Origin: an uncultured Methanomassiliicoccales archaeon
GTDB taxonomy: Archaea > Thermoplasmatota > Thermoplasmata > Methanomassiliicoccales > UBA472
Reading direction: 5' to 3'
NCBI GenBank assembly: GCA_963695345.1
Contig: OY968769.1
Span: 1,824,001 to 1,888,000 of the forward strand
DNA length: 64,000 nt
Shown: one piece after another, positions 1 through 64,000 of the stretch
Layout of the letters: each line of letters opens with the position of its first letter
How positions within the stretch are numbered: position 1 is the first letter of the stretch
Position numbers and translations under genes: made by a program
The notes under the pieces: generated by a model
The model's input: the letters and a program-made list of their open reading frames with translations, nothing else
Database searches by the model: none
What the model was told of the DNA's origin: nothing

Positions 1-1051
1 TGACGTTGCGCACCGCGGCGTCCGCCTCCCTGACTCCGATCTCGGTGCGGTGGTAGATGCATGGGTCTTGCAGGTGGTGGAGCCCTTCGGGGTCGTCGGG
101 ATAGGATCCGGAGACCACACACGTCGCAATCGCCCAGCTTCGTCTGGTCGCGCTCAGGTTGTAGCCTCCTCCGCCGACCACCACGTATCGTCCCCCGCAT
201 AGATGGTGCGCCAGGTGATGGGTGGTTTCGGCAATACGCTCGAAAGCCTTGGTGGTCAGACCGAGACGGACCATGTCGTCGTCCCGGTGAGCATCGGTTC
301 CGAACAGGTGAAGGATGAAATCCGGCTTGTATTCCCTCAGGGCCTCGGTGATTACCTTCCGGAAAGCCGGGACGTAAACCTCATCCTGGGTGCCGCATGG
401 CAAAGGGACGTTGATGCAATAGCCACATCCTTCCCCCTTACCTATTTCCTTGACCGATCCGGTGGAAGGGAAGAACCCGTTCCCGAAGCGGTGGAATGAG
501 ATGGTGAGGACCTTTTCCTCATAGAAGATCGATTGGGTCCCGTCTCCGTGATGCCCGTCCGTGTCCACCACTGCGATCCTTTTGAAGCCGTAATCCTGCT
601 GCAGCATCCTGACAGCGATCGCCACATCATTGAAGATGGAGAACCCGGCAGCGCCATCCGGCCGTGCGTGATGGAACCCTCCGGAAGGGTTCATGGCGTG
701 CTCATAGCGTCCTTCTGCAACCGCTCTGCACGCATCAAGCGTTCCACCGACGCAGGACAGCGCTCCCTCGAACAATGTTGGAGTGGCTGGAGTATCGCCG
801 TCATCCAGGTAGCCATGGCCTCGGGCGCATTCCGCTTTGACCCTATCGATATACTCCGGACTGTGGACGCGCTCTATCTGGTAGATGTCCGCAAGCTTCG
901 GTTCGACCATGACCAGGTTCTCACCGAAAACGCCCATATCCTGCAACGTTTCTTTGATCAGGCGGTACCTGATCGGTTGCGAGGGATGATCTGGTCCGAA
1001 CTGATAGTTGAGCATGCCGTCGCTGTAGTAAAAGGCAGTCGGATTGGGCAT
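1..1051 (-). CDS. Histone deacetylase family / AcuC-like deacetylase (3' end beyond window)
   Basis: Not in ORF track; manual translation MPNPTAFYYSD...GPDHP...GGFHHA...GFSIFND...DTDGHHGDGT...GGGGY, the class I/II HDAC motifs. Confidence 0.9.
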   Translation of the reverse strand, partial: MPNPTAFYYSDGMLNYQFGPDHPSQPIRYRLIKETLQDMGVFGENLVMVEPKLADIYQIERVHSPEYIDRVKAECARGHGYLDDGDTPATPTLFEGALSCVGGTLDACRAVAEGRYEHAMNPSGGFHHARPDGAAGFSIFNDVAIAVRMLQQDYGFKRIAVVDTDGHHGDGTQSIFYEEKVLTISFHRFGNGFFPSTGSVKEIGKGEGCGYCINVPLPCGTQDEVYVPAFRKVITEALREYKPDFILHLFGTDAHRDDDMVRLGLTTKAFERIAETTHHLAHHLCGGRYVVVGGGGYNLSATRRSWAIATCVVSGSYPDDPEGLHHLQDPCIYHRTEIGVREADAAVRNV

Positions 1052-1263
1052 CTTCGGACCTCAGGGGTCATCTACTCTTCTTAATCAATAAATTTTGCTT
1101 CGATACAACGTTATGAAGGCAATGATGGCGACCTGTAATCGAAAGGAAAGTACCTAAAAGCCGCGAACGGTCTAAGGTTGTCAAAAACACAATCTAGGTG
1201 TGCAGTTCCTCCAGTGGGAAGTCCCAGGGAAAGATTCTTGAGGGAGGTCTGATTGCTACATTC

Positions 1264-1605
1264 ATGCGTTGCCTACTGCGGGGGAAGATCCACCGCGCTA
1301 CAGTCACCGAGACGAACACCGAGTATATCGGTAGCATCGTCATCGATCAGGACCTGCTACGGGCGGCTGACATATGGCCAGGGGAGAGACTGCTTATCTC
1401 CGATATCAATAATGCAGCCCGTTTTGAGACCTACGCGGTAGAGGGTAAGGCAGGGTCCGGGCAGATAATGGTCAATGGCGCGGCGGCCAAGTTGGTCAAC
1501 AAGGGCGACAAGATCATCATCATGGCGTTCGAGTACACCGATGTACCGGTGGAACCAAAGACCATTCTGGTCGATGAGAAGAACCGCTATGTCAAGCGGC
1601 TCTAG
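1264..1605 (+). CDS. panD: Pyruvoyl-dependent aspartate 1-decarboxylase
   Basis: KIHRATVT, YIGSI self-cleavage site, RFETY, NGAAA. Confidence 0.93.
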   Translation: MRCLLRGKIHRATVTETNTEYIGSIVIDQDLLRAADIWPGERLLISDINNAARFETYAVEGKAGSGQIMVNGAAAKLVNKGDKIIIMAFEYTDVPVEPKTILVDEKNRYVKRL

Positions 1606-1641
1606 GCAATATTTTCTATTCGTTCCTGCCTTGCGCATCCG

Positions 1642-2058
1642 ATGAGATTAAGATTGTACACCGATGGCGGGTCTAGGGGAAACCCCGGTCCTTCGGCTTA
1701 CGCATTCATCCTAATGTCCGAGGACGGCAAGACGATCCAAGAGGGCTCCCACTTCCTCGGCAAGGCCACCAACAACGAGGCGGAATATAGCGGTCTGCTC
1801 GCTGGACTGGCCGCGGCCCGGGAGAAGGGCGCCGATGAGATCGAGGTGACCATGGACAGTGAACTGGTGGTCAGGCAGATGCAGGGCATCTATGCGGTCA
1901 AGTCCCCCAACCTCATGCCTCTCTACAAAGAGGCCAGGTTGAGATTCTCAAGTTTCAATAAACCCGTGATCCTTCACGCCCCTAGGGAACACCCCGTCAT
2001 CACGAAGGCAGATGCGCTGCTGAACGGGGAGCTCGATCGGTGTACAAAGCGCAAATGA
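1642..2058 (+). CDS. rnhA: Ribonuclease HI family
   Basis: YTDGGSRGNPGP, TNNEAEY, DSELVVRQ. Confidence 0.92.
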   Translation: MRLRLYTDGGSRGNPGPSAYAFILMSEDGKTIQEGSHFLGKATNNEAEYSGLLAGLAAAREKGADEIEVTMDSELVVRQMQGIYAVKSPNLMPLYKEARLRFSSFNKPVILHAPREHPVITKADALLNGELDRCTKRK

Positions 2059-2118
2059 ACGCCATTCGCGGCAACAGTTATTTCTAACTGACAAAACCAA
2101 GCTCTATCGGTGATAGAA

Positions 2119-2316
2119 ATGGTTCAGAAAGTGATAGAGATAGTTGGGATATCGAAGAAAGGATTCGATGAGGCTGCCAAGAACGCGATAGAAACTGCTG
2201 CGAAAACCGTGAGGAACATACAATGGGCCCGCGTTTCGGAATTCGAATGTAAGTGCGGGGAAGGAGAGATCGTTGATTTCAGAGCTCTTGTGAGGATATA
2301 CTTCGACGTTGATTGA
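2119..2316 (+). CDS. Dodecin family protein
   Basis: KVIEIVGIS..GFDEAAKNAI..AAKTVRNIQW, 65 aa. Confidence 0.88.
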   Translation: MVQKVIEIVGISKKGFDEAAKNAIETAAKTVRNIQWARVSEFECKCGEGEIVDFRALVRIYFDVD

Positions 2317-2513
2317 AGGACTTCTATCGTGATCAATTTGATCTTGGCCAACGTAGGTCATGGATCCTAGAAGGAGACCAACTGCTATTGGACTTCAGAT
2401 AGCATGGGCGTTTTTCTTGTTCATGCCATGCAATCACCATTCGGTTCGCTGGATCAACGAAATTTGAACGAATAGAAGAATAACCGGGAATATTTTGTTA
2501 TAGTAATAAAATA

Positions 2514-2521
2514 TTTATATA
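2514..2521 (+). promoter_or_regulatory. TATA box for putative sRNA copy 1
   Basis: A-rich tract then TTTATATA about 20 nt upstream of the structured element; no sense CDS downstream. Confidence 0.6.
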
Positions 2522-2539
2522 AGATGGCGAATCGTCGGT

Positions 2540-2624
2540 TTGGCGTGCGGGGCCCGGTGACTCAACTGTCCTCCTAAGATCAGTTCTTCAATACTCCCCC
2601 AATAAATCCGGTCCCCGGCGCCAA
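2540..2624 (+). ncRNA. Putative structured sRNA, copy 1 (anti-SD-like loop family)
   Basis: Terminal stem TTGGCG..GGGG.CCGG / CCGG.CCCC..CGCCAA; inner hairpin AACTG/CAGTT with CTCCTAA loop; 32/36 core identity to the reverse complement of 23826-23905. Confidence 0.7.
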
Positions 2625-2627
2625 GAT

Positions 2628-3875
2628 TCATTGTCGCAGAAGTTCGACCAGGTCATTGTTCTTTACCAATGACTGTTCTCCTGAGCTCATGTCCCGCAGA
2701 GTGACCGAACCTGCTTCCTCTTCCTTTTCGCCAACAATGATGGCATAACGGGCACCGATCGAATCGGCATATTTGAAATTCTTGGCCAGGTTGCGCCTCA
2801 TGAGATCTATGTCGGCGACGATTCCGGATTCCCTCAGGTTAGCCACGATTGTGAATGCCCGTACACGCATCTTTTCATTGACCGGGATGACGTAGACCTG
2901 AATGCCGGTCTTCGGGGATATCATTCCCTCGCGTTGTAAGGCAAGAAGTATCCTGTCGAATCCGATCCCAAATCCACTGGAGAATACCTTTTCCCCTCCG
3001 AAAAGCTCTGACAGCGAATAGGAACCGCCACCGCAGACCTGTTTCTCCGCACCTAGCGAGGGGGCGTCTGCTTCGAACACCATACCAGTATAGTAGGCTA
3101 GTCCCCTCACCACGCCCAGGTCGACAGAGACGTTGGTGAATCCATAGGCGTTCAGGACCGCAAAGACCTGTTCAAGATGTTCCTTGGCCTCACCCGAGAA
3201 CCCGTCAAGGACCGACGTCGGGCCCGTTATCTGAGTGGTCCTGATGACGTCTTCAGCGGTCTCTTCGCTCATACCTGCCTCTTTCATGATCGGACGGGCT
3301 TCATCGTAGAGCTTCTTATCCAATTTTTGAAGGATCTTCAGCATGTCATCGGGTTTGACGCCAGCCGACGCTAGCTTCGAACGCAATATCCCGATGTGAC
3401 CGACCCTGATCTTGTAGTCCTTCAATCCGGTCCGCTTGATTATTGAAGCGGCCAAACCAATGACCTCAGCGTCAGATTCCGGAGTGGGGGCCCCGATCAG
3501 TTCGGCCCCGAACTGAAAGAACTCACGATAGCGGCCGGATTGGGGCCTTTCGTACCGGAAGCACTGCCCGAAGTAGAACATCTTGAGCGGCCGTGGATAG
3601 GTGGTAAGATCGCTCAAGAAGAAACGGATGACCGGTGCGGTGAGCTCAGGCCTCAGGCAGATCTCGCGATCGCCCTTGTCCTTGAAAGCGTACATCTCAT
3701 CGACGATGCCCGGGCCGGATTTGATAACAAAAAGGTCAGTTGTTTCGAAGATCGGGGTGGAGACCTCGCGGAATCCATGGGTCCTGGCGACATCCCTCAT
3801 GAGCGATTCGAAGTACCTCCTCGTTTCCATCTCCTCGGGGCCGAAGTCCCTCGTCCCGCGCGGCCGCTGAATCAT
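2628..3875 (-). CDS. hisS: Histidine--tRNA ligase
   Basis: RGTRD, LRPELTAP, FRYERPQSGRYREF, RGLAYYTG, GFGIGFDR. Confidence 0.97.
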   Translation of the reverse strand: MIQRPRGTRDFGPEEMETRRYFESLMRDVARTHGFREVSTPIFETTDLFVIKSGPGIVDEMYAFKDKGDREICLRPELTAPVIRFFLSDLTTYPRPLKMFYFGQCFRYERPQSGRYREFFQFGAELIGAPTPESDAEVIGLAASIIKRTGLKDYKIRVGHIGILRSKLASAGVKPDDMLKILQKLDKKLYDEARPIMKEAGMSEETAEDVIRTTQITGPTSVLDGFSGEAKEHLEQVFAVLNAYGFTNVSVDLGVVRGLAYYTGMVFEADAPSLGAEKQVCGGGSYSLSELFGGEKVFSSGFGIGFDRILLALQREGMISPKTGIQVYVIPVNEKMRVRAFTIVANLRESGIVADIDLMRRNLAKNFKYADSIGARYAIIVGEKEEEAGSVTLRDMSSGEQSLVKNNDLVELLRQ

Positions 3876-4022
3876 GCCCGAGCAATATTGTGGACGGTAT
3901 TAACTCTTTCTTTGCTCAGTAGGCGCGGCCTCAGCTGACTGACTCATGTTACAGCAATAATGAAAAGAAAAAAAACAATTGGAAATTGTTTGGTGAAAGG
4001 GTTTGTGGCTTCGGTTGGCTGC

Positions 4023-4715
4023 TTAAGCTGCCTTCTTTGCCGGGGTCGCCATCCACTTGAAGACCCAGGAACCGATGACTCCTCCGATGATCGGCGCGAC
4101 CACGAATAGCCATGCTTGTTCCAGTGCCTTGCCGCCAGCGAACAGTGCCGGGGACAGGTCCCTGATTGGGTTGATGCCAGCTCCGTCAAGGCCACCGGTG
4201 AATAGGATGATCGCACCGACGACGAGACCGATCGAGACTCCAGCCATCGCCTCGTTGCCCTTGTTTCCCAATGATCCAAGGATAACGATCTGCAGGATGA
4301 AGGCGCTCAACAGTTCAATTATGAAGACAGGTACCATTCCATAGCCTGTTGCCGTGTCCGGGTCTGTGTAGGACGTGGTTCCAAAGCTTCCAACGACCGA
4401 GTGTGCATCCATGTACACATAGTACAGGATTGCTGCACCGATGATACCGCCAATGATCTGCATGACGACATAGATGACCATGTCCTTGGTCTTCATGCCT
4501 CCAATTGACCAGACACCAATGGACACTGCCGGGTTGATGTGGCAACCGGATATTGGTCCGATCGTGTAGATCAGCGACATCACGATTATTCCGAAAGCTA
4601 GCGCCGGTACGACAAGGTTAATAGTATCGCCTAGGACCAAGCCAAAAAGCAATGATCCTACACCAACCATAACCAACAGCATACTGCCTATCAATTCTGC
4701 TACGTAGTTCTTCGT
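4023..4715 (-). CDS. MIP family channel (aquaporin); probable start at ACG 4713-4715
   Basis: SGCHINPAVS and GINPIRD motifs; six hydrophobic segments; N-terminal KNYVAELIG. Confidence 0.9.
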   Translation of the reverse strand, partial: TKNYVAELIGSMLLVMVGVGSLLFGLVLGDTINLVVPALAFGIIVMSLIYTIGPISGCHINPAVSIGVWSIGGMKTKDMVIYVVMQIIGGIIGAAILYYVYMDAHSVVGSFGTTSYTDPDTATGYGMVPVFIIELLSAFILQIVILGSLGNKGNEAMAGVSIGLVVGAIILFTGGLDGAGINPIRDLSPALFAGGKALEQAWLFVVAPIIGGVIGSWVFKWMATPAKKAA

Positions 4716-5094
4716 TGTCTTTCCCCCCTAATAAGATATTGGTTATAAAAATCTCAAAGAACATTTTAAAGGTTGTGGTCGGAGCGAACCTATTTTTTTG
4801 GTAGGAAACGACTTAACGGGTAGTTGGGCGGACAGCATACTCCCCCCTTTGCATTAATCGTTTAAGTTTAAATAATAGTGAAAGTTTTTTAGATTGAAGG
4901 TTAATCCATCCAGCAAATAAAAAGGAGTCGTCCGGTTCATATCTGGATGAATAGTGCTTCTGAATAAGCGCTCATAGGGTATTTTGTAAGGAGGTTTGTT
5001 AACATTCAAACCTGAGTTCGCAAGTTTACCTTATTGGCACGAATTGGCTAAGGAAGAAGGGACAGGTAAAGATGTCCCCTAGAAAAATGGTCGA

Positions 5095-5277
5095 TCACTC
5101 CTTCTTTTCCTCGCCGGGGGCGGGCTCAGCGACCTTTTCCTCAAAATAGGCCTTGATCTTCCCGCATTTCGGGCATTCGACAATGTGGACGAAGCGGTTG
5201 TTCTCCGGCTCGTCGAATGTATCGTTTATTTCCTTGTCGGTCAACTCATAGTTGCATTCGCACTTTATCGATTTCAT
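5095..5277 (-). CDS. Small putative zinc-binding protein
   Basis: 60 aa from ATG 5277; CxC...CPKCG. Confidence 0.65.
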   Translation of the reverse strand: MKSIKCECNYELTDKEINDTFDEPENNRFVHIVECPKCGKIKAYFEEKVAEPAPGEEKKE

Positions 5278-5692
5278 CAAAGCACCGATCGAATTCCCGA
5301 TGCTATTCATCAATATGTTTTCTTGGGTGAGGTGCGTCCTATCTGTGGATAACATCTTGTTCGGATGTGTTGGGGTTTCTAGTATTGATATGTAAAATCA
5401 GCTCGTCTGTTTGTTCATACTCAGTATGAACATTCTCCGGTGAACGGAGGTCGGGGAAGTGTTTGCTGGCGGCGCCGCTGTATTGCACATCGATGACATA
5501 TCTCGCGGTCCATGGCCCAATTGATGGCCTCGGGACCGTCGGGATGCCTTAGGTTTCTAAATCATGGTCTAGCGATTGCTCATGCCATGATGGTCAAAGG
5601 CGATGGCCACAGATTAATATTAGAAAACACATTTTGTTCTATTGTGGTCTGGCCAGGTCTAGGCTGGCCACTCCGTCAATGGGGGAAGAGAA

Positions 5693-6652
5693 GTGTCGAA
5701 CGTTTCGGACAAAAATGGGAGTTTCGCGATCGCTGTTGTTGTACTCATGGTCGTGCTGGTTGTGGTCCTTGCGATCGCCGCCGTGCTGTTCCTTCCGGTT
5801 AAGTCGGTCAACTTTGATGAATCAAGGAGCGTAACCTCGACGGCCGGTGTGAACAAATTGAGTCTCCGGCTGAGCGCCGATTTGGGAGAAGTTCAGGTCA
5901 CCTATGCTAACCTGAGCGGTCTGGCCCTCAGCCTGCATGTGACGGCAAAAGGCTCGGTCGGCTTTCTGATGGACCCCAATACGATATCCCTCGATTTCGT
6001 CCAGAGCACATCGGCCGACACCGCGTTGGTGAACGCCTCAGTGAATGTAAGGGACCGACTGCTAGGGGCCTCGAACCTCAACCTCCAATGCATCGTCCAG
6101 ATAGACGATTCAATGCGTTCCAAGCTGGATCTGTCGACATCCACCGGGAGTGTTCTGGTCAACAGTACCAATGCCAGTGCCTTCGATCAGATCAGCATGA
6201 GCGTCAAGACCGGAGCGGTCAATCTGAAGATAGCTTCCGGCGTATCCCTCTACGGCGACATCACCCTGTCCACGAACGTCGGCGCCTCCTTCCTTGATTG
6301 GACGGATCCATTGGTTATGGAAGACATCAAGGTCGTGTCTTCGACCAAGACCGGCGGTTTGGAAATGAACATCAATCAGACCGCTCCGATGGACCGGACG
6401 GTCATCTTGAACGGAACGACCGCCACGGGCGGTGTGTCCCTTAATATGGGCATCAGAGGAAACGTGAGCGCCTCCATCGAATCGGAGACCGGGCTGGGGG
6501 GAGTTCATGTTGGGAGCAGGACCGGGTTCAATGGGACGGATAACGCATTGAAATCAACCAACTATCCGTCCTCAGGCAACTTCGAGGTCACCCTAAAGAC
6601 GAACGTAGGCGGTGTCGATGTGAACGCCCTGAGCGTTCCCTCCAACGTCTGA
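5693..6652 (+). CDS. Membrane-anchored beta-strand repeat protein (DUF4097/adhesin-like)
   Basis: N-terminal TM helix; repeated (S/T)xxGx(V/L) units. Confidence 0.7.
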   Translation: MSNVSDKNGSFAIAVVVLMVVLVVVLAIAAVLFLPVKSVNFDESRSVTSTAGVNKLSLRLSADLGEVQVTYANLSGLALSLHVTAKGSVGFLMDPNTISLDFVQSTSADTALVNASVNVRDRLLGASNLNLQCIVQIDDSMRSKLDLSTSTGSVLVNSTNASAFDQISMSVKTGAVNLKIASGVSLYGDITLSTNVGASFLDWTDPLVMEDIKVVSSTKTGGLEMNINQTAPMDRTVILNGTTATGGVSLNMGIRGNVSASIESETGLGGVHVGSRTGFNGTDNALKSTNYPSSGNFEVTLKTNVGGVDVNALSVPSNV

Positions 6653-6695
6653 GACAAAACCACTTCCGAATTTTCCAATGACGCGAGGATGAATC

Positions 6696-7283
6696 ATGGC
6701 ATTGACGATCCGCAGGATGGAGGAGAAACTGTTGCGAGGGGCCATAGAGGAACTGAAGGCACGTTATAGCGCCTATCCGAGTCAGCTCGATCCGAAGGAT
6801 GAGAAGGAGTCCAAGATGATCCAGCCAAGATCTCGCGTCTATGAGGCCCTGGTCAGGAAAAAGTTCGAGCTTGACCTACTGGACCGAAAATGGTATGTCG
6901 ACATCAATCCATTCCTGGGCGGAGGGCCGGAAGAACTGGACATGCACACACCGGACATGGTCGTCTTCCGTGACGGTCTGGTCATAGTCACAGAGACCAA
7001 ACAGATCAATGAGAAGTCGGAAGGCACCAAAATGGGCACCTTCTTCACCCAGGTCAAAGGTTACCGCGACTACTATGAGCAGAAGTTCGCGGAACCGGAC
7101 GTCAAGTTCATTTCCGTCCTGGTGACCAACAGCGACACCATCGTGAACTCTGGCTCCTACCAGTCGTTCAAAGGCATCGTCATCCTGTTCAACCCCGAGA
7201 ATTGGGAACAGGATGCCCTGAAGATGCTCGAGGAGGGCATCAGAGAGCTCGAAAGAACGGGCGGCCCGGTCCTGGTAAGGTAA
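6696..7283 (+). CDS. Hypothetical protein, possible PD-(D/E)XK nuclease fold
   Basis: PDMVV...TETK...QVKGY pattern. Confidence 0.55.
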   Translation: MALTIRRMEEKLLRGAIEELKARYSAYPSQLDPKDEKESKMIQPRSRVYEALVRKKFELDLLDRKWYVDINPFLGGGPEELDMHTPDMVVFRDGLVIVTETKQINEKSEGTKMGTFFTQVKGYRDYYEQKFAEPDVKFISVLVTNSDTIVNSGSYQSFKGIVILFNPENWEQDALKMLEEGIRELERTGGPVLVR

Positions 7284-7328
7284 GCGGAACCATTTTTAGG
7301 CAAGTGCTCGCCTCTCTATTCGATCAAG

Positions 7329-8708
7329 ATGTATTTTGCCAAGGTGAAATCCGAAGGTCTGGCCCACTTATCATATCTTGTCGGATCGGGCAACGAGGCG
7401 TGCGTGATCGATCCCCGCCGTGATTGCGAAGAATACCTGCGGATCGCGATGGAGAAGGAGATGCGCATCCGTTACATTTTCGAAACCCACCGGAATGAGG
7501 ACTACGCGATCGGCTCGGTCGAACTGGCCAGCATCACCGGGGCGGAGATATTCCACGGGGGGGCGGTTCCTTTCAACTACGGCCGCAATCTGTACGACGG
7601 TCAGGAGTTCGCCCTGGGGAACATACGTATACAGGCGATCGCCACGCCTGGCCACACCATTGAGCACTACTGTTACTCGCTCACCGACCTTTCTTCCGGG
7701 GACGAACCGGTCATGGTCTTCACCGGTGATGCGCTATTCGCCGGTGATGTGGGGCGTACCGACCTTTCCGGACATGAACGCAGGGAAGAGCTCTCTGGAA
7801 TGCTGTACGACTCCCTGTTCGATAAGGTCCTCCCGTTGGGAATGGGCGTGATCGTCCACCCCGCACATGGCGCTGGTTCTGTGTGCGGAGGGAACATCTC
7901 CGATCGAGACGTGACCTCCATCGGCATCGAGCTCGAGGTCAATCCGATGCTTTCGTTGACAAGAGAGCAGTTCGTAGAGGCCAAGATGAAGGAGAAGATC
8001 GAGCGCCCCCCCTATTTCACCAAGATGGAGGAGATCAACCTGAACGGTCCGCCGTTGATTGGACGACTGCCCTGTCCCAGGCCCCTTCCGGTCGCGGATT
8101 TCCGTTCGGCCATGAAAGGGAACATGACCGTTCTCGATGTCAGGATGCCGCACTCGTTCGGAGGGGCCCACATATCCGGTTCCCTGAGCCTATGGCTGGA
8201 CGGCCTCTCCCAGTATGGAGGATATCTTCTGGACTATGAAAAACCGATATTGCTGGTGGTTGAGAACCGGTCCCAATTGGAGGAAGTGGTGAGATCCCTG
8301 GTCCGGATAGGGTTCGACGACATACCCGGGTACCTGAGGGTGGGAATCGACACATGGTATCGGGCCGGGGCTCCGGTGGCGATGACCCAAATGACCACTC
8401 CCGCACAGGTCAAGGGATGGATGGAATCAGGGATGGATATGACGCTGGTTGACGTCAGAAACATCCACGAGCTGGGTTCCGGAGTGATCGCCAACTCCAA
8501 GCTCATACACCTTGGCTCGGTCGAGTCCCGTTCGGACGAGATCCCTCACGACAAGCCGGTCGTCATATACTGCTCATCTGGTTATCGGGGAGGGACAGGC
8601 GCAAGTCTGCTGCTCCGGAAAGGCTACTCCAATGTATGGAACATGCTCGGCGGCACAAATGCCTGGAAAGCCCTGGGATATCCGATGGTCGAACCGCCTC
8701 AGGACTGA
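7329..8708 (+). CDS. MBL-fold hydrolase fused to two rhodanese domains
   Basis: ETHRNED, TPGHT, FTGD, HPAHG; C-terminal YCSSGYR rhodanese loop. Confidence 0.9.
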   Translation: MYFAKVKSEGLAHLSYLVGSGNEACVIDPRRDCEEYLRIAMEKEMRIRYIFETHRNEDYAIGSVELASITGAEIFHGGAVPFNYGRNLYDGQEFALGNIRIQAIATPGHTIEHYCYSLTDLSSGDEPVMVFTGDALFAGDVGRTDLSGHERREELSGMLYDSLFDKVLPLGMGVIVHPAHGAGSVCGGNISDRDVTSIGIELEVNPMLSLTREQFVEAKMKEKIERPPYFTKMEEINLNGPPLIGRLPCPRPLPVADFRSAMKGNMTVLDVRMPHSFGGAHISGSLSLWLDGLSQYGGYLLDYEKPILLVVENRSQLEEVVRSLVRIGFDDIPGYLRVGIDTWYRAGAPVAMTQMTTPAQVKGWMESGMDMTLVDVRNIHELGSGVIANSKLIHLGSVESRSDEIPHDKPVVIYCSSGYRGGTGASLLLRKGYSNVWNMLGGTNAWKALGYPMVEPPQD

Positions 8709-8900
8709 ATGAACTTCAAGTAACTGACGCCCTCCAACTTTTCCAGTTGATCGAGGATGTTGTTGACACGGGATGCTTCCCCATCGCTCATGAGCAGGTT
8801 CATGCAGCGGTCCCCTCCGACGTGATTATGGATGTGGGTCTTGATCATTTCCTGGTTCTTGTGATAGCTCTCATCGATGGAGCGGTGTTGGTATGTATGG
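8699..8900 (-). pseudogene. NikR-like C-terminal metal-binding domain fragment
   Basis: IKTHIHNHVGGDRCMNLLMSDG...LEKLEGV; no N-terminal RHH domain or credible start. Confidence 0.55.
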
Positions 8901-9407
8901 CCGGAGGATTCAACGTCGACCTTTTCGGCTACCTTTCGGCTCCATCCTTGCTGTTTCGGGGGACGGCCTCCTATTCGTCCTGATACTGGCGGCGGTGCTG
9001 GGTTTCGCATTGGTGTTCTACAAGGAGCTGCTGCATATGACCTTCGACGAGCCCGGTGCCCGACTTGCCGGCGTTCCGGTCTCGCAGATGGATTTGGTGT
9101 TCAATATCGTGGTGGCCCTGACGGTTGTGATCTCCATCAAGATCGTCGGTTCTCTGCTGGTGTCATCCCTGCACATCATCCCGGCGGCTTTCGCGATGCA
9201 ACTGTCAAGATCATTCAAGGGAACAATGGTGGAGGGGCGTCATCTTCAGCATCGTTGCGCTCATCGATGGCTTTCTGGTGTCGTTCTTCTACGATGTGGC
9301 CACTGGCGGTGCGATCGTTTTGATCAGCGTGGTGATCTTCGCGCTATACGCCCTTCTGAGACGCTTCTTCTCCAGCGCGAAGACCTCGACAGACGTGGGA
9401 ACCTGTG
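8885..9407 (+). pseudogene. Metal ABC permease (ZnuB/MntB-like), 5'-truncated and frameshifted
   Basis: Across three frames: VDLFGYL/FGSILAV...TFDE..ARLAGV...KIVG.LLV..L.IIPAA...TGGAIV. Confidence 0.8.
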
Positions 9408-9652
9408 ACGACCGATCACGATCGGCTAGGTTCGAACTAGTCGATCGCAATCAAACCATTTTTGTAGCGTTTTATTAGATCATAATGCAAAATATTTCCA
9501 AATCTATGAAACAAAATTGCAATTAATTGCATAATAATAGTAATAAATTATCAATATCAACATGGATAAGCTCCCTTGATGTAACATTGTTGCGGAAAAA
9601 TACGATAATCATTATATATCCTTCAATACTAGTCATAATACGGGGAAAATAA

Positions 9653-10771
9653 ATGGGCCATGAAGAGCTATTTCCACCATGGGACATGAACTGGGCGGGA
9701 AACGCCTCAAAGAGATTCGCAAGCCCCTTCGTTGACAAGCCACACGACAGGATCGATGTCGATGCGTTCATGTCGTCGCATGCTGCCATAGCCTGCGGCC
9801 AGACTATCAAGGATTTCTACGAGAAACCGGAATTGGGAATCCACTGCGTGGGTTATGCGAACGAGATGTATGACCTGCTGCCGGTGACAAACTGGTTCTT
9901 CTCACTGCCATGGGTCACCGAACTCGGCCTGAAGCTCGAGTACAGGGACACCCAGCCGCCGGTCTCCACGGGGCCGATCTACTCGGAACCGGGCGAAATC
10001 GACCAAATGCACGTTCCTGACAAGCAGGAGCTTGAGAAAGGCTGGACGCTGCCTTTGTACAAAAGGATCTATGATTATGTTGAGAAGAACATGCCGCAGA
10101 CCCTGCTCCCTATCTCGTACGGATTCGATCTCTGCGGGGGAGCGGCCGAATTGGTGGGGGTGGAGAACTTCATAATGTGGACCTTCACGGAGCCCGAGGC
10201 GGCCATGAAGTTGGTCAGGAACTACACCATGACCGCAGTCAACGGCGCTGAGGCCTTGGCCGATGCCTATGGAACGGCCATGCTGGTGGTCGGGTCAGTG
10301 CTCGGCAACAACGATATCTTCTCCGATGGGGCGGTCAAGAAGTATTCCGCCGACAACATGAGGATGTTCGTCGACCAGGCTTTCAGAAAGGGGGCAGGGC
10401 CGCAGGTGTTCTATCACCTGTGCGGTAACCATCAGACCGACTACAAGGTCTTCAAGGACACGCTGGTATGGTCCCCTCTCAGCGTCACGCACATCGGATA
10501 TGATGGAAGGAACCCGTTCCCGTCCGCCAAGCTGAAAAGCGAGTTCGAGAGCGTCTCTACCTGCATGGGCTCGGTCGATACCAAGCTGATGATCAACCCG
10601 AACCAGAAGGCCGTCTATGACCAGGCGAAGGACCAGTTACTCGCCGGCCGCGACTCAAAGAAGGGATACATTCTAGGCACGTCCTGCGAGACGCCCCCCC
10701 ATACCCTGCCTGGAAACATCAGAGCACTGGTGAAAGCCGCCCAGGACTTCGGTACCTACGGAACATGGTGA
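9653..10771 (+). CDS. MtaA/CmuA-family methylcobamide:CoM methyltransferase (URO-D fold)
   Basis: HLCG and GYILGTSCE zinc-ligand motifs, MGSVDT. Confidence 0.8.
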   Translation: MGHEELFPPWDMNWAGNASKRFASPFVDKPHDRIDVDAFMSSHAAIACGQTIKDFYEKPELGIHCVGYANEMYDLLPVTNWFFSLPWVTELGLKLEYRDTQPPVSTGPIYSEPGEIDQMHVPDKQELEKGWTLPLYKRIYDYVEKNMPQTLLPISYGFDLCGGAAELVGVENFIMWTFTEPEAAMKLVRNYTMTAVNGAEALADAYGTAMLVVGSVLGNNDIFSDGAVKKYSADNMRMFVDQAFRKGAGPQVFYHLCGNHQTDYKVFKDTLVWSPLSVTHIGYDGRNPFPSAKLKSEFESVSTCMGSVDTKLMINPNQKAVYDQAKDQLLAGRDSKKGYILGTSCETPPHTLPGNIRALVKAAQDFGTYGTW

Positions 10772-10772
10772 G

Positions 10773-11238
10773 GTGACAAAGATGGAAGTCAGAACCGACG
10801 CGATCAGGGAATTGCTGGGTAGGAGAGGGATAAGGGAAGCGGACGTCGAGGACACGGTCAAGACCGCCGAATCATCTGGCGTGAAGGTTCAAGAAGGGCA
10901 ACGACAGCCTCGGAAAGAAGAGGATCGGGGAAGTGACCTTCTACGCATTATATGACATGCAGAGCGGGATCCTGAAGAAGTCCGCCACGGTCAAGACCGC
11001 ATATTCGCACCGCATGGAATTGGGTGATGTACAGAGCATCGGAGACCGGACCGACTGGGTCTGCGCTCACTGCAACGAGGCGGTCCATCAGGGCCAAGTG
11101 GACGTCACCTATTTGACGGTCAGCCGGTCGGCCCCGGCATTGGTCTGCCCGAAGTGCAAGGTGACTATGGTCGAGGAATACCTGGCCGTAAAGACCATGG
11201 CGGCGGCCGAGGGACTTTTCGAGAAGAAGCGGGCCTGA
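10773..11238 (+). CDS. DVU_1557-like CxxC redox protein, one frameshift near 10886
   Basis: Removing one G joins 10773 and 10933 ORFs (GVKFKKGNDSLGKKRIGEVTFY); WVCAHC...CPKC...EGLFEKK. Confidence 0.65.
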
Positions 11239-11295
11239 GCCAAACAAGGTTTGGCCGTGATGAACGGCCAATTGATGATCCAAGAGGCCGGCCGC

Positions 11296-11607
11296 TCAGC
11301 GGTTTCGGGTCTTCCCTACGCTGGTGTTGTAGTTGCTAACGATGTTGTTGACGTAGGTCGAGAGGTTCCTTTCCCCCGTGCGGTTCGCCACCCACTTTGG
11401 TTCTGCGATCAGTGGGAACTCGGCGTCGCAATGAATGCAGCGGGCATAACTGCAGTTGGTACCTGACTTCGGGCAGCCGACGCAGGCAATGGCCCTGGAC
11501 TGGAAAAGGCTGAAGCTCTTTCCGCATTTGGGGCAGACGATCTGCTTTGTTGTCCTCAACAACTGCGGAGTGACCCCTCCGCGGGCCATTTCCGGGGTCA
11601 GAACCAT
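11296..11607 (-). CDS. Cys-rich putative metal-binding protein
   Basis: CPKC, CVGC, C, CIHC. Confidence 0.75.
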   Translation of the reverse strand: MVLTPEMARGGVTPQLLRTTKQIVCPKCGKSFSLFQSRAIACVGCPKSGTNCSYARCIHCDAEFPLIAEPKWVANRTGERNLSTYVNNIVSNYNTSVGKTRNR

Positions 11608-12099
11608 TTGGAATCCTCATTCAACAAACCCAATCTCGCGTATTTAATGTCTGGCAACATCCGATTCGGTGTCCAGTCCATGCTTTGGACCCCTGGTTTC
11701 CTTCTCGCCGTCAATTAACGGTCCAACGATGCATGGCCTTGATGGTGATCGTGTCGATTTTTCTGTCACCAGAGCCTCATGCGTCATTAGGCTGTTGAAG
11801 GCGGATGGCATTTTAACATCATTCTCACTTGCCAGGCTGAAGTCACGGTCTCCGACGCAAGTATGCCGATCCCTCGTCCGCCTCAAACACCAACGGCACC
11901 AGGCCGAAGACCAGCGCTCGCTTACGTAACCGCTCAGAAAATGAACGATCTGGACCGCGTCGATTCTCGATAGCGATCATCATCTGGGCCATAGGGTTGA
12001 CCATTGCACGGGGCCTCGGCAAAGAGTTATCGGAGGCTGAACACATCGTGGTGCGTGCATCCCGTACGGTCAATGTTGTTCGCTTTGACCCGCCGAAGG

Positions 12100-13506
12100 T
12101 TGACCTCAGACAATCTGGACTCCGAATCAGAGAACCCGCTTGAGGAATGGATACACATGAAGGTCCGCCAGACATTGAGGGACCAAAAGGAGTTCCGACG
12201 GGAATTGGGCCGTAGCTCCCTATCCGAGGTCAGCCGGGAAGACCTCCGGTGCTATCAGATGTTCAAGTTCCGCAAGCTGATGCGATACGTCGACCAGAAC
12301 AGCGTCTACTACCATAAGGTCATGGCCGACAATGGATTGACCCCGGGCTCGTTCCGGGAGTTCGAGGACCTGGTCCGTTTCCCCATTACCGAACCGGCGG
12401 CGCTGGCCGCGGAACCTTTCCACTTTCTTTGTGTCCCCCAGTCCAAAGTGATGCGTGTCTTCTCGACCTCAGGCACATCCGGTCAGAAGAAGCGCTTGTT
12501 CTACACCAAGGAAGACATCCTGAATATCGTTGATGCCATCTCCGCCGCCCTGAAGAATGTCGGGCTGAGGGAGAAGGAGACGCTTCAGATAATGTTCCCA
12601 GCGGTCACCGCCTGGGACCCCGGACTGATGTTGGAGGGCGCCTGCAAAGTGGCCGGCCTGAACGCTGTCCTCTGCAGCTCCATCGATATCGATCTTCAGG
12701 TGGGGACGATGCGTAAGAGCGGGACCAGGATGATGATCGGGCTGACCTCGTTCATATACCGGTTTACGATGCTGGCCCGGGATAGGCACGACCTCAGGTC
12801 CCTGGGGATCAAAGCCATCATATGTTCCTCGGAACCACTCTCCGGGGCGATGCGCAGGGAGATCGAGTCGGCCTGGGGGTGCAAGGCCTTCACCCAATAC
12901 GGTATGACGGAGATGGGGCTGGCAACTGCCATCGAATGTACCGCGCAGGACGGCATCCATGTCGATGAGGCGGACTATCTGGTGGAATGCGTCGATCCAG
13001 AAACTGGTCAACAGCTATCGGACAGAAAGGAAGGCGAGCTGGTGTGGACCAGCCTGAACATGGGTGGGAGCCCGCTCCTCCGTTATCGGTCCTTTGACCT
13101 GAGCTGCTACATCCCGCCTCCATGTGGCTGCGGCTTTCGGACGGTGGGCAAGATCGGCAAACCCAAGGGAAGGACCGATCAGACCATCAAGTTCGGGTCC
13201 GGGGAGAAGGTATCCCCTTATCTGTTCGACGAGGCCATCGGATCCGTGCCTGGCGTGGTGTCCCATCAGGTGGTGATCGACCGGCCATCCTTCCGCGACC
13301 GCCTCACCGTTACGGTCGAGCTTGTCGGCGATCGTGAGACAGCTGGACAGCTGCTTGGGGAAAGGATCATGGGCATCCCCGAGGTCCGGTCGAGCCTGGA
13401 GAACGACCTCATGGAACCGCCAGTGATCATCGTGGTAGGCGTCAGGCCCGAATTCGTGCTCAATAAGCGGACCCTTGTGGACAAAAGGGAGCTGTACGAC
13501 CGTTGA
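12100..13506 (+). CDS. Phenylacetate-CoA ligase family (DVU_1553-like) AMP-dependent ligase; start uncertain
   Basis: STSGTSG, QYGMTE, PLLRYRSFD, GRTD. Confidence 0.85.
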   Translation: MTSDNLDSESENPLEEWIHMKVRQTLRDQKEFRRELGRSSLSEVSREDLRCYQMFKFRKLMRYVDQNSVYYHKVMADNGLTPGSFREFEDLVRFPITEPAALAAEPFHFLCVPQSKVMRVFSTSGTSGQKKRLFYTKEDILNIVDAISAALKNVGLREKETLQIMFPAVTAWDPGLMLEGACKVAGLNAVLCSSIDIDLQVGTMRKSGTRMMIGLTSFIYRFTMLARDRHDLRSLGIKAIICSSEPLSGAMRREIESAWGCKAFTQYGMTEMGLATAIECTAQDGIHVDEADYLVECVDPETGQQLSDRKEGELVWTSLNMGGSPLLRYRSFDLSCYIPPPCGCGFRTVGKIGKPKGRTDQTIKFGSGEKVSPYLFDEAIGSVPGVVSHQVVIDRPSFRDRLTVTVELVGDRETAGQLLGERIMGIPEVRSSLENDLMEPPVIIVVGVRPEFVLNKRTLVDKRELYDR

Positions 13507-13572
13507 GACAGGTATCTTAACTATTTTTCACCAAGGATTAATTAAGGCGTTGTTGTTCGCATGAGGGACAAC

Positions 13573-14163
13573 ATGAAAGCGGGAGTGATATCGGTCCAAG
13601 GGGCGGCACCCGAGCACATCGCGGCCTTGAAGGTAGCGATGGCCAACATCGGAGTCTCTGGGGAGGCCGTCACGGTCAGGAAGGCAAAGGACCTGGAAGG
13701 GGTCTCCTGCCTCGTCATTCCCGGTGGTGAGAGCACCACCATCTCCAAGCTCCTGCGCCGTTTCGACCTATTCGATCGCATCATCGACCTGGCGAACGAG
13801 GGGCTGCCGATAATGGGGACCTGCGCTGGATGCGTCCTGCTGTCCAAGGAAGGGGACGAGCAGGTGGAGAGGACGGAAACCGAGTTGCTCAAGCTCATGG
13901 ACATGGCGGTCGACCGGAATGCTTTCGGCAGGCAGCGGGAATCGTTCGAGGACCTGCTGAACATCAAGGGGCTCGATTCTCCCTATCCCGCGGTATTCAT
14001 CAGGGCACCGCTGATAACCAGGGTCTGGAACAAGTGCGAGCCGCTGGCCATGCATTCGTCATCCGTCGTCATGGCGAAACAGGACAACCTGCTTGCGTTG
14101 TCGTTCCATCCGGAGCTGTCCGACGACACTCGGATACACGAGATGCTGCTTAGAATGGTCTGA
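13573..14163 (+). CDS. pdxT: PLP synthase glutaminase subunit
   Basis: PGGESTT, GTCAG, RNAFGRQRESF, FIRAP, FHPE. Confidence 0.96.
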   Translation: MKAGVISVQGAAPEHIAALKVAMANIGVSGEAVTVRKAKDLEGVSCLVIPGGESTTISKLLRRFDLFDRIIDLANEGLPIMGTCAGCVLLSKEGDEQVERTETELLKLMDMAVDRNAFGRQRESFEDLLNIKGLDSPYPAVFIRAPLITRVWNKCEPLAMHSSSVVMAKQDNLLALSFHPELSDDTRIHEMLLRMV

Positions 14164-14193
14164 CCGGAGATCGGTCAGGATACGGCGGACCTG

Positions 14194-14970
14194 TCACCAC
14201 ACGTCCTTTTTTCTTGGAGAAGAGTTATTCCAGGTCAGCCCTTTGACCGCCTGGATGATGGCCTTGAGCTTTTCCTGGTAATCGCCGTTCTCGACCACGG
14301 TGCCGGTCACTATGATGTTCGCCCCGGCCTCTCTCACCATGGCCGCCTGCTCCGGCTCCCGGATGCCTCCGCCGATGATGAGCGGGACGGTGATGTTCTT
14401 CCGTACCTCGCTGATGATCTCTCCAGGGACCGGCGACGGGGCACCGCTGCCAGCCTCCAGATATACCAGTTGCATGCCCATGTACTCCGCGGCCAAGGCA
14501 TAGGAAACGGCCGACTTGGGATCGTTGCGCTTGACCACGTTGGCCTCCCCGACCTCTCCCACCTTCATCCCAGGCTCCACGATGATGTATCCCATGGATA
14601 TGGGCTCGATGCCCAGCTTCTTGACGATCCGGGAAGCGGCCACCTGTTCTCCGATGATCATCTTGACATTGCGGCTGTTCAGCATGCTCATGAAGTAGAT
14701 GGCATCGCTATGGGCGGAGATGGCATGAGCCCCGCTGGGAAAGTAGATCACCGGCAGCTTGGTGCTCTTCTTGATGGCCAGAATGGTGGCGTCCAGGTTC
14801 TCCTGGGTGATGCCGGTGGAACCGCCGACCATGATCGCGTCGGTGCCGAACCGGTCTGCCGAAGCGGCAATCTCCCCGGCCTGCTCTGGCTCCTGCTTGG
14901 CGGGGTCGATAAGTGTCATGTGCAGGGTCCCTTTCTTGACCTTTTCCCGAAGATACTCTATGACTTTCAT
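14194..14970 (-). CDS. Geranylgeranylglyceryl phosphate synthase
   Basis: LIDP, IMVGGS, YLEAGSG, GGGIR; the true stop may be 14235 if one G is extra. Confidence 0.93.
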   Translation of the reverse strand: MKVIEYLREKVKKGTLHMTLIDPAKQEPEQAGEIAASADRFGTDAIMVGGSTGITQENLDATILAIKKSTKLPVIYFPSGAHAISAHSDAIYFMSMLNSRNVKMIIGEQVAASRIVKKLGIEPISMGYIIVEPGMKVGEVGEANVVKRNDPKSAVSYALAAEYMGMQLVYLEAGSGAPSPVPGEIISEVRKNITVPLIIGGGIREPEQAAMVREAGANIIVTGTVVENGDYQEKLKAIIQAVKGLTWNNSSPRKKDVW

Positions 14971-15782
14971 TGGATTCCTCCTACTAGGAAGGCCACTAGG
15001 GCGACCAGCATGCCGTACTTAGCGAACTGCTGACCCCTGGTCGGATTTCGAAAATGAACTATGGAACAGTATATAAATATTGCATCGGCGACCAGGACCA
15101 CCAACAGATATCCACTGCCGAACATTTCGGTCAGGTAAGGGAACGGGCTCAAGGCCACCGCCACAACGAAGGCGACGCTGCCGACTATGCCCGCGTTCCT
15201 CTTGCCGATCCGCTTCGGAAGCGTGTTGCGGTCGAAATCCCCTTCCATGTCCTGGATGTCCTTGACGATCTCCCTTCCGATCGTGGCCAGGCCTGCCATG
15301 AGTGCGATTATGATCGTCTTATCGATCATTCCCACGACCGAGCCTCCGAAGACGAACAGCATACCAGTCAGCACACCTATGGTGATGTTTCCGGAGAATC
15401 CCTTCTTCTTCGTGCTGAGCTCATAGGTCAGCATCAACGCCATCGCCACCACCACGACGAGCGTTGCCTCGATCCTGAGGAAGAAGGACGCCACCAGGGA
15501 AGCGGAGAAGCAGTAGATGGCGACGGTCCTTGCCGTGCTCGGTTTGACCCGCCCGGAGGGTACAGGGCGTTCTGGGTGGGCGATCTTGTCCACCTCACGG
15601 TCCATGTAGTCGTTCAGGGAATTGCCCGCGGCAACGAAGAAGAATACCACCAGGGCAGCAGGAATAAGGTCTGCCCAGTAATTCGCTATCGAGGTGCCCG
15701 TGGCTATCAGAACGCTCATCAGGAGCCCGACGATACCCATCAGGCAGTTGCCCAATCGGAACAACTGGACTATCCGGTTCAC
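14967..15782 (-). CDS. Digeranylgeranylglyceryl phosphate synthase (UbiA family)
   Basis: NDYMDREVD...RPVPSG, REIVKDIQDMEGD; overlaps GGGPS start. Confidence 0.92.
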   Translation of the reverse strand: MNRIVQLFRLGNCLMGIVGLLMSVLIATGTSIANYWADLIPAALVVFFFVAAGNSLNDYMDREVDKIAHPERPVPSGRVKPSTARTVAIYCFSASLVASFFLRIEATLVVVVAMALMLTYELSTKKKGFSGNITIGVLTGMLFVFGGSVVGMIDKTIIIALMAGLATIGREIVKDIQDMEGDFDRNTLPKRIGKRNAGIVGSVAFVVAVALSPFPYLTEMFGSGYLLVVLVADAIFIYCSIVHFRNPTRGQQFAKYGMLVALVAFLVGGIQ

Positions 15783-15917
15783 GTCGCAGGATTGGGATTG
15801 GGCTAATTAATGCTTGCTCCATGGCGCAATGGGCAAAATGACCGCTCAGGTCGCCCTTGGTCGATCCTATCTCTGTCAGGAAAATCCTTTTATTCATTCG
15901 GCTCAGAGGCACTATTC

Positions 15918-16100
15918 ATGAGAGAGTGCATGAAGTGTGGCGAGGTCACTGATTCGGGAGAACGCATTTGCGCAAATGCGGCAGCAAGGAATTCATTGTC
16001 AAAAAGGACTCAGAGACCGTCCGATGCCCGATCGTGCGGGATGTATAGTGATAGGGATAAAGGCGAATGCGAGGAGTGCGGTGCACATTTACATAGTTAA
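15918..16100 (+). CDS. Double zinc-ribbon protein with two compensating frameshifts
   Basis: Corrected reading CMKCG..CAKCG..CPSCG..CEECG; indels near 15975 and 16031. Confidence 0.6.
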   Translation: MRECMKCGEVTDSGERICANAAARNSLSKRTQRPSDARSCGMYSDRDKGECEECGAHLHS

Positions 16101-16179
16101 GGCAAGAGGCCAGGCCACTTTCCGTCCATGTGTTGTTATTACGAAAATGTTAATATGAGCACTCTTGATAGGGGCGTTC

Positions 16180-17625
16180 ATGGTCCCCACGGACGTGGCG
16201 GCGGAGATCGAACTCCTCAGGGCGATGGTCGGCAAGTACTTCCCGATCTACGACGTCAAGGTCAATGCCCAGTCGGTGCAGATATTCATCAGTCCCGACC
16301 CTGCCACGCTGGAAGTCAAATTCGATGGCATGCGCAGGGAGATGAACGAACAGAAGTTCATCCCGTTTCTCTCCCACGCGGGCGGGGAATACACAATCAC
16401 CGTAGTGAGAAAGAACGAGCGCAACCGGATAGGGATATGGACGAACCTCTTCCTGCTCGGGATCACCTCCGTGACCACGGTGCTCGCTGGGGCTTTCCTG
16501 TGGGCTGCCTACATCAACGCGTCCAACTTCCTCACCCTGGAGATATTTGCCATGGGTGCCCTGTTCTTCGCCATCCCACTGATGACGATTCTTGGCGTTC
16601 ACGAATTTGCCCATTACATTGCCGCCAAAAGGCACGGCGTGGCGGCATCATTGCCGTTCTTCATTCCGTCGATCCCGCCGCTCGGGACCTTTGGCGCGTT
16701 CATCTCTATACGCGACCCGATTCCGAACCGCAAAGCCTTGGTGGACATCGGCATCTCCGGTCCCATCGCCGGACTGCTGGTCGCCGTTCCTGTATTCCTG
16801 TTCGGCATGGTGCTGACACAACAGTCGCCCCATTACATCACCGGGGGGACCGGAGGACTGGCGGGAACAATGGCGTCGATGCTATCCTATGCCCTGTCCC
16901 AGTTCTTTCCCATATCGGGGAACGTCATCATGCATCCGTTGGCATTTGCCGGTTGGGTCGGTCTGTTCGTGACTGCCATAAACCTGCTGCCCGCCGGTCA
17001 ACTGGATGGAGGGCATGTTGCCCGCGGCCTTCTGGGGGATAAATCGCGGTATCTCAGCTACATAACCGTAGCGACGCTCTTCTTTCTCGGGGTCACGGTC
17101 TACTCCGGCTGGCTCCTGTTCGCGGTCCTTATATTCTTCCTCGGCCTGAGGCATCCCGCGCCGCTCAACGACCTAACCAAGCTAGGTGCCAGGAGGACAA
17201 TCCTGGGGGCGATCGGAATAGCGCTGCTGGTGGTGACGTTCGTGCCGGTGCCCATTTCCGTGGAGCCGAGCGACCATAGTTTCACCATGCAGATCATCGG
17301 TGCTGATAACGCTACGATCATGCCGGGCCAGACCGCAGATTTCTACATCTGGGTCAACAACACCGGCAACATCAATGAAACGATCACGGTGAACCTGCAG
17401 GCCTGGGAGGGGCTGGCGGCTTATGTATACACGGACCATGCCATCTCCGGGAATGGGACATCACAATTGATCTACAATCTTCCCTACCAAGGAAACTCGA
17501 CCGTGATGGTGAGGGCCACGGCATTGTCCTCCGCCCAGCCGGTCACACGGACCCTACCAGTATTCGCAGAGAGCGACCCTCTGTTCCAGAGGCAGTTCAA
17601 CCTGACCGTGTCTATTTCCTTGTGA
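16180..17625 (+). CDS. Site-2 protease (M50) with C-terminal Ig-like extension
   Basis: HEFAH, GPIAG, NLLPAGQLDGG. Confidence 0.92.
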   Translation: MVPTDVAAEIELLRAMVGKYFPIYDVKVNAQSVQIFISPDPATLEVKFDGMRREMNEQKFIPFLSHAGGEYTITVVRKNERNRIGIWTNLFLLGITSVTTVLAGAFLWAAYINASNFLTLEIFAMGALFFAIPLMTILGVHEFAHYIAAKRHGVAASLPFFIPSIPPLGTFGAFISIRDPIPNRKALVDIGISGPIAGLLVAVPVFLFGMVLTQQSPHYITGGTGGLAGTMASMLSYALSQFFPISGNVIMHPLAFAGWVGLFVTAINLLPAGQLDGGHVARGLLGDKSRYLSYITVATLFFLGVTVYSGWLLFAVLIFFLGLRHPAPLNDLTKLGARRTILGAIGIALLVVTFVPVPISVEPSDHSFTMQIIGADNATIMPGQTADFYIWVNNTGNINETITVNLQAWEGLAAYVYTDHAISGNGTSQLIYNLPYQGNSTVMVRATALSSAQPVTRTLPVFAESDPLFQRQFNLTVSISL

Positions 17626-18634
17626 AAACGAAATAGTGCCGGGAAAGTGATCGATGTACTCTCTGGATATGTGATTCGGTTTGCATCAGTTCATCCCTGG
17701 GATGGTCCAGGGGTGCCGGGAACACCACTCCTACTCTCCCGCCCGATCTCACCGCATCCACAAAGGCGTCCATTGCTCTGCCGTAGAGGGATGATTTGCC
17801 CTCCTTCCACAGGCTGGCAGAACGTCCATAGGGCGGGTCGGTGGCCACAACGTCAACTTTGCCGAAGACGCTGGCAATGTCACCGATGTCCGATGCGTCT
17901 ATCCTTTCGAACGAGGCTTGGAAATGGTTCAGGTTCGCGACGCATCCGTTTACCATGTCCTCGGCGATGTCTGAACCCAACACCTTCGCTCCGATCATCG
18001 ACGCCTCGATCAGAATTCCTCCAGTGCCGCAAAAAGGGTCGAGTACCGTTTGTCCTTTCCTGACTCGGGTAAGGTTAACCAGCGTCCTTGCGTAACGCGG
18101 ATGCAACGATACCGGGGAGAAGAACGGACGTTCGCCTACCTTCCTGATATCGAATTGCTTGCGGTCGATCTCGAAGTCGCCGATGTAGAAATGGAGCCGG
18201 TCGGAGACCAGGATGCGTATCGGAACGTCTGGTCTTTCCAGGTCCACGGCCCGGCCTCGGGTCAGGATGCCTCCGCATTTCCTCACCAGTGAGGGCATGT
18301 CCACCTCCATCTGGGATTTCTCGACCCTTTTCGCCCGGACGGAAACGCTGCCCTCCGGAATCGGCAGGTCAGAAAGGAACCTTTCGATCTCAGGCAGATC
18401 GCATGCTCCTAGGTATCTGCCGATCCGGTGGGTGAGCGCGATCCGGGCGGCAATGGCGGAAACATGCGACCGGTCGAAACCGATGATCTCGTATCCGCCT
18501 CCCGAACCTAATCTCGTGAAGGTCCCGGACTCGGCCTCGACGCAGGCTACCGCCTCTGCCTGCGGAAGGGTGGGATGCTCCCCCGAAAGCTCAAAAAGGA
18601 AGGGGGAGTGATTGGTGTTTACGGGTTCGGTCAT
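17612..18634 (-). CDS. tRNA (guanine-10-N2) methyltransferase, THUMP + MTase (Trm11/TrmG10)
   Basis: [38 protein letters not shown]. Confidence 0.9.
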
Positions 18635-18653
18635 CGGATGCCTTGGTCAAGCA

Positions 18654-19597
18654 TCAGTCCCTTATACCTTCTTCTGAGACGGTGATCACGCACTCCGCCT
18701 CGGGCAGGTTCGGGGAATCGATGAGCCTGGCGATACGTTTGCCGCCCTTGCTCTTCCTCAGATATACTCTGAAGGTCGAGGCATGACCGACAATGTGTCC
18801 CCCTACGGGTCTGGTCGGGTCCCCGAAGAACGCGTCCGGTTTGGCCGCCACTTGGTTCGTGACCGCGATCACCGCGTTGCTGACATCGCCGAAGCGCAGC
18901 AGGTCGTGCATGTGCTTGTTCAGCAGACCCTGTCTTTCCGCCAAGGGTTCCCCTGCCGACATATTCGGAACGGAAATGGGCGGTCAGTGAGTCGACGATC
19001 AGGAGTCTGACGGGGGTCTTGACGGCCATTTCAGCGGCCTTTTCCACCAATAGCATCTGGTGCGATGAGTTGAAGGCCCTTGCCACATGTATCCTCTGCA
19101 ACGTTTCCATCGGGTCCACGCCTTGGGCATTGGCGATCTGGACTATCCTCTCCGGACGGAACGTGTTCTCGGTGTCGATGATGACGACGTCCCCGTCCAG
19201 CCCGCCCTTTTCGATCGGCATGGTGGCGTTCACGGCCAGCTGGAACATCATCTGGGTCTTCCCGCTCCCGAACTCGCCGAAGAACTCATGTATGGCCTGG
19301 GATTCAAGTCCCCCGCCAAGCAGTTCATCGAAAGCTTTCGATGAGGAGGTGAGCCTTTTCAGGTTCTTCCTTCTCTCCAGTATCGTCGTCCCCGGACTCG
19401 AATCCACCGACCTCGGCCGCCTCCTTCGCGGCGGCGATGATCTTCGCAGCGGTCGCCTCTCCGATCTCGCAGACCTCTGCGAGGACCTTAGGGTTCTCCA
19501 CCGCGATCGACATAAGATCTTGATATCCGGCATCACGCAGCTTCTCGGCAGTTGCGGGTCCTACTCCAGGCAACTCTTCTATCTTCTTCTCAGCCAT
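18654..19597 (-). CDS. radA: DNA repair and recombination protein RadA; two +1 frameshifts, probably sequence errors
   Basis: LPGVG Hh[19 protein letters not shown]; extra bases at 19390-19393 and 18945-18947. Confidence 0.93.
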
Positions 19598-19816
19598 TGA
19601 TGCACCTACCTCTGCTAATGCCACCCCTATTTAAAAGGGTGATGACGGGTTGTCCGAAAGTACCTGACACTTTCATGGATTCCAGAATTCATTTTGAATC
19701 AGATATATCATGCCAATACAGGCAGCATTCAGGTCATTAAGGCGGTCCGTTGTCAGTATGGCAATCAATATAGCCAAGTCAAAAGATGGAAAAGGGTTTG
19801 CCTTGGGCCAGGTGTT

Positions 19817-21787
19817 TCAGTTCTTCGGCGTCGTGCCTGCCTGTTCCTTCTTCGATGTCTCCAGGGTCTTCGCCACCGTCTGGGCGAGGAAAGTCGACAA
19901 CAGCGGCATGGCACCCGAATCACCGGTTGACCCAGATATCAAAATGTCCGGAGTTATCTTGACATTGTTGACGCCGACCTCGCCCATGATCTTGATCGCC
20001 GCCGTGGCCTCCTTCCCTATGACCTCGGCTTGCGCTCTGTACGCGTCCGCTATGCCCCTTCCGACCTCGCGCTGGGCGTAGGCATTACCGTCGGCGACGG
20101 TCTTGAGCATGTAGCTCTCACCGTCCGCGGTGATCTTGTTGAAATCCCTGTCACCGCCCGCCAACTTCCTCTTGGCCTCGGCCTTGTCCTCTTCGATCTT
20201 GATCGAGAGCATTGCCGCCACCACTTCTGGCTGTTTGTCAGCGTTGGCCGCCTTCGACTGCACCTCAATGCGTTTCTCCTGGGCCAAGGCCTCCTGCTGG
20301 TACTGAGCCTGCTGTTGCAACGCTATCTCCCTCTTGGTCTGGGTGTCGAGGAGTGCCTGGTCCACCTTGATGTAGGCTATCAGAAGGTTCTGGGCCTCGA
20401 CATGGTACACCTCGAACTCCCGTTGCGCCTTCTCCAGGGCCGAGCGTTGCAGCTCGGTCCTGCTCATGATGAAGCTGATGGCCTTCTCCTCTCCCGCCTT
20501 GTTACGGAATGAGGAATCGATCAGCGGATGGACGATCTGTTCGATGAGGTTCTTCACTGAACCGAACCGGGCGATGATGAACGCGGCGTTCTGTGGCCTG
20601 ATGCGGATGATCATCCTTACATCCACTTCAAGCTGGAAACCATCAACGGATGTCACCCTGAGCTGCGAGAACTTGAAGAACTCGGTGGCCTTCGAATCGT
20701 CATCGTCGTTGATGTTCTTGATGCCGGTGGGGGCGTTATGCTGGGCTCTCTGGTCCACTCCCGACGCCCAATCGATGGTGACCGCGCTGGTGGGTACCAG
20801 ATAGGGCGTGAATGCCAACGGGTTCAGGTTGTATTTGCCCGGGGCCATGGGCTCCTTCCAGATGCCCCTCATGTTCTTGTCCAAGATCAAGAGGGATTCG
20901 ACATCCTCGTGCAGTGGTTGGTTGATTTCGACCAACTGCTTGCTCGGCTGAGCCGGCGATACCGGACCGACCGCCCCGACGTTGGGGATCGGCGATCCTT
21001 CGCTCCGTTCCAGGATGAGTCCGACGTTGGACCGCAGGATCGCCACATATCCAGGAGGGACCTCTGACACATTGTATATCTCCACCCTGAAGAGCAGGGG
21101 ATTGATGTAGTACCGGCCAGGCTGGAGCGTGTCCAGTTGAGGCCCTCTGTATCCCGCGCTATTTAGGAAGGCTTGACCATCTTGGAAATATTGATTGTTC
21201 TTCGCATTCGGGTATCCGGGCATGGGGTTTTCCAGTGGCCTCGGGGCGATTATGAACCCAGAGGGCAAGGGCAGACCATCGTTTGCCACTACCACTCCGA
21301 TCTTTTCCGAGGGTACCTCTATCAACCGGGACTTGACGACCTTGAAGGCATAGGTGTTGATCCTATACGTACCAGGCCGGAGAATGCTGACCTGGGGCCC
21401 CTTCATCCCGCCATTATCCAGGAACATGCGGGCATCCTGGAAATGGTTGCATTCCACCTCATCGGACAACAGTCGCCCCTTAGGGATGGAGCGGCCATCA
21501 ATCGATTCGACTATGCCGACCTCGGTCGGCAGGATCTCCGTAACCGGATGCTTTTCGATCCTCCAAATTATCGGAATCCTCCAGTATAGCCCGGGCATCA
21601 GTATGTCTGCCCTGACTCCGATCTCGCCTGATCTGGCCACCACTTGGCCCTGCGGCATCATTTTTCCGAACATCTTCTTGGTGACAATTCCGACCTCGGA
21701 GTCGCCGATCAGCTTAAGACCGCTGATCAGGAACAATACCAGAGAACCGATTAACAATACCAACAATAACACTGATACCAGGTCCAT
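19817..21787 (-). CDS. SPFH/band 7/flotillin family membrane protein
   Basis: N-terminal TM, repeated PGxYxIN units, SPFH core, Ala/Glu-rich coiled coil. Confidence 0.85.
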   Translation of the reverse strand: MDLVSVLLLVLLIGSLVLFLISGLKLIGDSEVGIVTKKMFGKMMPQGQVVARSGEIGVRADILMPGLYWRIPIIWRIEKHPVTEILPTEVGIVESIDGRSIPKGRLLSDEVECNHFQDARMFLDNGGMKGPQVSILRPGTYRINTYAFKVVKSRLIEVPSEKIGVVVANDGLPLPSGFIIAPRPLENPMPGYPNAKNNQYFQDGQAFLNSAGYRGPQLDTLQPGRYYINPLLFRVEIYNVSEVPPGYVAILRSNVGLILERSEGSPIPNVGAVGPVSPAQPSKQLVEINQPLHEDVESLLILDKNMRGIWKEPMAPGKYNLNPLAFTPYLVPTSAVTIDWASGVDQRAQHNAPTGIKNINDDDDSKATEFFKFSQLRVTSVDGFQLEVDVRMIIRIRPQNAAFIIARFGSVKNLIEQIVHPLIDSSFRNKAGEEKAISFIMSRTELQRSALEKAQREFEVYHVEAQNLLIAYIKVDQALLDTQTKREIALQQQAQYQQEALAQEKRIEVQSKAANADKQPEVVAAMLSIKIEEDKAEAKRKLAGGDRDFNKITADGESYMLKTVADGNAYAQREVGRGIADAYRAQAEVIGKEATAAIKIMGEVGVNNVKITPDILISGSTGDSGAMPLLSTFLAQTVAKTLETSKKEQAGTTPKN

Positions 21788-22048
21788 CTTCCCCCTCCTT
21801 ATCTATACTACCATTTTAGGTAATGCGACGAAAACATCAGAATCCACATATTTGAAAAAATGCCCGGTCATATCTTCTAACATCCTGACATCCTTCGAGC
21901 GGTGTGGAAAAGGCTATGCGCCGGCTTCAGAGCCACCAACGAGCCATCATCCCCGGCATTGAGTAATCTGGAGATATTGGGCTCCCTCGAACCGGCCAGT
22001 CCTGGGGGGGCAAACATATTATTAGCCGCTTGTGTTTAGGGGATTTCT

Positions 22049-22405
22049 ATGGCCCAAAAGAAGAGAAAGGAGGAGGAAAAGAAAGAACCTCAATATGAGT
22101 TCGTTCCTCCCGACTTCGACGAGAAGGACTTTCTCGAGAAGGACATCAGGGCAACCAAGATAACTCTGTTGTCCTCCGCGTGGGGCCTGATATTCGGCAT
22201 AATAGCTGGATTGACAAATTCTATCTCTCCGTTCATAGGATTGCTGCTCCTGTTCGTCGGCATCTATCTGCTTAGGTTCATCCTCCCGCTGTTCAAGATC
22301 GATGTCAAGGAGATTGATAAGAAGGGATGGCTCGGCAACATCGCCATGTTCTTCTTCCTGTTCCTCGGGACATGGATCATGCTCCTCAATCCGCCCTTCG
22401 CGTGA
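22049..22405 (+). CDS. Small three-TM membrane protein (possibly EMC6-like)
   Basis: Charged N-terminus, three hydrophobic helices, ends WIMLLN. Confidence 0.7.
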   Translation: MAQKKRKEEEKKEPQYEFVPPDFDEKDFLEKDIRATKITLLSSAWGLIFGIIAGLTNSISPFIGLLLLFVGIYLLRFILPLFKIDVKEIDKKGWLGNIAMFFFLFLGTWIMLLNPPFA

Positions 22406-22427
22406 TAGGGGAACCGGGATTCTGGGG

Positions 22428-23753
22428 TCACTTTTCCCACGGAAACCTCTTATCCATCATTTTACTGAGGATTTCTTCGAATCCGGGCATGAGCAGTTCC
22501 CGGTGGTCGAAGACCTCTGTCTCTTCCATCTTTCTGAAAGCATTGCCCAATGCCGCGTCTTTGAATTTGTTCTGTAACAGTTTCGCCGCGTTGGGATTCT
22601 CTCGGTGGGCCAACACCGCCCATCTGCCGTCCTTGATGAAGGGGAGGCTTGCCCCCTCCTCTTGCCATCGTTCCAGGAATTTCACGGAATTCCCTACCCA
22701 GACCGGCGGGCCCATGTGGAGCGCGCATTCCGACAGTGTATCGGTCTCAAGCATGATGGCGAACGCTATCTTATCATCGACCAGATAAGCTTGGTCTATG
22801 ACATTGAACCCGTGTTGGGCCAGCAATCCGGCCAGTCCATCCATTGTCTTCTGGACCTGGGGATAAAGATTGTCATCGGTGAGGTCTGGACGAGGGGTCC
22901 TTATTCCAACGACCTTTGTCCCGAATCCATCTATCATGTTTACCAGATGATGCAAGGAGAAAGGCTCTCCCGGTTCTGGAAGGAAGAATCGCCGGTCCTG
23001 TTTTTTCGAATATTGCTGGCATGCGTAAACATAGGTGGCGAACGAGTTCGCCGACAAAGCGGAAGCCACGTTCCTGTTCGGGTCTACCGGGTCTATGAAT
23101 ACTAATGGGGAATTGAAGCTTTTTTTAGACTCTCCCGCCATAGAAAGGGCCATCCCCGAAGACCAGATCGCCCCCTCCTCGATAGTCGTTGAGAAGCTGC
23201 CGTATCTCAGTATGAGAAGCTCGGCAAGGTAGCCTGAGAAACCACAGACCTTAGCATCGGCCCCATAGACTCCAACTCCTTTCATGAACTGTTTCAATAG
23301 GCGGACATGGTCATGTTGCTCTGGTTGTAGGTGAGTGACTACATACTCGGTATGGAAAGGGGTCCTGTCCACCGCCGATTTGATATGCGAGGCGTCAGGC
23401 AGTTTATAACACGGAACAAGGTCCACCTGAAATCCTTTGAACAAACCATGGATGTACGGGTGTTCCGCATATCTTTCTTCCCCACCGATGACCTTGTGGC
23501 CGATTTCAAGGCCAACCTTTTCAAGCGTCGATCTAGGAGTATCTTTTGGGAATAGAATGAACACGTCGATGTCCGGATCGCCTACAAATGTGTCCTTGGC
23601 TACTGAACCGACGAGTCGAATATCGAGATCAAGAGGATATGTCGATGCAACCTCCCCCACTATGGTCATTAGATCTGAGGAGGCTTTGTTGACTCTTTCC
23701 CGGAGAAGACGGTCAGGAACGACGGCCTTCAGCATCTCTTTTTCTATTGACAT
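22428..23753 (-). CDS. cca: Archaeal class I CCA-adding enzyme
   Basis: GSVAKDT...DIDVF, YAEHPY, VDRTPFH, GFSGYLAE, DPVDPNRNVA. Confidence 0.96.
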   Translation of the reverse strand: MSIEKEMLKAVVPDRLLRERVNKASSDLMTIVGEVASTYPLDLDIRLVGSVAKDTFVGDPDIDVFILFPKDTPRSTLEKVGLEIGHKVIGGEERYAEHPYIHGLFKGFQVDLVPCYKLPDASHIKSAVDRTPFHTEYVVTHLQPEQHDHVRLLKQFMKGVGVYGADAKVCGFSGYLAELLILRYGSFSTTIEEGAIWSSGMALSMAGESKKSFNSPLVFIDPVDPNRNVASALSANSFATYVYACQQYSKKQDRRFFLPEPGEPFSLHHLVNMIDGFGTKVVGIRTPRPDLTDDNLYPQVQKTMDGLAGLLAQHGFNVIDQAYLVDDKIAFAIMLETDTLSECALHMGPPVWVGNSVKFLERWQEEGASLPFIKDGRWAVLAHRENPNAAKLLQNKFKDAALGNAFRKMEETEVFDHRELLMPGFEEILSKMMDKRFPWEK

Positions 23754-23825
23754 TCCCTCCTCTATCAATTGACATCGGCTTAATGTTTTATGTTAAAAAA
23801 CACTAGAGAACCATGCAATTCTATT

Positions 23826-23905
23826 ATGGTATCCGGGACCGATGTGGTGGGGATTCGAAAAACTTTTCTTAGGAGGAAAGTTGAGTCACCGGACCCGAAC
23901 ACCAT
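23826..23905 (-). ncRNA. Putative structured sRNA, copy 2
   Basis: 12-bp terminal stem ATGGTGTTCGGG/CCCGGATACCAT; inner hairpin AACTT/AAGTT with CTCCTAA loop; paralog of 2540-2624. Confidence 0.7.
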
Positions 23906-23926
23906 TTTTTAACTAGAATATCGCAG

Positions 23927-23934
23927 ATATAAAA
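23927..23934 (-). promoter_or_regulatory. TATA box for putative sRNA copy 2
   Basis: TTTTATAT about 21 nt upstream of the stem, matching copy 1 spacing. Confidence 0.6.
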
Positions 23935-24565
23935 GAATATTCTATCGAAGTATCGTAATGTCGGGAATATTTCGCTATTGATTAAGCCAACACGAAAAAC
24001 CAAGTCTGCCGTTCGCTCCTATCTCCATTTTTCCACCTTTCCCCATTGACGAGTAACATCGGTACCGTGAATCGTTCTTATGAAAGACCGCACATGGGGC
24101 AAAAATGAATCCAGTGTCTAGCCAGATGGTGCTTAGAAAAGACCGGTTTTGTTTTTTATTCGTTCTGTAGCATTACTTAATTCCCATTATCAATTTTGAT
24201 ACCAGCATATTATTGAATTGTGAGTTAGCGGTCATTTATAGTGTGTTAAGAGATTCTCTTTCAATAAGCATTCAAGAATGCCTGATCTTGTCGAGTTCAA
24301 TTCAACGACATCCTGGCTAGTGGGAAAAAAACCAACAATTGTCTCCATGATAAATTGCATTGCTAACTATTTATATATTTATAATTATAAACACTATATG
24401 TAATTATATTATCAGAATACATCCTATATGAAAATCAAATTGTTACCTTTGACTTTCAACGAATACTATCCAGTGTCGGTGGATGGATTATCCATCTAGC
24501 CCACTAATAAGTTATAATGTGAATCAATATATTAATAATATTTATATATATATAATGCCTAAACA

Positions 24566-24658
24566 AAAGGTTAATATACCCTGAAAAGCAACTACATTAT
24601 TGCGACTCCGGAGAAATCCGGGATTGCAGTTTGGAGGAGTTATTAGGGGTGTCGAAAA
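24566..24658 (+). promoter_or_regulatory. mtaC promoter and structured 5' leader
   Basis: AAAGG-TTAATATA; hairpin 24599-24630 with GAAA tetraloop; GGAGG and GGGGTG tracts. Confidence 0.55.
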
Positions 24659-25444
24659 ATGATTGACATATCTAGTGTAAACTACGACATGGTCTTTAAG
24701 CGCTACGACATACTCGTAGAGGCTAAAGAGAAGCCAGAAGACATCGCGGCTAAGATCTTGCCGAAGGACGCGTTGCTGAAGAAAGTCGCTGAAGACGTTG
24801 TTTTCATGAAGTACAAGGACGTCGAAGCGGATGTAAAAGCAGCCTTGGCCAAGTTTAGCCCCGAAGAGCTAGTCGAGAAGGGACTCCTGAAGGGAATGGA
24901 TGTCGTCAGCGAGCTGTACGGAAGGGGTATCTACTACCTGCCGCACGTCATGGTCGCCGCCGACGCATTCGACAGGGGAATCAAGCTCGCCGAGAAGAGC
25001 ATGAAGGGAGACCGCGTCATGAAGGGCAACGTTGTCATGATGGTCGCCGAGGGTGACCCGCACGACATCGGCAAGAACATTGCAGCCGTCATGCTAAGAT
25101 CCCACGGATACGGAGTCGTCGACATGGGCAGAGATGTTCCAGTTGATGATGTTGTGAAGCAGGTCGAAGAGAGCAAGCCGGACCTCGTAACCGGAACCGC
25201 ACTCATGACCACCACCATGTCCGCATTCCCGAAGGTTGCCGAGAGGCTCATCGAGAAGGGAATAGAGATCCCGTTCATCTGCGCCGGCGGTGCAGTGAAC
25301 AGGTCATTCGTAGAGTCCTACCCGCTCGGTATCTACGCCGTTGCAGCAGCACAAGGCCCTGGACTTGCCGACAAGGCAATCGAAGGCTGGGACTGGAAGA
25401 AGATTCGCTCCAAGTGGGACGACATCACAAGCGGGAAGGCGTAA
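24659..25444 (+). CDS. mtaC: Methanol corrinoid protein
   Basis: EGDPHDIGKN B12 motif, GTALMTTTM, GGAV; directly upstream of mtaB. Confidence 0.94.
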   Translation: MIDISSVNYDMVFKRYDILVEAKEKPEDIAAKILPKDALLKKVAEDVVFMKYKDVEADVKAALAKFSPEELVEKGLLKGMDVVSELYGRGIYYLPHVMVAADAFDRGIKLAEKSMKGDRVMKGNVVMMVAEGDPHDIGKNIAAVMLRSHGYGVVDMGRDVPVDDVVKQVEESKPDLVTGTALMTTTMSAFPKVAERLIEKGIEIPFICAGGAVNRSFVESYPLGIYAVAAAQGPGLADKAIEGWDWKKIRSKWDDITSGKA

Positions 25445-25461
25445 ATTGGGGGTGACAAAAC

Positions 25462-26868
25462 ATGGCAGTAAAGAGATTCACAAAGATGGAAACGAAGAGC
25501 GCGGACGACCTCGTCTTCGGTGACGCGAAATACCCGGTATCATACGGTCTCGGAATGAAGGCCGGTGCGGGATTCGTCGTACCAGAGATCAACTTCGCCC
25601 CAAGGCCCGGCGCTGAGAAGAACCCGGACACCCTGAGGCGCGAGTACGTCGACTACATCACCAAGGACATAATGGACAGGGCAGTAACCCTCGGTTTCCC
25701 AGCAGTTCAGCTGGAGAACGAGTGGATCTACCAACTCGGCAACGAGCCAGAAAAGTTCGCCAAGCCAGTTGTCGCAGGCCAGAAGGAGTGCATGAAGAAG
25801 TACCACGATGAGTACGGCATTGCAACCGCCATCAGGCACACCCTGCCTGACATGAGAGAGGCCGAGAAGGGCCTGAGGGAAGGCATGGACAAGAAATCCT
25901 CCTACCCGGAGAAGGTCATCGAGTCCATCGAAGTCGCAGCCAAGAACGGCGCCGATGTGCTCTCGATCGAATCCATGGGTGGCAAGGAAATGTCCGACTA
26001 CGGTATCCTGCACCAGGATATCCGCGCATGGCTCTTCGGTATCGGCTACCTGGGCTCCATCGACATGGAGTACATGTGGACCAAGATCGTGGACATCGCC
26101 AAGAAGAACAAGGTCATCGCCGGCGGAGACACAAACTGCGCAGGCGCCAACACCTCGATGTTCATGGCCGGTGGCTACCTGGACAAGGATATCCCGAGGA
26201 CCTTCGCGGCTACAACCCGCTGCATCGCTTCCGCCAGAACCCTGGTGGCAATCGAGTGCGGTGCAACTGGCCCGGACAAGGACTGCGGCTATGAAGGCCC
26301 GATCCTGAAGGCAATCTCTGGACGCCCATCCGCCCAAGAGGGAAAGGGAGCCCAGGACGCACATGCTGACCTGATGGGTAACCTGATCGCCTCGACCTGC
26401 GACCTGTGGTCCAACGAGTCGGTTGAATACCACCCAGAGTTCGGTGGCTCATCCGTACAGTGCTGGCTCGGAGTCATAGGATACGAAGCCGCCTTGATGA
26501 ACACCGCCAAGCAGCTGAAGCAGGACAAGGTCCTCAGGGACTTGTACGCAGCCTGTGACTCATACAGGAGCCCGGAAGGCTTCTGCCTGAGGTACGACAA
26601 CGCCTACAAGATCGGTGAGGCAATTGTCGCAGAAGGCGACAGCACCTACCTGCGGTCAAGGGCAGCCGGTATCAAGGCAGCCGAGTTGATCGCGGAGTCC
26701 GCCAAGACCAAGAACGGCCTGAAGCTCTCCAAGCACGAGAGCGACATGCTGAACAAGGTCATGACCGACCTGAAGGCCCTGCCGGACGAGGAAGCCAAGT
26801 TCGTCGACCAGTGCCTCAAGGCCTACAAGGACGTCCAGGCGTTCAACCCGAAGAACTACGAGTTGTAA
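25462..26868 (+). CDS. mtaB: Methanol--corrinoid protein methyltransferase
   Basis: PEINFAPR, SIESMGGKE, GDTNC, GPDKDCGYE, CDLWSNES. Confidence 0.96.
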   Translation: MAVKRFTKMETKSADDLVFGDAKYPVSYGLGMKAGAGFVVPEINFAPRPGAEKNPDTLRREYVDYITKDIMDRAVTLGFPAVQLENEWIYQLGNEPEKFAKPVVAGQKECMKKYHDEYGIATAIRHTLPDMREAEKGLREGMDKKSSYPEKVIESIEVAAKNGADVLSIESMGGKEMSDYGILHQDIRAWLFGIGYLGSIDMEYMWTKIVDIAKKNKVIAGGDTNCAGANTSMFMAGGYLDKDIPRTFAATTRCIASARTLVAIECGATGPDKDCGYEGPILKAISGRPSAQEGKGAQDAHADLMGNLIASTCDLWSNESVEYHPEFGGSSVQCWLGVIGYEAALMNTAKQLKQDKVLRDLYAACDSYRSPEGFCLRYDNAYKIGEAIVAEGDSTYLRSRAAGIKAAELIAESAKTKNGLKLSKHESDMLNKVMTDLKALPDEEAKFVDQCLKAYKDVQAFNPKNYEL

Positions 26869-26887
26869 GCGTGGAGTGATATCCCTT

Positions 26888-26930
26888 CCAAACCTTTTCA
26901 AATCCTTTTCTTTTTTTTAGATTTTTTATG
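26888..26930 (+). terminator. Oligo-T terminator after mtaB
   Basis: Successive T tracts right after the stop. Confidence 0.6.
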
Positions 26931-27045
26931 TCCCTATCCACTGTGGATGTTGTCGTACGACATGAAGATTGACCACATACAGAATCAATAGAAGTATTGT
27001 GAGAAAAATGGGTCTTAAAGGGTTTGTTACACGCAGCTGGGAGGA

Positions 27046-28686
27046 TTACTTCTTTGCCACTCTCGTGCTCCTCAAGCCCTTGAACTTGAATACCTTCTCA
27101 GGACAGCCGCGCTCACAACGCAGGCAAGCGGTACCATTGCACAGGTCTGATGAGACCGTGATCTCTGGCTCTCCGCTTGCACCCTTCTCGACCGTCAACG
27201 CCCTTTCCGGGCAGTTCTCCACGCACTTCATACATGAAATGCATCCATCGAATGTGCCCTTCAGTTTCGTCCCGATATCTGTGAGTATCTTCAAGCCCTT
27301 GTCACCCAGGACAGGTATGTCCCGCTGCACGATCTTGAACACCTTTGCCTCACGGAAAGTCTCCGGGAGGGGCTGAATGCCCATGCTCTGGATGAAGAAA
27401 TTGTAGGAAGAGAGCGGCATTCCCTCTTGCCAAAGGGCGAGCTCTTGGATATAGAGCGTCTCGAACACCTTGTCGGTTGCGAACATGATGTGGTTGGACC
27501 GGATGCTGTGTGCCATTTCCTGCAGCGTTTCCATCAGGTTCGGGTCCTTGACGATATCCGTGGCCATGGCTAGGGATGTGTTGCCAACCTGGTAGATGTT
27601 CTTCGGGGTCGGCGGCAACAGTCCTACTCTCTGAGCCTTGAGCGCGTCCACATACGTCCCGGACGCACCACTCATGTACATGCTGTCCAGGTCGTCGAAG
27701 GTGATGCCTGCTTTCTCCAGCAGGGTGAAGTGTCCGGCCCTCATGGCACCGAAAGCCTTCGCCGCTTCCTGGAAGTCATGGTCATCGATGAATACGCCGT
27801 CCTGAAGGTGCAGCTTTCCGTCATCTGTCAGGATGTGCGGTGCCTTGATCAAGCCAGTATCCAGACCGGTGGCGATGGCAGCAATGACACCGGTGCCGGT
27901 GACTCCTCGGGACCGTCCGTGCATGTTGCCTTCCTCCACAACATCTCCGGAGGTCGGGTCCACCTTGTCCCCATCGACAGGCATTAGTGTGTCGTCCAGG
28001 ACTTTACAGCGCCAGTGACCTTCGTAGTCGATATCGGATATCGCACCAGGTGAAGCAAGCATACCGAAATGGATTGCCTGCCCTTCCATCGCCGGACCGG
28101 CGGCAGCGGATCCGGTATAGATCTCATCGCCCACTTTCAGCGCCATTTCGGCGTTAGTTCCATAGTCAGTGACAAGGCACGGCTCTTTTCGGTCTAGCAG
28201 GCCGGTCTTGAACATCATGGCGAGCGCGTCAGCACCAATCTCATGAGCTATCGACGGGGGAACATAGACCTGCGCGTCAGGTCCTCCCAGTTCGATACCG
28301 ATAGCTTCCGAGGACATGATGCGTGCGTCACGTTTCTGAGGTGTAACGCCCTTTGACTTCAGCGATCTCTCTCCCACGAAGGCCAAGTCCCTGAGCTCCA
28401 TGTTCTGGAATATGGAAAGCTGGATGGGGTTGCCGCACACAGCCATCCTTTCAACCTTCTTCAGGTCGATCTCCAGCAACCTGATGAGACGGTTGATGGT
28501 CTCTATCATCAATTCATTGGCCAGGTTCTGATCTACTTCTATGCAGTAGGTCAGGTGGTCCATGACGTTCGCTCCTGGTACCGGATGCCTGACGGTCATG
28601 GCCGTCGAGATGATCTCTTTCGTGTCCAGGTCCAGCGCATGCACTCTTGTTCCGCTTGTGCCAACATCTATTGATATTCCAAACAT
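27046..28686 (-). CDS. ramA: Corrinoid protein reductive activase (RamA-type, ASKHA + 2x[4Fe-4S])
   Basis: DVGTSG, RHPVPGANVMDH, DYGTNAE, SAAAGPA, C-terminal CxxCxxCxxxCP pair. Confidence 0.88.
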   Translation of the reverse strand: MFGISIDVGTSGTRVHALDLDTKEIISTAMTVRHPVPGANVMDHLTYCIEVDQNLANELMIETINRLIRLLEIDLKKVERMAVCGNPIQLSIFQNMELRDLAFVGERSLKSKGVTPQKRDARIMSSEAIGIELGGPDAQVYVPPSIAHEIGADALAMMFKTGLLDRKEPCLVTDYGTNAEMALKVGDEIYTGSAAAGPAMEGQAIHFGMLASPGAISDIDYEGHWRCKVLDDTLMPVDGDKVDPTSGDVVEEGNMHGRSRGVTGTGVIAAIATGLDTGLIKAPHILTDDGKLHLQDGVFIDDHDFQEAAKAFGAMRAGHFTLLEKAGITFDDLDSMYMSGASGTYVDALKAQRVGLLPPTPKNIYQVGNTSLAMATDIVKDPNLMETLQEMAHSIRSNHIMFATDKVFETLYIQELALWQEGMPLSSYNFFIQSMGIQPLPETFREAKVFKIVQRDIPVLGDKGLKILTDIGTKLKGTFDGCISCMKCVENCPERALTVEKGASGEPEITVSSDLCNGTACLRCERGCPEKVFKFKGLRSTRVAKK

Positions 28687-28690
28687 GGTT

Positions 28691-29119
28691 TCACTCCCCG
28701 TCCTCATGGCAATGATCGTGGTCTTCGTGCTCTGCCACATCAATGTCCAAGACCTTCCTCAGGTCCTCGATCCGTTTCTCGATGATCTCCTCCACATGGT
28801 GATCATCCACGCCCACGACGGCGGCCATGACCTTGATGGTCCCGCCCGTGATGCGATCCGATTTGATCTCATCGCCGATATCGATTCCAAGTTCACTGTC
28901 CACGATATTGAACCTAACGAATCCGTCATCCACGCGGGCAAAAGCCTTGACATGGCCGATCAATCCGCCCTTTCTCGATTCGACGTCCTTGGCGACTGAC
29001 ATCAGAAAATGACCCAACTCTTCCACGAACCTGTCCTTTTTCATATTGTCGGTCGTGAAGGTTATCTCGACCCCGAACGTGCCCGCCTCCGCCAAAGCCT
29101 TGGAGTCATCATCGTTCAC
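28691..29119 (-). CDS. CobW-associated protein with His/acidic tail
   Basis: IGHVKAF motif; tail EHEDHDHCHEDGE; overlaps the GTPase stop. Confidence 0.75.
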   Translation of the reverse strand: MNDDDSKALAEAGTFGVEITFTTDNMKKDRFVEELGHFLMSVAKDVESRKGGLIGHVKAFARVDDGFVRFNIVDSELGIDIGDEIKSDRITGGTIKVMAAVVGVDDHHVEEIIEKRIEDLRKVLDIDVAEHEDHDHCHEDGE

Positions 29120-29718
29120 AGCGTTGCCTCCTCGGCGATTGTGTCTGCGATTTCGTCCAGGCCCCTTTCCTCCTTGGCCGAGATATCCATGATCCGTCCT
29201 TTCGCATTGAGGGAGGACACCAGATCCTTTACCTCGCGGAGGGTGGTCTCGTTGACCAGCTCAATCTTGTTGATGACGATCATGTCCTCGCCCTCGATCT
29301 GTCTGCGGAAGAAGAGCTCGCATTCCCGGTGTATCTTCTGGGCCCTAAATGCGTCGACTATGACCATGCCATAGCTCTTTTCGGCATGGATCATGGACCT
29401 ACGCACGATATCGTTGATCTTGTTGGGCAGGGCCACACCGGTGGGCTCGATGAAGATCACGTCTGGTTTGTATTCCCTGGCGATGGTCTGCAGTGTATTC
29501 ATCAGGCTGCCAGATAAGGAGCAGCATATGCATCCTTCGGTCAGCTCGACGCTTTTAAGCCCGTAGGCGTCTATGACCGCCCCGTCCACGCCGACCTCTC
29601 CGAGCTCGTTGACCACGACCGCTACTCGTTTCTTTTTTTCTCCCAACCTTTTAGCGAGCTTAATCAGCAGAGTGGTCTTCCCGCTGCCCAGGAAGCCAGA
29701 TATCAGACAGACCATCAT
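29116..29718 (-). CDS. COG0523/CobW-family G3E GTPase (short form)
   Basis: GFLGSGKTT, NELGE, GCICC, EPTG, NKIE. Confidence 0.92.
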   Translation of the reverse strand: MMVCLISGFLGSGKTTLLIKLAKRLGEKKKRVAVVVNELGEVGVDGAVIDAYGLKSVELTEGCICCSLSGSLMNTLQTIAREYKPDVIFIEPTGVALPNKINDIVRRSMIHAEKSYGMVIVDAFRAQKIHRECELFFRRQIEGEDMIVINKIELVNETTLREVKDLVSSLNAKGRIMDISAKEERGLDEIADTIAEEATL

Positions 29719-29891
29719 TGGCCGAACAAATCGTCAGGAGCGCATTTATAACTTTTCTACCCAGCCATGGAAAAGGCAGGCAAGTTATGACAAACGCCCA
29801 TTGCCAAATTGGCGTTAGGGCATTATTGCGGAAAAACTGACCTACGTCTGGAAACCCTTATTATCGGTGTTACGCATTCACCTGGACAACA

Positions 29892-30737
29892 TCAGAGATC
29901 GACGTTACTATCGATCTTCTCTTCGTCCAGGTCCGGTTCCGTCTGTTCTCCGTTCTTCGATACCCGGATCACTTTGCCGACATGGATATTCATGAGGTCT
30001 TCCGCCGCGACCGTTCGAACACCGGAGTTATCCTCGATGAACGATGCCTGGCGGTCGGCCCCCTCATGCACCAGCTTAGCCCCGAAGTGCGTCAGGATGA
30101 TCATCTGCGGGCGCAGCATCTGGGCGATCTCCAGTGCATCCTCCGTACAGATATGATTGGATACACGTGACTTAAGCGGGCGGGTCAGGCATAGGATGAT
30201 TATGCGCGATCCCGCATGCTGTTTTATGACCTCATAGTCGAACTCGGTATCGCTCATGTACGATACGTCCCCGTTCTGAGTACTGAGCACGAAACCGACT
30301 CCAGACGGGTCGCTGTGCCGGGTGCTGGTGGCCCTAACCTCCATCGAACCGATGTTGAACGTGTCGCCGCCCTTGACCGAGAGGACCTTCTCCGGGATCG
30401 AGCGGTGGTAGCTGGAAATTGCTGGTCCATGTCCCTCGTAGCCATCGAGGACGCTCTGCGAGCCCACCACCAAACCCCTCTTCTTCAAGCCCCCGCGGGT
30501 CATGCCCTCGACCAGGACCTCAGCATCCGAATAGTGGTCTGGATGACAATGGGATATGAGCAACGCGTCAGTCTTGGCCGGGTCCAGATGCAGCCGGCTC
30601 ATGTTATAGAGAGCGGTCGGGCCAGGATCGATATGGACCTTCGCCACATCCTTTACATAAAGACCCCCGGTAGCTCGCACCTGGTAGATCGTGGCGAACC
30701 TTCCTCCGCCGGTGCCCAGGAACGTCAAAGTCGTCAT
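29892..30737 (-). CDS. MBL-fold metallo-hydrolase
   Basis: FLGTGGG, SHCHPDH, SDT, THFG. Confidence 0.88.
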   Translation of the reverse strand: MTTLTFLGTGGGRFATIYQVRATGGLYVKDVAKVHIDPGPTALYNMSRLHLDPAKTDALLISHCHPDHYSDAEVLVEGMTRGGLKKRGLVVGSQSVLDGYEGHGPAISSYHRSIPEKVLSVKGGDTFNIGSMEVRATSTRHSDPSGVGFVLSTQNGDVSYMSDTEFDYEVIKQHAGSRIIILCLTRPLKSRVSNHICTEDALEIAQMLRPQMIILTHFGAKLVHEGADRQASFIEDNSGVRTVAAEDLMNIHVGKVIRVSKNGEQTEPDLDEEKIDSNVDL

Positions 30738-30862
30738 GTAACCACAAAAATCCGATTATGGTCCCCCAGCCCTTCCGATTGCTTGAATCTTTCGGATGGT
30801 ACGCTGATTTGTGAACTCCAACAAGGATTATCTATTTCAGATAGGATAACGAGCCGATCCGG

Positions 30863-32143
30863 ATGACCACGCTGATCAAGAACGCTCACATTGTGACCCA
30901 GAATGCGAAACGGGAGATTTTGAAAGGTGACATCCTGGTCGATAAGGGAAGGATCGAGGCGATCGGGAAGATATCCGACTCCGCTGACCGGGAGATCGAT
31001 GCGAAGGGCGACGTCGTAATCCCCGGCCTGATCAATACTCACAGTCATGTGGCCATGGCAACGATGAAGGCGGTGGCGGACGACGTAACATTCCCGAACT
31101 TTCTGGACCGGGTTTTCGCGTTGGACTCGAAGCGAACGGAAAAGGACATCAAGGCAGGAGCGGCCCTCGGATGCCTGGAGATGATCCGTTCTGGCACGAC
31201 ATCGTTCGTTGATCTGTACTATTCGGAGGACGTGATCGGAAAGGTAGTGGAGCAGTCCGGCCTGAGAGGTCTTCTCTGCTGGGCGGTGCTGGATGTTGAA
31301 TACACGACCCAGAAGGGAGTCCCTCTGGACAACTGCAAGAGGTTCTGCGAGCAGTTCAAGGACAGCACGAGGGTGATTCCTGGCATTGGGTTGCAAGGGG
31401 TCTATGTGTGTTCGACCGATACTCTTGTCTCATCGAACGAGTACTCTGAGAGCAGCGGCAGGCGGATGACGTTCCACCTTTCAGAAACACGAAAGGAGGT
31501 CTATGACCTTAAGAAGAAGGAAGGTCTGCGGCCCGCAGAATATCTGGCCAAGATCGGGGTTCTCAACGAACGGTGCATCGCGGCGCATTCGGCTTGGTTG
31601 ACGATCAATGAGGTAAAGATACTGGGCAGGGAGAAGGTATCTGTCTCCACTTGTCCTGTTTCGAACATGAAGCTCGCCACCGGGGGCGTGGCGCCAATTC
31701 CTGAAATGCTCCAGAACGAAGTTAACGTTTCGATCGGCACCGACGGCAGCACAACGAACAATAGCCTCGACTTGTTCGGGGAGATGAAGACACTGTCACT
31801 GCTGCAGAAGGCTTCCCGATGGGACCCGACCGTTCTGCCTTCTCAGCAGGTATTAGATTTCGCGACACTGGGCGGGGCCAAGGCGCTCGGCCTTTCAGAC
31901 CAGATCGGGTCCATCGAGGTCGGAAAGAGGGCAGACCTGGTGATCATGGACGGCAGGTCACCCTGCCTAAGGCCGATGCTGCCGGAGAACATCGTCTCCA
32001 ACCTGGTCTATTCAGCCGGAAGGGGAGATGTGAAGACCGTCCTATGCGACGGGAAGATTGTTATGCAGGACCGCGTGGTCCAGACCATGGATGAGGCAAT
32101 GGTCCTGGATGATTCAGAGGAAGCGATCCGGGCGCTGCTCTAG
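30863..32143 (+). CDS. Amidohydrolase (MTA/SAH deaminase-like)
   Basis: NTHSH, HLSET, CPVSNMKL, GTDG, GKRAD. Confidence 0.88.
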   Translation: MTTLIKNAHIVTQNAKREILKGDILVDKGRIEAIGKISDSADREIDAKGDVVIPGLINTHSHVAMATMKAVADDVTFPNFLDRVFALDSKRTEKDIKAGAALGCLEMIRSGTTSFVDLYYSEDVIGKVVEQSGLRGLLCWAVLDVEYTTQKGVPLDNCKRFCEQFKDSTRVIPGIGLQGVYVCSTDTLVSSNEYSESSGRRMTFHLSETRKEVYDLKKKEGLRPAEYLAKIGVLNERCIAAHSAWLTINEVKILGREKVSVSTCPVSNMKLATGGVAPIPEMLQNEVNVSIGTDGSTTNNSLDLFGEMKTLSLLQKASRWDPTVLPSQQVLDFATLGGAKALGLSDQIGSIEVGKRADLVIMDGRSPCLRPMLPENIVSNLVYSAGRGDVKTVLCDGKIVMQDRVVQTMDEAMVLDDSEEAIRALL

Positions 32144-32195
32144 ACCATCACCAGCTCGGAAAAAAGGAATATTCAGAGAGTTTATTACGGGCGGT

Positions 32196-32405
32196 TCATT
32201 TGAACTGCCAAATGATGATCGCCAACAGTGTCATCATGAAAACGGCAATGGCTAGAACGGCAATGATCCAATCATTCGCTGGCTCCGCCGCAGACGGAAC
32301 GGTGACGATAAGCTCTTTCGCCATGTCATCTTTCTCCAGATTATTGGTCGCCGCGACCTTGTGGAGGTAACTACTGCCGGAAGCGGTTCCAGTTGTCTGG
32401 ATATG
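32196..32405 (-). pseudogene. Remnant of a Fn3 surface protein C-terminus, or a 42-aa single-TM protein (32196-32324)
   Basis: GSSYLHKVAATNN...VTVP then WIIAVLAIAVFMMTLLAIIIWQFK. Confidence 0.45.
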
Positions 32406-32532
32406 CTAGGTCAGAAACCATCACTATTCATAATGCGATCTGCATAAAATGGCATTCTTTTTTTAGATTATTTGCATCAATGATATTTGGAAAACATCGT
32501 TTGGCAAAATCATAGATAGTAGAAGATGAAGT

Positions 32533-32646
32533 TGGTCCCGACTCCCAGATTTGAACTGGGGACCTGCTGATATCGGCGGCTAAGGAACCGGCAAGCCGGT
32601 ATACCCACTACAGTCAGCCGCTCAAGCCAGACTAAGCTAAGTCGGG
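32533..32646 (-). tRNA. tRNA-Tyr(GTA) with 36-nt intron (32572-32607)
   Basis: CCCGACT/AGTCGGG acceptor with C1:G72, CTGTAG loop, canonical intron position, GTTCAAAT, encoded CCA. Confidence 0.95.
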
Positions 32647-32893
32647 ATTCAGCAGAGTATTACGGAAATCATATTAAACATTTACCGCCCCCGACTTCAA
32701 TCCATATGGGACTGGTAGGGATATTGAGAGGTCGGATAGTTCTCCTATGGAAAGTACTCATGAAGGTCAAATATGATATGGTATCCAGATGCCTGGATAC
32801 GACAATTTTTGATTATAATGACCTAAACTATAAATAGACTCAAAACCTTGACATGTCCGACAAAAAAGGTCGAACAGACCTTCGATGTCTTAG

Positions 32894-33142
32894 GTGAGGG
32901 AATTGGAAGATGCAGATCTAGAAAAGGTGACTCTTCGCCTTCCGGCCAGATATATCCGGGCATTGGACTTTCTGGTCGAGGTGGATGATTTTCCTTCAAG
33001 GTCTGAGGCCATAAGGGCTGCCATCAGAGACTTCGTCTATGCCAGGGTCGACCTGGTTTCGGACAAGTTGAAGAAGATGGAAGAGGCAGAAAAGACACTT
33101 GCCGAAATGGAAAGGTTTGAGGAGAAATACCTAAAGAAGTAG
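32894..33142 (+). CDS. Ribbon-helix-helix regulator, CdrS-like
   Basis: EKVTLRLP...LVEVDDFPSRSEAIRAAIR. Confidence 0.85.
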   Translation: MRELEDADLEKVTLRLPARYIRALDFLVEVDDFPSRSEAIRAAIRDFVYARVDLVSDKLKKMEEAEKTLAEMERFEEKYLKK

Positions 33143-33309
33143 CCTTGTCAGAATGGGATGGGATGCATTCGAAGGGCTGATCACGTTTACCTCCCCTTTT
33201 ATTTTTTTTCTTTGTATCAACTGATATTGGCAGTTCAAAAGACAATATTGGAGATTGGGAAAGCGGATCCGTGAATGGAAAAAGGGTTTTCAGAAAGTTG
33301 ATCGAAGGT

Positions 33310-34068
33310 TCAACCGATATATCCTAGATCTTCCTTCTTTGGCGCGATCGGGGCCTCTATCTCCTTAAGTTTCGAGGTAATGCTCTCAATCTGTTCGGCT
33401 TTCTCCTCGAGCGCCTTGTAATCGACCTCGACCTTTAGAATCCCGGTCAATATTCTGAGGACTGCCTCGGCACCCTTGGGGTCAACGAAATATCCAGAGG
33501 TCTCGCCCATGAGGCACACGGAACGCATACCGTAGATCTTACCCAATCCAAGTAACAGTCCGCTCGCTCCCACGATACCGCTTCCCGGTTCGCCTTTCGA
33601 GAAGACAACTCCCTTATCCCTCATCTCCTCGACGAGCTCCTTATCTGTGGCCGCCCCCAGGACCCTGGGCTTATCCAGCATCTTTCCGACACCGTATCCT
33701 CCCAGGGTATAGACGCGTTTGACGCCCAAACCTTTCACAACCGTGAGTACATGGTCCGAGAGCTCATACTGGCCCTCCGGTGACAATCCTTGGTAGTCTC
33801 CTATCAGGATGATCAGGTCGGGCCTCAGCCCCTCCCCTCTGGAATAGAAAAGTTCGTTGTTAACCAGCCGGATCAGGCCCTCATCATCCACCAGGACCTG
33901 GGGCGGGAAGTATTTGGAATAGATGTCAGCGAACTTCGTGGCCTTGAGCTGTTCCACCAAATGCTCGGCTGCCAGCTTGCCCACGTTTCCGACGCCAGGT
34001 AGGCCTTCTACGAGCACGGGCTCATCCAGTACCGGCATCTCTGTGACAATCATCTTGATGTTATCCAT
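33310..34068 (-). CDS. Proteasome assembly chaperone (PAC2) family
   Basis: EGLPGVGNVGK, TLGGY, LMGETSG; conserved position after nop10. Confidence 0.92.
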   Translation of the reverse strand: MDNIKMIVTEMPVLDEPVLVEGLPGVGNVGKLAAEHLVEQLKATKFADIYSKYFPPQVLVDDEGLIRLVNNELFYSRGEGLRPDLIILIGDYQGLSPEGQYELSDHVLTVVKGLGVKRVYTLGGYGVGKMLDKPRVLGAATDKELVEEMRDKGVVFSKGEPGSGIVGASGLLLGLGKIYGMRSVCLMGETSGYFVDPKGAEAVLRILTGILKVEVDYKALEEKAEQIESITSKLKEIEAPIAPKKEDLGYIG

Positions 34069-34069
34069 T

Positions 34070-34234
34070 TCAATCCCTCGATTGTTTGTTCAACATTCTT
34101 CTGTACTTGCCGTACTTGTCCTCCGGCGAGTACCTTGGCGGTATTGGCACGCTGGTGGCTTCACCGCATTTCGGACAAACGTCGTGCAACGTATACTCTT
34201 CACACTTGGGGCATTTTCGCAGCGACGTCTTCAT
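34070..34234 (-). CDS. nop10: H/ACA RNP protein Nop10
   Basis: Manual translation, 54 aa: KCPKC..YTL...CPKCG...PPRYSPEDKYGKYR. Confidence 0.95.
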   Translation of the reverse strand: MKTSLRKCPKCEEYTLHDVCPKCGEATSVPIPPRYSPEDKYGKYRRMLNKQSRD

Positions 34235-34304
34235 AGCAAGTCCTCTATGGGCTGAAGCTGAATGTGTGCTCTATCAATAAAATATTGCCTCTCACCGAAG
34301 GACT

Positions 34305-35087
34305 TCACTTGTCCTCACGGTGGAAGCTTCCTTCTCCGCCCGATTCCTTGACCATGGAGATCACGCTTGCCGTGATAACCTTCATCTCTTCCTCGGCTGA
34401 CTTATAGTCAGGAGCGGAGAGCACTATGCGGTATTTCGGGGCACCAATATACTGGATCTTGATCCGATCCTCGCCCTCAGCCATTCCTGCCAGGAGCGCT
34501 TCCCTTATCCGGTCCACACCATCGGCGGCGGGACACTTGAGCTCAAGATAGCCAGAGATCTGCACGTATGGTGGGGTGACGTTCTCCTTGGCTACCTCAG
34601 CGAACACTGTGGTCCAATCGCCCTCGACCTCAGCGTCCTTCAACGCTGTGGAACTGGCGGCGCATGCTTCGAAAGCTGCATACAAAGTGCCGAACTTGTC
34701 CGCCAAATCATATCCGAAGCTCTCGAGAGTGGCATCGACGGTCATTCCTAACCGCTCAGCAACGATCTCCATTAGCTTCTCAGCCTTGTTTTCATTCTTC
34801 CACTGTTGGATCTTTTCACGGCGCTGGTGTTCGTTGACAGATTTCAGGGAAAGGTCGATGTGACCTTTTGATGAATCGACGCCAAGGACCTTTGTGACAA
34901 TCTTCTGTCCTTCCCTGACGTAATCCCTGATATACTTTACCCAGCCCGTGGCTACATCCCTTACGTGGATGAAACCTTCCTTGTTCCCATATTCGTCCAA
35001 TGTGACGAACGCACCAAAGTTCTTTACGTTCTGGACTGTGCAAACAACGAGTTCGCCTTCCTCAGGAAACTCGCTGGCTTTGGGCAT
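34305..35087 (-). CDS. eif2a: Translation initiation factor 2 alpha
   Basis: PEEGELV S1 domain, GHIDLSLK, GAPKY. Confidence 0.95.
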   Translation of the reverse strand: MPKASEFPEEGELVVCTVQNVKNFGAFVTLDEYGNKEGFIHVRDVATGWVKYIRDYVREGQKIVTKVLGVDSSKGHIDLSLKSVNEHQRREKIQQWKNENKAEKLMEIVAERLGMTVDATLESFGYDLADKFGTLYAAFEACAASSTALKDAEVEGDWTTVFAEVAKENVTPPYVQISGYLELKCPAADGVDRIREALLAGMAEGEDRIKIQYIGAPKYRIVLSAPDYKSAEEEMKVITASVISMVKESGGEGSFHREDK

Positions 35088-35260
35088 TAATCGACCACCT
35101 CTAACAGCTGTCCCTTCATCTCTCCCACGCCTCCGCGGGGTTTGATCAAGGTCGAGCCGCAGACATGGCAGGTTACGGGCATGGCGGGCTTCTTGAAGGC
35201 CACCTGCTCGTTGCCGCAATCAGCGCATTTTACTTTTACGAAGTTAGTCGTGTGTACCAT
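35087..35260 (-). CDS. rps27e: Ribosomal protein S27e
   Basis: FVKVKCADC...CHVCG..L..P.GG. Confidence 0.95.
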   Translation of the reverse strand: MVHTTNFVKVKCADCGNEQVAFKKPAMPVTCHVCGSTLIKPRGGVGEMKGQLLEVVD

Positions 35261-35265
35261 CTGGA

Positions 35266-35544
35266 TCACTCCGTTAGCTCGAATTTCTTGGCCCTGAAGC
35301 AGCGCTTCTGATGAGCCTTTTTGCATTTCTTGCAGCGGTATCTCAACGGGATCCTCTTGGTCGGCTTCTCCCTGCCTTCCGGTTTCGGACGCGGGAAACC
35401 TCCATATCCAGAGGTTGCCCTTCTGAACCTTCGCTGACCCCACTTGAGTTCGCTAGCCTTCTTTTTCTTGACCCTTTCTACCTCATGGTCGGTGTGAACC
35501 TTGCAGAAGGGACAGTAAGTCTTAATTTGCCTGGGCATTTTCAT
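35266..35544 (-). CDS. rpl44e: Ribosomal protein L44e
   Basis: TYCPFC..HT.H, GYGGFP, KPTK, CKKC. Confidence 0.96.
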
Positions 35545-35999
35545 TATATCACCCTTGGAAGCAACAGGCTTAATACTCAATTCCTATATAAACCTATTAC
35601 ACCAGGTCTGGATGCTGGTCCTATACTGGCATGGTCTTTCGACCTAGGCTCAGTAAGTTACTCGCCTTCCTTTTTCGAGCAATGAAGTCACTGGTTTATA
35701 ACTATTGCCATGGTGGTAGTTGGCAGATTACCTGCGTTCGAATCACGGTCAGCCTTCATCCACATGACATGCCTGTGGGTCATAGAATATCGAACTTATA
35801 ATCACCGAAAGTTTATAATATAGAGGTGAATGTCTGGAGGATTCCGCACAAATAACTTCTTGCATGCAATGCAATTCTAAATACTGGATAAATAGCCAGC
35901 AATATAGAAATGTTATTTGAATCAGTGCGTCAAATAGAAAACGATATATATCTATGCGATAATAAATGGTATGTATCGGATATTGGAAAGGTGTAATTA

Positions 36000-36365
36000 A
36001 TGGCTGACAGGGGTTTCAGTAAGAAGGACGAGACACTGGTCGAGCTTCTCATGGGCACTGGCATGCCCAAGAACGTGGCTAAGACACTGGCCTTCCTGCG
36101 AAAGAAGGAAGAGACGACCTCAGTAGATATCGAGATATCCACCGCGCTCAGGCAACCCGAGGTTTCCATCGCGATGCAGGAGCTCAGGAGGAGAAAATGG
36201 GTGATCAAGCGGGACATCAAAAAGGAAGGCAAAGGCCGCCCGGTCCATGCGTATAAGCTTGCGATCCCGTTCGAGAAGATCGTCGAAACTCTTGAGAAGG
36301 AAGAAAGGAAGAGGATCGAGCGAATCGAAAGCAACATCGAGCAGCTAAAGACCATGGCCCACTAG
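36000..36365 (+). CDS. Archaeal winged-HTH transcriptional regulator
   Basis: LRQPEVSIAM, GKGRP..Y. Confidence 0.85.
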   Translation: MADRGFSKKDETLVELLMGTGMPKNVAKTLAFLRKKEETTSVDIEISTALRQPEVSIAMQELRRRKWVIKRDIKKEGKGRPVHAYKLAIPFEKIVETLEKEERKRIERIESNIEQLKTMAH

Positions 36366-36377
36366 GCCAGGTCGTTT

Positions 36378-37046
36378 TCATTTCTCCATAACAACGGTCC
36401 GATCGGGATAGGCCACGACCGCTTTCGTTGCCAATCCTAGGAATAGGCCGGTCTCGACCACGCCAGGTATGCTTTTCAGCTTAATCTCGAGGGAAGAAGG
36501 GTCATCGATGCTATCAAAACGGCAGTTGTAGATGAAATTGCCATTGTCGGAGATGAACGGTTTCTCCCCTCCTTTGAGCTCCGGAACGCATCCTAGGGAC
36601 CGGATGTTCCTCGCCGTCATGACATGGCCGAAACGGGTCACCTCGATCGGAAGGGGTGATTTCGTTCCCAATTTCCTCACCAGTTTACCTTCATCCACGA
36701 TTATGATCTCCTGTTTAGAGGCGTAGGCCACCATTTTTTCCCGCAGGAGCGCGCCCCCCATTCCCTTGATCAGGTTCAGGTCGTCGTCTACCTCGTCCGC
36801 TCCATCAATGGTCAGGTCGATCCCCTTTATCTCATCCATGGAGACCAAAGGGATGCCGCACTTCATGGCCTGTTCTTCGGAGGCTATCGAGGTGGGGACC
36901 CCCCGCAGGTCGTAGCCCTTTTTCACCAGCTCTCCGATCGCCTCGATGGCGAAGAAGGTGGTCGACCCGGTACCAAGACCCAGAACCATCCCGTCTTCGA
37001 TGAATTCCACTGCCTTCTGCGCGGCCTTTCTCTTCAATTCGCTCAT
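36378..37046 (-). CDS. rpiA: Ribose-5-phosphate isomerase A
   Basis: GLGTGST, DGADE, KG.GGALLREK, PGVVETGLF. Confidence 0.97.
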   Translation of the reverse strand: MSELKRKAAQKAVEFIEDGMVLGLGTGSTTFFAIEAIGELVKKGYDLRGVPTSIASEEQAMKCGIPLVSMDEIKGIDLTIDGADEVDDDLNLIKGMGGALLREKMVAYASKQEIIIVDEGKLVRKLGTKSPLPIEVTRFGHVMTARNIRSLGCVPELKGGEKPFISDNGNFIYNCRFDSIDDPSSLEIKLKSIPGVVETGLFLGLATKAVVAYPDRTVVMEK

Positions 37047-37048
37047 TC

Positions 37049-37765
37049 TCACACGCCCAGGTCCTTTCGGATGAGCTCGGTCAATGCATCGGTGATGTAG
37101 TCATTGAGGCGTTTCCCGGCCTGTGCCGTTGCCTTGGCTGCGTCTCCCACAAATCCCTGCGGATAGCACCGTTCCGGGTCGCTGAGGACCGTGTATCCCG
37201 ACGAAACGAACTCTCCCTTGGTGCGGTTCTTCGGCACCAGGTCCGGCCTGATCGCCATTATGCGAGATGTTTCCATCATCCCTCCATGGCCATCTCCTCT
37301 ACCGGCCCCTATCTCCTCCTGGACATTCTTGCCGATGTCGTAATCAGCTAGGAAAAGAACTTCCATCTGATACCGGCGAACTACATCCTCGCAGGCGTCC
37401 TTGATCATGGCCATATGGACACTTCCCGAATGGCCGGTGATGATGACTATCTTGCGGATGCCGTTCCGGTGCAAGGACTCCAAGACATCTACTACGATAG
37501 CGCGGAGCGTCGACGATGTTATCCCGATCGTCCCCGGGAGGTTCCTCGTCGAGGAATGCTGTCCGTACTTTATCGCCGGAGCCACCAGGCCGTTGACCCT
37601 CTGGGCGACGGCATCCGCGATGGCCTCGGGCTGGAACGAGTCGGTTCCCAGCGGTAGATGGGGGCCATGCGCCTCCGTAGCACCCATGGGCAGGATGACC
37701 ACCGGATCTCTCTCGACCGCTTCGGCGAACTCGTTGCTGGTCATCTCGTCTATGCGCATGCTCAC
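37049..37765 (-). CDS. Creatininase family amidohydrolase
   Basis: EAHGPHLPLGTD, HGGMMETS. Confidence 0.9.
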   Translation of the reverse strand: MSMRIDEMTSNEFAEAVERDPVVILPMGATEAHGPHLPLGTDSFQPEAIADAVAQRVNGLVAPAIKYGQHSSTRNLPGTIGITSSTLRAIVVDVLESLHRNGIRKIVIITGHSGSVHMAMIKDACEDVVRRYQMEVLFLADYDIGKNVQEEIGAGRGDGHGGMMETSRIMAIRPDLVPKNRTKGEFVSSGYTVLSDPERCYPQGFVGDAAKATAQAGKRLNDYITDALTELIRKDLGV

Positions 37766-37914
37766 ACCTTCTTATCGGACTTGAGCAGTCTTGTACCGCA
37801 CACTGGACAATTCCCCTTGGATAGGGAATCCTTGTTGAACTGTTCAACGAGCTGCTTGTTGACCTCTTCCAGACGCTCGTCCTTGATGGTCTTGTTGCAT
37901 TTCGGGCAGTACAT
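37762..37914 (-). CDS. Small zinc-finger protein (50 aa)
   Basis: Manual translation MYCPKC...CPVCG; stop overlaps the creatininase GTG. Confidence 0.8.
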   Translation of the reverse strand: MYCPKCNKTIKDERLEEVNKQLVEQFNKDSLSKGNCPVCGTRLLKSDKKV

Positions 37915-37995
37915 CGGCGTGGCTATCGCTTTTCCTGATATTTTTATGCTCTCCCGAGGGGCAAGATTGAAATCTCCTTCATGGGATGGCAGGGC

Positions 37996-38667
37996 ATGCG
38001 TTTGGCCTGCCTATATTCCGGAGGGAAGGATTCCACCTACTCCGCCTACCTGGTGGAACAGCAGGGGCATCGGGTATGCACCCTGGTGAACATCGTTCCC
38101 AGTGACCCGTATTCCTGGATCTTCCATACTCTGAACCTTGATGCGGTACCCTTAATGGCCCAGGCAATGGGCAAAAGACTGGTCTCGGTGCCCTCGGACG
38201 GGACGGAGGAAGGGGACCTGGCGGCGCTTCGGAAAGGACTTGAGGGGTTGAACGTCGAAGGTGTCGTGGTGGGGGCGATCGCCTCCGACTACCAGTGGGA
38301 CCGGATCAACGGTGTGTGCGAATCCCTCGGCCTGCGGCTGTTCGCACCCATGTGGCGCAAGGACCAGCTGACCCTGCTCAGGGACATGGTCGATGCGGGT
38401 GTGAAGGCCATCATAGTCGGCGTCTTCGCAGAGGGCCTGGACCAGCAATGGCTGGGCCGGACCATCGATCACGGCTGCATCGATGACCTCATCAAGGTGG
38501 CCAAGAAACACGGCATCAACGTCTCCGGCGAGGGCGGCGAATATGAGACGATGGCCCTGGATTCGCCCATGCATGCCCAACCGATAAGGATCGAAAACAC
38601 CGAGAAAGTGGTGGAGCGGGATACCGCCAGGTTGCTGGTCAAGAAGTGTTCTCTCGATTTCGTGTGA
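37996..38667 (+). CDS. Diphthine--ammonia ligase (Dph6 family)
   Basis: SGGKDS, GAIASDYQ, GEGGEYET. Confidence 0.92.
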   Translation: MRLACLYSGGKDSTYSAYLVEQQGHRVCTLVNIVPSDPYSWIFHTLNLDAVPLMAQAMGKRLVSVPSDGTEEGDLAALRKGLEGLNVEGVVVGAIASDYQWDRINGVCESLGLRLFAPMWRKDQLTLLRDMVDAGVKAIIVGVFAEGLDQQWLGRTIDHGCIDDLIKVAKKHGINVSGEGGEYETMALDSPMHAQPIRIENTEKVVERDTARLLVKKCSLDFV

Positions 38668-38876
38668 ACCCGATGGCATCTGAGCTCGACCCGCAGGCTG
38701 GTCGGAGTCCGGTCCGGTAACCGTTTTTTCACGAACCCGTCCTGGTATGGGGCGGGAAATCACGCCCGTGAGGTCATTTTCTCCGTTCTCCCCCTGGCAG
38801 GGCTGACCGCGGGTGAACTTCCGATGGAATATCGCTCAGGGCGAGAACACAAAAACTTCGCCATTGGCGGAATCGC

Positions 38877-39749
38877 CTACGGCCTATGTTCTCGTCCGAG
38901 AGTTTCGATGATGATCATTTCATTCAAGGGAATGGCATAGTAGTCGATGGTGAACAGCTTCTCGAAACCGGATTTCAGATATAGGGAGAGCGCCACATCA
39001 TTGTCCGTCTGGACGTCAAGTGATATCCTGTCCCTTCCCTCCGCCCTCAAGGTACTTACCGCGTTCTGCAATATTGCCTTGCCGAAACCCTTGCCCCTTG
39101 ACCAGGGCAACACGCAGAATCCAGTAAGTTCAGCCTCTGACCCATTCTCGAGAGCGTCTATCTTACCGATCGGCCTTCCCCCCGCCATGGCCAGAAATCT
39201 CTTCTGATCGGGCTTTGAGTAGAACCGGTCATGGCATTCCAGCTCGATCTCCCGGAGCATGGCGTCATCGTTTCCCACCTCCTTCAGGTCGATGGGTTGC
39301 GCCACTACCAGAGGGTCCCCGTTCGACAGCATTCGATGCTCGGAGAATGCCAATTCTCCCCCCGCCTTTTTTATCAGATCGACCCCCGGGTTGAACCTTC
39401 GGTCATTCATGACGAGGATCCGGAAGTGTCCCCTGCCCTTGCATTCCGCCTTAACGGCATCCAGTAGCAGTGAGGTGATGGTCTCCCAGTCTTCATCTGG
39501 ATCAGCGAAGATCGAGACCTCCGCCTCCTCCTTTTCAAAGGAATAGAAGAAGGAGAAACCAAGGTAGCGTGCCTCCCGCACGAATGCCAAGGCACCGACC
39601 CCAGGCTTGTCCAGCGACCTGAGGAAATCACCGGAGAGAAGGATACCGACATCCATCCTCATCTCGCATTTTTCTTTCAAGGCCAGGATGTGGGAGATGT
39701 CATTTTCCGAAACTGAGGTAATGGGCTCAATTCTTCCGTTGTCGGCCAT
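38877..39749 (-). CDS. Tandem-domain GNAT acetyltransferase
   Basis: RGKGFG, N..ALSLY.K.GF. Confidence 0.85.
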   Translation of the reverse strand: MADNGRIEPITSVSENDISHILALKEKCEMRMDVGILLSGDFLRSLDKPGVGALAFVREARYLGFSFFYSFEKEEAEVSIFADPDEDWETITSLLLDAVKAECKGRGHFRILVMNDRRFNPGVDLIKKAGGELAFSEHRMLSNGDPLVVAQPIDLKEVGNDDAMLREIELECHDRFYSKPDQKRFLAMAGGRPIGKIDALENGSEAELTGFCVLPWSRGKGFGKAILQNAVSTLRAEGRDRISLDVQTDNDVALSLYLKSGFEKLFTIDYYAIPLNEMIIIETLGREHRP

Positions 39750-39849
39750 TCCTCCCCCAGTCACGCTCACGCCAATCCAATCCGTTGCTTACGATTTAAT
39801 ACTTGCATCTAGGCCAACCTTTATGCGACCCACGGACATCTAGAAAAAA

Positions 39850-41322
39850 GTGGACCAGAAGGCAGCGGACATGGGCTCAGTGGATGTTTGCTTCATCGAG
39901 GAAAGGTTGACCGACCTGGTAGGTGACGCACTTGGCGGGAAAGGTTCATTCTCGCTCGTCTCCGGAGGATCCGCCGACGGGAGGCATGCGATCATCACCC
40001 ACTTACGGGATGAGGCTGAAGCGATGGGCTGCTTGACCGTGGTTCATAATTGCGCATGCCCTGGTCATGGGGCAGCATGTTTGATCGATGCGCTGTCCGC
40101 CCAATGGACCGCGATAGGCGGGAAGGCCGGGTCCATTCTGGCCGATCGAGCAGAATGCGCACGGCAATCCGATCGCTCATACCAGAGGGAGATGGGCGGG
40201 TTGGACCTTCTGCGGTGCATGGCCGCCGAGAACACCATCGTGGTGGTCATCGAGGAGATCGGCTCGGCAGACCTTGAAACGGTGGCCCTGCTCATTTTCC
40301 TTGCCCGGAATGTTGGTGACCTTAATGTAATGATGATCGCCACCCATTCGAGGTTGGAAGAGGACCCGCTCCTGATCAAGATGATGAATGGACTCAGATG
40401 TGACGTCACGGTCCATGAGCACACCATACATCAGAATGAGGAGGATGGGTGTGGTGGGGTGGTATCACATCCAACCTCGGAACTTAGGGAAATCTCCGAC
40501 AGACCCGATCATGTCTCAGATGCGGCGCTGAAGATCAAAGAAAGGATGGAATGTGCCCGGGCGGCATTGGGGACGGGTAACATCATCGATTCCACCAATG
40601 AGGCCCGAACCGCGCTCAGCGATTCCAGGGCCATCGGCCACCACGGTTTCGAACTCGACACCTGCATTCTGCTGGGCGTTTCCCTGACCCAGGCGGGAGA
40701 AGAGAAGGAGGCGTATGAGGTCCTCGACAAAGCGATTTGTCTCGCGAAGATGACGGGTGAGCTAGTATCCCAAAGGGACGCCCATCTTCGGAAGGCGGAA
40801 CTATTGCTTTTCAGCATCGGAGAACCGGATTCGGCTCTCACGGAGGCGGTCATCGCTGAGGAAATCGGATCAAGGACCTCGGACAAGCTCCACAGGATCG
40901 GGTCATTGGTCCTGGAGGCCATGATCGAGGCGGGGAACGGCCGTAAGGATAGGGCGGAGAAGGCCTTCTGTGAAGCTTCTGTTATTCTGGAAGGCCAGCC
41001 AGTCCTCGGTTTCATAAAGGAAAGGATGCTTATGGCCTTGGCCGGGGCGCTGCTTCTTGAATCTAAGCATGACCTTGCCGGGATGAATGCCAGATACGGT
41101 GAGGCTGGAGTGCTGGCCACCGCGACCGAAGCTCCCGATTACTGGTCGGCCACGATTTCAATGCTTCACGGGCGTTCGCTCCTCAGGTTAAGACGGCCTC
41201 GAGAGGCCAAAGGCCACCTGGAAGCTGCAGCCATGAAGTTCGAACTTATGGGTAATGCCGTTCAGAGCGGCCGGGTCAAACGGGCCATCAAGGAATCCGA
41301 GAAAGGACCGGTCCCCGACTGA
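39850..41322 (+). CDS. Degenerate AAA_16/STAND-like domain plus TPR-like repeats
   Basis: VVVIEEI..ADLETVALL.FLAR; degenerate Walker A; helical repeats. Confidence 0.6.
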   Translation: MDQKAADMGSVDVCFIEERLTDLVGDALGGKGSFSLVSGGSADGRHAIITHLRDEAEAMGCLTVVHNCACPGHGAACLIDALSAQWTAIGGKAGSILADRAECARQSDRSYQREMGGLDLLRCMAAENTIVVVIEEIGSADLETVALLIFLARNVGDLNVMMIATHSRLEEDPLLIKMMNGLRCDVTVHEHTIHQNEEDGCGGVVSHPTSELREISDRPDHVSDAALKIKERMECARAALGTGNIIDSTNEARTALSDSRAIGHHGFELDTCILLGVSLTQAGEEKEAYEVLDKAICLAKMTGELVSQRDAHLRKAELLLFSIGEPDSALTEAVIAEEIGSRTSDKLHRIGSLVLEAMIEAGNGRKDRAEKAFCEASVILEGQPVLGFIKERMLMALAGALLLESKHDLAGMNARYGEAGVLATATEAPDYWSATISMLHGRSLLRLRRPREAKGHLEAAAMKFELMGNAVQSGRVKRAIKESEKGPVPD

Positions 41323-41463
41323 ACTCTTCCGATGGTGGGGCTGGCCTCTCACCAGTGCAAAGATGTTTATCGGTGCATTTCCTAGATTGTATGGGCTCCG
41401 AAGAGTATGAAGGAGCGCACCGTCCGATAATGCGCGAGGTCGGGGTCAAGGAGGCGTTCAACA

Positions 41464-42351
41464 ATGATACTGGTCATTGGCTCGACAGGACAGCTTGGGC
41501 GCATCGTGGTAAAGAACCTCCTCCGGAAGAAGAGGTCGGTTCGGATTCTGGTCCGTCCTGGATCTGACTATGAGCCGCTGGTCAAGGCGGGGGCAAAGGC
41601 GATGTACGGTGACATGAAGGCACCGATAACCTTCATCGATGCCCTTAGGGGGGTGGACACATTGATAACCACCGCCAACTCAACCCAGAGGGGCGGCGAT
41701 GACAGCGTGCAGAACGTCGACCTCATCGGAAACCGACACCTGGTCAACAGCGCCAAGACCGCGGGGATACGACATTTCATCTTCGTTTCCGCAGCGAATG
41801 CCGACGACAAGAGCCATTCCTCATACCTGCAGGCCAAGAAGAAGACCGAGAACCACCTCATACATAGCGGGATGAACTACACCATCGTGGCGCCTGAGCC
41901 GTTGATGGAACCATGGTTCAACGCTGTCTTGTCTCCCTGGCTGAGGACCGGCCGTCCGGTCAACCTCATCGGTGAAGGAAATCGTCGACACAGCTACATC
42001 TCGATCAACGACGTGGCCGCCTTCATCTCCTCCTCGGTGGGAAACCCCATGGCGAGAAACATGCACATGACACTGGGCGGACCAAGACCGATCAGTGGGA
42101 ACGACATCATCGGCACCTTCGAAACCATCATGGGCAAGAGGGTCCAGGTCACCCATTCTCCTTCCGGAACCGAGATACCGGGGATTTCCGAGGGCATGAT
42201 GCAGCTCTTGGCGGGAATGGATACGTATGATTCAGCGGTTGACTCAACCAGGCTCTCCAAGATGTTCGGGGTCAATCAGACACCGATCGAGGAAGCCGCC
42301 CGTTCCTATCTGTCCCAGCACAAACCTGTGCAACCGGTACGGATCAGCTGA
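41464..42351 (+). CDS. NmrA-like / atypical SDR NAD(P)-binding protein
   Basis: GSTGQLG, YLQAK. Confidence 0.88.
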   Translation: MILVIGSTGQLGRIVVKNLLRKKRSVRILVRPGSDYEPLVKAGAKAMYGDMKAPITFIDALRGVDTLITTANSTQRGGDDSVQNVDLIGNRHLVNSAKTAGIRHFIFVSAANADDKSHSSYLQAKKKTENHLIHSGMNYTIVAPEPLMEPWFNAVLSPWLRTGRPVNLIGEGNRRHSYISINDVAAFISSSVGNPMARNMHMTLGGPRPISGNDIIGTFETIMGKRVQVTHSPSGTEIPGISEGMMQLLAGMDTYDSAVDSTRLSKMFGVNQTPIEEAARSYLSQHKPVQPVRIS

Positions 42352-42439
42352 CATCATATCGATATGGAACCGGAGTGGGAGGGAAGGCACCAAAGAGTTT
42401 TCATAGGCCGGGCTCCGAACAGATATCAAAGTGTTCCCG

Positions 42440-42607
42440 ATGTTCGTTCCCAACGCCGAATTGGATGAGAAGACCCGGTTCAAGATGGAGTGCAAGCGGT
42501 GCGGCCATTCCTGGTTCAGGAAGGAAGGTTATGGCCCCCAGGTCTGTCCAGAATGCAACGCCCCCTGCGAGGACAAGACCCACTGCAATGTCAACCGCAA
42601 GAACTGA
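42440..42607 (+). CDS. Small zinc-ribbon protein (55 aa)
   Basis: Manual translation ...CKRCGHSW...PQVCPEC... Confidence 0.75.
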   Translation: MFVPNAELDEKTRFKMECKRCGHSWFRKEGYGPQVCPECNAPCEDKTHCNVNRKN

Positions 42608-42621
42608 CCGTTCTGATCGGA

Positions 42622-43554
42622 TCATCTGGTTATCGCGGTGCCGGCATTCCCTGCCAAGGTTTCTAAGGCCTTCTCCATCGAAGTGATCAAAGCTCTTTTG
42701 CCTCCATTGGACACGAATTCTATCGCCGATTCTACCTTCGGTCCCATGGTCCCTTCCTTGAAATGGCCCTCCCTCAGCCATTTTTCGGCCTCCGACACGG
42801 TCATGTTGGGGATGGTCCTCTGATCCGGAGTTCCATAGTCCAGGGATACCGCGTCGACATCGGTGAGGATCAGCATAGAACAGGCCCCGATCAGACTGGC
42901 CAGCATAGAGGCTGAATGATCTTTGTCCACCACTGCCTCCACTCCGACTATGTCCCCGTGCCGCTCCATTACCGGGATTCCTCCTCCGCCGCAGGCGATA
43001 ACCAAATAGCCTTTCTCGAACAGGTCCTTGACCGATCGCCCTTCCAGTATGGAAATCGGCTTCGGGGAGGGGACAACTCTCCTGAAACCGCGGCCAGCCG
43101 TCTCCGAAATTGTCCATCCCTTGTTCTTCTTGAAATCCTTTGCCTCCAAGGCCGTATAGAAGGGGCCGATGGGCTTGGATGGTCGGCCGAATGCCGGGTC
43201 GTCTGGGGAGACTAGCGTCTGGGTGAGTATGGTCATGACTGGCCTCTCCGCCCCTATCATTCTCAGCTCGTTCATCAAGCTCTGTTGGAGCATATACCCG
43301 ATCATTCCCTGGCTCTCCGCACCGCAGAAATCCAGCGGCATCGGCGGAAGCACGTCCTTGGCCATTTCATTGCGCAGAAGTATGTCCCCGACCTGTGGTC
43401 CGTTCCCATGCGTGATGGCGATGTGATATCCCTTTTCGATAAGCCGGACAAGCATTCGGCAGGTTTTCCGGACGTTCCTCAGCTGCTCCTCCGCGGTCCC
43501 TTCATCCTTGTATCTCAGGATAGCATTGCCGCCCAGCGCCACCAGGACGGTCAT
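42622..43554 (-). CDS. arcC: Carbamate kinase
   Basis: ALGGNA, HGNGPQVG, RRVVPSP, GGGGIPV, DKD, MGPK. Confidence 0.95.
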   Translation of the reverse strand: MTVLVALGGNAILRYKDEGTAEEQLRNVRKTCRMLVRLIEKGYHIAITHGNGPQVGDILLRNEMAKDVLPPMPLDFCGAESQGMIGYMLQQSLMNELRMIGAERPVMTILTQTLVSPDDPAFGRPSKPIGPFYTALEAKDFKKNKGWTISETAGRGFRRVVPSPKPISILEGRSVKDLFEKGYLVIACGGGGIPVMERHGDIVGVEAVVDKDHSASMLASLIGACSMLILTDVDAVSLDYGTPDQRTIPNMTVSEAEKWLREGHFKEGTMGPKVESAIEFVSNGGKRALITSMEKALETLAGNAGTAITR

Positions 43555-43848
43555 TTCACAATCATAGCTCATCATCCTATCTTGTGAGTAGCCGTTTAAT
43601 TCATTTTCGCTACCAGGCTGATGATATCAGGACCCAGTCGGATCTGTCCTTTCAAGAATGGGTGATCCGGGGCGGATCCCATGACAATCGACCATAAAAT
43701 CAGGTCGATGTCAAATCATCGGCCATGAAAGATGGAGAGGATGCGACGATGAACGAGACGGCATCGACGTCGGTCAAAGACTCCAGCCCTGTCAATGGAG
43801 AACATGTTCCTCCATCCCGTTCGCCAGGGATCGGAGGCTGATTGACCG

Positions 43849-44550
43849 TCAGAACAGGCCGCTGTTCCTGTTCTCCTCCCTCTCCACCATTCCCATCAGC
43901 AGCATGGCGGTCAGGAGAGTCCTCCGGTCGAACTGAGGGGGCAGGTATTGACAATCGACCTCCCATGTATCCCCTATGACCTTGAACTGCTGCTGGATGT
44001 ATGCTACCAGCCGGCCATAGTACTCCACTTTGACCTGTTCCGTGACCAGTCCTCCCCCGGGGAGATATTTGCGCATCAGGCCGCGGCTCGACGGCTCTAC
44101 CACACGTCCGATCTGCTGGTTGTTCGGGTCAAGCAGGGCATACTCGTCCTGGGCATAGTTGGAAAGGTAGCTCCTCCTCATCTTTCCCACACAGACATTG
44201 CTTCTCGAATCGATGACCGCCCATGTTCCCCAATCATCCACTATGTTCTCCTGCTGGATGCGGAAAATCTCATTGGTCATGTTCTCGTCTGAATATACCC
44301 GGATATCATCCTTGACCCGCATCAGCTTCTGCTTGGAGAATCCCAGCACGATCCCCTGGCGGTCCTCGATATAGTACCGGTTGCCGATGGTGAGGACCTT
44401 CTTGCGTATGCGGTAGAAGTTCTGGAACCAGAGGCCGGATTGGGCTGGAGGGGCTTGGATATTTTGAACGGTTGCGTCCAATCTCGTTCCGCAATTGCCA
44501 CAGAACATACTTCCCACAGGCATCTCCGAACCGCAACGTGAGCATCTCAT
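43849..44550 (-). CDS. Zinc-ribbon plus LURP-one/scramblase-like protein
   Basis: CSRCG..FCGNCG; beta-rich domain ending FDRRTLL. Confidence 0.75.
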   Translation of the reverse strand: MRCSRCGSEMPVGSMFCGNCGTRLDATVQNIQAPPAQSGLWFQNFYRIRKKVLTIGNRYYIEDRQGIVLGFSKQKLMRVKDDIRVYSDENMTNEIFRIQQENIVDDWGTWAVIDSRSNVCVGKMRRSYLSNYAQDEYALLDPNNQQIGRVVEPSSRGLMRKYLPGGGLVTEQVKVEYYGRLVAYIQQQFKVIGDTWEVDCQYLPPQFDRRTLLTAMLLMGMVEREENRNSGLF

Positions 44551-44736
44551 CCCTACACCAATGGATATCTAAAACCGCTGCCCAGATTAAATGATTAGTA
44601 TGCTCCCGTCGATTCTTCCTTAAGATTCGATGGGCGAGTCGTATACAGCCGGCTTCCCTCGAGGGCGATTTTCCCATGCCTGTCAACAGAAACGATCATG
44701 GTTGGATTATTAATACCACAGGGCTTACCCCGGTCA

Positions 44737-45363
44737 ATGGATGCTTACCCCCTGTTCATCACCGCCTTCGGGCTTGGCCTGATAATGGCCTTTGTTCCAG
44801 GGGCGGTCTTCTGTGAGGCCTTGCCGCTAGGTCTCAGAAAAGGGTTCCGTCCAGTGCTCTCCCTGGAGCTTGGGGCATCCGCCGGTGACGCCGTCTGGGC
44901 GATCATTGCCCTCGTCGGTCTGGCCTTTCTGGTCCAGGACCCGCTGACCAAGCTCGGCCTGGGAGTGGTGGGGAGCGCTTTCCTTTTCTATTTGGCATAC
45001 AAGATGCTGATTGAGCATCGGAAATGCAACCCGGAGAAGGACACGGGTCGAAGCACGAAGAACGCTTTCATAACCGGGGCCATAATATCATTCGCCAGTC
45101 CTTTCCAGATAGCTTTCTGGTTGGGAATCGGGGCGTCCACCATCCTCGTCCTGGTAACGGAACCTCAGACAATGCACTATGTAATATTCTTCACGGCATA
45201 TATGATAGGGTCATGCCTGGGAGGGACGGTGACCGCGGCCATGGTGGCATACGGACGCAGGTTCATCAAGGAACGACTATTTCAGGTCATCAACTACATC
45301 TGCGCCGTGTTCATGATCTATCTGGCCGCGAGCCTGCTCTGGAATACTATCCAGGGCTTCTAG
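44737..45363 (+). CDS. LysE family exporter
   Basis: VPGAV, GDAVW, SPFQIAFW; six TM segments. Confidence 0.85.
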   Translation: MDAYPLFITAFGLGLIMAFVPGAVFCEALPLGLRKGFRPVLSLELGASAGDAVWAIIALVGLAFLVQDPLTKLGLGVVGSAFLFYLAYKMLIEHRKCNPEKDTGRSTKNAFITGAIISFASPFQIAFWLGIGASTILVLVTEPQTMHYVIFFTAYMIGSCLGGTVTAAMVAYGRRFIKERLFQVINYICAVFMIYLAASLLWNTIQGF

Positions 45364-45374
45364 GATTGATCGAT

Positions 45375-46541
45375 TCAAATTTCCTTGGCACGTGGGATAT
45401 AGACACTGAAGGCAGATCCTTCCCCTAGAACGCTCTCCACCTCTACCCAGCCGTCATGTTCTTTGACAATACCGTACACCGAGGCAAGTCCGAGCCCTGT
45501 CCCCTTCTCCTGCGATTTCGTGGTATAGAACGGCTCAAAAAGATGTTCCAGCGTCTCTATGGTCATACCGATTCCGGTATCCGCCACACGCATGCAGATA
45601 CAGTCACCAAGTACGGCGCTTTGTCCGGTCCCTGGATTTACCTTGGTAGCGGTGACATTTCTAAAGGTGATGCTCAATTTTCCACCGCTGGGCATGGCGT
45701 CTCTTGCATTGGCCACCAGGTTGACGAAGACCTGTTCCAGCAATGTTGGGTCTCCCATAACATCCCAGAGGTCGCTCTGGGAATCCAGGTCGATCTCCAC
45801 CCCCGCCGGAATGATCTTGCTTATCAGTCTCATCATTTCCCCCGATAGGTCGCCATAGTTCAATCGGATACGCTGTATGGGTTGCTTTCTGCTGAAAAGC
45901 ATGAGTTTCTTGACCATGTCTGCTTCCCGCGAAGCCGCCTGGAAAATCTGGTCGGCGTAGTGGTATGCTTTGGTTTCAGTTCCCGACACGGTCTTGATGA
46001 GGTCTGCGTTACCCTGAACTACAATTATCAGGTTTTTCAGGTCATGCGCTATTCCCGCAGCCAGACTTCCTATCGCTTCCATCTTCTGGGCTTGATAGAA
46101 CTGTGCCCTCAACCGCTGATTCTTTTCCTGCTCTTCCTTGAGGTCGGTGATGTCGATGCAGGAACCTATGAAACCAGTGAATTCGCCGGAGGGATCATGC
46201 ATCGGCCTTCCGGTGTCCAATATCCAGCGATAATTTCCATCATGACGTCGTAGCCGATACTCCATACGGAAATCGGTTCGAGCCTTGAAAGATGCCAGAT
46301 AAATATCCAGGCACTTCTGGAAATCATCCTTGTGCACTCCCTCGGCCCAACCGTTGCCCATCTCCTGTTCCATGGTCCTTCCAGTGAAGTCCATCCATGG
46401 TTGGTTGAAGAAATTGCAGAGAGCGTCCTTACCGGACATCCAAATCATAACAGGGGCTACATCAGCCATTGTTCGGAATCTGGAATCATATTGAGATGTC
46501 TTTACCGGTTCTGCCGTTTCAACCATTTTTTTCCTCTTCAC
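45375..46541 (-). CDS. PAS-domain sensor histidine kinase
   Basis: PAS/PAC; AHDLKN, NARDA, DTGIG, FEPFYTTK, GTGLGL. Confidence 0.92.
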   Translation of the reverse strand: MKRKKMVETAEPVKTSQYDSRFRTMADVAPVMIWMSGKDALCNFFNQPWMDFTGRTMEQEMGNGWAEGVHKDDFQKCLDIYLASFKARTDFRMEYRLRRHDGNYRWILDTGRPMHDPSGEFTGFIGSCIDITDLKEEQEKNQRLRAQFYQAQKMEAIGSLAAGIAHDLKNLIIVVQGNADLIKTVSGTETKAYHYADQIFQAASREADMVKKLMLFSRKQPIQRIRLNYGDLSGEMMRLISKIIPAGVEIDLDSQSDLWDVMGDPTLLEQVFVNLVANARDAMPSGGKLSITFRNVTATKVNPGTGQSAVLGDCICMRVADTGIGMTIETLEHLFEPFYTTKSQEKGTGLGLASVYGIVKEHDGWVEVESVLGEGSAFSVYIPRAKEI

Positions 46542-46942
46542 TCTTGGTATGTCATTTTTAAATTCATTTACGGTTTTGCTACATTCTTTTTTGAATGTAT
46601 CCGGTCGAGTTAACGCTATGTAGCATTCGATTATTTTAACCCGTTATTAAGATTACGGAAACAAGTTCTGTCGAAGTCTCCGGTTGATGAAATCGGCGAT
46701 CCATAGTTCGATGAAAACATATCGTCTGACCATTGACTACTTGTGTCTGGATGCCAACCATTCGTTTGTAAATAGGTCCATTGAAATGTCCGACCCTTAT
46801 CCCATCCTAGGACGAGTTACTTAATGGGTCTTGACTCCATTTTTTACGATACGAAATGCCAGGAAAATCATCTACTCGCAAAAGGCCTCACCTGCTCAGG
46901 TGTCCGAGGCCCAAGACATGCATGATTGCGGATCGTCCTCTC

Positions 46943-47848
46943 TCATTGTTTTGAAGATGCGAACAGAGATTTGGACAGAAAGATCAACCATACGATGTCT
47001 ACCAAAGTACAAACAGTGGCAGGAACGGCGGCGGCGGGCCCAACAAGGGCGATTGCCAGCGTGGCCGCCATCCCGGTGTTCTTGTACGATGCGAACAGCA
47101 CCTCCGGCACTCTTCTGGACCTTGGAACCTCCCTCCTCTCCAGAAACCAGTTCCACAGCATTCCAACGCCGAAAATTCGGACAAAGGCAATCGCCACCAG
47201 CCCTAACAATACCATCTGATCGCCAAAGAAGACCTGTCGGTTCGGTCCCGCTATGGCGACGATCAGCACAAAGAACGCCACATTGATGGCCGCGGCCTTC
47301 TGCGGCGGCCTGATATCGACCTGTCTCAAGAACCGGGAGGCGGCCATGGGCAGCAGGATAAGATATGCCACGTAACCCAGCAGGGTCATCACATCGACCG
47401 CGTTTCCGAGGAACACCAGGGTGATGAACGGGGTCACCGCAAGCGCCACAATGTAGAGGGATGTCGATGAGACCAGGGTGGATTCCAGATCCCCTTTCAG
47501 GATGTAAGTGAAAGGGACGATGGACACTGCTGAAGGCACTGCCGCCATGATTATCCAACCGTCCCTGAGCTCTCCCTGGAAGAGGTAGCTCATGGCGATC
47601 GTGGTCCCACTGGATAGCAGGAACGAGAGCAGGAATGCATTCCTGATCGGAACCGAGTGGTCCTTCAACTTCAGCCCTCTCAGCCTGAGCGCGGTCAGGG
47701 ACAGCGACATCATCGCGATCAAAGACAGCATGGCGATGTTACTGTTGGTAAGGGCGATCCCGCCTGGAAACCCGCCGGTGATCATGGCCACGACGAACGC
47801 CATCACCATCATGACCGGGTTGTTGGTGAGGATCTTCCTCAATTGCAC
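46943..47848 (-). CDS. Bile acid:sodium symporter-like transporter
   Basis: VPSAVS, YKNTG; about 9-10 TM segments. Confidence 0.75.
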   Translation of the reverse strand: MQLRKILTNNPVMMVMAFVVAMITGGFPGGIALTNSNIAMLSLIAMMSLSLTALRLRGLKLKDHSVPIRNAFLLSFLLSSGTTIAMSYLFQGELRDGWIIMAAVPSAVSIVPFTYILKGDLESTLVSSTSLYIVALAVTPFITLVFLGNAVDVMTLLGYVAYLILLPMAASRFLRQVDIRPPQKAAAINVAFFVLIVAIAGPNRQVFFGDQMVLLGLVAIAFVRIFGVGMLWNWFLERREVPRSRRVPEVLFASYKNTGMAATLAIALVGPAAAVPATVCTLVDIVWLIFLSKSLFASSKQ

Positions 47849-47931
47849 ACCCGGTAAGAAGCGGATGTCCGATTAATTGGTTTCGCGGACCATCGGGTAT
47901 ACTCAGTAAGGTTCTGGACGGTTCCCACCGG

Positions 47932-48468
47932 TCATTTCCTCTGCTGCCGGTCAAAGAAGATGTTCTTGCCGGTTGCCGACAGCGGTATCCCGTGGACTAT
48001 CTGGGCCTTGGACAGACCAAGCCGTCTCGCCGCCACGCCGACCCGGTACATGATTCGGTTGTCCACATTGAGCTCAGAGGCCATCTTGACCGCCGATCCC
48101 ATGGCTATGCCCAGGTCGAGCAGTCTTATGGCGCAGTTGCCTCCAATGAAATCGACGTTGCACGGATGGCTTTCCATCTCCCCGCAGGTGGGGAAGCCAC
48201 AGGCCCCGCAGTTCAGTCCTGCACCCTTGTGCGGAAGCAGGCCGATAAGGATCAGCCCGTCCGAGTCCAGTACATTCTGTCCGTCTCGGTCGAAGCCGGG
48301 GCGGGCCGGTTCGGCGGACATCTTCATCATCTCGTTCCCGACCGCCTTCCTTTCCTCTTCGCTTAGCACCTTGATCTCGATGAAATCCTTACCAACGCCT
48401 TTGGGAGCGGTCCGGGCCGCGACCTCCATGAGGTCAGCCACCATCCCTACGGTGTCCTTGATCGCCAT
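47932..48468 (-). CDS. DUF2148 ferredoxin-domain protein
   Basis: ARTAPK, CGACGFPTC, DLGIAMGSA, DNRIMY, KNIFFDR. Confidence 0.88.
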   Translation of the reverse strand: MAIKDTVGMVADLMEVAARTAPKGVGKDFIEIKVLSEEERKAVGNEMMKMSAEPARPGFDRDGQNVLDSDGLILIGLLPHKGAGLNCGACGFPTCGEMESHPCNVDFIGGNCAIRLLDLGIAMGSAVKMASELNVDNRIMYRVGVAARRLGLSKAQIVHGIPLSATGKNIFFDRQQRK

Positions 48469-48593
48469 GAAGGAACATGCTGGTTCGTTCTATTATTTGC
48501 TTGTCTTCAAGTCTTAAGGTAGTGATGCCAGTGCAGGCGGTTGTAGAACGGTTTAACTATCCACAATGCACCTACCTTCTCCGGTGTAAGTCA

Positions 48594-49163
48594 ATGAAGG
48601 TAGTGATCTTCAATGGAAGCCCCAGGAAGGATGGCAATACGGCCGCAATCCTGAAGGAAGTTGAGAAGGCCTGTTCTGAAAAGGGCGCCGAGGTCGACTA
48701 TTTCGACCTTTACCACATGGATTTCAAAGACTGCTCGGCCTGCATGGGCTGCAAAAAGGGGGAGCGGTGCGTTCAGAACGATGAGCTATCTCCCGCCCTT
48801 GACAAGATCAGGGAGGCAAACGCGATCGTGATCGGTTCACCGATATACATATCAGCGGAAACGGCGACGACGAAAGCACTGGTGGATCGGTTCTATTCAT
48901 TCCTGGCGATGGGCGGGGTACAAGGGCAATACACGAACCGCCTGCCGAAGGGGAAGAAGGGGGCGGTCATTTTCACATGCGGCAACCCTCAGGGGGTAGA
49001 GTTGTTCTCGCCGGTGAGCGCCCGCTACCAGAACCTGCTCCAGAGGTACGAGATGGACGGAATGGTCATCGTGGTGCCATCGGTCAGTCCGAACATGAAG
49101 GTTATGGAAACCCCGCGGGGCCAGAAGGCCCTAGCGGACATAATCGAGAAGATATCCGGTTGA
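48594..49163 (+). CDS. Iron-sulfur flavoprotein / flavodoxin family
   Basis: GSPRKDGNT, CxxCxxCx5C, GSPIY. Confidence 0.9.
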   Translation: MKVVIFNGSPRKDGNTAAILKEVEKACSEKGAEVDYFDLYHMDFKDCSACMGCKKGERCVQNDELSPALDKIREANAIVIGSPIYISAETATTKALVDRFYSFLAMGGVQGQYTNRLPKGKKGAVIFTCGNPQGVELFSPVSARYQNLLQRYEMDGMVIVVPSVSPNMKVMETPRGQKALADIIEKISG

Positions 49164-49262
49164 TCCGCACTCTCCGGCTTCGTGAACGATCGGGCAGTTA
49201 AGATACGGCCGGTCGTCACCATACCGGCCCCAGTCATCTTTAAGAGCACGTGTGCCAATCTG

Positions 49263-49652
49263 ATGTCCAGGGGAATCGAAAACTTGAACCGCTTAGCACA
49301 AGGCCTAGTCCTCTTCGTCGCGATGTTCCTGATATTGCTGGGAGCGATATTCCTCATCGCCGCCCGGGTCGAGGACCTGATAACCGGTGCGGTATTCGTT
49401 CTGATCGCCGTGCTGCTCCTTCTGTTCGTCTATCGCAGCCAGAAGATAGAGGCGGCGAAACCCACCCTGGTCACCCAGAACTTCAATGTGAAGATGGAGG
49501 GTTCGGGCCAGATGGAGCAGAAGGAACTCCGGTGCAAGACCTGCGGCGCGCCTCTTTCCGAAAAGAACCTTAAGGTGGTGGAAGGGGGAGTGGTCATGGT
49601 GTGTCCCTATTGCAACACCGTCACATCCCTTCAGGAATCTCCAAAATGGTGA
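49263..49652 (+). CDS. Two-TM membrane protein with C-terminal zinc ribbon
   Basis: CKTCGAPL...CPYC...ESPKW. Confidence 0.8.
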   Translation: MSRGIENLNRLAQGLVLFVAMFLILLGAIFLIAARVEDLITGAVFVLIAVLLLLFVYRSQKIEAAKPTLVTQNFNVKMEGSGQMEQKELRCKTCGAPLSEKNLKVVEGGVVMVCPYCNTVTSLQESPKW

Positions 49653-49657
49653 TCAAA

Positions 49658-64000: not shown

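Follow-up and report, generated by a model that had tools for sequence, protein, structure and literature searches.

To our knowledge, few of the small RNAs of archaea are conserved beyond a single genus, and almost none has a known mode of action; two of the described examples, sRNA154 and sRNA41, are known from the genus Methanosarcina. Long-lived synteny between an RNA gene and a protein gene is known from proteobacteria, where the gene for 6S RNA (ssrS) lies upstream of ygfA. Three lines of published work bear more directly on the locus described here. First, the C-rich tracts of RsaE-type small RNAs are described in PMC6158497 as pairing with G-rich Shine–Dalgarno (SD) regions. Second, sRNA154 and sRNA41 of Methanosarcina mazei are presented in PMC5867862 as intergenic RNAs whose masking of ribosome-binding sites is either proposed or demonstrated. 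Third, according to PMC4477674, CCA-adding enzymes, including those of class I, take acceptor-like terminal stems, with a preference for A at the position preceding the CCA.

We analyzed a stretch of 64,000 nucleotides from the genome of a Methanomassiliicoccales archaeon (hereafter the window) and found that it carries two paralogues of one RNA gene, here called copy 1 and copy 2 (Table 1). Both elements are best read as genes of one structured small-RNA family of about 80 nt, each independently transcribed, with transcript ends as presumed below. Our analysis showed that this family is real, previously uncatalogued and clade-restricted, though wide, and comparison of its members settled its gene anatomy, structure, conservation and synteny. 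The sequence-only reading of this DNA had put forward a multicopy small-RNA family with an anti-SD-like loop, based on 32 identical positions out of 36 between the copies. The identity holds, following the DNA pattern CCGGTGACTCAACT[G/T]TCCTCCTAAGA[TC/AA]AGTT[C/T]TTC, and the pattern of the 26-nt shared core matches the window twice, compared to zero matches in 100 dinucleotide shuffles. The word multicopy was an overstatement: there are no copies beyond these two in the 2.56-Mb genome, as judged both by a pattern search allowing up to 3 mismatches and by a covariance model.

Table 1. Positions in the window of the two RNA genes, their parts and the neighboring genes (paired segments are joined by "with").
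Feature	Position	Strand	Remarks
rnhA-type RNase H-like gene	1642..2058	+	Pfam RVT_3, RNase_H; upstream boundary of the rnhA–RNA–hisS locus
TATA-like box of copy 1	2513..2521	+	ATTTATATA
Copy 1 RNA	2542..2623	+	hisS-linked divergent paralogue ("type A")
Copy 1 P1	2542-2557 with 2608-2622	+
Copy 1 P3	2564-2568 with 2581-2585	+
Copy 1 CCUCC	2570-2574	+
Copy 1 second C-rich tract	2594-2600	+	CUCCCCC
Copy 1 unpaired A	2623	+
26-nt shared core, copy 1	2554-2579	+
hisS, histidyl-tRNA synthetase	2628..3875	-	Pfam tRNA-synt_His 1.5e-56, HGTP_anticodon
cca, class I archaeal CCA-adding enzyme	22428..23753	-	Pfam NTP_transf_2, tRNA_NucTransf2, CAA_C
Presumed cca promoter	23779..23793	-	ACATAAAACATTAAG; kept in the genus (7 loci)
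U6 tract, likely terminator of copy 2	23795..23800	-	27 nt after the helix
Copy 2 RNA	23827..23903	-	cca-linked archetype
Copy 2 unpaired A	23827	-
Copy 2 P1	23903-23891 with 23840-23828	-
Copy 2 inner pairing	23890-23887 with 23844-23841	-	GGUG with CAUC
Copy 2 second C-rich tract	23852-23846	-	CCCCACC
26-nt shared core, copy 2	23867-23892	-
Copy 2 P3	23882-23876 with 23868-23861	-
Copy 2 CCUCC	23876-23872	-
TATA-like box of copy 2	23927..23934	-	TTTTATAT

The finer structural comparisons drawn between the two copies at the outset also stood up. The inner stem shows a G-C to U-A exchange (AACUG/CAGUU in copy 1, AACUU/AAGUU in copy 2); the outer stems, unlike in sequence between the copies, keep their pairing in both, as seen by direct reading and in the dot-bracket structures; a pyrimidine–pyrimidine mismatch sits at the same helical position (C.U in copy 1, U.U in copy 2); and a second C-rich tract follows on the 3' side in both. 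Each copy folds into a long hairpin closed by end-to-end pairing, with a free energy of -31.1 kcal/mol for copy 1 (2538-2624; z = -3.43, with 2 of 200 shuffles equally good) and -29.2 kcal/mol for copy 2 (23826-23905; z = -4.04, with none of 200 shuffles equally good). Scored against the covariance model of the family (R1, built from a seed of 18 sequences), copy 2 reaches 95.8 bits (E ~2e-20) and copy 1 43.7 bits (E 8e-08), the E-values here and below being rough, as they come from a shortened calibration. Copy 1 has orthologues in the same place in all 6 of the other genomes of the genus that hold the locus. The two paralogues have diverged in this genus, and copy 1 lacks CCACC. In genome G020 the two paralogues differ by 2 nt only, which suggests selection or gene conversion acting on the RNA product.

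The conserved core of the family is a closing helix, P1, of 17 bp in the model and 13–17 bp in individual members, from which a loop domain of about 45 nt is held out. Among 51 distinct sequences, 96.3% of the P1 cells were paired, in an alignment fitted to the model, which favours structure. Both sides change in 12 of the 17 pairs, with RNAalifold in agreement; none of 500 shuffles reached any of five measures, and pairing fell to 40–53% in controls in which the partner was slid by 1–3 columns. The diversity of the helix can be seen by eye in stems such as GGUGUCUGAGGUC, GAAGUCCGAGGUC and CAAGAAUCCGAGGCUG, and in families f10 and f30 it takes the form of 7 bp, an internal loop and 8 bp. This strong covariation bears out the proposal that the elements are structured RNAs. 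It also comes with information on the strand: G.U pairs are frequent in P1 (for example, in 25, 17 and 15 sequences at three of the pairs) and would read as C.A mismatches on the other strand, and members score 60–99 bits against the model in the forward direction compared to 14–31 bits in reverse, which together fix the RNA strand. The inner hairpin, P3, is a weaker feature, its modelled pairs being paired in only 70–78% of cases. Compensation is seen within subfamilies (AACUG/CAGUU, AACCG/CGGUU, AACUCU/AGAGUU, AUCGAU/AUCGAU), and the minimum-free-energy folds vary between lineages, such that a single consensus structure for P3 could not be fixed.

The loop domain is weakly structured and features the almost invariant stretch CUCAACUYUCCUCCURAG, a short U tract and AUCCCCACC. 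CCUCC is present in the apical region of 124 of the 126 distinct members, while the stems vary; the remaining two, both from genus g2, have no CCUCC at all and retain AUCCCCA[CA]C. All 18 sequences of the seed alignment share AUCCCCACC without variation, and it is found in most of the cca-side copies as well as in many of the hisS-side copies outside the window's genus (the two genomic settings are described below). Within that genus the hisS-side copies feature CUCCCCC or AAUCCCCC in its place, and variant C-rich tracts are also found in several hisS-side copies elsewhere and in one cca-side copy (L153). The hisS-side copies of family f6 display a second CCUCC. The CCUCCUA of the loop equals the terminal anti-SD core of this organism's 16S rRNA, whose 3' end reads ...GGAUCACCUCCUA.

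Each copy had been credited with a TATA box of its own, and this is the case: the TATA-like boxes begin 25–29 nt before the first paired base. Across the family, 40 of 50 distinct members have such a box starting 25–31 nt upstream of P1 by pattern, and the other 10 have similar boxes by eye. As this is the usual archaeal spacing, transcription probably begins at the first bases of the helix, which are GG in 46 of 50 distinct members. The base following the helix is an A in 31 of 50. Termination is predicted for copy 2 at its U6 tract, by the oligo-U rule for archaeal termination; more generally, a run of at least four T occurs within 30 nt downstream in 17 of 50 distinct members, and in 24 of 50 no such run is found in the first 60 nt. 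The proposal of two sibling RNAs, independently promoted and structured, is supported.

Comparisons with the catalogues agreed with the sequence-only reading, which recognized no matching family. Both copies and four relatives were searched against Rfam 15 (4227 models) at E-value limits of 1 to 10, and no relevant match was recovered; a hit to a human lncRNA model (12.9 bits) was attributed to chance. At the Rfam gathering threshold the whole window yields one tRNA-Pro only (62217-62291). We considered and rejected several specific identities. A tRNA is not indicated, as ARAGORN reports nothing at either copy and RF00005 gives no match at E <= 10; neither is a missing tRNA-Arg(CCU), for the genome has a canonical one; nor is a T-box leader, because the RNA is convergent with hisS rather than upstream of it and the Rfam T-box model does not match. 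In the literature searched we found no published description of the family, and the main text of Borrel et al. 2014 (PMC4153887) lists only Rfam-derived non-coding RNAs.

Relatives across the order were recovered by BLASTN, and covariance model R1, run on a sample of the order, gave a match in 81 of 151 genomes. The distribution by family is sharply divided: the RNA is found in 41/46 genomes of f1, 1/1 of f2, 4/4 of f3, 10/10 of f5 and 24/24 of f6, with no match in f4 (0/1) and f7 (0/64). In a sample of the class, 29 of 151 genomes had a match, adding f10 (15/15), f13 (10/10) and f30 (2/2), with none in 25 other families; in a sample of the phylum, matches were limited to 2 of 151 genomes, namely that of the window and one other of its family, and in that sample the model did not find the RNA in the other classes of the phylum. 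Thus, among the genomes sampled, the RNA occurs in five of the seven families of Methanomassiliicoccales and in three more families of the class Thermoplasmata. Genomes of the order usually have two copies, and those of f10, f13 and f30 have one each. Across 185,579 species, each represented by a single genome, the exact 19-mer GCTCAACTTTCCTCCTAAG was recovered at 56 loci, every one of which lies in a metagenome-assembled genome labelled Thermoplasmata, Methanomassiliicoccales, Sysuiplasma, Thermoplasmatota, or broadly archaeal or euryarchaeal. The RNA has been lost from most of family f7, where a scan of 16 cca loci with filters off gave one diverged look-alike upstream of cca (L085, 2863-2936; 15.3 bits, E 0.24).

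We tentatively favor the reading that this is a trans-acting, C-rich, anti-SD-like small RNA. Transcription would start at the first G of the 13–17 bp helix made by the ends of the RNA, or at a neighboring base, and this helix would serve as a scaffold holding out the loop domain, whose sequence selection appears to keep. The exposed pyrimidine tracts would pair in trans with G-rich, SD-like stretches of mRNAs and, by analogy to the C-rich-motif small RNAs of Firmicutes and the Methanosarcina small RNAs that mask ribosome-binding sites, may block access of the ribosome or alter mRNA stability. Expression of the RNA would be physically coupled to cca and hisS by gene position, with any read-through extending over the promoter of cca and the hisS-side copy probably antisense to the 3' UTR of hisS. 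Several observations point in this direction. The retention of exposed pyrimidine tracts on a covarying scaffold suggests either a base-pairing seed or a protein-binding site. SD motifs before the long ORFs of this genome (3,099 ORFs) peak at positions -15 to -9, with 96 at -12 against a background of about 16, which indicates that SD-led initiation is used; taken with the 16S-like CCUCCUA and the doubling of CCUCC in some paralogues, this argues for an anti-SD small RNA. Multiplication of motifs, like the second CCUCC of f6, is known among C-rich small RNAs.

Searches for partners of the loop returned generic sites. In this genome we found no mRNA site able to pair with the loop more extensively than a plain SD would: allowing up to 3 mismatches, the complement of the 17-nt loop occurs at 7 sites, two of which are the antisense of the elements themselves, and neither wobble-aware patterns nor RNAduplex run across the whole genome turned up an outlier among the SD-type sites. 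For the best duplexes of parts of the loop with 16S and 23S rRNA, 5–13 of 30 shuffled queries did as well or better. With RNase P RNA, RNAduplex yielded long spurious duplexes for the loop, none better than those of shuffled controls. A specific pairing with the GAGGAAAGU-type region of RNase P RNA was rejected, as this genome has GAGGAAGUU and only about 7 bp are possible. The invariant 18–19 nt are longer than an anti-SD seed needs, suggesting a specific partner, be it a protein or a defined RNA. The two members of genus g2 that do without CCUCC also speak against an anti-SD role, as do the seemingly leaderless neighbor genes described below. Further, a generic small-RNA function leaves unexplained the synteny with genes of two tRNA-end enzymes, which is kept across orders.

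That synteny, which together with the order-wide spread was absent from the sequence-only reading, holds for every member that could be placed. Of 126 distinct copies, 74 lie directly upstream of cca on the same strand, 45 abut the 3' end of a convergent hisS, and 6 occupy the same rnhA–RNA–hisS spacer with 330–850 nt inserted before hisS, giving 51 hisS-type loci, at which rnhA is found together with hisS. The one remaining copy is at a contig end and could not be classified; thus, all 125 classifiable copies are at two syntenic sites, and their orientation with respect to both neighbors is invariant across members. The three families outside the order contributed cca-side copies only, at loci where Cca is only 35–42% identical; hence, the cca-linked position is ancestral, and the hisS-linked copy was gained within the lineage of Methanomassiliicoccales.

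Both neighbors are single genes in this genome, with no second cca or hisS. The start codon of cca, an ATG at 23753 preceded by GAGGAGGG, is 74 nt downstream of copy 2. Across the 74 cca-side loci, the distance from the end of the helix to the ATG is 37–154 nt (median 73), an AT-rich, TATA-like box before the ATG peaks at 29–35 nt, and SD-like tetramers precede cca in 16 loci, with none in the other 58; the box and the scarcity of SD tetramers suggest that the cca mRNA is separate and mostly leaderless rather than co-transcribed with the RNA as its cis-regulatory leader. In genus g2 the helix ends just 45–55 nt from the ATG, and the TATA-like box of cca lies a few nucleotides past the helix. 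On the other side, the stop codon of hisS is about 5 nt from the 3' end of copy 1, and in 44 of the 45 abutting loci it is 5–28 nt from the RNA 3' end, taking the end of hisS from tblastn, the exception being L128 at 223 nt. Given this tight packing, a transcript reading past the RNA would pass over the promoter of cca or become antisense to hisS, a possible coupling in cis. The hisS mRNA likewise looks leaderless, with a TATA-like TTAATA about 22 nt before its ATG. Since both cca and hisS look leaderless, they are not obvious SD-type targets of the RNA. Pairing in cis of the anti-SD sequence with cca was rejected as a general explanation, being possible only in the window's genus by way of the sequence before the ATG.

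Such linkage calls to mind the enzymes themselves. In what we regard as an unlikely but serious alternative, the RNA mimics a tRNA end: its terminal helix and unpaired A would imitate an acceptor end, and the RNA would engage Cca, the product of the adjacent gene, as a substrate, decoy or regulator, and possibly HisRS as well. The position of the cca-side copies, the persistence of the linkage outside the order with so diverged a Cca, and the fact that the other 51 classifiable copies face hisS are in keeping with this, as are the GG start, the A after the helix and the 7 bp, internal loop and 8 bp of f10 and f30. In addition, copy 2 contains CCUCCUAAG and UUCGAAUCCCC in tRNA order, as does the genome's own tRNA-Arg(CCU), sharing with it a hairpin loop and a T-loop-like stretch, and the loop CCACCA is complementary to a 5' (U/C)GGUGG. 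Against it, the RNA is without a cloverleaf, with ARAGORN and the Rfam tRNA model silent as noted above, and the covariation describes a continuous rod of 13–17 bp with no D or T arms. In the hisS-side paralogues the 7-nt anticodon-like loop gives way to one of 5 or 9 nt; UUCGAAUCC is restricted to a single genus; a pyrimidine-rich tail, unlike a tRNA trailer, follows on the 3' side; and CCACC has been lost from the hisS paralogue of genus g1.

A more specific form, to which we assign a low probability, would make the RNA a dedicated partner of the adjoining CCA-adding enzyme: an acceptor-stem-like hairpin (GG, terminal helix, unpaired A) tagged or held by Cca and carrying the ribosome's anti-SD as its loop. 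If such a partnership were true, it would couple tRNA 3'-end repair to translation initiation or to maturation of the 16S 3' end, the hisS-side copy would bring in the charging of tRNA-His, and archaea would have their first example of an RNA that regulates or senses tRNA-end metabolism.

The same spacing could be read without a main role for the RNA in trans, an explanation that we consider rather improbable. The gene would then be mainly a cis-acting unit, whose strong promoter reads through and occludes the weak leaderless promoter of cca and, at hisS, produces a transcript that collides with the 3' end of the gene or is antisense to it; the folded RNA would be chiefly a stability or termination module. 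The short distances in g2 and at the abutting hisS loci, the often weak or absent T-runs past the RNA and the invariant orientation with respect to both neighbors all fit. Nevertheless, such a unit needs neither 18–19 nt of loop sequence that stay invariant across orders nor the same sequence at two unrelated loci, and the near-identity of the G020 paralogues also counts against it.

A further alternative, which we judge to be very unlikely, turns on the 16S-like loop: acting as a sponge for proteins or as a mimic of the 3' tail of 16S rRNA, the CCUCCUA would bind a factor of the anti-SD end, candidates being Dim2/Pno1-type KH proteins, Nob1 and initiation factors. The motif is indeed identical to this genome's 16S 3' end, a long invariant loop suits recognition by a protein, and an archaeal Dim2-like protein was reportedly crystallized with a 16S rRNA 3'-end fragment (Jia et al. 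2010; PDB 3AEV). Yet the identity to 16S spans only 7 nt, and the locus has no gene for such a protein. Finally, a MITE- or REP-like mobile repeat, suggested by the closing helix being an inverted repeat at the DNA level, or a chance similarity, has a negligible probability: there are two copies per genome at fixed syntenic sites, each copy has a TATA box to itself, the G.U pairs distinguish the strands, compensatory changes occur, the shuffles gave zero expected matches, and neither copy is flanked by the direct duplications that the sequence-only reading had named as the mark of such an element, so that a mobile repeat is excluded.

The RNA family is unusual for its spread through several orders of Thermoplasmata, with methanogens from gut and wetland among its carriers, for an architecture backed by covariation and for an exposed anti-SD sequence. 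Its linkage to genes for two enzymes of the tRNA acceptor end offers an entry into post-transcriptional control in a poorly studied order of methanogens, and covariance model R1 is ready for use in genome annotation.

Set beside the described systems, the family most resembles, in kind, the RsaE/RoxS- and LhrC-type RNAs, which are likewise small, independently transcribed and equipped with several unpaired C- or CU-rich tracts on hairpins; the hallmark of the RsaE/RoxS type, at least two conserved unpaired C-rich tracts with varying stems, is found here too. No similarity of sequence or model to these RNAs is seen in Rfam at E <= 10, and, unlike the Firmicutes C-rich small RNAs, this family is archaeal, has a TATA promoter, is strictly linked to cca or hisS, pairs its ends into a long rod instead of ending in a terminator hairpin, and conserves a stretch of 18–19 nt. 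With sRNA154 and sRNA41 it shares an archaeal, intergenic origin and no detectable homology; in contrast to them it spans several orders, and its C-rich tracts may mask ribosome-binding sites. The mascRNA-type and other acceptor-like CCA substrates are comparable in the GG-start terminal helix with an unpaired A after it, here encoded beside cca and joined by a hairpin loop identical to that of tRNA-Arg(CCU), but the present RNA lacks a cloverleaf and both the T and D arms, is missed by tRNA models and is presumably a primary transcript from its own promoter rather than a product of RNase P or RNase Z. Like 6S RNA, it is a small rod-shaped RNA whose gene is kept upstream of one housekeeping enzyme gene; it differs in structure and presumably in partner, the Rfam 6S models do not match, and, in distinction to ygfA, the downstream cca seems to have a promoter of its own. 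By analogy, then, the family would join the C-rich, anti-SD small RNAs, unless its link to Cca is functional, in which case it would be something new.

The two conserved tracts of this RNA family, CCUCC and the C-rich tract, do not share a common fate. In genus g2, the RNA is found in shortened versions of about 68-72 nt (loci L157, L180, L162, L163, L178 and L181), and two of these, the cca-side copies L157 (genome G031) and L180 (genome G002), entirely lack CCUCC. The C-rich tract is still present in both, since L157 keeps GAAUCCCCACC and L180 has GAAUCCCCAAC. Copy 1 of the window shows the opposite pattern, having lost CCACC. Either tract can therefore be lost without the other. The family f6 hisS-side paralogues with a second CCUCC (UUUUCCUCCGAAUCCCCACC; L121, L123, L126, L019, L027 and others) have three pyrimidine tracts per RNA.

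In nearly all members a U3-U6 tract that resembles an Sm site follows the CCUCC hairpin and precedes the CCCCACC tract. Oligo-U is a ligand of archaeal Sm-like proteins.

The cca-side and hisS-side paralogues of genome G020 differ at just 2 nt, unlike the two paralogues in the window's genus, which differ widely. Either gene conversion or a recent re-duplication may thus have taken place in family f5. In family f7, where the RNA is mostly lost, a diverged look-alike lies upstream of cca in a single genome (G132) among the 16 examined; it combines a perfect closing helix of 12 bp with a UCUCCUCCUUUGAG loop and with AUCCCCUUCCC. The remaining 15 have no look-alike upstream of cca; in some of them the upstream gene extends right up to cca.

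Just upstream of copy 2 lie genes for a corrinoid protein with B12-binding domains and the methanol:corrinoid methyltransferase MtaB, a pair consistent with a methyl-reducing methanogen. In several f1 and f6 genomes, too, the corrinoid gene is a neighbour of the RNA. Copy 1 is separated from the RNase H-like gene by an 85-aa ORF without a Pfam match, which recurs at the same position in five other genomes of the window's genus (38-49% identity).

Positions of the features discussed (C1, contig of the window's genome)
Feature	Location	Strand
U3-U6 tract (example)	window 23863-23857	-
85-aa ORF	window 2104-2361	-
Corrinoid protein	window 24659-25444	+
MtaB	window 25462-26868	+
G020 cca-side paralogue	L015 1003-1083	-
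G020 hisS-side paralogue	L038 504-584	-
f7 look-alike	L085 2863-2936	-
tRNA (ccga)	C1:2430787-2430884	
16S rRNA	C1:639735-641204	
23S rRNA	C1:591455-594384	

Outside the window, ARAGORN, which counted 34 tRNAs in the genome when run without intron handling, reported a tRNA of 98 nt whose anticodon (ccga) has four bases and which is assigned to 'Arg|Ser'; an archaeal tRNA that contains an intron is the likeliest explanation. The 16S and 23S rRNA genes also lie outside the window, and the same observation as for these genes is described for Methanomassiliicoccales by Borrel et al. 2014 (PMC4153887).
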